This document shows, in pieces, positions 1 to 64,000 of a stretch of DNA of 64,000 nt. The notes below the pieces were generated by a model, which saw only the letters and a program-made list of their open reading frames with translations, was not told the origin of the DNA and made no database searches. A program made the position numbers and the translations under genes. Within the stretch, counting starts at the first letter, position 1. Every line of letters begins with the position of its first letter. Source of the stretch: Candidatus Microsaccharimonas sp. (GTDB lineage: Bacteria; Patescibacteriota; Saccharimonadia; Saccharimonadales; Saccharimonadaceae). Location: NCBI GenBank assembly GCA_049276535.1, contig JBASWP010000001.1, positions 168,241 to 232,240 on the forward strand, read 5' to 3'.

Positions 1-26
1 TTGGAGCGCTATACTCCCCGAAACTA

Positions 27-2348
27 TTATTTATTCGTGTCGTTATTGTCTGAATCGTTGCTGTTGAACCACGGATTAGCAGGTTTTTCTTCGGTCGGTG
101 TCTCGGTAGCTTCTGGCTCAACGTGTGTCTGGGTCGGGGTAGGTACGACTGGCGCAACACTCTGAACATCTGGTGGCGAACCTGGGGTAACAGTGACGTG
201 TTGGGCAGGATCACCAGGACTTGCTGGAACGACAGTTCCTTGAGCGACACCAGCATTGTAGATAACATGGTGCTTACGATGACGAACAATCAGGAATACT
301 CCGACGCCGGCACCTATGAGGACGATGATTCCCCCGACAATTACAGGGATGAGTGGGAAGTCTTGGGTGTCTTCGCCGTTAGCAATTCGCTTCTGGGCTG
401 CTGCGATAAATTCGGCTGCCTTTGAGTGATTTGGATACAACGCTTGGACCTTTTCAAAGTTCTTGACTGCTTTTGAGTAGTAAGAGGTATAGAAGTAATT
501 GATACCTTGTTCCCATAGGGCTTGGGTTTCACTATTAACGTCTAATGTGATGCCGCTCTCGTTGGCTAAGTCAGTGAGATCCTTGATGTCACGGATATAG
601 TTGTATGTTCCATCACCCGCACCAGTGGCATCGATGCTATACGTAGCGATACCTACTACTGATCCATTATCTTCAAAGGCTGGACCGCCACTATTTCCAT
701 GGCCAACCGTCGCATCGGTTTCGATGAGCATCTTATCGCTACCCGATGCTTTCTTCTTCGAAGATACTTTACCAGTTGTCAGTGTTGCTTCTGCGGTTGT
801 TGATTCAACAATGCCGTTATCTGATGCGTTTCCTGGATAACCAAGGATTGAAAGGCTGGCACCCTGGGTAAGGTCTTCTATGCTTCCAATTTTCGTAATC
901 GGATAATTAGTACCGTCGATTTTGATGATCGCAACGTCAGATGACTTGTACCCATTAATACCATCAATCGCACGATAGTCAGCGGCTTTTAGGGTTGCTT
1001 TGACCGTGTTCTCTTCGCTGTATTCTTGACGCTTACCCGTTGCTTCAAGCAGCTTGGCAGTGTCGATTTCGGCCTTGCTTAGTACGACTAATATATTACT
1101 CACATCATTAGTTTTTGCAATGCGCGAATCGCTAATGTTATACATAGCGTCGATCATGATACTGATCGCTTCTTCCTGGGTTGAGTTAGCAGGAATGTCA
1201 CTCGTCTTTAGTGTTGTTAGTGACAGCAAGTAGTTAACATATTTCGGGTCACCCTTTGATGCATAGTAGTTAAAGGCATCACGAATCACGACGTCTTTTG
1301 GCGTTACCGATGCGACGTGTCCGTTGGTGGCGAGGTAGCCGTCTTGGCTAACGAAAAATCCTGAACCTGATGATGCTTTACAAGCGTTGGTCAGATATAG
1401 TTTTGAATCGATCGTGATATCCATACAGTAGGCATGGTAGATCTTTGCCACTGCCGGTGCGTACAAGGCCGCAATTTTTTCAGAACTTCCAATAGCTGGC
1501 GCATCGGTGGCCGCTGATGCTAATTGTGAACCGGTAATGACATCCAGTAGATCACGAGATTCTTTGATCTTTGTCGCAATTTCGTTAGATGGCGCTGCAA
1601 TGTAGCCGACTCTATCACCAAAGCTGATTGACGAGGTGACTTTTTCAAAGAAACTCTCGTCAGTACTACCGATTCCCAGTGATATGACAATCGTCACTAC
1701 GTTATTCTGGACCAATCCAGTATAGGTTAGGAAACGAGCGTTGATATTCGAAGGAAGCGTACCGCTAGCTTTTGATTCCCACACACTGCGGATGAAATCT
1801 TGGCCACCTACCTTAACATTATCAAAACTAAGCTTACTTAGATTAGCAGCATCCAATCCGCCGTCTTGCAAAGCAATCGCTTCGAGGGGATCGTTAGCAC
1901 TGGCATTACCAGGATGGATAGTAAAGGTAAAGGCAGTTCCGTCAGTACTGTCTTTTGAGGTAAAGTTAGGAGCAATCCGTACAATGTTATAGCCGCGTTC
2001 TTTGTTCAGTTCGGTTCCTAAGTAAAGGTCACCCGTCGTACCTTCAACTGCGCTAGCGTAAAACGCCCGTTGGTCATATGACAAATTAAATCCATATGAC
2101 GAAGAAATTTTTACATCATAGGCTTTGTTTTGATCGAATAGGTCACTAACAAAACTGTTACTGCTCGCAAAGCCGCTAATCAGACGATCGCGGTATTGAA
2201 TAAGAAAAATAGCCAGTAACACGAGGGCAACGATAGATACCGTTACTAATCCAACGTGCCTTTTTCGATACGGTTTGGCGTGGTGAGCCCTTAATTTAAC
2301 CTGTTTATGAACAGTAGCTTTGCGATGACTCGTTTTTTTCCCAACCAT
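27..2348 (-). CDS. Membrane-anchored trypsin-like (S1/HtrA-like) serine protease with C-terminal TM and Pro/Thr-rich tail
   Basis: Translation shows an N-terminal TM segment, a 'TNGHVASV' His region and the 'GHGNSGGP' catalytic Ser motif typical of chymotrypsin-fold proteases. A second TM and a P/T-rich acidic tail sit at the C-terminus. Confidence 0.6.
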   Translation of the reverse strand: MVGKKTSHRKATVHKQVKLRAHHAKPYRKRHVGLVTVSIVALVLLAIFLIQYRDRLISGFASSNSFVSDLFDQNKAYDVKISSSYGFNLSYDQRAFYASAVEGTTGDLYLGTELNKERGYNIVRIAPNFTSKDSTDGTAFTFTIHPGNASANDPLEAIALQDGGLDAANLSKLSFDNVKVGGQDFIRSVWESKASGTLPSNINARFLTYTGLVQNNVVTIVISLGIGSTDESFFEKVTSSISFGDRVGYIAAPSNEIATKIKESRDLLDVITGSQLASAATDAPAIGSSEKIAALYAPAVAKIYHAYCMDITIDSKLYLTNACKASSGSGFFVSQDGYLATNGHVASVTPKDVVIRDAFNYYASKGDPKYVNYLLSLTTLKTSDIPANSTQEEAISIMIDAMYNISDSRIAKTNDVSNILVVLSKAEIDTAKLLEATGKRQEYSEENTVKATLKAADYRAIDGINGYKSSDVAIIKIDGTNYPITKIGSIEDLTQGASLSILGYPGNASDNGIVESTTAEATLTTGKVSSKKKASGSDKMLIETDATVGHGNSGGPAFEDNGSVVGIATYSIDATGAGDGTYNYIRDIKDLTDLANESGITLDVNSETQALWEQGINYFYTSYYSKAVKNFEKVQALYPNHSKAAEFIAAAQKRIANGEDTQDFPLIPVIVGGIIVLIGAGVGVFLIVRHRKHHVIYNAGVAQGTVVPASPGDPAQHVTVTPGSPPDVQSVAPVVPTPTQTHVEPEATETPTEEKPANPWFNSNDSDNNDTNK

Positions 2349-2413
2349 GTTTCCCTCGGTTTAAATACTGACGCTATTCTACCATACCGCTTGTGTTTTT
2401 AAACCAGCGAAAT

Positions 2414-2938
2414 TTAAGCTGATGTGGACAACACCAACCCAATACGAATAATCAGAATAACTAGAGTGGCAATAATGGCTGAAACCACCAATCGCGGATA
2501 CCGCGTGATCCAGGCGAATAATGCGTAACACAGACCATACAGTAGAATCGACCAAGCAATCACCTCAAACCATGCCAAACCTGTTGTCCACGTTGCCAGT
2601 GACCACAAGATAGCTGCCGTACCGACGGTAATAATCACTGGTTGTGCTACACGTAGACGAACCAGAACTAATAGACCTAGTAGTGCCGACATAATGGCCG
2701 CTACATTCCCAGCTAGCCCAGTTGCATTCACACAGTTTGTGGCCGCGTTCGCAATTTGGCGACAGGCAAGCGGTTCAATGACATAGTTAGTTAATAGAAC
2801 GGTTAATATCCACGACACAAGTCCGAACGCCAGTCCGATCAGGACCGTCCTTAGCCAGATTTGCCACGGCCGAGCGACCGGATACTCAATCTCGGTTTGT
2901 ATTACTTTTGCCACGATGAACCCCTGTTTTCTGCCCAC
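2414..2938 (-). CDS. Polytopic membrane protein, function unknown
   Basis: 174-aa ORF that is hydrophobic throughout with several predicted TM helices. It overlaps the upstream ORF by about 50 nt, so the true start may be internal. Confidence 0.4.
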   Translation of the reverse strand: MGRKQGFIVAKVIQTEIEYPVARPWQIWLRTVLIGLAFGLVSWILTVLLTNYVIEPLACRQIANAATNCVNATGLAGNVAAIMSALLGLLVLVRLRVAQPVIITVGTAAILWSLATWTTGLAWFEVIAWSILLYGLCYALFAWITRYPRLVVSAIIATLVILIIRIGLVLSTSA

Positions 2939-3398
2939 CCGGTTTATTCATATACCATAGCGCCCCAACCAGCGCGATCATAATACCAGCGATCACGTCC
3001 AGCGGAGTATGAACCAGTGCCACTACCCTGCCAACAGCGATCAATAGTACTAGTATAACTAATACAGCGGTAGTTTTCTTCATTCTGGTTTCAAACCAGA
3101 CAGCAGCAGTGATTGCGGTGACGAACAAGGCATGATCAGACGGAAAGCCCGGATTGTTCAAATACAGCGCACCCGGTTCGACGCCCAGTAGTTCAAACGG
3201 GCGCTCTAATGATGGCTGATAAATGCTGGCAGCAAACTTTGCCAGCAGATAGGCCGTTAGGCCAGCCATCAGAATGCGACTGTACGATTCAAAGCGATGA
3301 CCCTTTGGAACTTTGAACAGCAGAACAAAAGCGCCAATCAGAATGACAGGGACAATAGCAGCGTCGGCGATGAGGCGGATGAGGACGTCGTAGGTCAT
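2886..3398 (-). CDS. PAP2-family (type 2 phosphatidic acid / undecaprenyl-PP) phosphatase
   Basis: Carries the 'PSDH' and 'GRVVALVHTPLDVIAG' motifs (PSGH / SRx5Hx3D of the PAP2 family) within a polytopic membrane protein. Confidence 0.55.
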   Translation of the reverse strand: MTYDVLIRLIADAAIVPVILIGAFVLLFKVPKGHRFESYSRILMAGLTAYLLAKFAASIYQPSLERPFELLGVEPGALYLNNPGFPSDHALFVTAITAAVWFETRMKKTTAVLVILVLLIAVGRVVALVHTPLDVIAGIMIALVGALWYMNKPGGQKTGVHRGKSNTNRD

Positions 3399-3507
3399 AT
3401 GTATTATGATACACCCGTGAGAAACTCGTTTGTTACATAAATGTTAAGATTTATTTAAAATATTTAGTATATTCTTAAGAAAACATTAGCAGAAAGTATA
3501 AAGAAAT

Positions 3508-4182
3508 ATGAAGCTTTTGGTTGTTGAAGATAATCCTAGACTTGCAGATAGAGTGAGACGTCGACTCGGAAAGAAATATTTTATAGACATTGCCGAGACT
3601 GGTAACGAAGCTCTGTATAAGGTTGATAAATACGAGTATGACATTATCATTCTCGATCTCGGTCTTCCAGATATGAACGGTAAAGATGTATGTAAGAAAT
3701 TTAGAGACTCGAATGTTAAGGTTCCGATATTAGTCCTCACTGGCATTGACGAAAAAACGTCTCGTATAGATTTGTTAGATTGTGGCGCAGACGATTACGT
3801 CGTGAAGCCATTTGATAGTGAAGAACTCAGAGCGCGAATCGATGCATTATTAAGAAGAAAGGTACAACGAGAGTTACGTAGAGTTGTTAAATACCAGGAT
3901 CTGATAATCAATCTTGATAATCGTACAGTATCCAGAGCTGGGTCTAACATTAGTTTACGACGAAAAGAATTTGACATCTTGGAATACCTTGTCAGTAACA
4001 ATGGTCGCATTCTCACAAGGGAAATGATAATAAATCACGCTTGGGATGACTACAAAATAAGCCTAAATAGTACAGTCGATGTTCATATAAAGCATCTGCG
4101 CGATAAGATCGATCGACCTTTTGATTTTCCAATAATAAAAACCGCCTATGGTATCGGTTATAAAGTTGAAGCCATAGAATAG
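3508..4182 (+). CDS. OmpR/PhoB-family response regulator
   Basis: Receiver domain ('LLVVEDN', 'IIILDLGLPDMNG', 'VKPF') followed by a winged-helix C-terminal domain. The gene is AT-rich. Confidence 0.85.
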   Translation: MKLLVVEDNPRLADRVRRRLGKKYFIDIAETGNEALYKVDKYEYDIIILDLGLPDMNGKDVCKKFRDSNVKVPILVLTGIDEKTSRIDLLDCGADDYVVKPFDSEELRARIDALLRRKVQRELRRVVKYQDLIINLDNRTVSRAGSNISLRRKEFDILEYLVSNNGRILTREMIINHAWDDYKISLNSTVDVHIKHLRDKIDRPFDFPIIKTAYGIGYKVEAIE

Positions 4183-4184
4183 TA

Positions 4185-5540
4185 ATGAAGATCCGCTCTA
4201 TTTTTTCTACGTTACTCAATACGCCCAACTATTACGGATTTGTAGAAAACTCAAAAAGAATCACAATCGTAATACTCGCAGCAACATTTTTTGTTTCAAT
4301 AGCCTTGACTGTATTACTCATAGTAAGCGTCGTCCTGTTTCATAATTATCACGTTGCCGGCAGAATAGTCATCGGTCTAGTAACAATTTTTTATTTATCA
4401 ATTGCCGGCTATTTAATTACAGTAGGGCATCATCGGATTTCATCATGGATGTTAATTGTACTTTACTCGATCATCGCTAGTGCAATTCTATTGCTTTGGA
4501 GTATCAACGCTCCTATCGGAATACTATTAATGGCCTTCATCATATTTTTAGCAGGAATAATGCTAGGAGCAAACCGAATAATTCCTGTAACTCTTGGCGT
4601 CGTGATACTTATCTCACTTTTACAATTTTTAGATACTGCCAACATATTCAAACCTGATAGAGAACCTCTTTATACCCCTTCTAATTTCGGTGACGTTGCT
4701 AGCTACGGTGTTATATTAGCCATTTTCGCATTGATAGCATGGTTAGCAGGACGTGAGATGGAAGATGCTATAAAAAACGCAAAAGACGCGCAAACATCGC
4801 TTGCCAAGCAAAAACAAATACTCATCGAGAAACTTGATGAACGTACTCGGTTTTTACGAAAAGTTCAGCTCGATGAAATGAAACAGCTGTACCATTTTGC
4901 CGAGTTAGGTCAACTGACTACTGTCATCCTTCACGATCTGGCAAATTACTTAAGCGTACTGACTCTCGATATTGATGACCTAAAAGAATATAAAAAACGT
5001 GATAGCGCTATTATGCGCGCCGAGGAAAGTATTCAATACATCGACAAGATGATAACGTCCGTCCGAATTCGACTAAGGAATGATGACAGATACGAAATAT
5101 TTAACGCTACAAAAACAATCTTACAATCCACCAAAGAATTCGAAATAAAATGCGCGAGGTTTGGTATAAAACTCACACACTCAGGCAATAGAAACAAGTC
5201 TGTTAAAATTTTCGGAGATTCATTGAGATTATCTCAATGTTTAAATATATTAATTAACAATGCCTTAGATGCATCGATCGAATCAAAGACAGATATCATC
5301 ATAAGCTCTGAAATTTCAAAAAAATATCTCCGCATATCCGTGACGGACTTTGGAACAGGAATAAGTAAGCCTGCTAGAAAAGACCTATTCAGTCCTTTGA
5401 TAAGTGGTAAGAAGAATGGAATGGGAATAGGACTTTATATAACCAAGCAGATCATTGAAACCCACTTCAAAGGGCAGATATCATTAAATCCCGATGACAC
5501 AAAAACCGAGTTTTCAATACTTATCCCGCGAAGCAAGTGA
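4185..5540 (+). CDS. Membrane sensor histidine kinase
   Basis: Multiple N-terminal TM helices. H-box 'LHDLANYLSVL', N-box 'INNALDAS', G1 'TDFGTGIS' and G2 'GMGIGLYI'. Lies immediately downstream of the response regulator. Confidence 0.8.
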   Translation: MKIRSIFSTLLNTPNYYGFVENSKRITIVILAATFFVSIALTVLLIVSVVLFHNYHVAGRIVIGLVTIFYLSIAGYLITVGHHRISSWMLIVLYSIIASAILLLWSINAPIGILLMAFIIFLAGIMLGANRIIPVTLGVVILISLLQFLDTANIFKPDREPLYTPSNFGDVASYGVILAIFALIAWLAGREMEDAIKNAKDAQTSLAKQKQILIEKLDERTRFLRKVQLDEMKQLYHFAELGQLTTVILHDLANYLSVLTLDIDDLKEYKKRDSAIMRAEESIQYIDKMITSVRIRLRNDDRYEIFNATKTILQSTKEFEIKCARFGIKLTHSGNRNKSVKIFGDSLRLSQCLNILINNALDASIESKTDIIISSEISKKYLRISVTDFGTGISKPARKDLFSPLISGKKNGMGIGLYITKQIIETHFKGQISLNPDDTKTEFSILIPRSK

Positions 5541-5541
5541 C

Positions 5542-7338
5542 TTACAACTGCGACTCAAACATCCTATAAAAAGCACCCTTATTCCCCACTAGCTCTTCGT
5601 ACGTTCCCTGCTCTACCAGCTTGCCGTCTTTCATCATGAATATCACGTCGGCTTTTTTCACCGTGCTTAGGCGGTGGCTAATGGTAATAATCGTTTTGTC
5701 TTTTTCTGCGAATAGGTGTTTAAAGATGCGTGATTCAGCCAGTGCGTCGATGGCGCTAGTCGGTTCGTCCAGAATAATAATCGGGCTGTTGCGGTAGAAG
5801 TTACGTGCTAAGGCTAGTCGTTGCCACTGCCCGCCGGATAGGTCAACGCCTTTGTTGCCGTCGTCGTCTTCCATCCAAGTGTGAACGTAGTTGTTAATGC
5901 CGTTTGGCAGCTTTTCCAGGAACTTGCGGGCTTCGGCCATGTCCAGCGCGTTATCAAAACGCTCTTGGTCGAATGGTTTACTGACGTCACCGTAGTACAC
6001 ATTGTCCTTCGCATTAGCAAAGCCAAACGCCAAATAATCCTGGCGCAGCACGGCCAAATGTTTATGCCAGCTGTTCACGTCGTATTCAGACAGAGGTGTG
6101 CCGTCTAGTAGCACGCTCCCTTCGCTGGGGTGATACAAACCAGTGATAATCTTTACTAACGTCGATTTACCGGCGCCGTTCTCGCCCACGATCGCAACGT
6201 GTTGACCTTGTTTAATGTCAAAGGTGACGCCGTTTAGCACCTTGTTCTTTGATTGCGGATAGTTAAATGTCACGTTATCTATCTGGATTAGGTTCACCTT
6301 GCCACGGAAACGCTTAGTCGCTGGTTCTTTTTCAGGCATATCGGTAAAGCGCTGGTATTCCACCAGATTCGCCAGGTCTTCGTCGATATTATTCAGGGTT
6401 GAAATGAAACTGCCGGCCGCACCGAGGGCGCGCGATGTCACCTGTTGCACGTAAATAAAGTGTCCGATCGGCAGTGCTTGGTTGATGATCTGCAGCACCG
6501 TCCAGATCAGAGCAGTCACTTCAGCGGCGGCTTCCAGTCCATTCGCGCCTAAGCGTTTCAAGATATACTGACGTTCGAATTCAATCCGGACCTTTTCGTC
6601 CTTGTCGCGCAGTTTAGCGCGTAGATCTAGCAGGTAGCGACCCATACTATACAGGCGCAGTTCCGCCATGTGCTGTGGCTGCAGCAGATTCCATTCGATA
6701 ATACTAATCGAACGACGCGTATCGATGTTGCTATTCCAATGCTTAATTTGCGCCCGTGACAGGCGGAACTGAATAATGACGCCCGGAATTACCGCCGCTA
6801 ACAGAATCAAGCCCAGCCACCAACTGACCAGCGCCATCGCGACTAGTCCAGCGACTAACGTAAAGAACTGGCTAAGGATGTCAGCCAGCCGGCTAAAGAC
6901 ATATGGGAAGAACCGTGCGAACTGCGACGCCTTGTCGAAGGTATCAATCGTGTCTTTATCGTCGTAGAATGCAAAATCTAGGCGCAGGAAATGTTCATAC
7001 AAATTATCCGCGATGGCCGTTTCTATTCGGTAGCGCAGCATTTGTCCGATATAATTTTCAATCGTTGACCAGGCCGTCGATAGAATACCGAGGATAGCCG
7101 TGATAATGACGTACAGCAATACTCGCCCACCAGCTGTTTCATCGCCGTTAAACGCCTCGGCCAGTGCCGTCGTCGTCGTCGCGGCGAAAAAGGTAGTCAC
7201 AATTGGCAACACCGCATTAAAGATCGAGGTAAACAACTGAACAAAGACCGCAAGCGGCGCAGTTCTATACGTCATGACAGCGACTTTGCCAATCGCTTTG
7301 AAACGCTCTTTATGTGACAATTTTATTGGTTCGGCCAT
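5542..7338 (-). CDS. ABC exporter, fused permease/ATPase (MsbA-like)
   Basis: N-terminal six-TM domain. Walker A 'GENGAGKST', signature 'LSGGQWQRLALAR', Walker B 'IIILDEPTSAID'. Confidence 0.85.
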   Translation of the reverse strand: MAEPIKLSHKERFKAIGKVAVMTYRTAPLAVFVQLFTSIFNAVLPIVTTFFAATTTTALAEAFNGDETAGGRVLLYVIITAILGILSTAWSTIENYIGQMLRYRIETAIADNLYEHFLRLDFAFYDDKDTIDTFDKASQFARFFPYVFSRLADILSQFFTLVAGLVAMALVSWWLGLILLAAVIPGVIIQFRLSRAQIKHWNSNIDTRRSISIIEWNLLQPQHMAELRLYSMGRYLLDLRAKLRDKDEKVRIEFERQYILKRLGANGLEAAAEVTALIWTVLQIINQALPIGHFIYVQQVTSRALGAAGSFISTLNNIDEDLANLVEYQRFTDMPEKEPATKRFRGKVNLIQIDNVTFNYPQSKNKVLNGVTFDIKQGQHVAIVGENGAGKSTLVKIITGLYHPSEGSVLLDGTPLSEYDVNSWHKHLAVLRQDYLAFGFANAKDNVYYGDVSKPFDQERFDNALDMAEARKFLEKLPNGINNYVHTWMEDDDGNKGVDLSGGQWQRLALARNFYRNSPIIILDEPTSAIDALAESRIFKHLFAEKDKTIITISHRLSTVKKADVIFMMKDGKLVEQGTYEELVGNKGAFYRMFESQL

Positions 7339-7384
7339 CTAGAAAATCATAGCATAAAAGCCCCCTACATTAAGGGGCTTTTAT

Positions 7385-9829
7385 TTAGATACGAGCCAGT
7401 TCGGCGTCTGATGTCAGATAGATTTTTAATGGCGGCTTGGCTTCGCTGTCATTCTCGATTGCTTTGACATAAGTACTCACACGAGTCGTCTCTTTTTCTT
7501 GTTGATTCATTACACTTAGTACCTCGAGGTCCAGACCTTCTGCCTCTAGACAGGTCGACCATGCATCGTAGGTATGTTTGCTGCCTTCGGGCAGTAATCG
7601 TAGATGGGCGATACGTTCGGTGATCGCACTTTTACCATCACCTATAATTCCTTCTTCAGTTTCAACGACTTGCTGACACATGAATGTTTGTAGAACGGTC
7701 AGGGCTGCAGCATTGAGGTGCTGTAGGCGCTCTTTATTTACGACACGTTTCTTGCCAGTCAGAATATTCATATCAGGGTCGATGAGGAATCGAACCGGTT
7801 TTACGCCATTTAATTTTACCGTTCCAATGAATGCCTGTGGATTCTTCGGATGTTTGCGTAGTTCTAATCGAACAGCCGCTTGCTCGTTATCGGTACCTGT
7901 TAGCTCGGCAGCAATACCGCGAATATTCATGAATCGGCGTCGGTTTTTCAAAATGTCGTCACGCAGTCCATCAATAATTTCGCGAGGGTCATATTCACCG
8001 CTAAACAATTGCTCCATACGCGCATCGCTTAGTACCGTTTCAAGATCATGTAATCCATGACTGTCTTCTTCGGTTTTGTGGCGCATCATGCCACTAAAGC
8101 CTGATTCATCATCGAAGAAAAGGTGGTTACGTGAATACATACCGCCACTTCGTTCGCCGAATCGCTTTTTCGCGGCCTCGAGAACGTCTGGGTTAACCTG
8201 TTTCAGTCGTTCCTCTTCCTCGGCCAGATCCTCTTCGTTTTGTCCGAATATACCGATAATGTATCCGTCGCCCATGTCGACTTCTCGTTTCAGTTTTAAG
8301 TAGTCACGTGCCATGTCTATCAGTGGCGCGTTACCAAACAATGTCGAGTTTGTCTTGGCCAAGTGTTCGTTCATTTTAAGCGTCGCTTCGAGTGTACGAT
8401 CCGTCAGGTATACATCACTGTCGCTACGAACTAAAGAATCAGACGACAGGACTGCACGAATAAATGCTTCTTGTGAAGGGCTTTTCGCGACTGCATAGTG
8501 GATTAAGTAGTCATTCATACGGCCTTCGCCGAATTCACTATCGAACAGAAAGTCAGTATATTCAGTCATGTCGACAGGTAGATCATGGATCGCCTCTTGA
8601 ATACTTTGCATCGCAAAATGTCGTGCCTTATATTCCTCCGCACCGATTTCACCGACAGCCTCACGTTGAATTGCGAAAATTGCCGATTCATTCCCCTTCA
8701 ATGATCCTTGTTGAAAACGCTGAACAAAACTAGCGGTTTGTTCGACGACACCAGCATTTTCATGACTGTAAGGATTGAGATTCTTACGTTTGAATTCTTT
8801 AGCTGATCCTTCAATCATTGCGTCGGTTAATTCAACCATAACGTCATCATTAACACCCATTTTTATATCCGTAACAGCACGTCCAGCGGTCAGCAAACGT
8901 GCCATCAAGTCAGGGCGATGAAAGCCCGCGCCGCCAAACGACTGCAAATACACGTTGTACATTGCATTGTTCGGAATGACCGATTTGTCTTTGAACTCAA
9001 TAATATTCAGCCCGTACCGAGCCGCTATAGGTTCATCAGCAACACGCAGGATACCGCGTATAAAATTCTCGTAATGAACGATGGTCTGCTCGGACGTCAC
9101 GCCCAAAAAGGGTTTGAAATAGCTACCGATGAGGGTTTTACGCACATCTTGCTGGGCAATGCTTGGTCTGTTAGCCATACGAAGCCAGTTGGCAATATCA
9201 TCGGGGTCAGTATCACGAGCATTCGCTTCGATAAACTTTCCGACACGTTCGGAAATCAGTCCTTTTACTTCACTACGTGCTTGTTCGGATACGTCATCCT
9301 TGGCGATGATACTCTCTAACATGACCGCCAGTCGATGCGGCTCGGCCATAAGTTCTGCCGCCTTTACTGACTGAAGATCCTGCTTTAAGGCACGCTCTGC
9401 GGCTTCTTTCTGTTTTCGGGTGGGGATTTTGTCCATTCCAGCTAGACGCTCGGCGTGGTTTGCTAATACATCATGTACCAGTTGGATGTCCCTTTGACGA
9501 CCTTCGTAGTATTCAGCCTGTGTTTCGGTATCTTCAATAGAATCAAGTAGTGACTCGTAATCTTGTTCAGGTGCCGTCGAGACGGTATCATCATCGAGTG
9601 TCGAGACGTTTCCCTCGGCCCTTCGCAGTACTTTACCAAACGCTGATGCAGCATTTTGGAGTTCACTGTGAATATCGTGGGCTTCGTCATACCTCGAGTC
9701 AGTTTCGATCTCCTCTAACACACTCTCCTGTTCTTCAGGTGATTCGTTTTCGTATACATCTAACAATTCCCGCTCTTCTTTATAGAGGCGAGAGGCTTCG
9801 GATACCTTCATTGACTCCGGCATATCCAT
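7385..9829 (-). CDS. Large acidic hypothetical protein (814 aa)
   Basis: Long ORF in the background composition. No motif recognised by eye. Very acidic N-terminus. Confidence 0.4.
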   Translation of the reverse strand: MDMPESMKVSEASRLYKEERELLDVYENESPEEQESVLEEIETDSRYDEAHDIHSELQNAASAFGKVLRRAEGNVSTLDDDTVSTAPEQDYESLLDSIEDTETQAEYYEGRQRDIQLVHDVLANHAERLAGMDKIPTRKQKEAAERALKQDLQSVKAAELMAEPHRLAVMLESIIAKDDVSEQARSEVKGLISERVGKFIEANARDTDPDDIANWLRMANRPSIAQQDVRKTLIGSYFKPFLGVTSEQTIVHYENFIRGILRVADEPIAARYGLNIIEFKDKSVIPNNAMYNVYLQSFGGAGFHRPDLMARLLTAGRAVTDIKMGVNDDVMVELTDAMIEGSAKEFKRKNLNPYSHENAGVVEQTASFVQRFQQGSLKGNESAIFAIQREAVGEIGAEEYKARHFAMQSIQEAIHDLPVDMTEYTDFLFDSEFGEGRMNDYLIHYAVAKSPSQEAFIRAVLSSDSLVRSDSDVYLTDRTLEATLKMNEHLAKTNSTLFGNAPLIDMARDYLKLKREVDMGDGYIIGIFGQNEEDLAEEEERLKQVNPDVLEAAKKRFGERSGGMYSRNHLFFDDESGFSGMMRHKTEEDSHGLHDLETVLSDARMEQLFSGEYDPREIIDGLRDDILKNRRRFMNIRGIAAELTGTDNEQAAVRLELRKHPKNPQAFIGTVKLNGVKPVRFLIDPDMNILTGKKRVVNKERLQHLNAAALTVLQTFMCQQVVETEEGIIGDGKSAITERIAHLRLLPEGSKHTYDAWSTCLEAEGLDLEVLSVMNQQEKETTRVSTYVKAIENDSEAKPPLKIYLTSDAELARI

Positions 9830-9880
9830 ATTCGGTAAATGATACCATAAATACGAATAAAAGTCAATGTGTATAAAGGG

Positions 9881-10165
9881 TTACGGCTGTAAAACGGCGA
9901 GGATATTCCCTGCCGGGTCCTTGAACCAAGCGATATCTGGCCCTTGATTAGCTGCTTTGCCACGCAATATCCCTTTTTCGTCTTGTTCACCCGGCATATT
10001 ATCGTAGCGTTCAAACGTCAGGCCGTGATGACCGGCGCCTAAATGATCGACGGTCGCATCGATATCTTCGACAACTTTTAAATCGAGTGTCCCGACGTAG
10101 AATTCGCGGGCTTTTTCCAGATTATCAACCGATAATCCGCTAAATGATGATAACGCAGTGAGCAT
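9881..10165 (-). CDS. Small VOC/glyoxalase-like domain protein
   Basis: 94-aa ORF whose 'LSVDNLEKAREFYVGTLDL...FKDPAGNILAV' pattern resembles the glyoxalase/bleomycin-resistance fold. Confidence 0.4.
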   Translation of the reverse strand: MLTALSSFSGLSVDNLEKAREFYVGTLDLKVVEDIDATVDHLGAGHHGLTFERYDNMPGEQDEKGILRGKAANQGPDIAWFKDPAGNILAVLQP

Positions 10166-10197
10166 GAATCCTCCTTTGTTATGTACGATGGTTGAAA

Positions 10198-10563
10198 TTA
10201 ATTGCCAGCGCTAGCATCGAGTGTTTCAAGTTTGCGGGCATACTCCTCAATGGTAGTGACGTCAGGAAAGAGTAAGTAATAATCAAGTAAGAATGCCTTT
10301 TGGACACTGGCTGGTTCACTACCGTCTATGTCTTTGTGCGCGTCTTTTTTCCAATATAGCTCGGCAAACCGTGCATAATCAAATGCTTCCTTGTTTGGGT
10401 TTGAGGCAATAGCCGCCTGCAGGGCGGCATCGGTTGCTGCGTCCTTCTCGGTCCATGCCTCACTCTCTACAAGATCATCGACGCTGACGCCGAATTTTAA
10501 TTCGCTCTCTCCGGACGGAGTAGCAGTGTCGGTATGGGGGGTAGTGTGTTCATCAAATGTCAT
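10198..10563 (-). CDS. Hypothetical protein
   Basis: 121-aa ORF in an operon-like array with its neighbours. Acidic. Confidence 0.35.
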   Translation of the reverse strand: MTFDEHTTPHTDTATPSGESELKFGVSVDDLVESEAWTEKDAATDAALQAAIASNPNKEAFDYARFAELYWKKDAHKDIDGSEPASVQKAFLLDYYLLFPDVTTIEEYARKLETLDASAGN

Positions 10564-10599
10564 AATTGCGTGTCTCCTAATAAGTTAATTATACCATAA

Positions 10600-11193
10600 T
10601 TACGATGCGTTTTGAACCGTAGCGGCTTCGCTATCTAAACGGTCAGAAAGTAACGTGATTGCCATCCGCGCCGACGCATTCAACAACTTTGCTGTCTCTG
10701 CAAAGGTAGTGAATTCAGTTGCCTCGAGCGTCTTTATGGTATTTTCCATAATCGGTCGAAAGAATCCGTTGCCCCACTCCAGACCCAAGGCGTGCAGGTT
10801 ATATAGAACACTAGTCGTGTTATCAATCAAATCAGCATATTTTACGATCCGTACTTCTTCGGGTGCTGAAAAAATTTGTTGCATATATTCAGACGTATGT
10901 TGATCGTCCTGATGATTCGTCAGTTGTTCGATGTAATCAAGGACTCTGTCACCAAACTTCTCTCGCAATTCGTCTCTGGTAACTTCAGTGTCTTCGAGTA
11001 GGTCGTGCCCTAATCCCGCTAGATAAATGTCTTCTAATAAACTTTCATCTAACGATGAATGAGTTGTTCGAAGGGCATAGGTCGCTATCTCGGCAACGTT
11101 ATGACAGTGGAACGTTACAGGAACATCACCCCTAAACTGGCCATCATGCCATTTAGTTATCGTTGCAAACATCAAATCTTTTCGTTGGGTCAT
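10600..11193 (-). CDS. HD-domain phosphohydrolase
   Basis: 'AGLGHDLLEDT' matches the HD motif (H...HD...D) as in the (p)ppGpp-hydrolase/YfbR-like family. Its start overlaps the stop of the upstream large ORF. Confidence 0.55.
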   Translation of the reverse strand: MTQRKDLMFATITKWHDGQFRGDVPVTFHCHNVAEIATYALRTTHSSLDESLLEDIYLAGLGHDLLEDTEVTRDELREKFGDRVLDYIEQLTNHQDDQHTSEYMQQIFSAPEEVRIVKYADLIDNTTSVLYNLHALGLEWGNGFFRPIMENTIKTLEATEFTTFAETAKLLNASARMAITLLSDRLDSEAATVQNAS

Positions 11194-13391
11194 GTCTTAG
11201 CTCCTGCTATTCTTTTGTAGTATCCTAGGAAGTTCTGCCAGGCAGCCTGATCGGCGGCAGGGTCTTGTCCGGCAATAGTACCAGGTGAATGTTTATAATA
11301 CTCTTCTCGCCCGCCCTCATATTTAGGTAGTGGTAGTCCTGCACGCATCAGTATGAACGACGACATCGCCTTGGCAGATTTACCACAGCCATCAGCAAAG
11401 AAGTGGTCAACCATATCAATACGATACTCACAAAACGCGGCAGTTTCTACTGGGTCACTGTCCGGATTTGCCATGCGTTGTTGCAGCTCTTGATAAAACT
11501 GCTGCATCGCAGCCGGTAAATCCTCTAGTCGGGTATAAGGATACTTGTCTGAATCTTCACCACTCCTAATCAGCGCACCTTCCTTGACGATACCTTCATT
11601 GATCTGGGCGGCGATACCTTCAACAAGTTGTCGAACATCTTCAGGCGATGAAAATTCTTTATCGCGTTGTTCAAATGCGCTCATAATTGCCGTGTCAAAA
11701 TTGCGCTTTGCCTTTTCGGCGGCTTCGTCTCCGTCAATTGCTTCCATACTCTCCGCCTTTGTGCCACTCGCCGACACATCAACGGTACCGTTAGCTGTTC
11801 GCGATGTGGCAAGGAGGTTCTGATTTGCATCAGTCAAATATTGAACGGATTCTTCAGCGGACGACGCGTCAGCCATCGTATCGACGGCACGTCGTAAGGT
11901 CTTACCTTTGAACTCACCTAGTTTAGCTCGTACTTTCTGGGCGTACGCTTGCACGTTTTCTGCGTCTCCTATGTAGGTAGCGACGTATTCTTCGATATAC
12001 TCATCAGTAATAACGCGATCACCAATCGCTTCAGCTTCTGCTTGTAGTACCGAGGGGTCAGTCTCGACACTTACCGACATAGCAAGTTCTTCTCGACCTT
12101 CGACAACCCTAATTTCATCGCCATCAAGCTGTGCAACCGTCACTGATTTCTTTTCTGCGTAGTCGAATGCAGTTAACATGTATCCGTCGACACGAGTACC
12201 GCTATACTCTTTGACACTAGCGAATAATTCCCGCCGACTGGCCCGAATACCGACATACCCTTTTACGATAGCCTCGAAAGGAACATTTGGGTCCGCGCCG
12301 CCACGCTGACGTAAAAGGACACCCACCAAAGACGTCTCTACCGGCGCGTCAACGTCAAGAATACGAACCGCTCGATCGGTCTCGGCTGCATTTGCCAGAA
12401 TATCTGCGATATCTTCCGGTGTCTCGTTACGTTTGTCGAGAACCATTGAGGTATCTGGGTTAGTTAACTCTCTATCTACCCTGCGGCCCAACATCGAGCC
12501 TTCATCGTGAACCTGCCCCGCACTAATGTCAACATGTCCTTCACGAAGTTCGTATTTATACGAATCGGGATTCAATGCTCCTGATGGTTCACCTTCCTCA
12601 TCTAAAATTCCGGCAAACATTTCATTGCCTGCAGCGAGTGCGCGTGTTTTACCCGACGCGGTATTTCCACGCAAGGCGTAGATAGTTGGTTTTGGGTTAT
12701 GCTGCTTCAGTCGTTCTGATAATGCTTGCGCCGCTTCTAACGCACCGCTGACAATTGTTTCATGTAACTGCTGTCTTTGAGCTTCCCAATTTTCGGGATT
12801 ATCGTAGACACTTTTTCGTTCTGACTTTGTCATACCTTGGGTCTCGACCGCCACAAATGATTCCACTGTACTTAGCTTTGTCCGTTTTAACTCACCGACC
12901 TTTCCTTCGTATGACCCGTCGGGGGCGACTTCGGCCGAACCTTCTAGCCCGTCCAACCTATCGATCTCGTCAGCAATTTGTTCTGCGAGGGGACGGTCCG
13001 TTTCGGCAATAGCAACGGTAGCCTCGATAACTTCAGAACTGTATCCATCTTGTTTCAGCTCGGCCAACGGATTACCATCGTGCCCAGCTAGTTCACCCTC
13101 CACGGTTTGCCCAGCAGCTGCACTGACTGCTTCAATAATTTCACTGCTTTGATCGTGAGTTCGCTCACCTGTCTGATCGGCCTGCTGAATCGTCTGTTCA
13201 GCAACATAGGTCAGTGCCTCACCTGTTTTTTCTTCTAATTCAACGCGACTAGTGGGTCGGAATGTTTCGGCTACACGGTCTTTAACAGAGATAATTCGAT
13301 CGCGCATCCGCTCAATGAGCGGCTTTTTAACATCGGTTTCTGGACCCTTGTAGCTTTCGGTAGAATCAGACTGCATGTTTGGGTTTGTCAT
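11190..13391 (-). CDS. Large P-loop NTPase protein with C-terminal divergent Fic/Doc-like motif
   Basis: Walker-A-like 'RGNTASGKTRA' mid-protein. The C-terminus has 'HFFADGCGKSAKAMSSFILMRAGLP', which aligns with the Fic core HxFx(D/E)GNGRxxR followed by the LxxxGxP helix. Confidence 0.45.
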   Translation of the reverse strand: MTNPNMQSDSTESYKGPETDVKKPLIERMRDRIISVKDRVAETFRPTSRVELEEKTGEALTYVAEQTIQQADQTGERTHDQSSEIIEAVSAAAGQTVEGELAGHDGNPLAELKQDGYSSEVIEATVAIAETDRPLAEQIADEIDRLDGLEGSAEVAPDGSYEGKVGELKRTKLSTVESFVAVETQGMTKSERKSVYDNPENWEAQRQQLHETIVSGALEAAQALSERLKQHNPKPTIYALRGNTASGKTRALAAGNEMFAGILDEEGEPSGALNPDSYKYELREGHVDISAGQVHDEGSMLGRRVDRELTNPDTSMVLDKRNETPEDIADILANAAETDRAVRILDVDAPVETSLVGVLLRQRGGADPNVPFEAIVKGYVGIRASRRELFASVKEYSGTRVDGYMLTAFDYAEKKSVTVAQLDGDEIRVVEGREELAMSVSVETDPSVLQAEAEAIGDRVITDEYIEEYVATYIGDAENVQAYAQKVRAKLGEFKGKTLRRAVDTMADASSAEESVQYLTDANQNLLATSRTANGTVDVSASGTKAESMEAIDGDEAAEKAKRNFDTAIMSAFEQRDKEFSSPEDVRQLVEGIAAQINEGIVKEGALIRSGEDSDKYPYTRLEDLPAAMQQFYQELQQRMANPDSDPVETAAFCEYRIDMVDHFFADGCGKSAKAMSSFILMRAGLPLPKYEGGREEYYKHSPGTIAGQDPAADQAAWQNFLGYYKRIAGAKT

Positions 13392-13492
13392 TTAAAATCA
13401 TTATACAAAAGCATTAGGCTTAAGGCTAATAATACACACAAAATAGCGACCGATAGTGTCGAGTTAGTAAAAGCTATGTCATAATATTCCAA

Positions 13493-14098
13493 ATGTCCGA
13501 ATTTACCGATGCCGACTTTTCCGATCCGATCCGCCGAATGAGTGATGGCGCCTTAGCACGCCTACATGCCATTAATAACGGCGAGATTGAATCGATGCGC
13601 GTTGGAGACGAACATCTTTCTTTGATCACAGATCGCCACGAATCAGATATCTTTCAAGAAGTCTCGTATGAGGTCCTCACGCGAGCATTTATCTTTGATC
13701 GTGTCGGTGACCCAATTATGCAACAAGATAGACTTCCGCCTCACCTACAAGGAACGTTAAGTGGCATGCTGTTAACCCTGGCCGATTCACAGGATTCAAA
13801 ACAAAGTCGCAATATTACGCCGCTAGAGTTTGATGCGGAATACGCGGCAAAACTGGTTGCCGACAAGTGGCTTTTATCGACCACTGAACGCATGAATCAT
13901 CAGGATTTTAAGTTTTTTACCCTTGATTTAGGCCACGTTGCCTTCACTAGTATCTTCTTTGCCTACGATACTGATACGCAAGCATGGCGATTAGGATATG
14001 AGATGAAACGACCGTTTATTACCTATAGGGCTCATCCAGATTTTAAAGGCGAAATCGACATTGTCGATGACGAAGAAAGTGATCTCGTCGTTCTATAG
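13493..14098 (+). CDS. Hypothetical protein
   Basis: 201-aa ORF in the background composition. No recognisable motif. Confidence 0.4.
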   Translation: MSEFTDADFSDPIRRMSDGALARLHAINNGEIESMRVGDEHLSLITDRHESDIFQEVSYEVLTRAFIFDRVGDPIMQQDRLPPHLQGTLSGMLLTLADSQDSKQSRNITPLEFDAEYAAKLVADKWLLSTTERMNHQDFKFFTLDLGHVAFTSIFFAYDTDTQAWRLGYEMKRPFITYRAHPDFKGEIDIVDDEESDLVVL

Positions 14099-14127
14099 CT
14101 ATTTCCTACTCTTTCAGAGGTCAGCTA

Positions 14128-14156
14128 TTGAATTATCGTAGTTTTTATGCTATAAT
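14128..14156 (+). promoter_or_regulatory. Sigma70-like promoter (TTGAAT-17-TATAAT, extended TGcTATAAT) driving GC-rich island A
   Basis: TTGAAT at 14128-14133, a 17-bp spacer, TATAAT at 14151-14156 preceded by TGC. It sits in an AT-rich segment immediately 5' of the GC-rich genes. Confidence 0.55.
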
Positions 14157-14269
14157 AGGCTAGCTTGTGAGCCTGCTACCGAATCGGGAGCGAGAGCTCC
14201 AGGTTCGTTAACATGCTCACACACTACGAAAGACTTGTCCCTTGTTAGATCCGACCAAAGGAGAAACAC

Positions 14270-15814
14270 ATGCTTGTCATGGGAATCGCATCTCTGGTTA
14301 TCTGCGCGGTCGGCCTCTACGTGGGCTATCGCACAGGAATGCTGAAGATGCGTTATTGGGTTCGGTTGATTTGGGTCGCCTCGCTTGTCGTGGGGACCTT
14401 CGCCACCGGATTCACCGGCTACTACGCGGCGAACGCCGTGGCGTATCAGGCAGTCGTTGGCGGCTTTCACCAATTCCTTAACGGGACGGTGATCGCTGCT
14501 GACGTCGAAGAGACCAAGTGCGAAAAGGACGGCTCGTGCGTCTACGAGTACGACTGCGACCCCTACCAGGTGCCGCATTACAGTACCGACGAAGACGGCG
14601 AGGTCACCGTTACCTACACCACCGAGTACCACGACTGCCCGTACGCGACTTTCGAGTATCGCTACGAGACGACGGACTCGATCGGTAACACGCACGACTT
14701 TGGGAGCTACATCGCCGCCGAACCTGTCGTCTGGGAGGAAGGAGACCTCCTCGACTTGTTCAACATCGATGTCCCAGAGCTCTTCCCGACCACGATTCCG
14801 GACCACATCCCGCGAGGGGTGCCCGGCGATTGGCAGGCCGCAAGGACTGCCTTGGACAATGGTCGCGGACTGCCGATGACCGTCGAAGGAGAATACGAGA
14901 ACTACATTCTCGCCTCCGACGAGGAACTGCTGAAAGCGTCTTCCGACGATATCGATGCGCTGCTGGATGCGGGTCTGCTCCCCGAGCACACCCAAAACCT
15001 GCACAGCCCGATCTACGGAACGTTCAATGCCAACAAGGTCAACTTCGTCGGGTTCACGCCCGACAACGAGGCCGAGTGGCAAGAGTCAGTCATGCAGTTC
15101 AACGCGGCGCTCGGAAGCGAGCTCCGCGGAGATCTGCACGTGGTCGTCATCGAGGATTCGGCGCTTCCCAGCGACGTCTCCGCAGACGACTACGCCAACG
15201 CCCTCAAGGCGTACTGGCTCAACCATCTCGACAAGTACGCGTTCGGCAAAAACGGCATCATGGTGGTCATCGGAATCGACGACCGTCAGGACACCGTTGA
15301 GTGGGCGCGCGCATCCACAGGCATGCCTACCGGCAACGGAGTCATGCTGTCGTGGATCGAGACGTCCCTCCTGAACGAGTCATACGACCTGCCCACCCTC
15401 ATGGGCGAGACGTATGCGACCGTCGCGAACGGCGAGGCTTCCTACACCATCGGTGAGGGGCTGATTCCGCAAGCGATCATGGTCGACTTCCCGTTCGAAC
15501 GGGTATGCATGAGGTGCGATGAAGACGGCGAAGGCGAAGGTATCGGGTTTAGCGACCTGACCATCAATAGCGAGGTCGAATGGTGGGGCTACTTGGTGAC
15601 GATCATCCTGATGATCGTTATCTTGGCGCTCCCCTGGGGCCTGTTCTTCTACAACAACCTTCTTGCTACCGATCGATACGAAGAGATCGAGGAAGAATCC
15701 ACCCGTATGCGCGAACGCGGTTCCTGGAGAGACGAGTTGAGATACTTGGGTCCCCTGGAATTCGCCAGACGCATCAGACAATCCCGCAAGTCCAACCACA
15801 ACAGATGGAGTTAG
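14270..15814 (+). CDS. GC-rich island A gene 1: membrane protein, function unknown
   Basis: 514-aa ORF with strong third-position GC bias. Two N-terminal TM helices, a large Cys-containing central domain ('CEKDGSCVYEYDCDPY', 'YHDCPY') and a C-terminal TM helix. No recognisable motif. Confidence 0.5.
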   Translation: MLVMGIASLVICAVGLYVGYRTGMLKMRYWVRLIWVASLVVGTFATGFTGYYAANAVAYQAVVGGFHQFLNGTVIAADVEETKCEKDGSCVYEYDCDPYQVPHYSTDEDGEVTVTYTTEYHDCPYATFEYRYETTDSIGNTHDFGSYIAAEPVVWEEGDLLDLFNIDVPELFPTTIPDHIPRGVPGDWQAARTALDNGRGLPMTVEGEYENYILASDEELLKASSDDIDALLDAGLLPEHTQNLHSPIYGTFNANKVNFVGFTPDNEAEWQESVMQFNAALGSELRGDLHVVVIEDSALPSDVSADDYANALKAYWLNHLDKYAFGKNGIMVVIGIDDRQDTVEWARASTGMPTGNGVMLSWIETSLLNESYDLPTLMGETYATVANGEASYTIGEGLIPQAIMVDFPFERVCMRCDEDGEGEGIGFSDLTINSEVEWWGYLVTIILMIVILALPWGLFFYNNLLATDRYEEIEEESTRMRERGSWRDELRYLGPLEFARRIRQSRKSNHNRWS

Positions 15815-15819
15815 ATCCC

Positions 15820-16500
15820 ATGTCCGACAACGACACGTCCTACACGAAGACCCCGCCCCGACTCGTCCCCTGGCTCATCGCCGGTGGTGCGTTCGTCGTC
15901 GCGTTGGTCGTCGGCCTGTCAGTGTTCTTCACCTACCAGAACGTGATCAGCACCGGTAACCAGAAGGAGGCGAACATGAGTTCGCTGTACGCTCAGGGAG
16001 CCACCACGCTGTCCACGTGCCTGGTGCAGACGTCACAGGCGGCCAACGTCGCGCAGGCGGAGTCGGAGGCCTTGCAAGAGGTCTTCGCGTCCGCCATCGC
16101 GGCGCGCTACGACACCCCCGCCGGCCAGATCGACGAGGGCGCGCTGTTCTCGGCGATCGTCGAGGCCTACCCCGATGTGACCGGCCTGGAAGAGACTTTC
16201 CAGCAGGTCATCTCGGTCATCGTCGGCTGCCGCACGGACTACGCCAACGCACAGGCGCTCGTCCAGGTGGCCGTGAAGGACTTCAACAGCTGGCGAACTG
16301 GCAGCTGGGTGGTCCGCACCTTCGGTGGCTCGGAGTTCCCGAACGACAACCTCTACATCGCCATCGGCGACACCGAGGTATACGGTCAGGAGGCCTACGA
16401 GATCATGCGCAAGCCGATCGTCGACAACTCGACGATCACCGCCTACGAGGAAGGAGTCATCGAGATCGAGGACCCCTTCCCGTCGGGCGACGACGAGTAG
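15820..16500 (+). CDS. GC-rich island A gene 2: N-terminally membrane-anchored protein, function unknown
   Basis: Same frame as the track ORF 15580..16500. The likely start is ATG 15820, just after the upstream stop at 15812-15814, giving 'MSDNDTSYTKTPPRLVPWLIAGGAFVVALVV...'. It has one TM helix followed by a soluble domain. Confidence 0.5.
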   Translation: MSDNDTSYTKTPPRLVPWLIAGGAFVVALVVGLSVFFTYQNVISTGNQKEANMSSLYAQGATTLSTCLVQTSQAANVAQAESEALQEVFASAIAARYDTPAGQIDEGALFSAIVEAYPDVTGLEETFQQVISVIVGCRTDYANAQALVQVAVKDFNSWRTGSWVVRTFGGSEFPNDNLYIAIGDTEVYGQEAYEIMRKPIVDNSTITAYEEGVIEIEDPFPSGDDE

Positions 16501-16648
16501 GCATCCCTTCGGGGTAACAAGTAGTGACAGTCCTTCGGGAGTGTGAGCATCCGCCACGGCGTCCGATCACTCGGATGTCCGTGGCGGTATGTGTCCAGGA
16601 ATAGAATAATCCTGCTGATGAGTCGTAAACGACGAAACACATCTTGTA

Positions 16649-16677
16649 TTGAATAATTGTATATTTTATGCTATAAT
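16649..16677 (+). promoter_or_regulatory. Second copy of the TTGAAT-17-TATAAT promoter element
   Basis: Contains TTGAAT, a 17-bp spacer and TATAAT, sharing 'ttttatgctataata' with the 14.1 kb copy. It sits in a short AT-rich gap inside the GC-rich island. Confidence 0.5.
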
Positions 16678-16710
16678 ATACTTATTCCCTACTGAAAGGA
16701 AGTACCCGCG

Positions 16711-17133
16711 ATGAACGTCGCACGAATCCTCGAAATCCTGTTCGATTCACTCGGACAGGTCGACGAGAACCAGAACCCTCTCGAGGGTTCAGAAGTTGTG
16801 GATGTGTACATGCAGCCGATCGCGCTCAACGTCGCGAAGGTGCACGAGTACGCCGCCGAGATGATCGAACTCCTCAAGGAGTGGCCCAGCGAAAGCTGGG
16901 GTCAGTCGGTCCCGCCGCTGGGTGAAGAGATCAACTATCTCATCGCCGGCGCCGTTCTCGACAACCAGCGTCACGCCTTCATGCTGTTCGCCTTCGGCAA
17001 GCTGCTGGACTGGTGGGACATCATGGACCCACACACCATGCTCGGCCTCGCAAAGGACGACCCGTTGGGTCTCCAAATGGCCGGCAGCGGCTTCATCGCC
17101 ATCTTGGGCTACCGTCCGACGGTTCCGGCCTAG
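16711..17133 (+). CDS. GC-rich island A gene 3: hypothetical cytoplasmic protein
   Basis: 140-aa ORF with GC-rich codon usage. A GGAAG ribosome-binding site precedes it and an intrinsic terminator follows. Confidence 0.45.
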   Translation: MNVARILEILFDSLGQVDENQNPLEGSEVVDVYMQPIALNVAKVHEYAAEMIELLKEWPSESWGQSVPPLGEEINYLIAGAVLDNQRHAFMLFAFGKLLDWWDIMDPHTMLGLAKDDPLGLQMAGSGFIAILGYRPTVPA

Positions 17134-17148
17134 ATGGCACACTTGCAG

Positions 17149-17175
17149 TACGGGGATCGGGCGCACACATGTGCG
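17149..17175 (+). terminator. Intrinsic terminator ending island A
   Basis: Perfect hairpin 'gggcgcacacatgtgcgccc' followed by TTTTCTCATTT. Confidence 0.6.
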
Positions 17176-17214
17176 CCCTTTTCTCATTTCAGTATATATC
17201 TATACATGACATCT

Positions 17215-17799
17215 TTAAGACGCGGTCAGTATTGAAAACACTCGCTGACCTACCATGTCATCGAACGGTTCGCCTTGTTCGATTCGGCGACGGAGTTCGG
17301 TTGAGCTGAGGTCTAAGTGCGGAATAGTCAACGCCAGTGCCCGTACCGCCAATGGGTTGATCGTGCTTCCTGCCCGTTCGACAACCAACATGGCTAAATT
17401 CCGAAGCAACCAGTCACCGTGTTGCCATTCACCCATCGTCTCGGTTGAATCGGCGCCAAATACCCAGCGAAATTCGCGATCAGGATAGGTATCCGCCAGC
17501 TCAACGACAGTATCGTAGGTTTCAACCGCGACACTTCGATCGAGTTCGGCCGTATATACCGAAGTAGGAACCCCCGTTACGTCAGTGTCTTCAATCATGC
17601 CGGCAACATACGCCAGTCGCTGTTCACGTGTCGCAGGGATCGCCTTGTCTATTCGGTTACCACTAGGCATCACCCATACTTCAGCCCCGTGTGGCCGAGC
17701 GTAATTGACAGCTGCCTGCAAGATCTCTTGATGAGCCAGGGTAGGGGGGTTAAAAGCTCCGCCATAGATGACTGTTTCGATCTGTTCTGGGTTTCTCAT
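17215..17799 (-). CDS. nadD: Nicotinate-nucleotide adenylyltransferase
   Basis: N-terminal 'YGGAFNPPTLAH' nucleotidyltransferase (H/T)xGH motif. Size (194 aa) and NAD-gene context fit. Confidence 0.75.
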   Translation of the reverse strand: MRNPEQIETVIYGGAFNPPTLAHQEILQAAVNYARPHGAEVWVMPSGNRIDKAIPATREQRLAYVAGMIEDTDVTGVPTSVYTAELDRSVAVETYDTVVELADTYPDREFRWVFGADSTETMGEWQHGDWLLRNLAMLVVERAGSTINPLAVRALALTIPHLDLSSTELRRRIEQGEPFDDMVGQRVFSILTAS

Positions 17800-17885
17800 A
17801 GTTTTATTCCTTACTTATTGTTGACATTACACTAACTATGCTCTACGATAAGTATATACCAGTTAGTGTAAAAAAGGAAATAAGT

Positions 17886-19796
17886 ATGGAAATTATGAAA
17901 AAAGATGACGGATACGAACCAAAACGCAACTTTCTAAGGGTCGCGACAGCGACACCAGAAGTTGCCATTGCCGATGTTACCGAGAACCTTACCCGTATCT
18001 GCGAATTGTATGATCAAGCGGTCGACGCACACACTTCCCTCGTTGTCTTCCCCGAGCTATCTTTGACTGGCTATAGTATTCAGGACCTTGTCCAACAACC
18101 CGCCCTTTTACAGAATGCTCGTCAGGCACTTGCTGGTTTCGCTGAATACACTAAGGGTCGTAATACCGCGGCCATCGTCGGTCTTCCTTTTGTAGTTGGT
18201 AATGCGATTTATAACACCGCCGCTGTTGTTTCTGAAGGTAAAATTCGCGGCATCGTTCCAAAGCAAAACCTTCCTACCTATAACGAATTTTACGAAAAAC
18301 GCTGGTACCAGACATGGGACGATCGTCCAAATACCCAGGTCCTGATCGATGATACTGCGGTCACCTTCGGTCGTGACCAGTTATTCGCTATCGGCGATCA
18401 ATTAGTTGGTATCGAAATTTGCGAAGACCTGTGGGTACCGCAACAACCAAGTATTCGCTTAGCTGAAAACGGCGCAACGATCATCGCAAATCCTTCTGCT
18501 TCACCCGAAGCTGTCGCAAAACCACGCTACCGCCGTGAACTGGTTGCCCAAACCGCCGCAAGGAACATGGTTGGGTATGTTTACGCCAGTGCAGACCAAA
18601 GCGAGTCTACCGCCGAAATCGTCATGGGTGGCCACGCCATTATTAACGAACTAGGCACCGGTCTAGCTGAACGCGCACCCTTCACAAAACCTCAACCGCT
18701 GATGATTGCCGACATCGACATGCAACATATCGCCAGTGACCGTCGAAAAACCACCAATTTTCCTAACCGAATGGACATCACTCCTACTCCTACCTTTGTC
18801 ACGCCAGCGCAAAGTGACCTACTACGAGCAATTGACGCAGAACCATTCATTCCAAAAGGTTCAGCCGAAGAAATCGCTGAACGTCTGGAACACATCCTCA
18901 ATATCCAAGCAACGGGCCTAGCAATGCGACTCAAAAGCGCCAATATTAAAAAGGTAGTCTTGGGACTCTCTGGTGGGCTGGATTCAACACTCGCCTTCCT
19001 AGTCGCTACCCGTGCCGCAGATATACTCGATGTTCCAGCAAGTGAGCTCATCCACACACTAACAATGCCAGCAAACGCCAGTTCAGCTCGCACTCAAAAT
19101 AATGCAATGAAGTTAGCAGCCGCTATGGGAATTACTAACGATGAAATTGCCATCCAAAACCTAACCGACGCTCAACTGGCCGTCATTGATCACGAAGGTG
19201 GCCAAGATGTGACGTTCGAAAACACCCAGGCACGTATTCGCCAAGCATTGGTATTTAACAAAGCGAATCAAATCAACGGACTAGCCATGGGTACCGGTGA
19301 CCTTAGTGAAATAGCGCTCGGGTGGGCCACCTACAACGGCGACCACATGTCTCACTACAACGTGAACGCATCAATTCCAAAGACACTGGTCCGCTCACTC
19401 GTCAGGCATGCTAGTACAGCCCTGCCTGAAAAGGCACAGACAATCGTGGCCGATATATTAGATACTCCCGTCTCACCAGAACTGACCGGTGATGGAAACA
19501 CCATTAGCCAGGAAACCGAAGACCTAATTGGCCCTTACGAATTGCATGATTTCTACCTCTATCACTTCCTTCGCTGGATGGAACCAAAGGAAAAGATCGG
19601 CTACCTAGCAGTCAAAGCATTCGAAGGTCGACGCACCGCCGACGAAGTTACCAAATGGTTAGACGTGTTCATCGATCGCTTTTACAAAAACCAATGGAAA
19701 AGACAAGCAATGCCTGATGGCGCCAAAGTAGGCATCAGTTTAAGCCCTAAGGGCGACTGGCGTATGCCACCAGAAGCCCGAGCAGTGTTATACTAA
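17886..19796 (+). CDS. nadE: Glutamine-dependent NAD+ synthetase (CN-hydrolase + NAD synthetase domains)
   Basis: N-terminal nitrilase-like domain ('VVFPELSLTGY') and C-terminal PP-loop 'GLSGGLDS'. The preferred start is ATG 17886, which follows an AAGGAAA ribosome-binding site; the track ORF starts at 17838. Confidence 0.85.
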   Translation: MEIMKKDDGYEPKRNFLRVATATPEVAIADVTENLTRICELYDQAVDAHTSLVVFPELSLTGYSIQDLVQQPALLQNARQALAGFAEYTKGRNTAAIVGLPFVVGNAIYNTAAVVSEGKIRGIVPKQNLPTYNEFYEKRWYQTWDDRPNTQVLIDDTAVTFGRDQLFAIGDQLVGIEICEDLWVPQQPSIRLAENGATIIANPSASPEAVAKPRYRRELVAQTAARNMVGYVYASADQSESTAEIVMGGHAIINELGTGLAERAPFTKPQPLMIADIDMQHIASDRRKTTNFPNRMDITPTPTFVTPAQSDLLRAIDAEPFIPKGSAEEIAERLEHILNIQATGLAMRLKSANIKKVVLGLSGGLDSTLAFLVATRAADILDVPASELIHTLTMPANASSARTQNNAMKLAAAMGITNDEIAIQNLTDAQLAVIDHEGGQDVTFENTQARIRQALVFNKANQINGLAMGTGDLSEIALGWATYNGDHMSHYNVNASIPKTLVRSLVRHASTALPEKAQTIVADILDTPVSPELTGDGNTISQETEDLIGPYELHDFYLYHFLRWMEPKEKIGYLAVKAFEGRRTADEVTKWLDVFIDRFYKNQWKRQAMPDGAKVGISLSPKGDWRMPPEARAVLY

Positions 19797-19800
19797 CTGT

Positions 19801-20475
19801 ATGAAATACACTACACCGTATGTAGCACCGACACTCACTGTTGACGCAGTTATCTTCCAGCTGATCAATAACGAGCTTTCTGTTCTGTTAATACAGCGCC
19901 CGAACGACCCTTTCAAAGGATCATGGGCACTACCTGGTGGCTATAACCCCCAAGGTGAAACGACCATCGTAGCATTGGAACGAATCGTCCAAGAAAAAAC
20001 TGGGGTAAATATCAAAAAGAACCTTAGCTATATCGAACAGCTGTATACATTCGATACTGTCGCCCGCGATCCTCGTGGCCATGCCGTATCGGTCACGTAT
20101 ATGGGGTGTGGGCGCGACCTTGAATCGGATATTTCGACCGGCGTCGGCTTTTTTCCTGTAACGTCCCTTCCAGAACTTGCGTATGACCACGCCGATATTA
20201 TTCACTATGCTCATAAGCGGCTGATCGCGAAGTTGACCTACACCAATGCGGTGTATGCCTTCCTCCCCCCTCGATTTACCCTCGCCGAGTTACAGGCTGC
20301 CTATGAAGGAATCTTTGGCTACGCACTCGATAAACGAAACTTCCGTAAGAAATTCTTGAGTCTAGGCCTAACCGAAGAAACCGACGAAAAACGTCGTGAT
20401 GGTGCCCACCGTCCTGCAGCGTTACATAAATTCCGCTCACAAACCCTCGAAACACTGTCTCGTAGCTTCGATTGA
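19801..20475 (+). CDS. Nudix-domain protein, probably NrtR-like NAD-regulon regulator / ADP-ribose pyrophosphatase
   Basis: Nudix box 'GGYNPQGETTIVALERIVQEKTGV' plus a roughly 90-aa C-terminal domain. It is adjacent to nadD/nadE, as NrtR family members usually are. Confidence 0.55.
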   Translation: MKYTTPYVAPTLTVDAVIFQLINNELSVLLIQRPNDPFKGSWALPGGYNPQGETTIVALERIVQEKTGVNIKKNLSYIEQLYTFDTVARDPRGHAVSVTYMGCGRDLESDISTGVGFFPVTSLPELAYDHADIIHYAHKRLIAKLTYTNAVYAFLPPRFTLAELQAAYEGIFGYALDKRNFRKKFLSLGLTEETDEKRRDGAHRPAALHKFRSQTLETLSRSFD

Positions 20476-20659
20476 TCTTAATTCTTAATTTGTGACTTTC
20501 GTCCTTGGTTATATTCCTATAGCCTGGACTCATCAGCATATGTCTACATATGGAGTCGTGCAGACCTGCGAGGAGGCGAAGTGAATCGCGCTCTCTCGCA
20601 GGTCTGTTAGTGTACGGGCGTTGCGGCTCGCACGGGTGGAATTACACGACTCTTGCCGG

Positions 20660-21436
20660 CTACGGAGCGAAGAAGCCGTTCATCGCCGTCTGGCTGAACG
20701 ACGCCGACTGGCTGGCCCGCACCGCGGACTGGCTGACGACGGCGAACGCCTTGCGGATCTCGGACGGCGAGTTGCCCGGCGTCAGGACCCACTCATCGAG
20801 CAGGCCCATCTTCGAGAACACGTCGCGGAAGTCCGTGTGGCCATCCTCGATGCCGACGCCGGCGATGATGTGCTGCTCGGTCGCCAGCAGTCCCTTCACG
20901 ATCACGGCGACGTCACGAGCCTTCTTGACGGAACCGTAGTCCGCGCCGTCGGTCGTGACGAAGGTGATGGCTCGCGCCGTCACCCCGCCCTGTTCGAACT
21001 CTGCGATCTTTGCAGCCACGGCCGTGAGGACGAGGATCATCTGGTCGTAGAGCGGGGTGCTGCCGCCGGGGTTGTAGTTCGTCCCGTCCAGGCGGATGGC
21101 CTGGTCGAGCAGAACGTACGGCTGCAGCACTCCTCGGTTGAGCGTCCAGACACCGCAGAGAACCGCGGCCTGCTGCTTGGACGCTTTCAGCGAGTCGACC
21201 ACGAGGTTGTGACCATCGCGGGCGTGCTGGGCGTTGTCGTACATCGAGGTGCTGTCGTCGAGCACCTCGGTGACGATGATGACCTCCGAGGCGTCGATGT
21301 CATCGACGACGACCGTGCCGAGGCCGGCGTTGATAGCCGGCCCCAGCGTGTCGACGACCGTAGTCATCGCCGCGGTCGCGTCGTCATCGACCCCTGCTCC
21401 GGAGATCAGGCTGGACAGAGAGGTTGTGCTTGTCAT
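20660..21436 (-). CDS. vWA-domain protein with MIDAS motif (TerY-like), island B gene 4
   Basis: 'LDDSTSM' (DxSxS MIDAS) and 'VTTDGADYG'. GC-rich codon usage. Last gene of the minus-strand operon. Confidence 0.65.
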   Translation of the reverse strand: MTSTTSLSSLISGAGVDDDATAAMTTVVDTLGPAINAGLGTVVVDDIDASEVIIVTEVLDDSTSMYDNAQHARDGHNLVVDSLKASKQQAAVLCGVWTLNRGVLQPYVLLDQAIRLDGTNYNPGGSTPLYDQMILVLTAVAAKIAEFEQGGVTARAITFVTTDGADYGSVKKARDVAVIVKGLLATEQHIIAGVGIEDGHTDFRDVFSKMGLLDEWVLTPGNSPSEIRKAFAVVSQSAVRASQSASFSQTAMNGFFAP

Positions 21437-21457
21437 CTTGTTCGTTTCCTTTCAGGA

Positions 21458-22510
21458 TCAGACGAGATTGATGTCCGGCCAGGACTCGATCGGGTCGGTC
21501 GAGTTGACGACGTGCATGCCGGCGCTGCGGAACTCGTCGAACGCCTTGTCGGCGTCCGGCCCGTAGTCGACGATCACGTCACCGGTGGTGGGGTCCTTCA
21601 CGACGATCGACGTCGTGCAGTCCTCCATGATGTAGATCTTCTTCGCCAGGGCGATGTCGATCGCGGCGATCTCCCGCAGGAGATCCGAGATGGTCCAGGC
21701 CACGCAGTGGCTCTTCGCCTGTCCCGTGATGATCAGCACGTCGTTCTCGATCAGTTCCTTCAGGAACTCGGTGTTGCGAGGGACGGGCTGTCCGTCGAAC
21801 AGCGAGTTAACCTCGGGTCCCAGGATCGAGTAGTTCTCGACGAAGGGGTGAGTCCCCTTGATCTGGATGCCCGGCTGGACTCCACGGACCAGGCCGTGGT
21901 AGTTGACCGCCTCGGCGATGCCGCTGACGAGGGCGTGGCCCTTGTCACCGATCATGCCGTGGTACGGCCACATCGTCAGAGCGTAGCGCCCCGCCGACTC
22001 CAGCTTCGCGGTGTAGTCCATCAGGTGCTGCCGCAGGAACATCACCGATACCTTCAGCGCCGCCGCTGTGAAGGGATCCGGAACCCAGACCCCACCAGCG
22101 ATGTCTGCGTGGGTGATGGTGGTGAACGGCGCCGGGTGGTTGCCGTTCGCATCGATGACGAACGAGGTGTGGAACACCGCGAACGCTCGGTGCGTGTCCA
22201 GCGTGCAGTCGATGCTGGACAGCGTCGCCAGGTTGCGGTAGATGAACTCCGCGGTCCGGATGCTGTCCTGCACCGCGCCATCTCCGCTCATGCCGGCGAC
22301 GAACAGCTCCCCGTTGGGGTCGCAGAACGTCCGCTGAGTGTCGATGAGCAGCAGGCCGACCTTACGAGCGTCGTCCTTCGCCGGCTTGATCCCGAGGGAC
22401 CGCCGGGTGTCGAGTGCCGCCGACTGCAGCGCGCTGAAATCGATCCAGCGCGTGTCATCGACGACGTTCTCCGGCTTGTAAAACGCCGGTAGTGCCAATG
22501 TGTTCTTCAT
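21458..22510 (-). CDS. Isochorismatase/nicotinamidase-family cysteine hydrolase (long form), island B gene 3
   Basis: 'LLLIDTQRTFCDP' (vDmQndF-like) and 'VLIITGQAKSHCVAWTISD' (catalytic Cys segment) with a roughly 130-aa insertion between them. Lies 21 nt from both neighbouring genes. Confidence 0.55.
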   Translation of the reverse strand: MKNTLALPAFYKPENVVDDTRWIDFSALQSAALDTRRSLGIKPAKDDARKVGLLLIDTQRTFCDPNGELFVAGMSGDGAVQDSIRTAEFIYRNLATLSSIDCTLDTHRAFAVFHTSFVIDANGNHPAPFTTITHADIAGGVWVPDPFTAAALKVSVMFLRQHLMDYTAKLESAGRYALTMWPYHGMIGDKGHALVSGIAEAVNYHGLVRGVQPGIQIKGTHPFVENYSILGPEVNSLFDGQPVPRNTEFLKELIENDVLIITGQAKSHCVAWTISDLLREIAAIDIALAKKIYIMEDCTTSIVVKDPTTGDVIVDYGPDADKAFDEFRSAGMHVVNSTDPIESWPDINLV

Positions 22511-22531
22511 TGCCTTGCCTTTCCGTTTTTT

Positions 22532-24403
22532 CTAGTGGATTTTCAGAAGGACGATCTCGTTACCCAAGACCGCGTAGATCCCCTCTCGTCCTTGAACGAG
22601 CTGGGCGTGGGAGTTCACGAACGGCTCGGTGTCGGGGAAAACTTTCTCCACGAACACCGCACCGCCATTCACCCCAAGTCGAACGATGCCGTCGTCGGTG
22701 GCCACGCAGAGCAGCTTACCGATTGCCAGGTGACCCCGAATACCTCCGCCCAGCCATGAATCCTCACCATCCATGGCACTAGCTTCAGCGAGGAGCTTCC
22801 CTTGCTTGTCGACAACGTAACACTTGTGATACAGCGATCCTTGATCCTGCACCGTCGCGAAGAACCAGATCTGGTCGTTCCCGAAAACGGCAGTGGCGTC
22901 GACCAGCTGGCCGGGAATCGAGGGAATCTCGACCCGGTCATTGAACGACTGACCATTGGCGTTAAAGATGAACGAACGGACGATCTTGCCCGCTTGGAAG
23001 AACCCGAAACCGAGTGATTCCCCTACCCAGACCAGTGTCTGATCTGACAGGATGTCACCGATGCGTTCCGGTCCAAACTTGCCGTCCTTGACCAGCTCGT
23101 TGCCGCTCAGCCAGTAGCTGTGCTGCTGGTTCGCGTCGAACACTGGAAGGATCTGACGATAGAGCCCTGTCGTATAGCTCTGGTTCGCACCGTCGCCATC
23201 GATCTCAAAGACCCTGCCTTCTTTTCCAATCAGCGTCGAGTCGCCCTTGATCCTGAACCGAAGTTCGTGATCCAGTTCGCCCGTGAGGACCTTGCGGCCC
23301 CCCTCGCGGTAGTACGCGCCGTTCTCGTGGTACAGATATCGCAGCTCGTGGTCCTGATTCACGACGTACAGCAGGCGCCCGGTTGTACGGAACACTCGCT
23401 CGGACGTGACGGTACCGCGAACGGTGACGACCGTCTTCACATACCCCGACGTGGCCGCGCAGGTCGGACAGATGTTACGCGCATGGGTTTCCCCACACTG
23501 CGTGCATACCGTCCAGCGCAGATTGTCGAAATAGCGAAGCGGAAACTCACCACGCAGATCTTTCTCGTACACCTGGTGCAGGTAGTCCAGAAAGTCGTCC
23601 GGCAAGACACCGAGGGGGAGGGCCGGCTTCGGGTAGATGACACTCGGGTCAAATACCGTCACTCGTCCCAGCACCCTTTCGTCGTGCTGAAGGCGTCTGC
23701 CGGTTTTGGGCCGGTGAACACCTCCGTACGGACCAACCGCCAGTTGCGACTGCATCAGCATCGTAAGAAATGCGTACCAGTCGGACTCTTGGTTGTGTGG
23801 CCGCGCAAGCACAAGGTGATCGGGAGCACACCGAAGCGGGTCGACGAATCGACTCGTGAAGGTGTGGGTCTCGAACCCTGCGAATTGCATACTGTCGGCG
23901 TCGACCACCTTCACGCCACCGTTATTCACGATGACATTCAGGTCATTGACGTCGCCCAGCACCACAGACTGTGCGTGGATCTGCTTGAACACTCGATGGA
24001 GTTCTCGGAAGATCTTGACGACCTGATTACCGTCGATACCGCTTGCTTCGCGGTACTGACGGCTAGTCAGCTTCATCAAAACATCCCCTCCACTGATGAA
24101 AGGCATGGTGTACCCCACCACCTTGTCGTTCCCGGACTTGTCAAAAGCCAGGGCAAGGGGTGCGACGACTTCCGCAGGGAGACCCTTTGGAAAGACGCGC
24201 AGCTTCTTCTGTTGTTCGGCGATGCGAACGACTGCGCCTTGCTGTGCCGCCGAGTCACCCGTGTAGTCGGGATCCTTCGGTGTCTTGAACAGCTTCAGCA
24301 CGGTGTTGTTGTCGACCTTGAAGACGTCTGCTTCGCCACCTTTACCGATCAAGGCGCCCGGTTGCAAACGGACGACCTGACCATTCAGCATGACTGAAGG
24401 CAT
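22532..24403 (-). CDS. Atypical Ser/Thr protein kinase-like protein with CxxC...CxxC zinc ribbon and C-terminal beta-rich domain, island B gene 2
   Basis: Gly-rich loop 'GKGGEADVF', Lys 'VLKLF', catalytic-loop-like 'VLGDVNDLNVIV', 'VVDADS' in place of DFG. Then 'CTQCGETHARNICPTC' and about 300 further residues. It follows the PP2C gene with a 2-nt gap. Confidence 0.55.
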   Translation of the reverse strand: MPSVMLNGQVVRLQPGALIGKGGEADVFKVDNNTVLKLFKTPKDPDYTGDSAAQQGAVVRIAEQQKKLRVFPKGLPAEVVAPLALAFDKSGNDKVVGYTMPFISGGDVLMKLTSRQYREASGIDGNQVVKIFRELHRVFKQIHAQSVVLGDVNDLNVIVNNGGVKVVDADSMQFAGFETHTFTSRFVDPLRCAPDHLVLARPHNQESDWYAFLTMLMQSQLAVGPYGGVHRPKTGRRLQHDERVLGRVTVFDPSVIYPKPALPLGVLPDDFLDYLHQVYEKDLRGEFPLRYFDNLRWTVCTQCGETHARNICPTCAATSGYVKTVVTVRGTVTSERVFRTTGRLLYVVNQDHELRYLYHENGAYYREGGRKVLTGELDHELRFRIKGDSTLIGKEGRVFEIDGDGANQSYTTGLYRQILPVFDANQQHSYWLSGNELVKDGKFGPERIGDILSDQTLVWVGESLGFGFFQAGKIVRSFIFNANGQSFNDRVEIPSIPGQLVDATAVFGNDQIWFFATVQDQGSLYHKCYVVDKQGKLLAEASAMDGEDSWLGGGIRGHLAIGKLLCVATDDGIVRLGVNGGAVFVEKVFPDTEPFVNSHAQLVQGREGIYAVLGNEIVLLKIH

Positions 24404-24405
24404 GG

Positions 24406-25218
24406 TTACTCCGTTTCTGTGGGTTGGGGAACGCGGCGTCCGACGATCATCGTGGTGTCATCCCGCAGGTACCCGAATTCCGGGTCCTTTTGGGGGTAGT
24501 CACGACCGATCAGCTTCAGCTCGCGCTCGATGGCAATGTGGAGGGCGTAGTACTTGTCGTCTTGCCAGAACTGCTCGATCGGTCCGACGATGCCGGACAG
24601 GCCGGGCTTTTTCTTGCCCTCGCTTGCGACCAGGTAGTCTATCCCGTCCGTCGCCAACATGAACGAATTCACGTCGGTGACATCAAACGGGGCAAACACC
24701 GGGTGCAAACGCAACAGGTCGGAATCGACCGTGGCATCCTCGCCCATCAAGCAGTACCCGATATAGGGTGGCTCGTTGTTCGGGAACGGTCCAAGGTTCG
24801 TCACGACTCCGTTGATGACGATGGTGCCGTCGCCTAGCGCAAAGAACGTGATGGTGTGGCCGTCGGTGACAAAACCGAGAAGCGTAAACAGGAAATACTG
24901 CTTGATCACTTCACGATAGTTGCCGCCCATGGCACGCACCAGCACGTCCAACTGCGAGACGACTTGCTGTTGTACGCGGCTCCACTTGATCTGGTGTTTC
25001 GGACCACTGTATGCGGCGCGGATGCTCTCGGCGAGGATCTTGACGCCCAACTGGGCGCCCACCTCGCTGTGAGCATGACTTCCGCAGCCATCAGCCACGA
25101 CTCCGACGGTCAGGTCTCCAGCCGTAAGGATAGTCCAGCTATCCTGACTGTTTAACCCGGCCCAGCGATGATCGCGACCGATCCAGCTTCCGCCAGCGAA
25201 TTGAAATTCGGCTGACAT
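24406..25218 (-). CDS. PP2C-family Ser/Thr phosphatase, island B gene 1
   Basis: 'NSQDS', 'GVVADGCGSH', 'FALGDG', 'ATDGIDYL' and 'DDTTMIV' match PPM/PP2C metal-binding motifs. A GAGGTGA ribosome-binding site precedes the start, which follows a long AT-rich leader. Confidence 0.65.
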   Translation of the reverse strand: MSAEFQFAGGSWIGRDHRWAGLNSQDSWTILTAGDLTVGVVADGCGSHAHSEVGAQLGVKILAESIRAAYSGPKHQIKWSRVQQQVVSQLDVLVRAMGGNYREVIKQYFLFTLLGFVTDGHTITFFALGDGTIVINGVVTNLGPFPNNEPPYIGYCLMGEDATVDSDLLRLHPVFAPFDVTDVNSFMLATDGIDYLVASEGKKKPGLSGIVGPIEQFWQDDKYYALHIAIERELKLIGRDYPQKDPEFGYLRDDTTMIVGRRVPQPTETE

Positions 25219-25635
25219 GGTTTCACCTCTCTCTTGTAGTGTGTAATTCCTAGTTATTAAGTTTCGAGCGAGATTAACTCTCCCGCTAAGCCCTTAATGC
25301 TCCTCTTCTTCCACTCGGGAAGGCGTCAGTAGCTGATGATCGTTAGTAGGTTATTGTCAACGATACACTAACTGATAGTGTAATAATAACACTTAGTATA
25401 AAGTCATACTATAGTTAATGTAAATTCTACAATAAGTGTCGGTCTTTAACAGATTACAGTTATACGACTATTTATTTATATGCAACTAATAAGACGTTGG
25501 TAATCGGCTGTTCGACGGGTACAAAATCGTCGCCATTTTTTGTAAAGACTTCAGCAGCCGTCGCAAAGCGATTTTCAATCAGCCATTGATTCTGCTTGGG
25601 TTCTGATCCCTTACCTACCGTAAATCCGACGTCGG

Positions 25636-27033
25636 TCAAGGCTTTAACCCAATCGCTATATTCCCAGAAACAAAATCGTTCGTGCATTTCACTGGTCCAA
25701 TATTGAAATAATCTTTTTTAGCTAAGAAATCACACAGGTCGGCATGTCGGAGGACCGCATACTCTTCACCCTCAATATTTTCAAATCGATACTCAATTTG
25801 ATCACCTTCCACCGCTCGAAAATCTTTGGCGAATCGTCGAAAACGCGCCTTTGATGACAGTGACCTTAGGAATTCAGGCAGTTCGCCTGTTTCGATATCA
25901 GGATGTACGTCGTCGGGGTTCTCGCCGTCGTCTTCATTGAGAAGTGCGTAAACGATCTTGTCTTTATTATTCGGACCCACGACATCGTAATTAATATAGA
26001 CGCCGCCCGGTGCTAAAATAGCGTGCATTCGTTCAATGAAGGCGACTAATTCACTTCTTCCTAAATACGATTCCACCTCGTGGGTAAGCGCCATTGTAAT
26101 GATCGTGTCGAGGGAATTGCGAGGAAACAACGAGCTGCGCATGATATTACGTTGGTAGAAGAACATATTAGTATCGCCAAATTCACCAGCATCTTTGCGC
26201 TGCTGACAAATCTGGTATAGCGGGCGAGCTGCTTCGACTCCGTAAAAATCAGATTCGAACATTTCAGGACGCTTTGATAAAATCTTTAGTGTTTCACCAG
26301 TCGCACAACCAACATCCAGGATACGCCCCGGCTTTACGTAGTCGACGAAGTCAGCCACTTTCCGGACCGCCCCGTCTTCAAACGCCTGACGATAGGTCGT
26401 ATAATCGCGCGTTGTCGTGATATCACCATCATCACTGTCGATTAACGGATCTTGAAAGATCTCGACGATGTCATCGCCTAAACCGTACCGTTCAAATTCT
26501 TCAAAACAGACAGGGTGCATTTCATCACGAACAATTGCATTTGATCGCCACTGTGCCCCGCTTTTGATAACTTCTTCAACAACATCCCACGGACGTGGTC
26601 CTCGCTGGTGTTCAAACGTTTCATCGAACTCGGCTGAATCAATCGCAAATCCCCGTGCCACATACTGTTCGGCGACTTCCTTGGTCGAACAGACAACTAA
26701 GGTGTTTTCAGGCGTCAGATCAACTCGCCCTTTACTTTGTAGGCGTACTTCTTCAATCAGATAGTGAGCAAAATCCTTCTTCTGCGTCATATTCGTAATG
26801 CGATACACCTGCGATGGCAAGTGCTCGGCCGCACTGACAGCTTCGATAATGCCCAGCCGACGACTCCCTGTTAGTGGATTTCGTTGGGTTCCCCCATGAT
26901 TTGCACTGGTCACTGCCCACACAACCTCGGCGCGGTGCTCGATATCAGGACGCTTTAAAAGCTTCTTTAGATTATCTATCTGGAAACGTGTAACCGCTTG
27001 ATGACGCCCAGGCACCAGCAGATAGCGGTACAT
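25636..27033 (-). CDS. Two-domain protein: N-terminal uncharacterised (nucleotidyltransferase-like?) domain fused to class I SAM-dependent methyltransferase
   Basis: Motif I 'ILDVGCATGETL' of Rossmann-fold methyltransferases in the C-terminal half. N-terminal half has 'VPGRHQAVTRFQ'. Its start overlaps the stop of the downstream phosphatase gene. Confidence 0.5.
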   Translation of the reverse strand: MYRYLLVPGRHQAVTRFQIDNLKKLLKRPDIEHRAEVVWAVTSANHGGTQRNPLTGSRRLGIIEAVSAAEHLPSQVYRITNMTQKKDFAHYLIEEVRLQSKGRVDLTPENTLVVCSTKEVAEQYVARGFAIDSAEFDETFEHQRGPRPWDVVEEVIKSGAQWRSNAIVRDEMHPVCFEEFERYGLGDDIVEIFQDPLIDSDDGDITTTRDYTTYRQAFEDGAVRKVADFVDYVKPGRILDVGCATGETLKILSKRPEMFESDFYGVEAARPLYQICQQRKDAGEFGDTNMFFYQRNIMRSSLFPRNSLDTIITMALTHEVESYLGRSELVAFIERMHAILAPGGVYINYDVVGPNNKDKIVYALLNEDDGENPDDVHPDIETGELPEFLRSLSSKARFRRFAKDFRAVEGDQIEYRFENIEGEEYAVLRHADLCDFLAKKDYFNIGPVKCTNDFVSGNIAIGLKP

Positions 27034-27860
27034 TATCGGTCTTCACCCAACAGCGGCGGTGCGAAATCAGCTTGTCGTAACAACTCTGCGCCGGTAAAAC
27101 GCTGCCGGTCAGGTAACTCTACCCATGTTCCACCGTCTGGTGATTCAGTTGGTGCATCAGGGTAGACCATTCGACGCCAGCGAATCTTTTCCCTAATATC
27201 ATCAGGATCATCAGGGTTCACTCGGGTGTAATGAGTGACGCTACAATTTCGAATGGTATAGGCAGGGTCACGATCAATCGCTTCCCACTGCTCTGGTAAC
27301 ATGCGTTCTATTCCATACCTCGCGACATTGATAAAGTCGCCATGCGATACCACAATGACTCGATTATTCGCCTGTTCACGGTGAAGGGTCCCCTGAAAAT
27401 CACGGAATCGGCTATAAACGTCCGGCATACTTTCACCCCCATCAAAGCGCACATACCATGGGGTCGTTTCGTGCAATCGTACGGTTAATGGAAAGTGTGA
27501 GCGTTGTTCGGCTTTCGGAACAATACCGTATACCCCCCAACTACGCTCAACGACGCGGTCGTCAACGGTCCATTCACCAAGCTCAATGCCACCAATATAC
27601 GCAGCCGTCTCGCGGGTTCGCAGGAACGGCGAAACGTATCGCCCTTGAAACGATTCAACCCCACCTAGATTTTCGTCGAGCCATATCTTTGCCAGTATTG
27701 CCTGCTCAATCCCAAGTTTTGACAAGCGTTGTTGCCAATCAGGCCGATCATTAATTTCGGCTTCCTTTTCGTGTTCACCACCTTTTTTCGTGATCCTATG
27801 AACGGTATTTGCCTCGGACATTCCGTGACGGACAAAAACAAGATCGTTTGGCATTGGCAT
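27033..27860 (-). CDS. Histidine phosphatase superfamily (phosphoglycerate-mutase-like) protein
   Basis: 'LVFVRHGMSEAN' RHG catalytic motif and a downstream 'SHG'. Confidence 0.6.
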   Translation of the reverse strand: MPMPNDLVFVRHGMSEANTVHRITKKGGEHEKEAEINDRPDWQQRLSKLGIEQAILAKIWLDENLGGVESFQGRYVSPFLRTRETAAYIGGIELGEWTVDDRVVERSWGVYGIVPKAEQRSHFPLTVRLHETTPWYVRFDGGESMPDVYSRFRDFQGTLHREQANNRVIVVSHGDFINVARYGIERMLPEQWEAIDRDPAYTIRNCSVTHYTRVNPDDPDDIREKIRWRRMVYPDAPTESPDGGTWVELPDRQRFTGAELLRQADFAPPLLGEDR

Positions 27861-27997
27861 GGTGGTGCTCCTTTTCTTACTAATGAAAGTATACAGTTAT
27901 CGAACATAAAATGCAATTAGTGTTGACTTTACAATAAGTAGGGGGTACTATGATACTAGATAGTGTATAAAGAACACTAATTAATAAAAGGATCATT

Positions 27998-29269
27998 ATG
28001 TCAGAACTGCTCACTCTCACACCAGAACGACCATTCAACCTAAGTGAAGGGCTTGATTTCTACAAGCCGACTATGGGACAGGTTGCCCTCGAGAACTACC
28101 CCGATGCCGAGGTCACCTTTACAATGAAGAACCGTTCTGAACGATTGTTGAGCGAATTTGTGAGTGTTGATGAGCTTAACGCGCGATTCGAGGCAATCCG
28201 AGACCAAGGATTTACTCCTGAAGAAATTGCCTACTATGCCGGTTTGACCGCCCAAGATGGTTCGGCGCGATTTGACGAACCCTACCTCGATTTCCTCGCT
28301 GACCTTCGCCTCCCCCCTGTCAATGTTGGTATTAACCCTGAAACCAAAGACCTCGCGATTTCAACGACTGGCCCTTGGGCAGCGGTCAGTCTGTGGGAAA
28401 CGGTGGTTATGAGTGAAGTTAACGAACAATACTACGCCAACCTGATTGAGGCACGTGGCCTTAGTATGGAAGAAGTATGGGCAGAGGGCGATCGTCGACT
28501 CGACGAAAAAATCGCTCGACTCAAAGAACGCCCTGATATTAAATTTGCCGACTTTGGTACTCGCCGTCGCTTTAGCGCTGCTTGGCATCAACACGTCGTT
28601 GAACGATTCGCGAATGAACTTCCTGATAACTTCGTTGGCACCAGCAACCCCTACTACGCTCACAAGTTTGGTCTAAAACCAATTGGTACCTACGCCCACG
28701 AAATGCCTATGGTATACGCGGCGATAGAAGACGCCAAAAGTGGTCAACCCCTACTGGGTCACCGCAAGATGATGAAAGACTGGTTTAATCGTTATGGTAA
28801 GGATCTCTCGATTGGCTTGACTGACACCTTCGGTAGTGACTTCTTCTTTGCGGACTTCTCACAACAAGACGCAGCAGAGTGGAATGGCCTCCGCCATGAT
28901 TCAGGTAATCCGATCGACTTTGGCGAAAAAACTATCGACTTTTATATCGACAATGACATCGACCCTGAAAAAAAGACGATCGTCTTTAGTGATGGACTTA
29001 ACGTCGATAAAATGATTATATTGGCTGATCAGTTCAACGGTCGTATCAACGTCCTTGACGGTGTGGGCACTGACTTTACAAACGACATGGGACTTCCCGT
29101 TAATAATTTCGTCATGAAAGCGACTCACGCTGGCGAAAAAGACACGGTGAAGATCAGTGACGACGAAGGCAAACACACCGGTCCGATTGATATCGTTAAA
29201 CGATACCAGACCGATGCTGCCCGAGTTGTCATGCTAGCCGAAGCAATGAAAGACGGAGCCTACGTATGA
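27998..29269 (+). CDS. pncB: Nicotinate phosphoribosyltransferase
   Basis: 'LDFYKPTMGQV' (DxYKxTM hallmark). Length 423 aa and conserved 'FGTRRR' / 'HEMP' regions. Confidence 0.7.
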   Translation: MSELLTLTPERPFNLSEGLDFYKPTMGQVALENYPDAEVTFTMKNRSERLLSEFVSVDELNARFEAIRDQGFTPEEIAYYAGLTAQDGSARFDEPYLDFLADLRLPPVNVGINPETKDLAISTTGPWAAVSLWETVVMSEVNEQYYANLIEARGLSMEEVWAEGDRRLDEKIARLKERPDIKFADFGTRRRFSAAWHQHVVERFANELPDNFVGTSNPYYAHKFGLKPIGTYAHEMPMVYAAIEDAKSGQPLLGHRKMMKDWFNRYGKDLSIGLTDTFGSDFFFADFSQQDAAEWNGLRHDSGNPIDFGEKTIDFYIDNDIDPEKKTIVFSDGLNVDKMIILADQFNGRINVLDGVGTDFTNDMGLPVNNFVMKATHAGEKDTVKISDDEGKHTGPIDIVKRYQTDAARVVMLAEAMKDGAYV

Positions 29270-30933
29270 ACACGCAACTATTTGAAGCAACCCGCCGCGT
29301 TATAACCAGCGGTGAAGTCTACCGCGGTTATCCTACGACGCGCCTGACGCTCGACAAGGATAGCTTTTCCAGCGATACCCTACCAGAACTACCAAACGGG
29401 CCGTGGACAATGAATAACACTCCCCTCCCTACTGTCGAGGAATCAAAAAAATTTCTGGATGCAGGCTACAAGATTGATTCAGATGGCCGACCGCTTCATC
29501 CTTGGATTAATAGCATGATCACCGATCCTGAAGTAGGAATGGTCACCGGCAAGGGTACATACTATTTCTGGGGCCCAAATTATACGGCTGATCCTATCGT
29601 TATTACCAGCGAAGCCGTCCCCCGCGTGCTACTTATCCAACGAAGCGATACACCTCTAGGTCCTGACGGCAAACCAGTTGAACCCGTCTGGGCAATCCCT
29701 GGAGGATTTGTCGACGACGGCGAAGACCCCGAAGACAGTGCTCGTCGCGAACTGGGTGAAGAAACCGGACGCAACATAACCGAACCAGCAACGCTTCTTT
29801 ATCGAGGCGTAGTGGCCGACCTACGAACTACCGCGAACTCTTGGGCTGAAACATCTGCGTATACGTTTGTTGTTGATAAACCCTTCCCTGTCGTTGCTGG
29901 TGATGACGCCGACGACGCCTGCTGGTTTACCGAAGAAGAGTTAGCAGGAATAAAAATGCATGGATCACATGAGGTACTTGTTCGTATGGCATTTCATCCC
30001 GAGGGCGATACCACTATTCGTGATATCCTCGCCCTTCCGAAAGAATCTTTAGAAACCACCGTTATTGATGCGGGGCACATGGCCTATGATCATCGTTATG
30101 TTTCCGACGGTTCGACCCGTCTATTTGTCAAAGCACATGATGCATCTCGATTCACCGATCCAGAACGCGAAAAGCACTCTCGTCGCTATCTAAGAAAAGA
30201 ATTCTTCCTGTTCGGTCATGCCGCAAAGCAAGGGTTTACTGCCATCCCAAAACGTGTCGACTTGATTGATGACTCTATCCTAGCAATGGATGCATTTCAT
30301 CCTGATGATGGTTACTTATGGGATGCTCCTTACGACGAGCGCTTTAAACAATATTGCGAAGACATTATTGCTAAACTTGACCACCTGCAATCAATCGAAG
30401 CACCCGTTAATCCTGAATATCATGAAGATATAAAAGATACCTATACCACCTTCTGGGAAGAAGGCTGGGATGCCATTGATAATGCTTCGATGACGGCTAT
30501 TACTGATAAAATCCACCTATTATCAGCGAACTGGACAAATGACCAGAAATCCCTCGCCAGCGACCTTGCGAATTTCTTGCCACAGCTTCGAGGCACCGCG
30601 TCTCAACTTGATCGAGATGTTCCGTTATACATGGCACATAACGACGCACGTCAATCAAACATTGCTTGGCATCCCGACCAAGGAGTTAAATTGGTTGACT
30701 GGAGCTGGGGTGACGTTGCGCCAAAAGACGCTGATATCACTATGTTCCTAATTGACCTGGCAAAGTCTGGCCATGACGTATCGAAATATGCCGATCGCAT
30801 TAATCGCGATCAAGCCCTCGTCTACCTCGGTTTCTTGGTAGCACATAGCATCTGGGAAACCCGTGACGGTAGCCAAACAGTTCGTGAACACCAAGTCGCG
30901 GCCGCGGCGGCAGCGTTTTCGTTGATTCGATAA
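29266..30933 (+). CDS. Fusion protein: Nudix hydrolase + aminoglycoside-phosphotransferase-like (APH/ChoK-fold) kinase domain
   Basis: Nudix box 'GGFVDDGEDPEDSARRELGEETG' in the N-terminal half. C-terminal half has 'HNDARQSNIAWH...VDWSWGD' (Brenner HxDxxxxN ... D motif). Overlaps pncB by 4 nt. Confidence 0.55.
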   Translation: MNTQLFEATRRVITSGEVYRGYPTTRLTLDKDSFSSDTLPELPNGPWTMNNTPLPTVEESKKFLDAGYKIDSDGRPLHPWINSMITDPEVGMVTGKGTYYFWGPNYTADPIVITSEAVPRVLLIQRSDTPLGPDGKPVEPVWAIPGGFVDDGEDPEDSARRELGEETGRNITEPATLLYRGVVADLRTTANSWAETSAYTFVVDKPFPVVAGDDADDACWFTEEELAGIKMHGSHEVLVRMAFHPEGDTTIRDILALPKESLETTVIDAGHMAYDHRYVSDGSTRLFVKAHDASRFTDPEREKHSRRYLRKEFFLFGHAAKQGFTAIPKRVDLIDDSILAMDAFHPDDGYLWDAPYDERFKQYCEDIIAKLDHLQSIEAPVNPEYHEDIKDTYTTFWEEGWDAIDNASMTAITDKIHLLSANWTNDQKSLASDLANFLPQLRGTASQLDRDVPLYMAHNDARQSNIAWHPDQGVKLVDWSWGDVAPKDADITMFLIDLAKSGHDVSKYADRINRDQALVYLGFLVAHSIWETRDGSQTVREHQVAAAAAAFSLIR

Positions 30934-30949
30934 ATTCATTTATATTTTG

Positions 30950-30986
30950 GGAATTGAAAAGCCCCAGGGCTTATCAGATGCCTGGG
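30950..30986 (-). terminator. Intrinsic terminator for the flotillin-like gene
   Basis: Hairpin gccccagg/cctggggc followed on the minus strand by TTTTCAATT. A second hairpin ggggtacgt/acgtacccc at about 31033-31066 sits right after the stop. Confidence 0.5.
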
Positions 30987-31081
30987 GCGATTCGCGTACG
31001 TGACCATCGTCTCAATACAATTGTAGAGACGGTGCCGGGGTACGTCAGCGCGAGCCAACGTACCCCAGCCTCATCATGCGA

Positions 31082-32920
31082 CTACTTCTTGTCCCGCTTG
31101 CCCGGACGGACCGCGTCCCGGATGTCCCGGGCGTGGCCGAGGATCTCCGGTGCGGCCTCGGCGGCAGCCTGCAGGCCCGCGATGGCGTCATCCGCGAACG
31201 ATCCCTCGGAACCGGGCTCGACGACAGAGTCGACGGCCGGAACCACGGGTTCGGCGGGCTCCGCCAGAGCGGCAGCGGTTGCAGCGGCCGCGACGGCCGC
31301 AGTTCCCACTCTGGAGCTGGGGGACTTGGCCGAAGCCGCATCTCCCGACACCACCGGAGCCGGAACCTGCGACTGGGTCGCGGGCTCGGGCTCATCCGCA
31401 GCCGGCTTGGAAGCCGGCTGGTTGCGCAGACCGAGAGGAACGCCTCCACCTGCCTGCTCACCGCGGAGTCCCGCGACGAGCGAACCGAGCATGGCCCCCA
31501 GAGGGGCACCGCCGAGCAGCTGAGACTGCAGGTCACCCTGCTGCATCAGCTTGGGCAGGTCGCCGAGGAAGTCGGACAGCACGTTGCCGCCGCCTTCCCG
31601 AGAACCCGCACCCATGTCGACGATCGTGACCTTCTCGCCGATGTTGCCGACGACCTTGGCGGTCTCGGTGGCGATGGTGACACGCATGTTGCTCTCGATC
31701 TCGGCGATGCGGACCTGGAGGTTCGCACCGTCGTTGGCCGCGAGCGCTTCCGCCATCAGGCGTTCGCGCTCGGCCTCGGCCTTACCGAGTGCGAGGATCG
31801 CAGCGGCTTCGGCCTCACCCTTCGCCTGAGTGGCGTCGGCTTCGGCACGACCACGCGCACGGACCTGCTCGGCCTCGGCGTTGGTGGTGATACCGATGGC
31901 GTCAGCCTTACCCTTCGCCTCGATCGTCACCGCCTCGGCCGCAGCCGACGCTTGGGTCCTGGCGACCGTACCGGCCGCCTGTGCGTCGATCTCGCTCTTG
32001 CGAGCCGAGGACTCCGCCTCGATCTCGAGCGTCTTGCGAGCGGTCTCGGCCTGAGTAACCGCCACCTCCTGTTGGGCGGTGGCGGCGGCCTTCTCCTGCT
32101 GCGCACGAACGACAGTGACCTGGCCCTGTGCAGCTGCGGTCTCCTGGTCGAACTCCGCCTGGCGGAGCGCGACATCGCGATCCTTCTCGGCGACGACCAG
32201 CTTCTTGTCGAGCATGGCCGTCTCCGAGACCTGCTCGGATTCGGCCTTCGCCACGTTGATCGCCTTCTCGGCCGCAGCCGTGAGGACCGCGGCACTGCGC
32301 CGCTTCTCCTCGCGGTCTTCGGCCGCCGAGTTGCTGTAGTACTCGTTCCGGTCGCTGACCTCGGCGATGTTCAGCGAGACCAGCTGGAAGCCCAGGTCCA
32401 GCATCTTCGGCGCGACGTTCGTCGTGACCTGGCTGCTGAACTCGTCCTTCTTGGTGAGCACGTCATCCGGCGTCATCGTCGCGACGACCTGACGAATCTC
32501 TCCGTCAAGCGTCAGCTTGAGCGACTTGACGGTGTCGTCGAAGCCGCCACCGATGTAGCCGACGATGGCCTTCTCGAGCGCGCCGTCGGTCTTCGTGTCG
32601 GGACGGATCTGGGCGGTCCACTTGACGACGATCGGCACCTTGGTGCTGGTCTGCGTCTCGTAGTCGTCCGACTGGATCGTCATGTTGCCCAGCGGGAACC
32701 GCTCGCTCTTGCGAAGGAACGAGACGTAGGCGCCGCCGGACTTGATGATCCGAGGGCCCTTCTTCCCGCCGGTAATCACCAGCGCCTCGTCGGCATCGGT
32801 GATCCGATAGCCGATCTTGAAGACGATGAATCCGACGGCGACGACCACGAGGACGCCGATGACACCCACGATGATCGCGGGTCCTTCGAGCAGGCTCTGC
32901 AGCCACGCGAAGATGTCCAT
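31082..32920 (-). CDS. Flotillin-like SPFH/band-7 protein with long Ala/Glu-rich coiled coil, island C
   Basis: N-terminal TM then an SPFH-like region ('VITGGKKGPRIIKSGGAYVSF', 'VPIVVKWTAQIRP'). Followed by an EA-rich coiled coil ('AEAEQVRARGRAEADATQAKGEAEAAAILALGKAEAERERL') and a flexible Ala/Pro tail. GC-rich. Confidence 0.65.
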   Translation of the reverse strand: MDIFAWLQSLLEGPAIIVGVIGVLVVVAVGFIVFKIGYRITDADEALVITGGKKGPRIIKSGGAYVSFLRKSERFPLGNMTIQSDDYETQTSTKVPIVVKWTAQIRPDTKTDGALEKAIVGYIGGGFDDTVKSLKLTLDGEIRQVVATMTPDDVLTKKDEFSSQVTTNVAPKMLDLGFQLVSLNIAEVSDRNEYYSNSAAEDREEKRRSAAVLTAAAEKAINVAKAESEQVSETAMLDKKLVVAEKDRDVALRQAEFDQETAAAQGQVTVVRAQQEKAAATAQQEVAVTQAETARKTLEIEAESSARKSEIDAQAAGTVARTQASAAAEAVTIEAKGKADAIGITTNAEAEQVRARGRAEADATQAKGEAEAAAILALGKAEAERERLMAEALAANDGANLQVRIAEIESNMRVTIATETAKVVGNIGEKVTIVDMGAGSREGGGNVLSDFLGDLPKLMQQGDLQSQLLGGAPLGAMLGSLVAGLRGEQAGGGVPLGLRNQPASKPAADEPEPATQSQVPAPVVSGDAASAKSPSSRVGTAAVAAAATAAALAEPAEPVVPAVDSVVEPGSEGSFADDAIAGLQAAAEAAPEILGHARDIRDAVRPGKRDKK

Positions 32921-33177
32921 GTATTTCTCCTTGGGATAGGTGTTGCATGAATGGTGGGATGAACGTAACTAGTTACGTATGTAGTTTCATGATGAATTGT
33001 GATGATCGTTCGTCGCCCACCAGCGAATTTTGCAATTTTACATCTTTTTTCATAAAAAGTCAAGGGTTGAGAGGTGTTAATTTGATAATAACGCGATGTT
33101 AATTAACTTGCAAAAAATACATAAATATGATATATTACCTCTGTTGTTTTACTGGACACTACCGGAAGGCGTAAGAC

Positions 33178-34182
33178 ATGGACCTGTTCATCGGAATTGT
33201 CATCGGCCTCGCCCTCGCGGGCGGCGTCTTTGGCATTGTTGTTCTCATCAAGCGGCGCAACGCTGCCTGGGAGAACAGCTCCACCAGTTCGTCGCGAGAC
33301 GAGCGAGAAGATCGACGTGACACCTCCCGCGAGGATGCCGAGCGGTCGCTCGCCACGCGCGAGGCGGAAGCGAAGAATGCCGCGTATCGTCAGATGCGCG
33401 ACAAGTACGACGCTGCCACCACGCGCGAGGAGTACGTCGCTCTGCAGACCGAGCTCGAGGCCGGACGATCGAAGCTCGCCGAGGCGGACTATGACTCGCT
33501 GGTCAGCCAGATCGAGAGCGAGATCGAAGCGCTGGACGAGGAAGCTCGAGCCCGCGCCGAGATCGAGCCCAAGCTGGCGGCCTTCGCGGCACTGAAGAAC
33601 GTCACGGACAAGGAGGAGCTCTTCACTAAGCTTCACCCCATGTTCGCGACCGACGAAACGCCGGTGATCACCTACGACGAGCTGGAAGAGCACGCCGAAG
33701 AAGGCGACCTCGACTGGCTCGACACCGCCTACGACGAGGCGCTCATCGAGCACCTCAAGGCGTTGTTGATCGCCGCTCGCGAGGGCACGGTCGCCGACTA
33801 CAAGGCGGTCACCAAGCTGTGGGACGAGCTCGAGGACTACAGCAGCAACACGTACGACGACAGGGATGACCTGGTCAGCCAGAACCTCGCAACCGAGTGG
33901 AACGAGATGATCGTCCGCTTCAAGCGCGAGCCTGACTACGACGAGGACCTGTACGGGCTCGACGACCTCGACGAGGACGGTTACAAGGCGATCATCAAGA
34001 AGGCCCGTGAAGACCACGACCTTCTCAGCCTGCGGCTGCTGTTCATCATCGTGAACGAATGGCAGGATTCGGATTTCACGGACCTGCTGGTCGCCAGCTT
34101 CACCGAAGAGCTTCAGGCCCAGCTGGACGCCCAGTACCTCGCCCTCGGGTTCACGCCCAACGAGCAGGAACGAAGCGTTTAG
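33178..34182 (+). CDS. Membrane-anchored, highly acidic coiled-coil protein, function unknown (island C)
   Basis: TM helix 'MDLFIGIVIGLALAGGVFGIVVLI' followed by an acidic region. It diverges from the flotillin gene across an AT-rich promoter region at 32930-33175. Confidence 0.45.
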   Translation: MDLFIGIVIGLALAGGVFGIVVLIKRRNAAWENSSTSSSRDEREDRRDTSREDAERSLATREAEAKNAAYRQMRDKYDAATTREEYVALQTELEAGRSKLAEADYDSLVSQIESEIEALDEEARARAEIEPKLAAFAALKNVTDKEELFTKLHPMFATDETPVITYDELEEHAEEGDLDWLDTAYDEALIEHLKALLIAAREGTVADYKAVTKLWDELEDYSSNTYDDRDDLVSQNLATEWNEMIVRFKREPDYDEDLYGLDDLDEDGYKAIIKKAREDHDLLSLRLLFIIVNEWQDSDFTDLLVASFTEELQAQLDAQYLALGFTPNEQERSV

Positions 34183-34302
34183 CCACGCCGGCTCGAAAAC
34201 AGCAACAACTCGTCGCTAATACCGGCGATACGGAGGGCGGCTCGGGATTTCCCCGGGCTGCCCTCCAGCAACACCCACGCGGGTGTTATTTTATTTCAAA
34301 AA

Positions 34303-34331
34303 TTGACAATAGTATAGATAATTGTTATAAT
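34303..34331 (+). promoter_or_regulatory. Perfect-consensus sigma70 promoter TTGACA-17-TATAAT
   Basis: TTGACA at 34303-34308, a 17-bp spacer, TATAAT at 34326-34331. A GAGGA ribosome-binding site and a GTG start at 34368 follow. Confidence 0.6.
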
Positions 34332-34367
34332 ATACATACTGTTCACGAGACGAGATGAGGAATAATC

Positions 34368-34754
34368 GTGTTGATCCCCAAAGGAGACGGAACGTTCACG
34401 AGCGGACCGTTAGACATCATCCTGATTTACCACAACGTCGAAGCGGACACCTTCCATCCCGCCTTCTACCGCGAGCACGGCATGCCGGGCCCGCCGGAAC
34501 TGGCGAGTGAGCAGGACTTCGTCCGGCTCATGAGTGACAAGCACCACACCGATGGGCTCCCCACCCTCGAAGAGGCTCAGGAGTTCGTTCGAACGACCAT
34601 GCAACCCACGTTCGGGGTGCCTGACCGCAACATCGTCCTCGACCCGCCCTATCCATGGCACGGTCAGATCGGTGATGTGATGATCGTGCAGAACTGGCTG
34701 AAGGTCGGACCTGATGCCACGTTCCGCGAGGTCAACGTCAACGTCACTACATGA
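34368..34754 (+). CDS. Hypothetical protein (island C), GTG start
   Basis: 128-aa GC-rich ORF downstream of a consensus promoter and ribosome-binding site. No recognisable motif. Confidence 0.4.
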   Translation: MLIPKGDGTFTSGPLDIILIYHNVEADTFHPAFYREHGMPGPPELASEQDFVRLMSDKHHTDGLPTLEEAQEFVRTTMQPTFGVPDRNIVLDPPYPWHGQIGDVMIVQNWLKVGPDATFREVNVNVTT

Positions 34755-34832
34755 TCGAAGGTCCACCCTTCGCACCTGGGACACTCTCCCGTGCGGGGGG
34801 TGTTTCAGTTTTTGGCGAAGAAATTATTCTAT

Positions 34833-35813
34833 TTAGGCGTCAATTGCTTGACCAAATAAACTCACTAATTCAGCTCGAACCTCACGGGCACGTCGCTCAA
34901 GATCGTGTTCGGCTTCACTGCCAATAACAAGTGGTGAGCGACAGTAACCGATCGCTTTTTCACCCAAAATAGTGCGCATCATTGCTTTTGTTGGAAGTGG
35001 GTTTGGAGTATCGGCTGATGTCTCGAAGTTATATGAACCTTGCAGAGCAGCATTAATCGATTCTGCCATTTGTCCATCGCCAGTATTGTATGCATCATAC
35101 ATTGCAGCCATTTCACGAGCTGCCCAATGTCCCGCAACCGATATCGCTCCAACTGACCCAACCCGTGCAAGTGCGAGGTTCTTTTCGTCATCACCGCTAT
35201 ACACGACAAAGTCAGACGGTAAATCAGAACGTCGTAGTAATGTCGCAGTCCTGGTTGGATCACCTGCCGCATCTTTCAACCCACGAATATGTGGGAATTT
35301 CTGTGCTAGCTCAACCATCGTATCGTGCTCAATACCACGACCTGTACGAACAGGGATGTCATACATAACAATCGGCAAATCGGTCGCATCAGCAACCTGA
35401 CTGAAATAGTCAATGATGCCACTCTGCGGTGGACGGTTATAGTACGGTGACACGACGAGTAGACCGTTCGCTAACTGATTATCAGTGGCGTATTTCGCTA
35501 ACTCGACCGCTTCCCTTGTGTCATTTGAGCCAGTTCCAGCGAGAATTGGGACATCCACCGCTTCGCGTACAGTCCAAAACAATTCATGTTGTTCTTCGTG
35601 GGTAATAGTAGGGCTTTCACCGGTCGTGCCGGCAACAACCAGACCTTCCGAACCAGTCTGAACCAGATACTGCGCCAGCTTCCCTGCTGCACGCAGATCT
35701 ATGCGGCCATTTTCGGCAAACGGCGTCACCATAGCAGTCATTACCCGACCAAAAGGAGCCTCTTTCATCCGAGGTGCTGCAGGATAACTTTCTGGACTTG
35801 GTCGAAGCGTCAT
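34833..35813 (-). CDS. dapA: 4-hydroxy-tetrahydrodipicolinate synthase
   Basis: 'MVTPFAENGRIDL' ... 'VVAGTTGES' and DapA/NAL-family TIM-barrel motifs. 326 aa, which includes an N-terminal extension. Confidence 0.75.
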   Translation of the reverse strand: MTLRPSPESYPAAPRMKEAPFGRVMTAMVTPFAENGRIDLRAAGKLAQYLVQTGSEGLVVAGTTGESPTITHEEQHELFWTVREAVDVPILAGTGSNDTREAVELAKYATDNQLANGLLVVSPYYNRPPQSGIIDYFSQVADATDLPIVMYDIPVRTGRGIEHDTMVELAQKFPHIRGLKDAAGDPTRTATLLRRSDLPSDFVVYSGDDEKNLALARVGSVGAISVAGHWAAREMAAMYDAYNTGDGQMAESINAALQGSYNFETSADTPNPLPTKAMMRTILGEKAIGYCRSPLVIGSEAEHDLERRAREVRAELVSLFGQAIDA

Positions 35814-35897
35814 TATGGGGGTTTATTATATCTTTAGATAGCTAATTTGCAAGCATAAGCAAATGATGTTCCAATAAGAAATGCTATAATAAACACA

Positions 35898-36374
35898 GTG
35901 AATAAAAAGATATTATTTATTGTCATTGGTCTGCTCGTTTTAATCTCTGCCGCAGTCGCCTATATTCTAATTACCCCGAATAAGGGTACGGTTGCCGAAG
36001 AAATGACTAAAGAGACATCAACCTCGTCGGAAGAAACCACGCCACCTGCACAGACGAACACTCAACCAGGTGTGTATACCGACTACTCCGAAGAAGCTAT
36101 CGCAACTACAAAAGGCACTAAACTGCTCTTTTTCCATGCTTCTTGGTGCCCACAGTGTCGACAGATCGAGGCAAGCATAAAGGCTGACGGAATCCCGACT
36201 GGCGTTACTGTATTCAAGATCGACTACGATTCAAACCAGAAACTTCGGGAACGATATGGTGTTACCTTACAAACAACTTTCGTAAAAATAGATGATGCCG
36301 GTAATAAAATCGCCAGCTATGTCGCTTACGAAGAACCTCAATTCAGCTCGGTTGAACGCGAGCTGCTGCGATGA
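35898..36374 (+). CDS. Membrane-anchored thioredoxin-like protein (WCPQC)
   Basis: N-terminal TM. 'FFHASWCPQCRQ' is a CxxC thioredoxin-fold motif. Forms an operon with ccdA. Confidence 0.65.
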   Translation: MNKKILFIVIGLLVLISAAVAYILITPNKGTVAEEMTKETSTSSEETTPPAQTNTQPGVYTDYSEEAIATTKGTKLLFFHASWCPQCRQIEASIKADGIPTGVTVFKIDYDSNQKLRERYGVTLQTTFVKIDDAGNKIASYVAYEEPQFSSVERELLR

Positions 36375-37114
36375 TTGAGTTATTCATCGTTTCATTCGTC
36401 GCCGGAATTCTGACCGTGCTTGCCCCTTGTATTCTACCCCTGCTCCCGGTGATCATTGGCGGAAGTTCATTGCATCAAAATAACGACAAAAAAGTATCGC
36501 TGAAACACCCATTAGTTATTATCGCCAGTCTTATCGTCTCGATCATCCTTTTTACACTACTTCTTAAAGCGACGACCGCGCTTCTCGGTGTTCCGACAAC
36601 GGTATGGGCGGTCATTTCTGGCGGCATCGTACTATTGTTTGGTATAACCCTGCTCTTCCCTGTCCTATGGGAAAAATTCATGGTCGCCACACGGTTAAAC
36701 CTCCTCGCTAACCGTTTCATGGGTCAATCGCAAGGAAAAAGTGGGATAAAAAAAGACATCCTTCTTGGTGCTGCGCTTGGACCGATTTTTAATAGCTGCA
36801 GCCCAACCTACGCCCTGATCGTTGCTGTTATTCTCCCTGCTTCCTTCGTATCAGGCGTTGGGTACCTGATCGCGTATTGTATTGGCCTGGGCACGATTCT
36901 TTTCTTGATTAGTATCTTTGGTCGCGTGCTGGTAAATAAAATGAAGTGGATGAGCAACCCTCGCGGAGTATTTCAGAAAGTTATCGGCAGCCTATTTATC
37001 ATCGTAGGTATAGCGGTGATCTTCGGGCTGGAAAAGCAAGTGCAGACCTATGTTTTGGAAAACGGCTGGTACGATCCGATTATGCGGATCGAAGAATCTT
37101 TCCAACTGAAGTAG
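36371..37114 (+). CDS. ccdA: Cytochrome-c-biogenesis/DsbD-like thiol-disulfide transporter CcdA
   Basis: 'LAPCILPLLPVIIGG' and a second conserved Cys region 'NSCSPTY'. Polytopic. Overlaps the thioredoxin-like gene by 4 nt. Confidence 0.7.
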   Translation: MIELFIVSFVAGILTVLAPCILPLLPVIIGGSSLHQNNDKKVSLKHPLVIIASLIVSIILFTLLLKATTALLGVPTTVWAVISGGIVLLFGITLLFPVLWEKFMVATRLNLLANRFMGQSQGKSGIKKDILLGAALGPIFNSCSPTYALIVAVILPASFVSGVGYLIAYCIGLGTILFLISIFGRVLVNKMKWMSNPRGVFQKVIGSLFIIVGIAVIFGLEKQVQTYVLENGWYDPIMRIEESFQLK

Positions 37115-37246
37115 AGGTAATATCGAGCGTTACTACCCAAGAAGCATTCAAAAGTTATATGAAATACGCACTCTATCAAGGAACTAAGTTTGAAAAGGCA
37201 CAACTAGTACGGAATGTCACTTTGGGCCTAAAGTTGCACGACAGGA

Positions 37247-38914
37247 CTATAGTTGTCCAAGCCTATTTTCAAAAGTAGCATTCAGAGCTTGTAACATAAC
37301 AGGCATCTCAGTCTCGAACTGCTCTTTGGTGATTGCGTCACCAACGCGTCTTGCTACGCTTACTTTACGGCCGCTACTAAATGCCGCGACGTCACTAGCG
37401 CTAAATGTCCAGGTCTCCATATATGTTCTGCTGTCCGACGCATCACTACATTGATCATCATGTTTATTCGGATAATACTCCTCTAGTGAGCCTACCCCTA
37501 GTTCATGAAGCTGATCATCTTTTGAAAAACTAGGTAACCTTGCGATCAGCGCAGCAAACTGCTCTGGAGACACCTTATTAGAATCGACTACTACTTGGTA
37601 TCTTTTATCATAAATAGTTGCCGAAAGGGGTGTGAATATCTTTTCAAGAGCACTGATTAACTGCACAGCTTCGTGCATATCTCCTTTCGCCGGGAGAAGC
37701 TTTACGCTTGCCCATTCTGGATAGTGGCGAGCTATTACACGCGTAAGAAACTCAACCTCCGAAGCGCCTTCAACTATTAAGAAGTTCGTGGGCAAAAGTA
37801 GGTCAGAAGGGCTCCCACCAAGCAAGTCGTAAATAACATTCTGCTTAGCCAACTTATCTTGTGGCTCGACGGTTGTGATACCATCCTCATACTTTTGGAC
37901 CTTCAATGTAACTTGTTTGTCTCCTAAATTCTCTTCCGCAATGAGCACAGACGAATGTGTGGTAAGAAAAATTTGATCACCATTCTGCGCCAAGTCTTCA
38001 AGTGCACGCTTCAAATGTCGCTGTGCTCTCGGATGAAGGTGCAATTCGCCCTCGTCAATTAAGAAAATGAAATTCTTTATGTCGGCGTTATTGCGCCTAT
38101 AATCCGCGAAGGTCTGTATGATAGCAAGCATTAAGGCTCGCTGCATACCATCGCCTTTTTCGTATGCTTCCGTGACTACGCCATCATCAACTTTTGCAGA
38201 GAAGTTCTTGAATAGGTCATTCAGATCGGGATTCTTTACCTCAAACTCCACATTCGTAGTTTCAGGAAACTGTTTCTGGAGATAAAGCTGCACACTTTGT
38301 GCAAGCTTATTTAATTCATCATAAATTTTGGAGTCTTTCGAACCAAAGAGCTCATAAAATTCATCGATGAATTTTTTATACTTCTCGTCTCCACTCGCGA
38401 GTATTTCGCTTAGGACACCCGACAACATTGTGCCGATCTGTGTGGTTTTGCCGTACTTTAAAACTTCCCTTAGATTATTCTCCGTTTGTACGAATTCGAT
38501 TGAAGGAAGAAAGTCATTTAGAGCTCTATCAAACCCAACCCCTGGATCATCGTATGTACCGTCAGGTTTGAGAATTTTTCTATAGGTCTTTCCTGCCTCA
38601 TCGACAGTACGAACAAGAGTAACGGTATCTAGTTCACCTATCTTGCTATCGAGTGTTTTCTGATTCTTTTCATTTTTCATCTTTGACAGGGCAGTCTTGA
38701 TGTCATCAAATTCAACTTCGATGTAAGGTGCTCTTGAAGTGCCTTTACGTTTATGTTGATCGACCGAGCCACCAAAATAGAACCAATTGATTGCATTTAA
38801 GAAATTTGTTTTACCGTGGTTGTTTTGTCCAACAAGTACGTTCAAGCTTGAGACACTAATCTCTATATCTTCTATAGAACGGAAATCTCTTACCAACACT
38901 CTTGTTATATTCAT
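37247..38914 (-). CDS. OLD-family nuclease (N-terminal ABC-type ATPase + C-terminal Toprim)
   Basis: 'LNVLVGQNNHGKTNFLNAI' Walker A right after 'VRDFRSIEDIEI'. 'LIDEGELHLHP' (Walker B/D-loop), 'FLTTHSSVLI' (H-loop). C-terminal 'FLIVEGASEVEF' and 'VVVDSN' are Toprim-like acidic motifs. AT-rich gene. Confidence 0.65.
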   Translation of the reverse strand: MNITRVLVRDFRSIEDIEISVSSLNVLVGQNNHGKTNFLNAINWFYFGGSVDQHKRKGTSRAPYIEVEFDDIKTALSKMKNEKNQKTLDSKIGELDTVTLVRTVDEAGKTYRKILKPDGTYDDPGVGFDRALNDFLPSIEFVQTENNLREVLKYGKTTQIGTMLSGVLSEILASGDEKYKKFIDEFYELFGSKDSKIYDELNKLAQSVQLYLQKQFPETTNVEFEVKNPDLNDLFKNFSAKVDDGVVTEAYEKGDGMQRALMLAIIQTFADYRRNNADIKNFIFLIDEGELHLHPRAQRHLKRALEDLAQNGDQIFLTTHSSVLIAEENLGDKQVTLKVQKYEDGITTVEPQDKLAKQNVIYDLLGGSPSDLLLPTNFLIVEGASEVEFLTRVIARHYPEWASVKLLPAKGDMHEAVQLISALEKIFTPLSATIYDKRYQVVVDSNKVSPEQFAALIARLPSFSKDDQLHELGVGSLEEYYPNKHDDQCSDASDSRTYMETWTFSASDVAAFSSGRKVSVARRVGDAITKEQFETEMPVMLQALNATFENRLGQL

Positions 38915-39003
38915 AAGTACAGTATAACAAACCCAATAGCATGACTTTAAGGAGTTCTAGACCCACTTACCCTATAGAGGTCGAGGGCACATGGGATTCG
39001 AAC

Positions 39004-39032
39004 TAAAAAACGACCAAAATCGGTCGTTTTTT
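39004..39032. terminator. Bidirectional intrinsic terminator
   Basis: AAAAAA-acgacc-aaaat-cggtcgt-TTTTTTATT. The hairpin is flanked by A and T runs. Confidence 0.5.
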
Positions 39033-39270
39033 ATTACTTTGATTTGCACCAACACTTTAGACCTATTCGGGTCACGCTTGGTGTAAATCGTGGCTGGGGA
39101 TGAGGGATATCGCAGTAAACTGCTCCTCCGTTCATTCGCTCAAAAATGTAAACACTTTTTCGCTTCATTCACTTCACCGAACCCTCCGTCGTTTTGCTTC
39201 GCAAAACCGGGGGTTCAAATCATACGTCCTAAATCAAGAAAATTGACCCGCAAAAGCAGGTCAATTTTCT

Positions 39271-39345
39271 TGGCTGGGGATGAGGGATTCGAACCCCCGA
39301 ATGTCGGCACCAAAAGCCGATGCCTTACCACTTGGCGAATCCCCA
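39271..39345 (-). tRNA. tRNA-Gln (anticodon UUG)
   Basis: Reverse complement reads 'TGGGGATTCGCCAAGTGGTAAGGCATCGGCTTTTGGTGCCGACATTCGGGGGTTCGAATCCCTCATCCCCAGCCA'. It has U1-A72, anticodon loop tTTTGgt, a canonical T-loop and an encoded CCA, and is close to E. coli tRNA-Gln. Confidence 0.8.
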
Positions 39346-39455
39346 GTAAGTGCACCTAAGGATTGTACACTAACCGAGGTGATCTCTCAAGTGTTAGGTG
39401 CTGACTAGATATAAAAATAAGCCCCGGTCGGGGCTTATTTAAGAATGTATCTAGA

Positions 39456-39974
39456 CTACGCTTTTTTCGCTTTGTGTTTAACGGTATGTACAAATTGTCC
39501 GTGAATTTCGAACAAGAAGTACCCGCTAATAGCGATACCGATAGCACCGAATAGAATACCGGTGATAAAGCCAAAGACGCTAAAGCTAAGTACTGCACCC
39601 AGTACCACTGACACTACGTTTAGTAGCCAGCTAGCGAATAGGATCACCCAACCCTTTTTCTGACCTGCTTTGAGGGGTTTTACTGCCATCGCCATCAACA
39701 ATACCTGTAGAACGAGGAAGACGACGCCCACAATTGCACCAACCAAGCTACTCACCGTCGCAGTCGGTGCGTAGATTGCGTAGGCGCTCATGAGGGCAAG
39801 AAGCGTAAAGATTCCGCCAATTGCTACCAGTCCACCGATCGCTGACAAGATTGTTCCGATCAGGACAATCCACCATACGTTCTGACCCAACCATTTCTGC
39901 CCAGCCACAGGAAGGTGCGGGACACTCTTCACCCAACCATGAATGGTCGACTCAAGTTTATTTAAGATATCCAT
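39456..39974 (-). CDS. Polytopic membrane protein, function unknown
   Basis: 172-aa hydrophobic ORF with several TM helices. Confidence 0.4.
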   Translation of the reverse strand: MDILNKLESTIHGWVKSVPHLPVAGQKWLGQNVWWIVLIGTILSAIGGLVAIGGIFTLLALMSAYAIYAPTATVSSLVGAIVGVVFLVLQVLLMAMAVKPLKAGQKKGWVILFASWLLNVVSVVLGAVLSFSVFGFITGILFGAIGIAISGYFLFEIHGQFVHTVKHKAKKA

Positions 39975-40015
39975 GTCATAACTCCTTAATTACTTAGTTT
40001 AATCATACGACCGAA

Positions 40016-40615
40016 CTAGCGTTTCGACAACTGTTTTTTTGCTGAAGTCTTAACAGATCCAGGCCACATTCCCCAACTACTCCAAGCAGCAATGATCGCC
40101 AAGCCAATACTGACGAATACCGCCCACCAGCCAGGCATCACCGCTACGGCCGTACCCAGGAAACCAATATTGTCAGTGATTCCGTCCTGCAGTGCCAGAT
40201 TCGTCGTGATAAACAGCCATATGCCCGCCACTAACCATCCGCAGCCCATACTGAAATAGCGAAAGGCTGGACTGAGGGGCATGCGCAGCAAGAATGGCAA
40301 TGCAAACACCTCTACAGATACCAGCAGCGCCGCTAAAAAGACCGAGAATTGCTCGCCGCCAGGCAATCCAAAGCCGATGATCAACGCGGGGAATTCATCG
40401 TAGGTAAACAGTTGAGCCACGACGAATATGACAATTACGATGGCGTAGAAAAGAGCGATTCGTTTCGCGTCCTTTGTTTTTGGTGTTGGTGCTTTCGTAA
40501 CAGTAGGGAAGATACTCATGCTTGCAGTATAATACCCCACTCTCCTTCTTAGCAAATTGTTGTTATTTTTATCAATATGCTTGCGCTTTACTGGTTCGTC
40601 CTTTACAGTAAACAC
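40016..40615 (-). CDS. Polytopic membrane protein, function unknown
   Basis: 199-aa ORF with several TM helices and a basic N-terminus. Confidence 0.4.
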   Translation of the reverse strand: MFTVKDEPVKRKHIDKNNNNLLRRRVGYYTASMSIFPTVTKAPTPKTKDAKRIALFYAIVIVIFVVAQLFTYDEFPALIIGFGLPGGEQFSVFLAALLVSVEVFALPFLLRMPLSPAFRYFSMGCGWLVAGIWLFITTNLALQDGITDNIGFLGTAVAVMPGWWAVFVSIGLAIIAAWSSWGMWPGSVKTSAKKQLSKR

Positions 40616-40737
40616 AAGCGAAAGTTACAAAAATAAACATAACTCCAAAAAAACATATGTTGTGACTGACTCGCTCTACGATATCCACCACAACGCAGTA
40701 CGTCCCCTCTAGGGGGCGTTTCTGTTTCTTGATATAT

Positions 40738-41391
40738 TTATTCAGCTTTTAGAGATTGTTCGTCGCGCCACTTTGCGATTGCCGCGTGATTTCCACTCAG
40801 TAGAACGTCGGGAACTTTCAAACCGTTAAATTCGGCTGGTTTCGTGTATTGAGGGAACTCAAGTGTCTCACCATCTGAAAAACTCTCGATCTCGGCACTG
40901 GATTCACCCCCAAGGACATTTGGCAACAAACGAACGATCGAATCAATAATAGTCATTGCCGGCAGCTCCCCACCCGTCAACACATAGTCGCCCACGCTAA
41001 CCTGTTCGTCGACTAGGCTGACTATACGCTCGTCATAGCCCTCGTAGCGCCCGCAGACAAAGATATAGCCTGTTTCTGCATCAGCCCACTCACTAGCCAG
41101 TGATTGCTTCCAGCGCTGCCCACGAGGGGTCATCAGGACGACTTTAGCCGTAGGGTCAGCTTTTTTAGCGGCTTTGACCGCCGCAAACAGCGGTTCAGGC
41201 TTCAACAGCATACCGTCGCCACCCCCATACGGGGTATCATCGACTTGCTGACGTGGCCCCACGCCATAGTCACGCAGGTTGATCAACGCAAATTCGGCAG
41301 CATTCTGTTGCTGCGCCTTCCACATCATGGAACTATTCAGAACGCCGTCGAACATTTCTGGAAACAGCGTGATTACCTGTAGCTTTTTCAT
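40738..41391 (-). CDS. trmD: tRNA (guanine37-N1)-methyltransferase
   Basis: 'LQVITLFPEMF' at the N-terminus, 'GRYEGYDER' and a SPOUT-fold pattern. Lies downstream of rpsP and the KH-protein gene as in the conserved operon. Confidence 0.85.
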   Translation of the reverse strand: MKKLQVITLFPEMFDGVLNSSMMWKAQQQNAAEFALINLRDYGVGPRQQVDDTPYGGGDGMLLKPEPLFAAVKAAKKADPTAKVVLMTPRGQRWKQSLASEWADAETGYIFVCGRYEGYDERIVSLVDEQVSVGDYVLTGGELPAMTIIDSIVRLLPNVLGGESSAEIESFSDGETLEFPQYTKPAEFNGLKVPDVLLSGNHAAIAKWRDEQSLKAE

Positions 41392-41503
41392 TCTCCATAA
41401 GTGTACGGTACATTGACGGTATTATCAATATGTGATAATGTAAGGATTGACCTAAACACAAATGGAGTTTAGTCAATTCGCCTAGCTTTTTGGAGTAACC
41501 GCA

Positions 41504-41752
41504 ATGAAGACCACCCCGCTCTTGCAGTCACCCGTCACCGACGTGGCGGCCGCAACAGAGGAGGCTTCGGCCGCCTCCAACCGTGAAGGGCTGCAGCAGG
41601 ACCTGATCGCACTCATGGTGTCGCCCGAGTCCGCTCGCTCTACTCCCTCGTCGGCAGTCGACCCCATCAGCGCCCTGCGCATGTCGACTCCGGTCGACTT
41701 CGACTCCGCCTTCAAGCGGTACCACGGCAAGCCGATGGCCACACACGCCTGA
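41504..41752 (+). CDS. Small GC-rich hypothetical ORF (island D), antisense to the ribosomal operon
   Basis: 82-aa ORF with a TTGACG promoter-like element about 60 nt upstream and a strong terminator at 41896-41922. It could equally be a non-coding insert. Confidence 0.3.
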   Translation: MKTTPLLQSPVTDVAAATEEASAASNREGLQQDLIALMVSPESARSTPSSAVDPISALRMSTPVDFDSAFKRYHGKPMATHA

Positions 41753-41895
41753 GGTTCCCCTCACCCACCATACGTCGTCCGTCGTGGCTCACCCCACGAC
41801 AACACATCGTGCGGCCTTGGGGGTAGAACCTCAGGCCAATCGACCTTTATATGAACGCGTTTCATATCGGGGCAGATTGGCCTAAAATAACAAAT

Positions 41896-41922
41896 AACCG
41901 CCCTAATACTAGGCGGTTTTTT
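41896..41922 (+). terminator. Intrinsic terminator after island D
   Basis: 'aaccgccctaatactaggcgg' hairpin followed by TTTTTT. Confidence 0.6.
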
Positions 41923-42009
41923 GTACACATAAGCTCTCAACAAATGTGGTGATTTGTCGCTCGCATGAGCCATTTCTCGCAGTCCAAGAGTTTCTGAACT
42001 TAAGCGTTA

Positions 42010-42441
42010 TTATATATCAAGGTCGTCGAGTTCTGCAAGCTCTGCACGGGTCTTTTTTGAGTAGGCTGAACCGTTGTCCACAGACTCATCTGTCGAGGTT
42101 TCCACAGGTGCATCGGTCGCATCATCAGAAGTTGTATCAGAAACAGGCGTTTCATCACGATCATCAGATGAGATCGTATGAGTTGGCCCATCGCCATCAT
42201 TGTTAACAATCTTCAAGTTATAGCGAGCGTCGTTCTTTGTTCCTAAGGCACGTAACAGCGTACGCAAACTTTGGGCAGTCACGCCACGCTTACCAATAAC
42301 GCGACCGAGATCTTCTGGATTGACGGTCAAACTAAGTAACACACCTTTTTCATCAATAATACGATCGACAATAACGTCGTCCGGGTGTCCGACAACGGAT
42401 TTTACGATATATTCTATGAATTGCTGGTCAATGGTCGACAT
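42010..42441 (-). CDS. KH-domain RNA-binding protein (YlqC/UPF0109-like)
   Basis: 'LGRVIGKRGVTAQSLRTL' GxxG KH motif with an acidic C-terminal extension. Lies between rpsP and trmD. Confidence 0.7.
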   Translation of the reverse strand: MSTIDQQFIEYIVKSVVGHPDDVIVDRIIDEKGVLLSLTVNPEDLGRVIGKRGVTAQSLRTLLRALGTKNDARYNLKIVNNDGDGPTHTISSDDRDETPVSDTTSDDATDAPVETSTDESVDNGSAYSKKTRAELAELDDLDI

Positions 42442-42522
42442 AATTCCCCCTTATAGTGACGTTGGTCGTGCATCTGATATCGTAATTTAATTGTAGCACG
42501 AATCCGCTTGTGCTCTCCTACA

Positions 42523-42551
42523 TTGACTTTTATAAGCATTAGTGATATAAT
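42523..42551 (+). promoter_or_regulatory. Consensus sigma70 promoter TTGACT-17-TATAAT driving island E
   Basis: TTGACT at 42523-42528, a 17-bp spacer, TATAAT at 42546-42551. A GGAG ribosome-binding site precedes ATG 42604. Confidence 0.55.
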
Positions 42552-42603
42552 ATATAGCGTTGTTATAGAGATACTATAGCCACAGCACCTGAAGGAGCAC
42601 CCA

Positions 42604-42801
42604 TTGGACATCGTCGAAGGCGAGCTGAACCTCCACGCCCACTACAACGGCTGGACTCAGCACCAGCTGGAAGCTGCACAGGACTACCTGCGCGCCCTCC
42701 ACTCCGACCCCAACGCGACACCGCCGCCCACCAAGGTCTTGTCCATAAACAAGGCCAACGTCGTCAAGACGCTGATGGAGCGGTACGCCGGCGTCAGCTA
42801 G
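42604..42801 (+). CDS. Small GC-rich hypothetical ORF (island E)
   Basis: 65-aa ORF with a consensus promoter, a ribosome-binding site and two downstream hairpins. No motif recognised. Confidence 0.3.
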   Translation: MDIVEGELNLHAHYNGWTQHQLEAAQDYLRALHSDPNATPPPTKVLSINKANVVKTLMERYAGVS

Positions 42802-42829
42802 GCTTCTACGTGAGCCCCTCGGTGTTGAT

Positions 42830-42914
42830 CCCCGTCCGTCGCCTCCCCTGGCTACGGACGGGGATCGCCCCAACTTTTTGAAATCAAAAACCCGCCGAGT
42901 TGGCGGGCTTTTTT
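42830..42914 (+). terminator. Tandem intrinsic terminators after island E
   Basis: Hairpin ccccgtccgt...acggacgggg followed by CAACTTTTTG. Then 'cccgccgagttggcgggc' followed by TTTTTTATT. Confidence 0.6.
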
Positions 42915-42927
42915 ATTGGGCTGGTAA

Positions 42928-43347
42928 TTATTCAGCTTTTTCTTCAGTTGCTTCTTCGACAGGAGTTTCTTCGACGGCAACTTCTTCCGCAGGTGCTTCA
43001 GGAGTTTCGATAACTTCTTCAACTTCCTCTGCGGGACGGTTCTTGCGAAGTTTGTCGGAGTGGCGAATTGTTTTTACCTTGTCAGTAGTGAAATCTTTGA
43101 CCCACTTTGGCATAACAACACCGGCATCTTTCAAAAGCTTTACCACTCGTGGTGTTGGTTGTGCACCGTTATTAAGGAACTTTTGTGCCTGTTCAACTTG
43201 AATATTAACTTCTTTGGTGTGTGGGTTGTAGCTACCTACATAGGCAACAACACGACCACTTGATGGGTGGCGTTGAGATTCTTGGACCGCGAGGCGATAC
43301 GTTGCGTATCCCTTACGTCCGAGGCGTTGCAATCGGATTGCGAGCAT
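42928..43347 (-). CDS. rpsP: 30S ribosomal protein S16 (with C-terminal extension)
   Basis: 'MLAIRLQRLGRKGYATYRLAVQESQRHPSSGRVVAYVGSYNP'. Confidence 0.85.
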   Translation of the reverse strand: MLAIRLQRLGRKGYATYRLAVQESQRHPSSGRVVAYVGSYNPHTKEVNIQVEQAQKFLNNGAQPTPRVVKLLKDAGVVMPKWVKDFTTDKVKTIRHSDKLRKNRPAEEVEEVIETPEAPAEEVAVEETPVEEATEEKAE

Positions 43348-43443
43348 AAAACAGAAACTTCCTTTAACTCTATAAAATTATTTTTAACTCTCGGATGATT
43401 TTACACTGTTTCAATCTGTAAGTCAACCTAGTACTGGTGGTGC

Positions 43444-44154
43444 TTATTTACCGTCGCCGTAATACTCTAACGCGGCTTTGGCGGCCACCTGTTGGGCATG
43501 TTGCTTACTAGGGCCAGTACCTTGACTGACCAAACGATCGCCTGAATAGACGCCCAAGGTAAACATTTTGTCGTGGTCAGGCCCGACTTCTTCCAACACA
43601 ACGTAGCGTGGCGTCACTCCGTCAGTTCGTTGCATAACTTCTTGCAGGTGTGACTTTGGATCACGCCAGCTGCCGCTGACCAAGATAGCGTCAAGCTTTG
43701 AGGTAATGTGCTTTTTGATGAATACTTCCGCGTCGGCGTAGCCTCGCTCCAAGTAAATCGCCCCGATCAGCGCTTCAAAGGCATTTGCCAGAATCTGCTG
43801 ACGGGCTCGATCACCGCCTTGTTTTTCACCACGGCTCATACGGATCAATGATTCATACCCCAGTTTTGTCCCAGCCTCGCCAATACTCTCGGTACGCACC
43901 AGCGATGCGCGCCAACTGGTCAAAATACCTTCTGGTTCGCTGTAGTTATTAAACAAGAAATCGGTCACGACTAGCTCTAAAACAGCATCGCCCAAAAACT
44001 CGAGGCGTTCGTTGTGTTCGTGAACGCTTTTGCGGTGTTCGTTCACGTAGCTACGGTGGGTAAAGGCAGTGATCAGTAGATCGATTTTCTCAAACTCAAA
44101 GCCCAGTATTTCTCGAGCAAATTCTTGGTATGGTGCCACCTGCATCCCCGTCAT
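43444..44154 (-). CDS. rnc: Ribonuclease III
   Basis: 'ERLEFLGDAVLELVV' RNase III signature plus a C-terminal dsRBD. Confidence 0.9.
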   Translation of the reverse strand: MTGMQVAPYQEFAREILGFEFEKIDLLITAFTHRSYVNEHRKSVHEHNERLEFLGDAVLELVVTDFLFNNYSEPEGILTSWRASLVRTESIGEAGTKLGYESLIRMSRGEKQGGDRARQQILANAFEALIGAIYLERGYADAEVFIKKHITSKLDAILVSGSWRDPKSHLQEVMQRTDGVTPRYVVLEEVGPDHDKMFTLGVYSGDRLVSQGTGPSKQHAQQVAAKAALEYYGDGK

Positions 44155-44649
44155 TTATAAATTCTCCTGCCTTATACGTTTCATACCTAGTAGCATCAGT
44201 TTGCCGATATCTTCGTATTCAATGGCGTCGAGGGCATCGTGGAACGAGAACCACTTGATACCATTCATCCATTCTTCTTTTTTGATGGCATTCGTATCAC
44301 CCATGGCTCGGACCAAATATATCTGGGTGGTCATCAGAACTAGTTTGTCGATACGACGATAACGAAAATGAATCTTACCTAACCAGCCGAGGATTTCGAC
44401 GTTAGCTAGCCCTGCTTCTTCACCAATTTCACGCTTAGCGGTTTGCTGCGCGGTTTCACCTTCTTCGATGTGACCTTTTGGAATCGTCCAGCGGTCTTTG
44501 GCGTCTTGGATCAGCAGGATTTCGATAGCACCCTCTTTGCCATGGCGAAATACAATACCTCCCGCGGTTGGTTCGCGGACGATTTCTTGAATAGCTGGTT
44601 TTTTACGAGAAAAATATTTCTTGAATTTATCAAACTGTGGTGCGGCCAT
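44155..44649 (-). CDS. Nudix hydrolase
   Basis: '[22 protein letters not shown]' Nudix box. Confidence 0.65.
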
Positions 44650-45088
44650 CAGTGGCTCCCTCTATAAGTGTGCGGTAGGCTGTTCCCAGCACTCCATTCA
44701 CAAACTTACTCGAGTTATCAGAACCAAACGCTTTTGCGAGTTCGACGGCTTCATTGATTGCTACCTTCGGAGGGACGACATCAGCTTGATGCAGTAGCTC
44801 ATAGATACCAATACGAAGGATATTGCGGTCAATTCGGGCAATCTGTTCAAGTGGCCAATCGGGTGCGATCGGCGTGATCTTTGCGTCAATGTCGCTCTGT
44901 TCTTTTAGAACGCCAGCGACGAGGTTTTCGACGAACTTCGTGTCTTGGATAGCCTCTTCGTACCTCGAAATGTTGCGCTCAAGGACTTCCTTGATCTCAA
45001 CCGAAGTGTCTCCAGACTCGGTACGAAATTCGTACTCGTAGAGTGTCTGGAGGGCGACGATGCGACCGAGATGACGATTAGATGCCAT
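44630..45088 (-). CDS. nusB: Transcription antitermination factor NusB
   Basis: 'LQTLYEYEF' ... 'RIGIYELL' NusB-fold pattern. 152 aa. Confidence 0.75.
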
Positions 45089-45132
45089 AATGCGTTTGTT
45101 TCTCTTGTTAATTAAATGTACAGATTAAAAGC

Positions 45133-45282
45133 TTATACGGCTTTTTTCTTGCCCGTTTCCTTACGGGTAGTGGTGACTTTGACCGGTGAACTTCCATTCA
45201 CACGGCGAGCAAGCACCAGTCGCAGGTGGCTGCGACGTAGGCCGGTTTTACGCGGGCTACTTTGCTTTTTTGGTTGTCCCAT
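45133..45282 (-). CDS. rpmF: 50S ribosomal protein L32 (short form)
   Basis: Minus-strand ORF not in the track: 'MGQPKKQSSPRKTGLRRSHLRLVLARRVNGSSPVKVTTTRKETGKKKAV'. It has the RRSH motif and is preceded by a GGAG ribosome-binding site. Confidence 0.55.
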   Translation of the reverse strand: MGQPKKQSSPRKTGLRRSHLRLVLARRVNGSSPVKVTTTRKETGKKKAV

Positions 45283-45394
45283 TGAAAGTACTCCTTTAAT
45301 AGGTGATTGTTAAACTTGTTGTTATTATACTATTTACCTCTCAAGTACTCAAGTGGTTATGCTTATTCTGATTTTGTGGTATGGTAGGAATAAC

Positions 45395-45943
45395 ATGGCT
45401 GAAACACAAAAATCTGAATTCAATTGGAAAAAAGCTGGCTTGATTGCCGGAGGAATTATCGCTGGAGCTGCCGTCGCTGGTCCAACGGTAACAAATGCTA
45501 TCCAAGATGGTGAACGACAAGCACGCGCCGACGAAAAAGAAGCAGCCGCAGAAGCCTACAAGGACGCTGTTAACGAAGCAGTTAACGCGGCGTACGATCG
45601 TAAAGAGGTTGTTGATGAAATACACGTCACACAGGGTGGTCCGTTTCTTATAGATGCCGCCGAAGATATCCTGAAAGCAAGTCTAGGCGAAGATGTCTAC
45701 AAAGAAAATCGTGGCCGACTATACGACCTACTTCAGGACACGGCTCAAGTATATACCTCAACTGGTGATCCTCAACCAGGCTCGACATTTTACGTCGTTG
45801 AAACCGACTTCGATCACAACCCAGAAAATGGTAAAGAATATATTGTCACCGACGGAAAGGGCGGCATCATCGAAGAACCTACTGATACTATTCCTTCACC
45901 TCAACAAATCGACGACACTCAACTACCGACACTCGATCAATAA
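45395..45943 (+). CDS. Membrane-anchored hypothetical protein
   Basis: The likely start is ATG 45395 after an AGGAA ribosome-binding site; the track ORF starts at 45353. 'MAETQKSEFNWKKAGLIAGGIIAGAAVAG' is a TM helix followed by a soluble acidic domain. Confidence 0.4.
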   Translation: MAETQKSEFNWKKAGLIAGGIIAGAAVAGPTVTNAIQDGERQARADEKEAAAEAYKDAVNEAVNAAYDRKEVVDEIHVTQGGPFLIDAAEDILKASLGEDVYKENRGRLYDLLQDTAQVYTSTGDPQPGSTFYVVETDFDHNPENGKEYIVTDGKGGIIEEPTDTIPSPQQIDDTQLPTLDQ

Positions 45944-45944
45944 A

Positions 45945-48848
45945 CTAAAGAACAATACTCACTAATCGGCCAGGGACATAAATCACCTTGGTCGGTTTTT
46001 TATTCTCAACAAATTTAGCGACATTTTCTTGCCCAAGTGCAGCTGTCTTGATCGCTTCAGCGTCAAGATCCTTAGCAACTTCAATTTCACCGCGAAGCTT
46101 ACCATTTACCTGAACGGCAATCGTCATAATATCTTCAACGATCAGTGATTCGTCCCAAGTCGGCCATGTGGCATTTTGGACCAGACCTTCATTGCCTAGT
46201 TGCTGCCATAACTCGTCGGCCATGTGCGGTGCAAACGGCGCAAGTAATTGGGTCAGAGCGGTCAAGGCTTCTTTCCAAACCTCATCGCTGAATCCATCAA
46301 TCTTGAATTTGTAGAGGTCGTTCGTGTATTCCATCAGTCCCGCGATTGCAGTGTTAAAACTAAGCCGACGAATATCGTCAGTGACTTTACGAATCGTTTT
46401 ATGCATAGCGACGCGAACAGCCGCATCATTTTTGGTGACAGTTTTTTTAGCATCAAAGTACTGCTGGCTAAGTGTCCACACTCGTCCTAGGAAGCGGTAG
46501 ATTCCTGCGATCCCCTTCGAACTCCAGGCCGCGTCTAGTTCAATCGGTCCCATGAACAGCATGTAGGTACGTAGTGAGTCAGCGCCATAGCCTTGGTCGA
46601 TAATATCGAGTGGATCAACCACGTTGCCAAGGCTCTTGCTCATCTTGCGACCGTCTTCGGCATTCACGTAGCCATGGTAGATCAATTTCTTAACTGGTTC
46701 TTTAAAGTTAACCAGTTTCATATCGTAAAAGACGTGCGTCCAGAAACGAACGTACAGCAAGTGCGCGACGGCATGATCGCCACCGACGTAGAAATCGAGT
46801 GGATTCCAATAGTTAGCCGTTTCCGGGTCCCATGCCTGTTCGTTGTTGTGCGGGTCGGTATAACGCAGTAAGTACCAGCTACTACAAGCATAGCCGTCCA
46901 TGGTGTCGGTTTCACGCTTGGCAGGCTTGCCACAATCAGGACAGGTAGTATTTACCCAATCTTCCGCACGAGCGAGTGCCGACAGACCGTCGCCCTTTGG
47001 CGCGTAATCTTCGATTTCAGGGAGTACTACTGGCAGTTGGTCCTCGGGGACCGCGACTGCACCGTGTTCTGGACAGTGAATAATAGGGATCGGCGCACCC
47101 CAATAGCGCTGACGGCTGATCAGCCAATCGCGCATTTTGTAGGTGGTTTTCGCTTGGCCGAGTTTCTGTTCTTCTAACCACGCGACAATTTGTTCGCGGG
47201 CTTCGCTACTTGGCAAGCCATCGAACGCTCCCGAGTTAAACAACACGCCTTCACCGTGGAAAATAGGAAGGTTTGCTGACGTGTTGGCTTCATACGCCTC
47301 GAGTACAGCCGGAATACGGTTCAATGTTTCGATCCAGTGGCCGCGGCCTTCTGGTTCAGCATGTAGGTCGGCCATAATTTCGTCTAGACTTGACCAGACG
47401 ACTTTGTAATCTTCGTGTGATTCTTGGTGTTGGTCACCTTGATCGTCGCGGTTAATAATTGCTAGGAATGTATAGCTGAACGAACGACGATTACTGTCTT
47501 TGTTGCTGTTGTAGTAATACGAATACGTCGGGCCGCCCAGCGGAATGATCGCTTCGGCCGTTGCAAAGCCGGCTTCTTCTTCCAATTCACGGCGTGCTGC
47601 TGATTCGTAGGTCTCGCCTTCATCTATTCCACCGCCTACCAGCCAACGCTTGTTGGCTTTTTGGTTAATCAGACTCATAAATTCTTTGGTTCGTGGGTCA
47701 TAACCAATGACAACAGGGCCAGTAACATCAACGGCATCTTGTAATGGTTCACCAAAATCAGGCGCAACAACTGCCACAATCGGTAGATTATATTTCGTCG
47801 CAAAGGCATTGTCGCGCTCGTCGTGTGCAGGCACTGCCATGATCGCGCCAGTTCCATAGCCGCCAAGTACATAGTCAGCCACCCAGACCGGTACCTTCTC
47901 ACCGTTCGCTGGATTAATTGCGTAACTGCCCGTAAATACGCCTGTTTTTTCTTTCGTATCATTGGTTCGTTCGATCTCGGATTTCTTGACGGCATCCTTA
48001 ACGTATTGCTTTAACGAGTCAGTAAATTCACCCGTTCCTAATTCCAGCGCCAAAGGATGTTCTGGTGCCAATACGAGGAAGGTTGCCCCGAAAATAGTAT
48101 CGGGTCGGGTCGTAAAGACCGTAATAGTCTCATTGCGGCCATCGAGGGCAAATTGTACTTCGGCGCCCTGTGATTTTCCGATCCAGTTCGTCTGCGCTGT
48201 CTTAATTTTCTGTGGCCAATCCAGATCTTCGATTTCATCCAGCAATGCATCGGCGTATTCTGTGATCTTGAAAAACCACTGCTTCATCGATTTCTTTTCA
48301 ACTAAACTACCACAGCGCCAACAATGGCCACCTTCGACTTGTTCGTTAGCAAGGACCGTCTTATCTACCGGACACCACCACTGCAATGATTCTTTTTGAT
48401 ACGCTAAGCCACGTTCGAATAATTTCGTAAATACCCACTGGGTCCAGCGATAGTATTCAGGGTCACTGGTATTAATCTCGCGTGACCAATCGATACTGAC
48501 ACCCATGCGCTTGAATTGATTCTTAAAGTTCGCGATGTTTTCCAGCGTTACTTCGGCTGGTGCGCGACCGGTTTTAATAGCAAAGTTTTCAGCCGGCAAC
48601 CCAAACGTATCCCACCCCATCGGGTTCAGTACATTATGGCCGTGTTGTTTTTGAAAGCGTGCAATCGCATCAACAATCGCCCAGCTAAAGGCATGTCCGG
48701 TGTGCATCCCGGCGCCGCTTGGGTACGGGAACATGCCCGAGACGTAGGTTTTCACCTTACTCGGGTCGATCACTACTTCGTTGGCTTTTTGATCTTCCCA
48801 GACCTTCTGCCACTTCGGTTCGATTTCAGACGGGTTGTAGCGTTGCAT
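45945..48848 (-). CDS. leuS: Leucyl-tRNA synthetase carrying an inserted Nudix domain
   Basis: 'PYPSGAGMHTGHAF' HIGH-type motif, 'KMSKS', a CP1 editing domain and 'RDWLISRQRYWGAPIP'. Plus 'GGGIDEGETYESAARRELEEEAGF', a perfect Nudix box, inserted after the editing domain at about aa 375-505. Confidence 0.9.
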   Translation of the reverse strand: MQRYNPSEIEPKWQKVWEDQKANEVVIDPSKVKTYVSGMFPYPSGAGMHTGHAFSWAIVDAIARFQKQHGHNVLNPMGWDTFGLPAENFAIKTGRAPAEVTLENIANFKNQFKRMGVSIDWSREINTSDPEYYRWTQWVFTKLFERGLAYQKESLQWWCPVDKTVLANEQVEGGHCWRCGSLVEKKSMKQWFFKITEYADALLDEIEDLDWPQKIKTAQTNWIGKSQGAEVQFALDGRNETITVFTTRPDTIFGATFLVLAPEHPLALELGTGEFTDSLKQYVKDAVKKSEIERTNDTKEKTGVFTGSYAINPANGEKVPVWVADYVLGGYGTGAIMAVPAHDERDNAFATKYNLPIVAVVAPDFGEPLQDAVDVTGPVVIGYDPRTKEFMSLINQKANKRWLVGGGIDEGETYESAARRELEEEAGFATAEAIIPLGGPTYSYYYNSNKDSNRRSFSYTFLAIINRDDQGDQHQESHEDYKVVWSSLDEIMADLHAEPEGRGHWIETLNRIPAVLEAYEANTSANLPIFHGEGVLFNSGAFDGLPSSEAREQIVAWLEEQKLGQAKTTYKMRDWLISRQRYWGAPIPIIHCPEHGAVAVPEDQLPVVLPEIEDYAPKGDGLSALARAEDWVNTTCPDCGKPAKRETDTMDGYACSSWYLLRYTDPHNNEQAWDPETANYWNPLDFYVGGDHAVAHLLYVRFWTHVFYDMKLVNFKEPVKKLIYHGYVNAEDGRKMSKSLGNVVDPLDIIDQGYGADSLRTYMLFMGPIELDAAWSSKGIAGIYRFLGRVWTLSQQYFDAKKTVTKNDAAVRVAMHKTIRKVTDDIRRLSFNTAIAGLMEYTNDLYKFKIDGFSDEVWKEALTALTQLLAPFAPHMADELWQQLGNEGLVQNATWPTWDESLIVEDIMTIAVQVNGKLRGEIEVAKDLDAEAIKTAALGQENVAKFVENKKPTKVIYVPGRLVSIVL

Positions 48849-48882
48849 AACCGCTCAATTATAACAGAGGCTACGAAGAACG

Positions 48883-50394
48883 TTAAGGCATAGTGACGGC
48901 GGTAGGCACATACGAGTCAATCGTCGTACCGTTGCCGAGTTTACCATTGGCGTTGTATCCCCAGCAATACGCTTCGTCGGCGGCGATGACGCAACTGAAA
49001 TTACTCCCGGCAGAAATGGCAGTCACCGTCTTTCCAGCCAGAACACCGCTAGTTGAAACGGCTACTGGTACATATGAATTCGCAGTACTGTTATTACCGA
49101 GCTTTCCTATAGCCCCACTGCCCCAGCAGAACGCTTCTCCGTCCGCAATAGCACAGGTGTGGGCGTTTCCAGCGGAAATGGCAGTCACCGTCTTTCCAGC
49201 CAAAACACCGCTGGTTGAAACGGCTACTGGAGCAGCTGCGTTCGTCGTAGTGTTATCACCAACTTGGCCAGTGCTGTTATAGCCCCAGCAGTAGGCGGCA
49301 CCGTCGGCGATGGCGCACGTATGCCCATAGCTCGATGAAATGGCGGTCACTGTTTTTCCTGCAAGTACGCCGCTAGTAGAAACCGCGACAGGAACGGATG
49401 AGGACGTAAGTAAATTATCGCCGAGCCTTCCTAGGCTTCCGGCTCCCCAGCAGTAGGCGGCACCGTCGGCGATGGCGCAGGAATGATGCTCGCCAGCCGC
49501 TAAGGCGGTCACTGTTTTTCCTGCAAGTACGCCGCTAGTAGAAACAGGTGTCGGCACTAACGAGTTAGTCGTTCCACCATTTCCAAAACGCGAGTTCGCG
49601 TTATCTCCCCAACAGTAGGCGGCACCATCGGCAACGGCACAGCTGTGGTAGACATTGACGGTAATCTGCGTTACTGTTTTTCCTGCAAGTACGCCGCTAG
49701 TAGAAACGGCTACTGGGACGTTCGAGTTCGCAGTGCTGTTGTTTCCTAGTTTGCCAGCTAGGGTCGCATTCCCCCAACAGTACGCTTCTCCGTCCGCAAT
49801 AGCACAGGTATGATAGCCTCCCGAGCCATTAGATGCGACTGCCGTGATTGTCTTGCCCGAGAGAACGCCCGTCGTTAGAACCGGAACTGCCACTATCGAG
49901 CTTCCAGAACCGCCATCACCAAGCTGCCCGTACGTACTATCTCCCCAGCAGTACAGCTGTGAGGAAATAAGGCTACACCCCGTATTGGTTGCCGTTTGAA
50001 TCTGAGACGCAACGACCGACACGGTTGGGCATGCGCCTGCCTGCACCGTCTTAGTCTCTGAATCTATATGATATACAGGCACGCCGTTCTGACTGCTCGT
50101 CGCCGTTAAACAGTAGGAGTTAGTGCCTGCGTCGTAGCTATAGGAAAATGTAGTCGTGGAACTTTTCTTAACATCATCAGCCGAACTCGGGTACCTGTCG
50201 GAGTTGGTGGTCTTCGCATTTTCAAGTTGGGTGGCGGCGCTTTGTAAGTCGGACTGTATCACAGCGTCGCCCGCACGTTGTTGAATACCTCCATACCCAA
50301 CCACCGCTAACGTAGCTAGAATTCCGATGACGACAATCACGATGAGCAACTCAACAATCGTAAAGCCTCGAAAGGTTGTATGGGTATGTTTCAT
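48883..50394 (-). CDS. Type-IV-pilin-like (N-terminal methylation motif) protein with RCC1-repeat beta-propeller domain
   Basis: 'FRGFTIVELLIVIVVIGILA' prepilin class-III signal. Followed by about seven repeats of '...HTCAIADGAAYCWGxNxxGxLG...SxxxVPVAVSTSGVLAGKTVTAI...' (RCC1/BLIP-II-like). Confidence 0.65.
   Translation of the reverse strand: MKHTHTTFRGFTIVELLIVIVVIGILATLAVVGYGGIQQRAGDAVIQSDLQSAATQLENAKTTNSDRYPSSADDVKKSSTTTFSYSYDAGTNSYCLTATSSQNGVPVYHIDSETKTVQAGACPTVSVVASQIQTATNTGCSLISSQLYCWGDSTYGQLGDGGSGSSIVAVPVLTTGVLSGKTITAVASNGSGGYHTCAIADGEAYCWGNATLAGKLGNNSTANSNVPVAVSTSGVLAGKTVTQITVNVYHSCAVADGAAYCWGDNANSRFGNGGTTNSLVPTPVSTSGVLAGKTVTALAAGEHHSCAIADGAAYCWGAGSLGRLGDNLLTSSSVPVAVSTSGVLAGKTVTAISSSYGHTCAIADGAAYCWGYNSTGQVGDNTTTNAAAPVAVSTSGVLAGKTVTAISAGNAHTCAIADGEAFCWGSGAIGKLGNNSTANSYVPVAVSTSGVLAGKTVTAISAGSNFSCVIAADEAYCWGYNANGKLGNGTTIDSYVPTAVTMP
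48950..50000 (-). repeat. About 150-nt tandem coding repeats (RCC1-like blades) inside the pilin-like gene
   Basis: Near-identical nucleotide blocks recur in tandem, for example 'gtcaccgtctttccagcca(g/a)aacaccgct(a/g)gttgaaacggctactgg'. The protein shows matching repeats. Confidence 0.6.
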
Positions 50395-50462
50395 TATGCT
50401 TATGATACCACTCTATAAAATGTTCGGGAAGTATGCCATCACATAGGGAATAGATCAATACG

Positions 50463-50539
50463 TGGTGGAGCATATCGGATTCGAACCGATGACCTCTTCC
50501 ATGCCATGGAAGCGCGCTAGCCAACTGTGCCAATGCCCC
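50463..50539 (-). tRNA. tRNA-Ala (anticodon GGC)
   Basis: Reverse complement 'GGGGCATTGGCACAGTTGGCTAGCGCGCTTCCATGGCATGGAAGAGGTCATCGGTTCGAATCCGATATGCTCCACCA'. It has a G3:U70 pair, anticodon loop atGGCat, a canonical T-arm and an encoded CCA. Confidence 0.7.
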
Positions 50540-50910
50540 GTGCACACATGATTTTAACAAAAACTCGCCCCTGTTTCTAGAAGCGAGTTAGTCTGCTGCT
50601 GCGCGCCCACCCGGGGCGCCGCCTTTTGTGGTGGTGTTTGTTTTGCCGCGCTAAGAGGGGTAGCCCCTAGCGCATCAGCATAGATTTATTATCACTCGCG
50701 GGCGCGAAAAGCACAAGTACTTTACATCCTTTAACACTAGTATTTAGTATAAGAATATGCTTAACTGAAGAAGTTCAGAAACACGCGCGTACCAAGAGCT
50801 GGATGCCGAGTGTTTATCTTCACCAAGATAATCTCTCTTCACCGCTTAAAATACTAGTCGCCAGGTCGATCTGACAACAAGTAAAGAAGAAGAGAAGATA
50901 ATCCAAATAT

Positions 50911-51213
50911 ATGTCACAAAATCTATTTATCGGTAGCCTAGCTTACGCTACTACTGATGACAGCTTGAAGGCTTTCTTTGAGGAAATCGGCGAAGTGACC
51001 AGTGCACGAGTCGTTATGGACCGCGAAAGCGGCCGCTCAAAGGGATTTGGTTTCGTCGAATTTGCAGACGAAGCTAATAACCAAAAAGCAGTTGACCAGT
51101 TAAATGGTAAAGAACTTGACGGACGCCCTATCAACGTTAGCCTTGCACGACCTAAAGAAGATCGTCCACGTGGCGGCGATGGTGGTGGTTCATTCCGCCA
51201 ACGTAGCTGGTAA
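50911..51213 (+). CDS. RRM-type RNA-binding protein with Gly-rich tail
   Basis: RNP-2 'LFIGSL' and RNP-1 'KGFGFVEF'. C-terminal 'RGGDGGG'. Confidence 0.75.
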   Translation: MSQNLFIGSLAYATTDDSLKAFFEEIGEVTSARVVMDRESGRSKGFGFVEFADEANNQKAVDQLNGKELDGRPINVSLARPKEDRPRGGDGGGSFRQRSW

Positions 51214-51232
51214 TCAGTTACCCCATTTAAAA

Positions 51233-51261
51233 ATACTCCCTTTACTGGGAGTATTTTTTTA
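51233..51261 (+). terminator. Intrinsic terminator after the RRM gene
   Basis: 'atactccc-tttact-gggagtat' followed by TTTTTTTATT. Confidence 0.65.
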
Positions 51262-51274
51262 TTCAAACTACTGG

Positions 51275-51637
51275 CTAGTTGCTAGCTGTAGATGCGGGAC
51301 AGGTGTAGGTTACACCATCGACAACGTGTGAGCCTGGGCCAAGTTCTTTACACTTTTCAAGCAACACCCCTGCAGCACCTACCATAACGATAACGAAGAT
51401 AATCGTTGCGATAATGTTCAGAATTCCGAGGATAATACCCGCTATAGCAAAGCCGTTTCCTTGTCCGGCTGCTTTCGATTTGTTTATACCTATGATACCA
51501 AGGATCAGACCAACGAGGCCGATTCCTAAGAACGAAACAATAAGACTGGCGATACCAATTCCTTTACCTGGGTTTGCAACGACCGATCCGGTGACTGGTG
51601 CTGCCGGTGGAAGTGTAGTTGGTTGATTTGGATCCAT
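51275..51637 (-). CDS. Small membrane protein (two TM helices), function unknown
   Basis: 120-aa hydrophobic ORF with a Pro/Thr-rich N-terminus. Confidence 0.35.
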   Translation of the reverse strand: MDPNQPTTLPPAAPVTGSVVANPGKGIGIASLIVSFLGIGLVGLILGIIGINKSKAAGQGNGFAIAGIILGILNIIATIIFVIVMVGAAGVLLEKCKELGPGSHVVDGVTYTCPASTASN

Positions 51638-51694
51638 AGATTCTCCTTATGCTAATGTCTATCATTGTAGTTGTATGCCCTCATGAAAGCAAGC

Positions 51695-52066
51695 TTAACG
51701 AAACAGTGGTGAATACAGCCAATCCAGACCTAGGTTCAGGAATGTATTAATCAGACCAAAAGTATTAAGCAGCCACGCTGTCGTGATTAACACTAAACCG
51801 GTTAAACACAGCACTAAGATTCTCACTGCAATATGCTGACGCTTTAGCCAATCAGTCCACTGATCGTAGCGCACCCTTAGTCTGTCGAGTACTTTTGAGG
51901 CAAATTCAAACTCAGTAGCCAGGATAGCCAGACCAGCAAATACAATCAGCCAGCCCGGCCCTGGGTAAGGAATCAACACGATACCAATCAGGACAATCAA
52001 CCCACCAACGATGCCGATTAGCACGCGTCGACTATGACGTCTAATTCTTTCCCTGTGACTACTCAT
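51695..52066 (-). CDS. Small membrane protein, function unknown
   Basis: 123-aa ORF with three TM helices and a basic N-terminus. Overlaps the upstream gene by 8 nt. Confidence 0.35.
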   Translation of the reverse strand: MSSHRERIRRHSRRVLIGIVGGLIVLIGIVLIPYPGPGWLIVFAGLAILATEFEFASKVLDRLRVRYDQWTDWLKRQHIAVRILVLCLTGLVLITTAWLLNTFGLINTFLNLGLDWLYSPLFR

Positions 52067-52457
52067 CGCTCACTTCTTTAAACACGTCAGGTGACTTGCG
52101 ATAATAGTCTACCCATTTATCACCATCTTGCAGGCGAAGTGTCGTCACATAATGAGCGCCCGTAAAACCGCCCTTTTTATTAAATGTCTCGATACGCTTT
52201 GCTTCCACTTCATCAGCACTCACGTGTTCATGGTCCATCAAATCTTGGACTACCTGTTGAATATCGGCAAGCTCACTCACAAGATCCTCACGAGAATCCG
52301 ATACTACCAGCTCTTTCACTTCTTCGAGAAGTTTTTGCTTTAACGCTTTAGTGAATTCTTCGGATGTCAGATCTTTATACTCGGCGTCTTGGTTTAGCTC
52401 AACATATAGACCCTTGAGTTTGTCACGGATCAGTTTATTGAAAATAAATGTCGGCAT
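52059..52457 (-). CDS. MazG-like / all-alpha NTP-pyrophosphohydrolase-family protein (tentative)
   Basis: 'EEVKELV...ELADIQQVVQDLM' resembles the EExxE/ExxD helix pair of MazG/HisE-type pyrophosphohydrolases. This is a weak call. Confidence 0.35.
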   Translation of the reverse strand: MPTFIFNKLIRDKLKGLYVELNQDAEYKDLTSEEFTKALKQKLLEEVKELVVSDSREDLVSELADIQQVVQDLMDHEHVSADEVEAKRIETFNKKGGFTGAHYVTTLRLQDGDKWVDYYRKSPDVFKEVSDE

Positions 52458-52460
52458 ACT

Positions 52461-55522
<3,062 letters not shown>

Positions 55523-55539
<17 letters not shown>

Positions 55540-56395
55540 GAGTTTTCAATCGTTTAATACGGTCTTCGAGTGGAGGATGAGTGCTAAACAATTTTGATAG
55601 ACCACCAGATTTCAGTGGATTGTTAAAGAACAAATGAGCCGTAGTAGTGCTTTGGCGCTTCATTGGCTTGCCGTATTGTCGCAATTTTTCGAGAGCGCTC
55701 GCTAGTCCGTCAGAATCACGAGTAGTCATAACGCCTGATGCATCGGCGAGGTATTCACGCTGTCGGCTAATCGCCAGTTGGACAATCGTAGCGACAATCG
55801 GAGCAAGGATCACGACGACCAAGCCCACCACCAAAACGATCGGGTGAACATCTCGGCGATCACCACCAAAAAACAGTAGGCGAGCGACTAGGTCAGATAA
55901 TAATCCGATCGCACTGACTAAACCAAAGGCGATCATGCTGACACGAATGTCATAGTTTTGGACATGTCCCATCTCGTGTGCCATAACTGCTTCCAGTTCA
56001 CGGTCGTCCATAATATCCATCAGGCCTGTCGTTGCTGCCACGACCGCATGTTTCGGGTCACGTCCAGTCGCAAAGGCATTTGGCGCTGGGTCGTCAATAA
56101 TATAAATCTTTGGTGTCGGCATACCCAGGGTGATTGCTAGGTTTTCAACGATGCGATACAGACGAGGGTTTTGTTTCTTTTCAATCTCATGCGCGCCCGA
56201 TACAGCTAGCGCTAGCTTGCTGGCAATGAAGTATTGAATAAACGCGTACACTGCAGCACCACCGATGATCCAATACGTAAACGAGGTATTGCCCATATAG
56301 GCGCTCACCAGCCAGCCGATACCCCCTATCAAGCCAATAAAAACCGCCATGATCAGCAGTGTATTTCGTTTATTCGCAGCGATTGCTTTGTACAT
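55523..56395 (-). CDS. htpX: M48 zinc metalloprotease HtpX
   Basis: 'HEMGHVQNYD' HExxH motif. Four TM helices. Downstream 'ExxxD'. Confidence 0.8.
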
Positions 56396-56433
56396 AATCT
56401 GTGTATAATTATAGCGTTTTTACAGAGAAAAAA

Positions 56434-57669
56434 CTACATCTTCATCTCTTTAAATGCTGCCTTTAGAATCTCGAGCATCGTGGCGTAGTTACTACTACTT
56501 ACTACTATCTGTTCCGGAGCATACAGGTAAATAAGGTTATCGACAACCTCGATGTTTACTTCGAACGGAAGTGCCTGCAGTTGTTCCATGAATTTTGGAT
56601 TGAGGAGTTCAAAACTTGTGGCAAGTTCTGGCACTGTGGCAAAGACTTCGTATTTTATATTAAAGTCATTCCACTCCATCTTCACTTTTTCCAGCCCCGA
56701 GATACCCCCGCCAAAGACGCCTTTGTTTCGACGGACCACAATATTGCCATAGCTTTTTGGAATTGCCGTTTGGGCAATCAAATACGAACGTGTCGATTGT
56801 TGTGGATTTTCAACGTAGGTATACAGCTGAATAATAATGTCGTTGTACAAGCCTATAACGTGATTATTAATATCAGATCGGCCAAATGCCCCGCGGCTGA
56901 ATAATTCCCCTCTGCGTGGCAATAATAAGTACCCCCAGTCGAGTGAATAGAAATAGCCTTCTTGGCGCGAGAACGCTTCTAATCCGGGGTTGCGCATTCC
57001 TGGATTGGCCGTTGCTTGATCAATACCATCAAATAACCATGTGTGTTGGTGACGCTTAAATTTATAGTATTCAGTAACCGACAGTGGTTGCTGGAAAATG
57101 ATGACGTTTTCTTTCAGATCTTTTAATACGTCGTGTACAGTGACCGTCATCCGCATGGTGTGCGCGTCGACAGCGTCGTCTACGTTATCACGCATTTCAT
57201 ATACCTCTGACGATATGACAGTTGGGTTTTGAACATCATTCTGTCGATTCGCCTGTTTCAGCGCACCCATCATCAACAGGTTATGCTGATAGTACTGCGC
57301 GCTCATGTAGGTTTTCATCGAGTCGACATTAAACGACGACCAATCTTTTTGATACTGCACAAACGTATCTCTGGCATGAGTTTCAATCGTGCCCGGTTCC
57401 CAAATCTTGTCAGTAGCAGCTGCGGTTTCAAGAGCCAGCTTCATCCGTGCCCGACGTTCTTTGAGCAGTTTTGCCGCTTTGGCACTAGAAATCGCTACGA
57501 AGATAAATATAACGATAAATAGGATGACCATGAACAAAAGCGAGAGCGGGCTGGAACCACCGCCACCTCCACCGCCCCCGCCCCCGCCGCCGCCGCCTCC
57601 CGAGCCGCCACCGCCGCCAATAGCAAACAGATCAACGACGAATGATAAGAGGCTGAAGAACCCTTCCAT
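56434..57669 (-). CDS. Hypothetical membrane-anchored protein with N-terminal poly-Gly tract
   Basis: 'GGGGGSGGGGGGGGGGGGGGGSS' then a TM helix and a roughly 330-aa soluble domain. Adjacent to lemA. Confidence 0.4.
   Translation of the reverse strand: MEGFFSLLSFVVDLFAIGGGGGSGGGGGGGGGGGGGGGSSPLSLLFMVILFIVIFIFVAISSAKAAKLLKERRARMKLALETAAATDKIWEPGTIETHARDTFVQYQKDWSSFNVDSMKTYMSAQYYQHNLLMMGALKQANRQNDVQNPTVISSEVYEMRDNVDDAVDAHTMRMTVTVHDVLKDLKENVIIFQQPLSVTEYYKFKRHQHTWLFDGIDQATANPGMRNPGLEAFSRQEGYFYSLDWGYLLLPRRGELFSRGAFGRSDINNHVIGLYNDIIIQLYTYVENPQQSTRSYLIAQTAIPKSYGNIVVRRNKGVFGGGISGLEKVKMEWNDFNIKYEVFATVPELATSFELLNPKFMEQLQALPFEVNIEVVDNLIYLYAPEQIVVSSSNYATMLEILKAAFKEMKM
57538..57622 (-). repeat. (GGN)n simple-sequence tract encoding poly-Gly
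   Basis: On the plus strand the tract reads 'ccaccgccacctccaccgcccccgcccccgccgccgccgcctcccgagccgccaccgccgcc'. Confidence 0.7.
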
Positions 57670-57687
57670 AGCGAGGTGCTAAAGGAA

Positions 57688-58251
57688 TTAGAACTTTACT
57701 TCAGTTGGCTGACTAGCTGCTTCGCGTTCAGTTTCGTCAACATCAAAGAACTCACGGTTCTTAAAGCCGAACATACCGGCAACAGCGTTGGCTGGGAATG
57801 TTTGAATCTTGGTGTTTAGGTCACGGACGCCACTGTTATAGAAACGACGAGATGCTTGAATCTTGTCTTCGGTGTCGACAAGTTCTTGTTGCAATTCGAC
57901 GAAGTTCTGACTAGCCTTCAGGTCTGGATAGGCTTCAGCAACTGCAAACAGGCTTTTTAATGTTGCTTCGAATTGATTCTCAGCAGCAGCGGTCTCTTTA
58001 ACACCCTTAGCACTCATGACGTTTGCACGAGCTTCGGTTACTGCCTCAAAGACACCTTTTTCGTGCTTTGCATAACCCTTTACTGTTTCAACCAGATTAG
58101 GAATCAGGTCAAGACGACGCTTAAGCTGAACATTGATATCGCTCCATGCTTCATCAACGCGAACGCGTAACGTAACTAAACCGTTGTAGGTTACCCATAC
58201 GAACAGTGCTATTAAAACGACTACTCCAATAATTATCCAAAGCGCGATCAT
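57688..58251 (-). CDS. lemA: LemA-family membrane protein
   Basis: '[51 protein letters not shown]' matches the LemA consensus. N-terminal TM. Confidence 0.8.
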
Positions 58252-58325
58252 GTGTTTATTCCTTCACATTAATTAGTGTTCTTATTATAACAAAAACTCG
58301 ATATAAAACCGAGTTAAATAAGTTC

Positions 58326-58412
58326 TGGTGCGCGGGGCGGGAATTGAACCCGCACGGCCTTGCGGCCAAGAGATTTTAAGTCTCTCATGTCTACCAATTC
58401 CATCACCCGCGC
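58326..58412 (-). tRNA. tRNA-Leu (anticodon UAA)
   Basis: Reverse complement 'GCGCGGGTGATGGAATTGGTAGACATGAGAGACTTAAAATCTCTTGGCCGCAAGGCCGTGCGGGTTCAATTCCCGCCCCGCGCACCA'. It has a long variable arm, anticodon loop ctTAAaa and an encoded CCA. Confidence 0.75.
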
Positions 58413-58429
58413 ATGGGATTAAACATATA

Positions 58430-58503
58430 TGGAGGCACGTACGGGAGTCGCACCCGTCTACGCGGTTTTGCAGACCGCTGCGTAACTGCTCCGCCAACGC
58501 GCC
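58430..58503 (-). tRNA. tRNA-Cys (anticodon GCA), T-loop non-canonical
   Basis: Reverse complement 'GGCGCGTTGGCGGAGCAGTTACGCAGCGGTCTGCAAAACCGCGTAGACGGGTGCGACTCCCGTACGTGCCTCCA'. It has a U73 discriminator, anticodon loop ctGCAaa, and acceptor/anticodon/T stems that pair, but T-loop TGCGACT instead of TTCGACT. Confidence 0.6.
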
Positions 58504-58572
58504 ATCTGGGGCTATTATAACAGAAGTAAGTTTGCAATCGTCATCGATTTCCATCTGCTATACTCAATTAAT

Positions 58573-59280
58573 ATGAGTTATAAACGAATATTATTGAAAC
58601 TTTCCGGTGAACAGTTAGCCGGTGAAGGTGGCTCGGGCATTGATCCTGTCTTTGTCGGGTGGCTAGCCGGTGAAATTAAAAAGGTAACAGAAACAGGAAT
58701 CCAAGTAGTCATTGTCGTGGGCGGAGGCAACTTCCTGCGTGGTGCGACCTTTGCAGGACATGGCATCGATCGTGCAACCGCTGATTATATGGGGATGCTC
58801 GCCACTGTCATGAACGGTCTGGCGTTAAAGGACATGCTTGAGTTTAACGGACAGCCAAGCCGTCTACAGACCAATCTACACATGAATCAGGTTGCTGAAC
58901 AATTCATCCGTCTGCGAGCTACCCGACACTTAGAAAAGGGACGCGTCGTGATCGTTGCAGGTGGACTGGGTAAACCATATCTCACGACCGATACAACATC
59001 AGCATCCGTAGCGCTGGAATTAAACTGTGACGTCATACTAAAGGCTACCAAAGTCGATGGTATCTACGACAAAGACCCTTTCGAAAATGTCGATGCCGTA
59101 AAGTTTGACGCCGTTACCTTCCAAGAAGCAGTTGAAAACGAGAACATCGTGGTTATGGACAAAGCCGCTCTGGGTCTAGCGATGGAACAGAATATGCCAG
59201 TTATCGTTTTCGAACTCGCCAAGGACGGCAATATTCTTCGTGCAGCACAAGGCGAGCCTATAGGAACAAAGGTTTCCTAG
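58573..59280 (+). CDS. pyrH: UMP kinase
   Basis: 'ILLKLSGEQLAGEGGSGID' ... 'VVIVVGGGNFLRG' amino-acid-kinase-fold signature. Confidence 0.9.
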   Translation: MSYKRILLKLSGEQLAGEGGSGIDPVFVGWLAGEIKKVTETGIQVVIVVGGGNFLRGATFAGHGIDRATADYMGMLATVMNGLALKDMLEFNGQPSRLQTNLHMNQVAEQFIRLRATRHLEKGRVVIVAGGLGKPYLTTDTTSASVALELNCDVILKATKVDGIYDKDPFENVDAVKFDAVTFQEAVENENIVVMDKAALGLAMEQNMPVIVFELAKDGNILRAAQGEPIGTKVS

Positions 59281-59292
59281 TTAGACAACACC

Positions 59293-60585
59293 GTGCGACA
59301 ATTTTATAACGTTCTTATAAACACCCTCATTGCAAACGTTACGACTAGCTTTTTGTGGTTCGCCCTTACGTTCTGGGTATACCTCGAGACACGATCAGTC
59401 ATGGCGACGGCAATTATTGGTGGGTCATACATGCTCTTCGTGGCCGTTTTCGGCATGATCTTTGGTTCAATCGTTGACCATAACCGTAAAAAGCGTGTCA
59501 TGTTGGCGTCGAGCGCCATTACCCTTGGCGCATACTTACTGGCTGGGCTTCTCTTTGTTATTTTTCCAAAGAGCGCCCTGATCGACTGGGGTTCACTCGC
59601 CTTTTGGCTATTCGGTGGAATCATTCTACTAGGTGGCGTAGTTGAAAATATGCGCAATATCGCACTTTCGACGACAGTTACATTACTAGTCGACAAAGAG
59701 AATCATGCCAAAGCCAATGGCCTGGTCGGTGCAGTCCAAGGCATCGCCTTTCTTGTGACGTCAGTATTTAGTGGTCTATCGATAGGATTCCTAGGAATGG
59801 GATGGACGTTGGCAATTGCGATCACCCTTACCGCGGTCGCACTCATTCACTTGTTATTCGTGCCTATTCCCGAAGAAAAGATTATTCATGATCCAGCCCT
59901 TGGTAAAAAAATCGACATAAAAGGCAGTATTGCGGCGATCAAATCAGTGCCGGGCCTCTTCTCATTAATCTTATTCTCGACCTTCAATAACTTAATCGGT
60001 GGTGTCTTCATGGCACTGATGGACCCGTATGGTTTGACTTTGTTCTCGGTTCAAATCTGGGGGCTAATCCTTGGTATCGCTAGTACTGGGTTTATTGTCG
60101 GTGGCGCGATTATAGCGAAAAAAGGCCTAGGCAAGAATCCGTTAAAGACGTTGCTTTGGGTCAACGTCGCCATCGGAATCTTGGGCATGACCTTTACCCT
60201 GCGTGAGTTCTGGTGGCTGTATGCTGTCGGTATATTTATCTTTATGTGTCTGATCCCTGCTGCAGAAGCCGCGGAACAAACTATTATTCAGCGCGTCGTT
60301 CCCTTTAAACGCCAAGGACGCGTCTTTGGGTTTGCACAGAGCATCGAATCAGCATCGATGCCAATCACCGCATTCCTTATCGGCCCTATCGCCCAATTCG
60401 GTATTATTCCATACATGAATAGCGATGCCGGCAAAGCACAGCTGGGCTGGTTACTGGGTAGCGGCGAAGCTCGTGGTATCGCGTTGATTTTCTTGATCAC
60501 TGGCGCAATCGCAATTATATTCGCCTCACTCGCATTCGGCTCGAAAGCGTACCGAAAGCTAAGCGAACACTACAAAAAAGCCTAG
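59293..60585 (+). CDS. MFS transporter
   Basis: 430 aa with about twelve TM helices and 'GSIVDHNRKKRVM' between TM2 and TM3 (MFS motif A-like). Confidence 0.75.
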   Translation: MRQFYNVLINTLIANVTTSFLWFALTFWVYLETRSVMATAIIGGSYMLFVAVFGMIFGSIVDHNRKKRVMLASSAITLGAYLLAGLLFVIFPKSALIDWGSLAFWLFGGIILLGGVVENMRNIALSTTVTLLVDKENHAKANGLVGAVQGIAFLVTSVFSGLSIGFLGMGWTLAIAITLTAVALIHLLFVPIPEEKIIHDPALGKKIDIKGSIAAIKSVPGLFSLILFSTFNNLIGGVFMALMDPYGLTLFSVQIWGLILGIASTGFIVGGAIIAKKGLGKNPLKTLLWVNVAIGILGMTFTLREFWWLYAVGIFIFMCLIPAAEAAEQTIIQRVVPFKRQGRVFGFAQSIESASMPITAFLIGPIAQFGIIPYMNSDAGKAQLGWLLGSGEARGIALIFLITGAIAIIFASLAFGSKAYRKLSEHYKKA

Positions 60586-63306
60586 CTATATAGCATTGAT
60601 TATTGCTTCGGATACTCTGTCTCTCGTCGCTTCAGATAGTTTCTTGTTGTATCGAAGCGTCTCGGGATTTCGTTTAATTACATCGATATTCCCTCGATCG
60701 AGTAATTGGTTCGTAAATGCATCAAGGTCAATCGTACCGTCACGGAATTTCTTAATATTTTTAACAATAATGTTTGGATTGTTTTCTTCCATGGCCTTTT
60801 CAAACAATTGGCGATGATCAACCAGTTTTCCAAAGTATTCCAGATTATCGATGACTATATGTGTTACGCCTTTTTCGACCAATCTAGCTGCAACGTATTT
60901 CAGAACAGGGTCGGGTAGTTCAAATTCAGGAATTGATTTCGCGAAATCCATCAGGTCTCTCACATTTGTTGTTGCTCGTTCAATAATTTCTACTTGCGTG
61001 TCAAAATCGAAGTAACGCATCGTCTTTTTCGAAATACTACTTGCTCCATTTGGAAGCATCGATAATAGCGTTTCGGTATCAAGGTGCTCGCTGAAAATTT
61101 TGGCATGCTTTTCGAATATTCTTAATCGGTTATACTGATCCATTCCAGCAATCTTTTTAGCAAGGTCGTTAAAATCAATATCTTCCGGGGAGAATGTATC
61201 TAGATTCTCAGTAATAAACGATATGTCTTCGGTCTCAAGCAATTGTTTCTTTAGACCAGCCATGTCGATGCCATCTTCACCAACTTTCTTCGCAAGGTCA
61301 AAGACCGTTCTATATTCATTGTGTTCCAGTAGTATCTGCACAATTGACGATTTGTCCATGTGTCTAACTAGCTTGTCGTAGTAAAGGCTCGTAAAATAGC
61401 CCACCTCACTACTTCTCTCTTCAAAGTATCTGTCCATAACACGACGGACATCAACAGTACCAGGCTTTAGCTGGTCCAGTGCATTGATCAACGACGAGGT
61501 ATGTACTTTAGGATCCTCTATCAACGACTCGAACACTGCTTTGTCATCGAGTTCGATTGGGAACGTATCACGGTTTTGTAGCGCAAATAATGGATCTTTC
61601 TTAGTGATGTCTCGCGCAACTTCGCTGATATTTACATATTGACCGGTAACTTCCCTCTTCGTGTAGGTCCAAACCGGATCATCTTGAGCAAACTTGCGTA
61701 CTACCCGTTGCACAGTGTCATCACTTGTATTCTTTGAAAAATATTCGATGTGATCACGAATAACCGACTCGTGATCATGGTGATACAGCAAGTCAGCGAC
61801 TTCAGTCGCATCCATGTGGGTAAATATCGTGTGTTTTCCCGCTTCGAGAATTTGCGAAATACTGTATGACGATTGCTCTGCGAATACCATACTTTTTATT
61901 ACCGGTGTAAAGTCCGCATCGCGAAATGCGGTGATTCGTTCTTCTATCATGTCAAATCTGTCATTTTCAGCTAATTTCATGAGGAATGTCGCACTGCCGT
62001 ACGCTTCAATCATCCTATTAAAGTCTTGGTCTTCGTTCCGGCCCTCGAGTAATTCTTCAACTCTGGGATCACCATCCCAGCCGAATCCTTCGATATCACC
62101 GTATCGCAGGAAGTATATTTCGTCGTAGGTCAATCTACCACCAGCTTTCACGCGCTCGTCGATTTCAGTTACCCGTTTCATATCTTCAGCATTCTTTAGG
62201 TATCGATCACCTCCAGGTAGTTCGGCTAATTTCGCTAGGGCAATATCAAGCATTTCTGGTTCTAGATTCTGAGACTCTTTGATGCCTCGTACCTCAGCCA
62301 CTTCTCCGTCTTCCATACGAATTGCAATACGCGGCGTAGTATCATCACCATCGTGGTCTTTTGTGTAGTAGACGTAGAAATCACCCTGCGAGAGTTGCAT
62401 TGCTGCTGTGCTATAGCCGGCCGTACACCAGCCCGTGCCGTGCCCCTGAAGTGATTCGGCTAGTTCTCGCGCTGTCTCGTCGTCGACAGTATCACCTGCT
62501 AAATATTCCCCGTCTTCAAAGTCATCAAAGGATGGGCTGTACTTACCTTCTATTCGGCCGTATTTCTTCCACGAGCCCTGCGTATCTTTCAGCGCTTCAA
62601 TGTCACTCGGCATAACTTCTATCAAAGCATTTGCATACAGCTTAGCAAAGTTCCCACTCTGCAGTTCCACGGCCAGATCTTGGCTAGACACACCTTTTTC
62701 TTTCAAGTGCTTGATTAGTGAATCGGCCACGTGTGCGAGCGCCTCTGGATTAAGGTCCACGAACGGAGCGACTGTGTTTGTACTTCGTCTACTAAAACTG
62801 TGTGTTTCTTTATTGAACGTACCTAGTTTCAACATGTTTTCAAAGGCATACTTCTTAAACCAATTCGGGTATGCATTGGCGTTTGTTGGGTCGGTTAAGT
62901 AATTTGCCCACCTCTCCAGGCTGTGGCGTTGATCTTGTTGAACCGCTTCAATCATTTGCGATCGCATCTCGCCAGTAATAGTGATTTCACCGCGGCCCTG
63001 CTCACGCGCGATTCTTCGCTGTAGATCAAAGTACGATACAGGAACTTCCGATGCACGAATAACCAAACCGTCCAATTGACGATCCATACTATCGCTATCA
63101 CCCGTCAACAGTCCATCATTTACGTACTCTGGGTGGGCTAGAAATGTAATGTATGAACCGATTTTAGCGACTGGTTCGTTTGGAATCTTCTCACCGTTTG
63201 ACTTAAGGTAACCGACAACATGATTCACTTCATCAGAGTGATGCAATTTAGGGTCCCTACTATGAAGGAACTTTGACCCTGCTTGTTCGGTTTGTTCGGT
63301 TGCCAT
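60586..63306 (-). CDS. Large hypothetical protein (906 aa)
   Basis: Long ORF in the background composition. No motif recognised. Mostly alpha-helical, acidic character. Confidence 0.4.
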   Translation of the reverse strand: MATEQTEQAGSKFLHSRDPKLHHSDEVNHVVGYLKSNGEKIPNEPVAKIGSYITFLAHPEYVNDGLLTGDSDSMDRQLDGLVIRASEVPVSYFDLQRRIAREQGRGEITITGEMRSQMIEAVQQDQRHSLERWANYLTDPTNANAYPNWFKKYAFENMLKLGTFNKETHSFSRRSTNTVAPFVDLNPEALAHVADSLIKHLKEKGVSSQDLAVELQSGNFAKLYANALIEVMPSDIEALKDTQGSWKKYGRIEGKYSPSFDDFEDGEYLAGDTVDDETARELAESLQGHGTGWCTAGYSTAAMQLSQGDFYVYYTKDHDGDDTTPRIAIRMEDGEVAEVRGIKESQNLEPEMLDIALAKLAELPGGDRYLKNAEDMKRVTEIDERVKAGGRLTYDEIYFLRYGDIEGFGWDGDPRVEELLEGRNEDQDFNRMIEAYGSATFLMKLAENDRFDMIEERITAFRDADFTPVIKSMVFAEQSSYSISQILEAGKHTIFTHMDATEVADLLYHHDHESVIRDHIEYFSKNTSDDTVQRVVRKFAQDDPVWTYTKREVTGQYVNISEVARDITKKDPLFALQNRDTFPIELDDKAVFESLIEDPKVHTSSLINALDQLKPGTVDVRRVMDRYFEERSSEVGYFTSLYYDKLVRHMDKSSIVQILLEHNEYRTVFDLAKKVGEDGIDMAGLKKQLLETEDISFITENLDTFSPEDIDFNDLAKKIAGMDQYNRLRIFEKHAKIFSEHLDTETLLSMLPNGASSISKKTMRYFDFDTQVEIIERATTNVRDLMDFAKSIPEFELPDPVLKYVAARLVEKGVTHIVIDNLEYFGKLVDHRQLFEKAMEENNPNIIVKNIKKFRDGTIDLDAFTNQLLDRGNIDVIKRNPETLRYNKKLSEATRDRVSEAIINAI

Positions 63307-63368
63307 GATATGTTTTTGTTGAGTGTTTTCTAACCATAATCATAGCAATTTACACATGATTAGTCGAG

Positions 63369-63956
63369 CTATGAGCGACTAGCGGTCACAAATGCACGAA
63401 CAAGAATTGCAGCACCGATGGCTAGCGGTGCAATCGCACCGGTTATCGAAACAAACAAGAGCGTCAACACGCCAAGGAATAACAAAATTCCACCGAATAT
63501 AAATAATGCGGTGGCACTCTTTTTGGCGCTTTTGTTAATGACCGTTCCTATCTGACTCTGCGTGATTGGCTGCGCAGGAGCTGGGACGCCCGGTACGACT
63601 GCAGGTGGCATACCAGGGACTGCTGTTGTCGGAACACCTGGCTGAACTGACGCCACGGGCGCGGTCAAGATTGGCATGTTTGATCCTGCCTTGAAATGAT
63701 CGATTGCTTCAAAGAACGTATTCAGGCTACTTACCGTTGCGACCAGACCAGCGACTTGTGGCATCCCCCCGATAGTCCCAACCGGATGCGCCGCACTGGG
63801 ATCGGCAGTGAAATAAAACTTCTCGCCGTTAATTATCACATCGAAGGTATTCGCAAGTAACAGGCCTTTCTTTTTATAGGTCAGATTAGCCGCGGTTGTC
63901 CGCATTGTTTCCTGTCCCATCTCGTTATAATTGACGATCGAGCCGTCAGTGAACAA
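63369..63956 (-). CDS. Hypothetical protein with Pro-rich linker and C-terminal TM anchor
   Basis: 195-aa ORF with 'PGVPTTAVPGMPPAVVPGVPAPAQP' then a C-terminal TM helix. Confidence 0.35.
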   Translation of the reverse strand: MFTDGSIVNYNEMGQETMRTTAANLTYKKKGLLLANTFDVIINGEKFYFTADPSAAHPVGTIGGMPQVAGLVATVSSLNTFFEAIDHFKAGSNMPILTAPVASVQPGVPTTAVPGMPPAVVPGVPAPAQPITQSQIGTVINKSAKKSATALFIFGGILLFLGVLTLLFVSITGAIAPLAIGAAILVRAFVTASRS

Positions 63957-64000
63957 AACAAAAAAAGATATCTTTGTTGTAATATTATTTGCGAATAGTT

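Follow-up and report, generated by a model that had tools for sequence, protein, structure and literature searches.

A predicted Nudix hydrolase domain nested within the CP1 editing domain of a Saccharibacteria leucyl-tRNA synthetase

Introduction

Few enzymes of translation have been studied as thoroughly as leucyl-tRNA synthetase (LeuRS) and its CP1 editing domain, which are antibiotic targets. Well-described examples include the LeuRS of T. thermophilus (1H3N/2BYT) and E. coli (4AQ7/4ARC). The LeuRS of Candidatus Microsaccharimonas (Saccharibacteria), encoded in the 64,000-nucleotide stretch of DNA analysed here (the window), is collinear with both in its core, ZN1, CP1, anticodon-binding and C-terminal domains, and shares with them the HIGH, KMSKS and T-rich motifs and the editing Asp. 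It differs from the T. thermophilus (Tt) enzyme in carrying a 157-aa Nudix domain in place of the 4-residue loop between Tt 373 and 378. The leucine-specific domain (Tt 580-636) also has no counterpart, with aa 730 leading directly to aa 735. This domain is missing from some bona fide LeuRS and is hence not strictly defining.

CP1 (PF13603), itself inserted in the Rossmann fold of LeuRS, has been described as 'insertion-exclusive', serving as host in 0 of 213 events (PMC13114784). In the window protein CP1 itself carries a domain, so that the insertion is nested at two levels, contrary to the generalisation of CP1 as an inserted module only, never a host.

Other proteins offer partial parallels. 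For example, NF040702 ('isoleucine--tRNA ligase, N-acetyltransferase domain-containing') likewise joins a class Ia synthetase to an unrelated extra catalytic domain, although that domain is GNAT rather than Nudix, the host is a different one, and the score of the window protein is 58.8 bits, far under the cut-off of 1999 for that model. The stand-alone CP1+Nudix proteins discussed below resemble the free-standing trans-editing factors AlaX, YbaK/ProX and ThrRS-ed in being autonomous copies of synthetase editing domains, but their CP1 is degenerate and it is the Nudix domain that is kept intact instead. A literature search returned no paper describing a Nudix domain nested in LeuRS CP1, in agreement with the original prediction, made from the window sequence, that the fusion was apparently uncharacterised.

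The LeuRS host protein

The leuS gene (Table 1) encodes a complete bacterial-type LeuRS of the 967 aa first reported for it. It scores 1018.7 bits against the curated equivalog profile TIGR00396 (leuS_bact; cut-off 548.4) and matches T. thermophilus LeuRS (1H3N) with E 1e-247 in phmmer. An NCBI MAG protein from Candidatus Microsaccharimonas sp. (P0153) is 100% identical, and the AlphaFold model of the full-length protein has a mean pLDDT of 89.7. Close relatives without the insert have LeuRS of 799-819 aa; the size excess of the window protein is partly hidden because the leucine-specific domain is also missing.

Residue conservation was read from an alignment of 23 LeuRS sequences (A1) that includes relatives both with and without Nudix. 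H49, G51 and H52 of the HIGH signature are invariant, as are S737 and K738 of the KMSKS loop, where K735 and M736 are at least 90% conserved. In CP1, which PF13603 matches at aa 221-367 (profile positions 2-146 of 185, 221 bits), the invariant residues are T247, R248, D250, T251, G332, T333, G334, H342, D343, R345 and D346, the last being the equivalent of the E. coli editing Asp D345. The final part of CP1 retains G534, N538, S539 and G544, which are conserved among the relatives aligned. At the level of sequence, the synthetic-site and editing-site motifs are thus all intact, and their residues are invariant whether or not a relative carries Nudix.

Table 1. Features of leuS and its nested Nudix domain (nucleotide positions within the window)
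Feature	Residues (aa)	Position	Strand	Basis
leuS, complete bacterial-type LeuRS	967 aa + stop	45945..48848	-	ORF and profile/homology scores
HIGH signature HTGH, class I synthetic site	49-52	48693..48704	-	Motif location and A1
CP1 editing domain, first part	221-373	47730..48188	-	PF13603 match
T-rich motif TTRPDT, in CP1 first part	246-251	48096-48113	-	A1
GTG...AHDERD, in CP1 first part	332-346	ends at 47811	-	A1
Nested Nudix domain, 'type A' cassette: beta-rich Nudix fold and two or three C-terminal helices	374-530	47259..47729	-	
Nudix box GGIDEGETYESAARRELEEEAGF, catalytic loop-helix-loop (model helix aa 414-426)	406-428	47565..47633	-	Motif and model
X-loop region YSYYYNSNKDSNR, aromatic cluster and signature K450-x2-N453-R454	442-454	47487..47525	-	Conservation in aligned inserts
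E476 and W485, downstream of X-loop	476, 485	47394-47423	-	Conservation in aligned inserts
CP1 last part (HGEGVLFNSG...KMRDW), back to catalytic core	531-575	47124..47258	-	Aligns to Tt LeuRS 378-417 onward
KMSKS loop	735-739	46632..46646	-	Motif location and Tt LeuRS alignment
Anticodon-binding domain	814-932	46053..46409	-	PF08264, 87.8 bits

A Nudix domain within CP1

When the window protein is aligned to Tt LeuRS (1H3N), its residues 1-373 correspond to Tt 1-373 and its residues 531-730 to Tt 378-579. The insertion therefore spans aa 374-530, with ~153 net extra residues. The original prediction was right that a Nudix domain is inserted in LeuRS, but its extent of ~130 residues (47336-47726, aa 375-504) was too small and left out the C-terminal helical part of the domain. 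The insertion had also been placed after CP1. It actually lies within CP1, as the PF13603 match ends at position 146 of the 185-position profile and the segment GVLFNSG...RDW is the last segment of CP1. The Nudix domain occupies a surface loop of CP1, so that one inserted domain houses another. The strings earlier quoted as landmarks were found as placed: AHDERDNAFATKYNLPIVAV at aa 341-360, GGGIDEGETYESAARRELEEEAGF at aa 405-428, GVLFNSG at aa 534-540 and RDWLISRQRYWGAPIP at aa 573-588.

The Nudix assignment itself is far beyond chance. Pfam NUDIX (PF00293, cut-off 21.1) matches aa 388-499 of the whole LeuRS with 55 bits (E 1e-14), and gives 59 bits on the 130-aa slice first proposed. The claim of a perfect Nudix box also holds, the strict pattern G-x5-E-x7-RE-U-x-EE-x-G-U falling at aa 406-428; the 24-residue string originally given for the box has one surplus leading G. 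Across 37 diverse inserts and free-standing relatives, G406, G407, E412, E421, E424, E425 and G427 never vary, and R420 is kept in at least 90%. The strict box is kept in all 107 Nudix-bearing close relatives, and in ~55 of 60 LeuRS-associated clusters at no more than 50% identity. Conservation extends to the X-loop, a specificity determinant of Nudix enzymes (PMC5389931), and beyond it: in the same set of inserts and free-standing relatives K450 is invariant, N453 and R454 are each conserved in ~88%, E476 in 80% and W485 in 97%.

Structure prediction supports an intact Nudix fold. The insert modelled alone reaches a pLDDT of 94.5 and a pTM of 0.89 (about 81-94 pLDDT within the whole-protein model), and its alpha/beta/alpha fold matches solved Nudix enzymes. 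The termini of the insert are adjacent because its first and last strands pair in the predicted model. Like free-standing Nudix pyrophosphohydrolases, it combines this fold with a strict box followed by an X-loop; unlike them, it is nested in a host protein, shares only 14-26% identity with them, and has the insert-specific features K-x2-N-R, ESHE...W, an N-terminal FG strand and C-terminal helices.

Comparison of the window with its nearest relative gives dN/dS values of 0.023 (insert), 0.026 (CP1) and 0.012 (remainder of LeuRS); they are approximate because dS is high (1.43). By this measure purifying selection acts on the insert as strongly as on its host. The domain is very probably catalytically active, and the residue conservation together with the low dN/dS of the insert points to Mg2+-dependent pyrophosphohydrolase activity.

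Distribution and cassette exchange

Nudix-bearing LeuRS are common in Patescibacteria and make up roughly 60 of the best 150 clusters (50% identity). The domain always lies around CP1, at no fewer than two sites, and some Patescibacteria LeuRS hold two or three Nudix domains there. A survey of CPR/Patescibacteria LeuRS had been proposed alongside the original prediction, and it finds the insertion to be both widespread and conserved. Patescibacteria LeuRS also take other inserts, namely NTP_transf_5 and DUF559.

The insertion site is polymorphic. In LeuRS with flanks 80-97% identical, it is occupied by at least four deeply divergent Nudix types, sharing only 25-33% identity with one another, or by a short empty loop. 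Flank identity and insert identity are decoupled among close relatives; for instance, one relative (P0164) is 88.8% identical to the window protein in the flanks and 31% in the insert. Each of the other cassette types resembles free-standing Nudix proteins, or the inserts carried by distant LeuRS, more closely than it does the window's insert. LeuRS lacking Nudix occur at scattered points as sisters to Nudix-bearing LeuRS, and the outgroups all bear Nudix. The junction sequences of sister pairs also support cassette behaviour. Sister pairs that differ in insert state show 62-69% identity at aa 534-575 against 93-99% elsewhere, a local dip that falls in the last segment of CP1. The Nudix domain is a modular, swappable cassette, and a local recombination tract marks its site. 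Its frequent loss in close relatives indicates that the domain is not needed by LeuRS. The site also accounts for the NCBI label 'class I tRNA ligase family protein' on some such proteins.

Stand-alone CP1+Nudix genes and other hosts

CP1+Nudix is also encoded separately, in a tandem paralogue that stands alone and whose editing site is degenerate. Examples include P0001, P0004, P0005 and P0016, which come from related loci rather than from the window. The T-rich motif of these proteins is degenerate, the central CP1 segment is missing and the editing Asp is gone in three of five, so that their CP1 is unlikely to deacylate tRNA. Their Nudix domain is intact. In one case the gene sits immediately upstream of a leuS that bears Nudix, with the synteny of the window, and one adjoins a tRNA_SAD (AlaX-like) gene and leuS. 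Judged by these architectures, CP1 is the persistent partner of the Nudix module, even in stand-alone proteins lacking a synthetic site.

This Nudix subfamily is likewise found nested in PNPase/RNase PH-like 3' exoribonucleases, where proteins of the arrangement RNase_PH-NUDIX-RNase_PH_C carry the subfamily signature over the full domain length. Hosts that act at RNA 3' ends are not exclusive, since members of the subfamily also exist as free-standing proteins and as part of a GNAT/M17-peptidase multidomain protein. A free-standing gene of the subfamily adjoins NDK, which hints at nucleotide-pool metabolism.

Clues to the substrate

None of the curated Nudix families represented by NCBIfam profiles is matched by the insert. 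The best score, to RppH/NudH (NF001938 and related), is 26.9 bits where the cut-off is 116, and the alignment covers no more than the Nudix-box region; MutT 8-oxo-dGTPase (TIGR00586) gives 20.3 bits against 97.9 and ADP-ribose diphosphatase (NF008003) 19.3 bits against 248. Among the PADLOC defence-system HMMs, the only match is at the level of the Nudix box (PDC-S07, 16.7 bits, E 0.001). The nearest solved structure, 2AZW, is an E. faecalis MutT/nudix family protein that is itself uncharacterised. Characterised structural neighbours include Ap4A/Ap6A hydrolases (1F3Y/1JKN, 1VC8, 1KT9), level in rank with RppH, ADP-ribose/ADP-sugar pyrophosphatases, MutT1 and DIPP, and the regulators NrtR and AraR are found among the neighbours too.

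A Tyr in the X-loop, ~16-18 residues past the Nudix box, correlates with ApnA hydrolases (Dunn et al. 1999, per PMC5389931). The window insert has Y444, Y445 and Y446 in its X-loop; across the family these positions are ~40-57% Tyr and many of the others Phe, and the motif is a correlate, not proof. Action on mischarged adenylates, a role suggested in the original prediction, is chemically unlikely because aminoacyl-AMP contains no pyrophosphate linkage. It is this linkage that Nudix enzymes cut (PMC10148737). Of the substrate classes considered, nucleotide-pool compounds of the NDP/NTP type are possible, ApnA is doubtful, and an RNA-end-linked substrate is somewhat more doubtful still.

Proposed mechanism and alternatives

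The best explanation as a whole, to which we give a probability of about 55%, is an active Nudix cassette nested in CP1 and tethered to a scaffold that binds RNA 3' ends or nucleotides. The Nudix domain would act as an autonomous Mg2+-dependent pyrophosphohydrolase, with catalysis via E421, E424 and E425 of the Nudix helix and the substrate held by a basic and aromatic X-loop (Y444-446, K450, N453, R454 and W485). Aminoacylation and editing by LeuRS would continue unchanged alongside it, and aminoacyl-adenylate would not be its substrate. The weakest steps are the last: that selective value would come from tethering to a scaffold binding an RNA 3' end or a nucleotide (CP1, RNase PH fold), and that the tethered domain would hydrolyse polyphosphate-containing nucleotide species, such as NpnN, NDP/NTP-X or a pyrophosphate-bearing RNA end. 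That the domain is functionally coupled to its host scaffold, and is not a mere passenger, has in our judgement an even chance. The case for coupling comes solely from the recurrent architecture, and the frequent loss would fit a dispensable passenger equally well.

An uncoupled passenger is accordingly the alternative that we consider most seriously, as a tentative possibility: a house-cleaning hydrolase in a tolerant loop of an essential, constitutively expressed gene of streamlined genomes, whose proximity to CP1 has no mechanistic meaning. Repeated loss in close relatives with LeuRS motifs unchanged, the adjacent insert termini, the occurrence of the subfamily free-standing and in the unrelated GNAT/M17 peptidase protein, the other inserts that Patescibacteria LeuRS accept, and the NDK neighbour would all suit it. 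However, host choice is strongly skewed, with ~60 of the best 150 matches being LeuRS, always around CP1 and in up to three copies; the CP1 scaffold is retained in stand-alone paralogues after its editing residues degenerate; and at least four cassettes have turned over at one site with the catalytic box always kept, which suggests selection for Nudix there. Less probable again, and unlikely, is the role first suggested, that of an Ap4A/ApnA hydrolase removing the dinucleoside polyphosphates that the LeuRS synthetic site releases as by-products. LeuRS makes little Ap4A in comparison with LysRS and PheRS, and would be an odd preferred host for such an enzyme. Clean-up of LeuRS-made Ap4A predicts neither the persistent partnership with CP1, which holds in stand-alone CP1+Nudix proteins devoid of a synthetic site, nor the nesting in PNPase/RNase PH-like exoribonucleases. 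The Ap4A/Ap6A hydrolases among the structural and profile neighbours of the insert are offset by ADP-sugar, RppH, MutT1 and DIPP enzymes that score alike, by an uncharacterised top match and by RppH/NudH-type models far under their cut-offs. The conserved basic K450 and R454 would suit a polyphosphate chain, and the aromatics Y444-Y446 stand where the X-loop of ApnA hydrolases tends to have a Tyr (PMC5389931), although these positions are only ~55% Tyr across the family. That aminoacyl-tRNA synthetases make Ap4A and that Nudix hydrolases degrade it is known (PMC10148737).

Two further readings concern the nature of the insert itself. A non-catalytic Nudix fold that serves structure, regulation or ligand sensing, for instance through nucleotide binding that modulates editing or aminoacylation, is very unlikely. 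Such domains typically lose catalytic box residues, whereas here all of these are invariant across inserts only 25-30% identical, and dN/dS is low. Non-enzymatic Nudix-fold proteins do exist (PMC5389931), and NrtR and AraR are among the structural neighbours. An artefact or selfish element (assembly chimera, frameshift, intein or recent mobile-element insertion) is effectively refuted. The insert is marginally atypical in codon usage (distance 1.657, where blocks of equal size from leuS have a 95th percentile of 1.578) and its site shows presence/absence polymorphism. Against this, the frame is continuous, the NCBI protein is identical, more than 100 homologous proteins occur in independent public assemblies, and GC is uniform (0.486 in the insert, 0.49-0.50 in other parts), all of which disposes of the frameshift or chimera raised at the outset as a possibility. 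The junctions have no flanking direct or inverted repeats of note, the fold is confident within the whole protein, and purifying selection is strong. An intein was rejected, as Pfam finds no Hint/endonuclease domain and the junctions (VVAPDFG..., ...IFHGEGV) lack Cys/Ser and His-Asn splice residues.

Significance

A second, unrelated catalytic domain, as predicted here inside CP1, has no description in the literature searched. If the cassette is coupled to its host, it would form a new link between nucleotide/polyphosphate metabolism or RNA-end chemistry and tRNA charging in minimal genomes.

A more specific version of this idea builds on toxSAS enzymes, which pyrophosphorylate tRNA CCA ends (bioRxiv 10.1101/2021.04.30.441581; PMC11245113). 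Nudix cassettes on scaffolds that hold single-stranded RNA 3' ends (LeuRS CP1, degenerate stand-alone CP1 and PNPase/RNase PH-like enzymes) might act on the RNA end itself, for instance by stripping toxin-placed pyrophosphate or nucleotide-diphosphate from the tRNA 3'-CCA, with toxin conflict driving turnover, copy-number expansion and presence/absence polymorphism at a single site in an essential gene. We regard this as a long shot; were it true, it would mean that an aminoacyl-tRNA synthetase has a new class of tRNA-end repair or immunity activity built in. If the domain is a passenger only, the locus would still be a clear natural example of cassette-like domain exchange in an essential gene.

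The host enzyme and the placement of the insert

The leuS gene of the window encodes a complete leucyl-tRNA synthetase (LeuRS). Its N-terminus (MQRYNPSEIEPKWQ) aligns collinearly with that of Thermus thermophilus LeuRS, and the protein scores 1018.7 bits against the bacterial LeuRS equivalog of NCBIfam (cut-off 548). It carries the Pfam families tRNA-synt_1/1g, PF13603 (the LeuRS editing domain, CP1), Anticodon_1 and NUDIX (PF00293). An NCBI MAG protein from a 700,895-bp contig, listed as 'class I tRNA ligase family protein [Candidatus Microsaccharimonas sp.]', matches it at 100% identity, which places the window in Saccharibacteria (TM7, Patescibacteria). The HIGH, KMSKS, TTRPDT, GTG and AHDERD motifs are complete, and are invariant in relatives with and without a Nudix domain. 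The leucine-specific domain that precedes KMSKS in T. thermophilus (residues 580-636) and E. coli is missing, around aa 730-735. Close relatives without the insert measure 799-819 aa.

The original prediction described a Nudix domain of about 130 extra residues lying after CP1, and proposed to examine it by alignment with canonical LeuS, a Pfam profile search, structure prediction and a survey of related CPR/Patescibacteria. The domain is indeed present, while its boundaries and placement are corrected here. Alignment with T. thermophilus LeuRS (1H3N; phmmer) pairs residues 1-373 with 1-373, 531-730 with 378-579 and 735-966 with 637-875, delimiting the insert to aa 374-530, in place of a four-residue loop. 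The coordinates first proposed correspond to aa 375-504, which is the core of the Nudix domain minus the C-terminal helices; the sequence strings cited with them were located at aa 341-360, 405-428, 534-540 and 573-588. PF13603 matches aa 221-367, equivalent to profile positions 2-146 of 185, and the final CP1 element, GVLFNSG...RDW, follows the insert. Since the profile match breaks off at position 146 and this element lies downstream, the Nudix domain is nested inside CP1 and not after it. The nesting has two levels, CP1 itself being inserted in the Rossmann fold. A 2026 survey of domain insertions found PF13603 to be insertion-exclusive, with zero events as a host (PMC13114784); the CP1 of this LeuRS, in contrast, hosts a further domain.

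Coordinates of leuS, its neighbours and related Nudix-bearing genes (window, or contig of the related locus)
Feature	Locus	Position	Strand	Remarks
leuS ORF	window	45945..48848	-	967 aa
Nested Nudix insert	window	47259..47729
Site of the missing leucine-specific domain	window	46632..46660	-
Stand-alone Nudix hydrolase	window	44155..44649	-	164 aa; PF00293, 66.6 bits
nusB	window	44630-45088		flanks the stand-alone Nudix gene
RNase III gene	window	43444-44154		flanks the stand-alone Nudix gene on the other side from nusB
503-aa ORF	window	48883..50394	-	directly upstream of leuS; type IV pilin-like N-terminus FTIVELLIVIVVIGILA
Type III hammerhead ribozyme, RF00008	window	16588..16643	+	Rfam match spanning the whole model; 50.2 bits (gathering score 48.5), E 4e-8
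P0004 CP1-like+Nudix cluster	L024	5001-6203 and 4398-4991
P0004 CP1-like+Nudix cluster	L025	4287-5489
PNPase/RNase PH-like 3' exoribonucleases with nested Nudix	L028	5001-6596		also P0041, P0042, P0110, P0123, P0273, P0276-P0288

An intact Nudix domain under selection

The nested domain is intact and under selection. In the whole protein, Pfam NUDIX matches aa 388-499 with 55 bits (cut-off 21.1, E 1e-14), and the Nudix box is present in the strict form originally claimed, G-x5-E-x7-RE-U-x-EE-x-G-U, at aa 406-428. A whole-protein AlphaFold2 model (23-sequence alignment; mean pLDDT 89.7, pTM 0.76) gives block means of 81-94 pLDDT within the insert and places the Nudix helix at aa 414-426. Modelled alone with 37 diverse homologues, the insert reaches a pLDDT of 94.5 and a pTM of 0.89, and a Foldseek search returns 557 solved structures of Nudix proteins (E<1e-3). 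The first and last strands are adjacent in the insert-only model, as expected of a domain able to occupy a loop. In a diverse set of 37 sequences, both inserts and free-standing relatives, G406, G407, E412, E421, E424, E425, G427 and K450 are invariant, with R420 and W485 conserved in at least 90%, N453 and R454 in ~88% and E476 in 80%. Compared with the gene of a relative at 93% identity (L026), Nei-Gojobori dN/dS comes to 0.023 in the insert, 0.026 in CP1 and 0.012 over the remaining protein, values that are approximate given a dS of ~1.2-2.5.

Other origins of the insert were considered and rejected. ORF, Pfam, junction-repeat and GC evidence speaks against an intein, a mobile element, a chimera or a frameshift: GC is uniform across the insert and its flanks in leuS, no repeats were found at the insert edges, and neither Pfam nor the junction sequences revealed intein features. 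The idea that the insert arose by duplication from the stand-alone Nudix gene nearby was likewise discarded, as the two share only 43% identity over 53 residues around the box.

The gene order leuS-nusB-Nudix-RNase III is kept in related genomes (L024, L025). There, the position of the 503-aa ORF is held by a CP1+Nudix paralogue. In the window, this ORF continues after its pilin-like N-terminus with many tandem ~50-aa repeats ('GxxYCWG...G.LG...T..S.VPV.V...GVL.GKTVT') that look like RCC1 repeats. Elsewhere in the window, the hammerhead match, in a Saccharibacteria genome, barely exceeds its threshold.

Distribution among LeuRS

An exhaustive phmmer search over 1.84 billion representatives returned 206 proteins at E<1e-3. 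Classified by the window's LeuRS pieces, ~60 of the best 150 are LeuRS, complete or fragmentary, in which the two CP1 parts flank the Nudix domain, and ~55 of these carry the strict box. Full-length searching found the insert in >100 clusters, including the identical protein; among the best 120 matches (at least 68% identity), ~93 have PF00293 and 25 do not. Labelled carriers belong to Microsaccharimonas, 'Candidatus Saccharibacteria' and 'Patescibacteria group bacterium'. The proposed survey of relatives recovers the insertion in many of them. Rarity of the insert, as indicated by a word-index search with a 172-aa insert that gave 2 matches, was rejected once the exhaustive HMMER and full-length searches yielded hundreds.

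The architecture is abundant in sequence databases under automatic labels. Literature searches on LeuRS or other aminoacyl-tRNA synthetases with Nudix, on Saccharibacteria Nudix proteins and on domain insertion in CPR tRNA synthetases found no published account of the fusion, in line with the original prediction, which knew of no characterisation.

In some LeuRS the Nudix domain occupies a second position, separating the N-terminal core from CP1, and two or three Nudix domains occur in P0009, P0018, P0026, P0025, P0027, P0036 and P0007. Further inserts in other LeuRS relatives are NTP_transf_5, inside a 1251-aa Patescibacteria LeuRS, and DUF559, an endonuclease-like domain in a LeuRS fragment. 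These nested or fused domains, together with the GNAT-Nudix-GNAT-M17 peptidase and Ser_hydrolase arrangements described below, were noted in P0037, P0039, P0023 and P0053.

Cassette exchange at the insertion site

The Nudix domain is exchanged as a cassette. In a neighbour-joining tree of the flanks only (LeuRS sequence outside the insert), 19 Nudix-less sequences are scattered sisters of Nudix-bearing ones and the outgroups are all Nudix-bearing. Between sister pairs with 90-97% flank identity, the whole domain is present or absent; empty sites mostly read EKPxExxE.IYHGEG, and a natural empty allele has the loop EKPAEYEEAIYHGEG. Insert identity is decoupled from flank identity. For instance, the related LeuRS P0164 has 88.8% flank identity and 31% insert identity to the window, and the figures for P0258 are 71% and 58%, respectively. 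At least four cassette types (A, that of the window, B1, B2 and C) share one position, with the strict box in 107/107 of their Nudix-bearing sequences. Each has higher identity (38-47%) to free-standing Nudix proteins or to the inserts of distant LeuRS than to the insert of the window. Furthermore, where the members of a pair differ in insert state, identity drops locally right after the site. Along P0271/P0199, identity runs 97, 99, 97, 95, 93, then 67, then 97, 99, 95, 91. This drop indicates segmental allelic replacement and not divergence in place; the low dN/dS likewise excludes the latter.

The same Nudix subfamily outside LeuRS

The domain recurs beside CP1 in stand-alone genes and inside the RNase PH fold. 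The 291-aa P0001 is encoded on contig L001 by a complete gene that has its own start (ATG) and stop (TAG) codons; P0004, P0005 and P0016 resemble it, and P0053 joins an N-terminal Ser_hydrolase to CP1-like and Nudix parts. Stand-alone CP1+Nudix proteins run from one CP1 boundary to the other, with the central segment of CP1 missing. In these, TTRPDT has become TGRPDW, VKRPEW, TKRPEW or TDHPEM, the GTG loop is absent and the editing Asp is lost in 3/5, while all Nudix signature residues are kept. P0004 (400 aa) precedes, by 88 bp, a Nudix-bearing leuS of 967 aa, with the same leuS-NusB-Nudix-RNase III synteny as the window, and is therefore a tandem partial duplicate. With a 197-aa tRNA_SAD-like (AlaX-type) gene before P0004 and the Nudix-bearing leuS after it, the region resembles a small group of genes derived from editing domains.

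Free-standing Nudix proteins of 161-177 aa align end to end with the insert, and one of them, P0011, shares an NDK/rotamase/XerD neighbourhood with P0001. The subfamily also sits between the RNase_PH and RNase_PH_C domains of proteins of 425-624 aa in ~15 clusters. There it is recognised by an N-terminal FG strand, the X-loop Lys, ESHE...W and C-terminal 'RGV.K..G.D..SD' helices that LeuRS inserts such as L003/P0031 also have. The complete gene of P0042, a protein of this kind, lies on a 196-kb contig, and the nearest Nudix-less relatives are Patescibacteria PNPases. Some of these proteins carry the JGI label 'MutT'. One further protein of the same subfamily has the arrangement GNAT-Nudix-GNAT-M17 peptidase.

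Possible substrates and coupling to the host

Judging from its residues, the domain would be a Mg2+-dependent pyrophosphohydrolase acting via the Nudix-helix glutamates. The predicted substrate site comprises a basic and aromatic X-loop (Y444-446, K450, N453, R454) together with W485 and E476. The X-loop is a known specificity region of Nudix enzymes (PMC5389931), and a polyphosphate would fit the conserved Lys and Arg. Membership of the RppH, MutT, NudE and ADPRase families was rejected by NCBIfam, and PHROGs matches are to generic phage Nudix families only. PADLOC lent no support to a defence-system role.

Hydrolysis of Ap4A, as originally suggested, finds weak and non-specific support, and does not predict CP1-only or exoribonuclease hosts. 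The other substrate put forward, the aminoacyl-adenylate, is unlikely because such compounds contain no pyrophosphate bond. More speculatively, the module may act on tRNA or RNA whose 3' ends carry a modification, for example CCA pyrophosphorylated by toxSAS. Functional coupling to the host is the weakest inference made here: hosts skewed to scaffolds that bind RNA 3' ends, and a degenerate CP1 kept in stand-alone copies, suggest that tethering matters, while repeated loss and free-standing forms suggest that it may not. If true, action on modified 3' ends would account for both the host range and the cassette turnover of this Nudix module.
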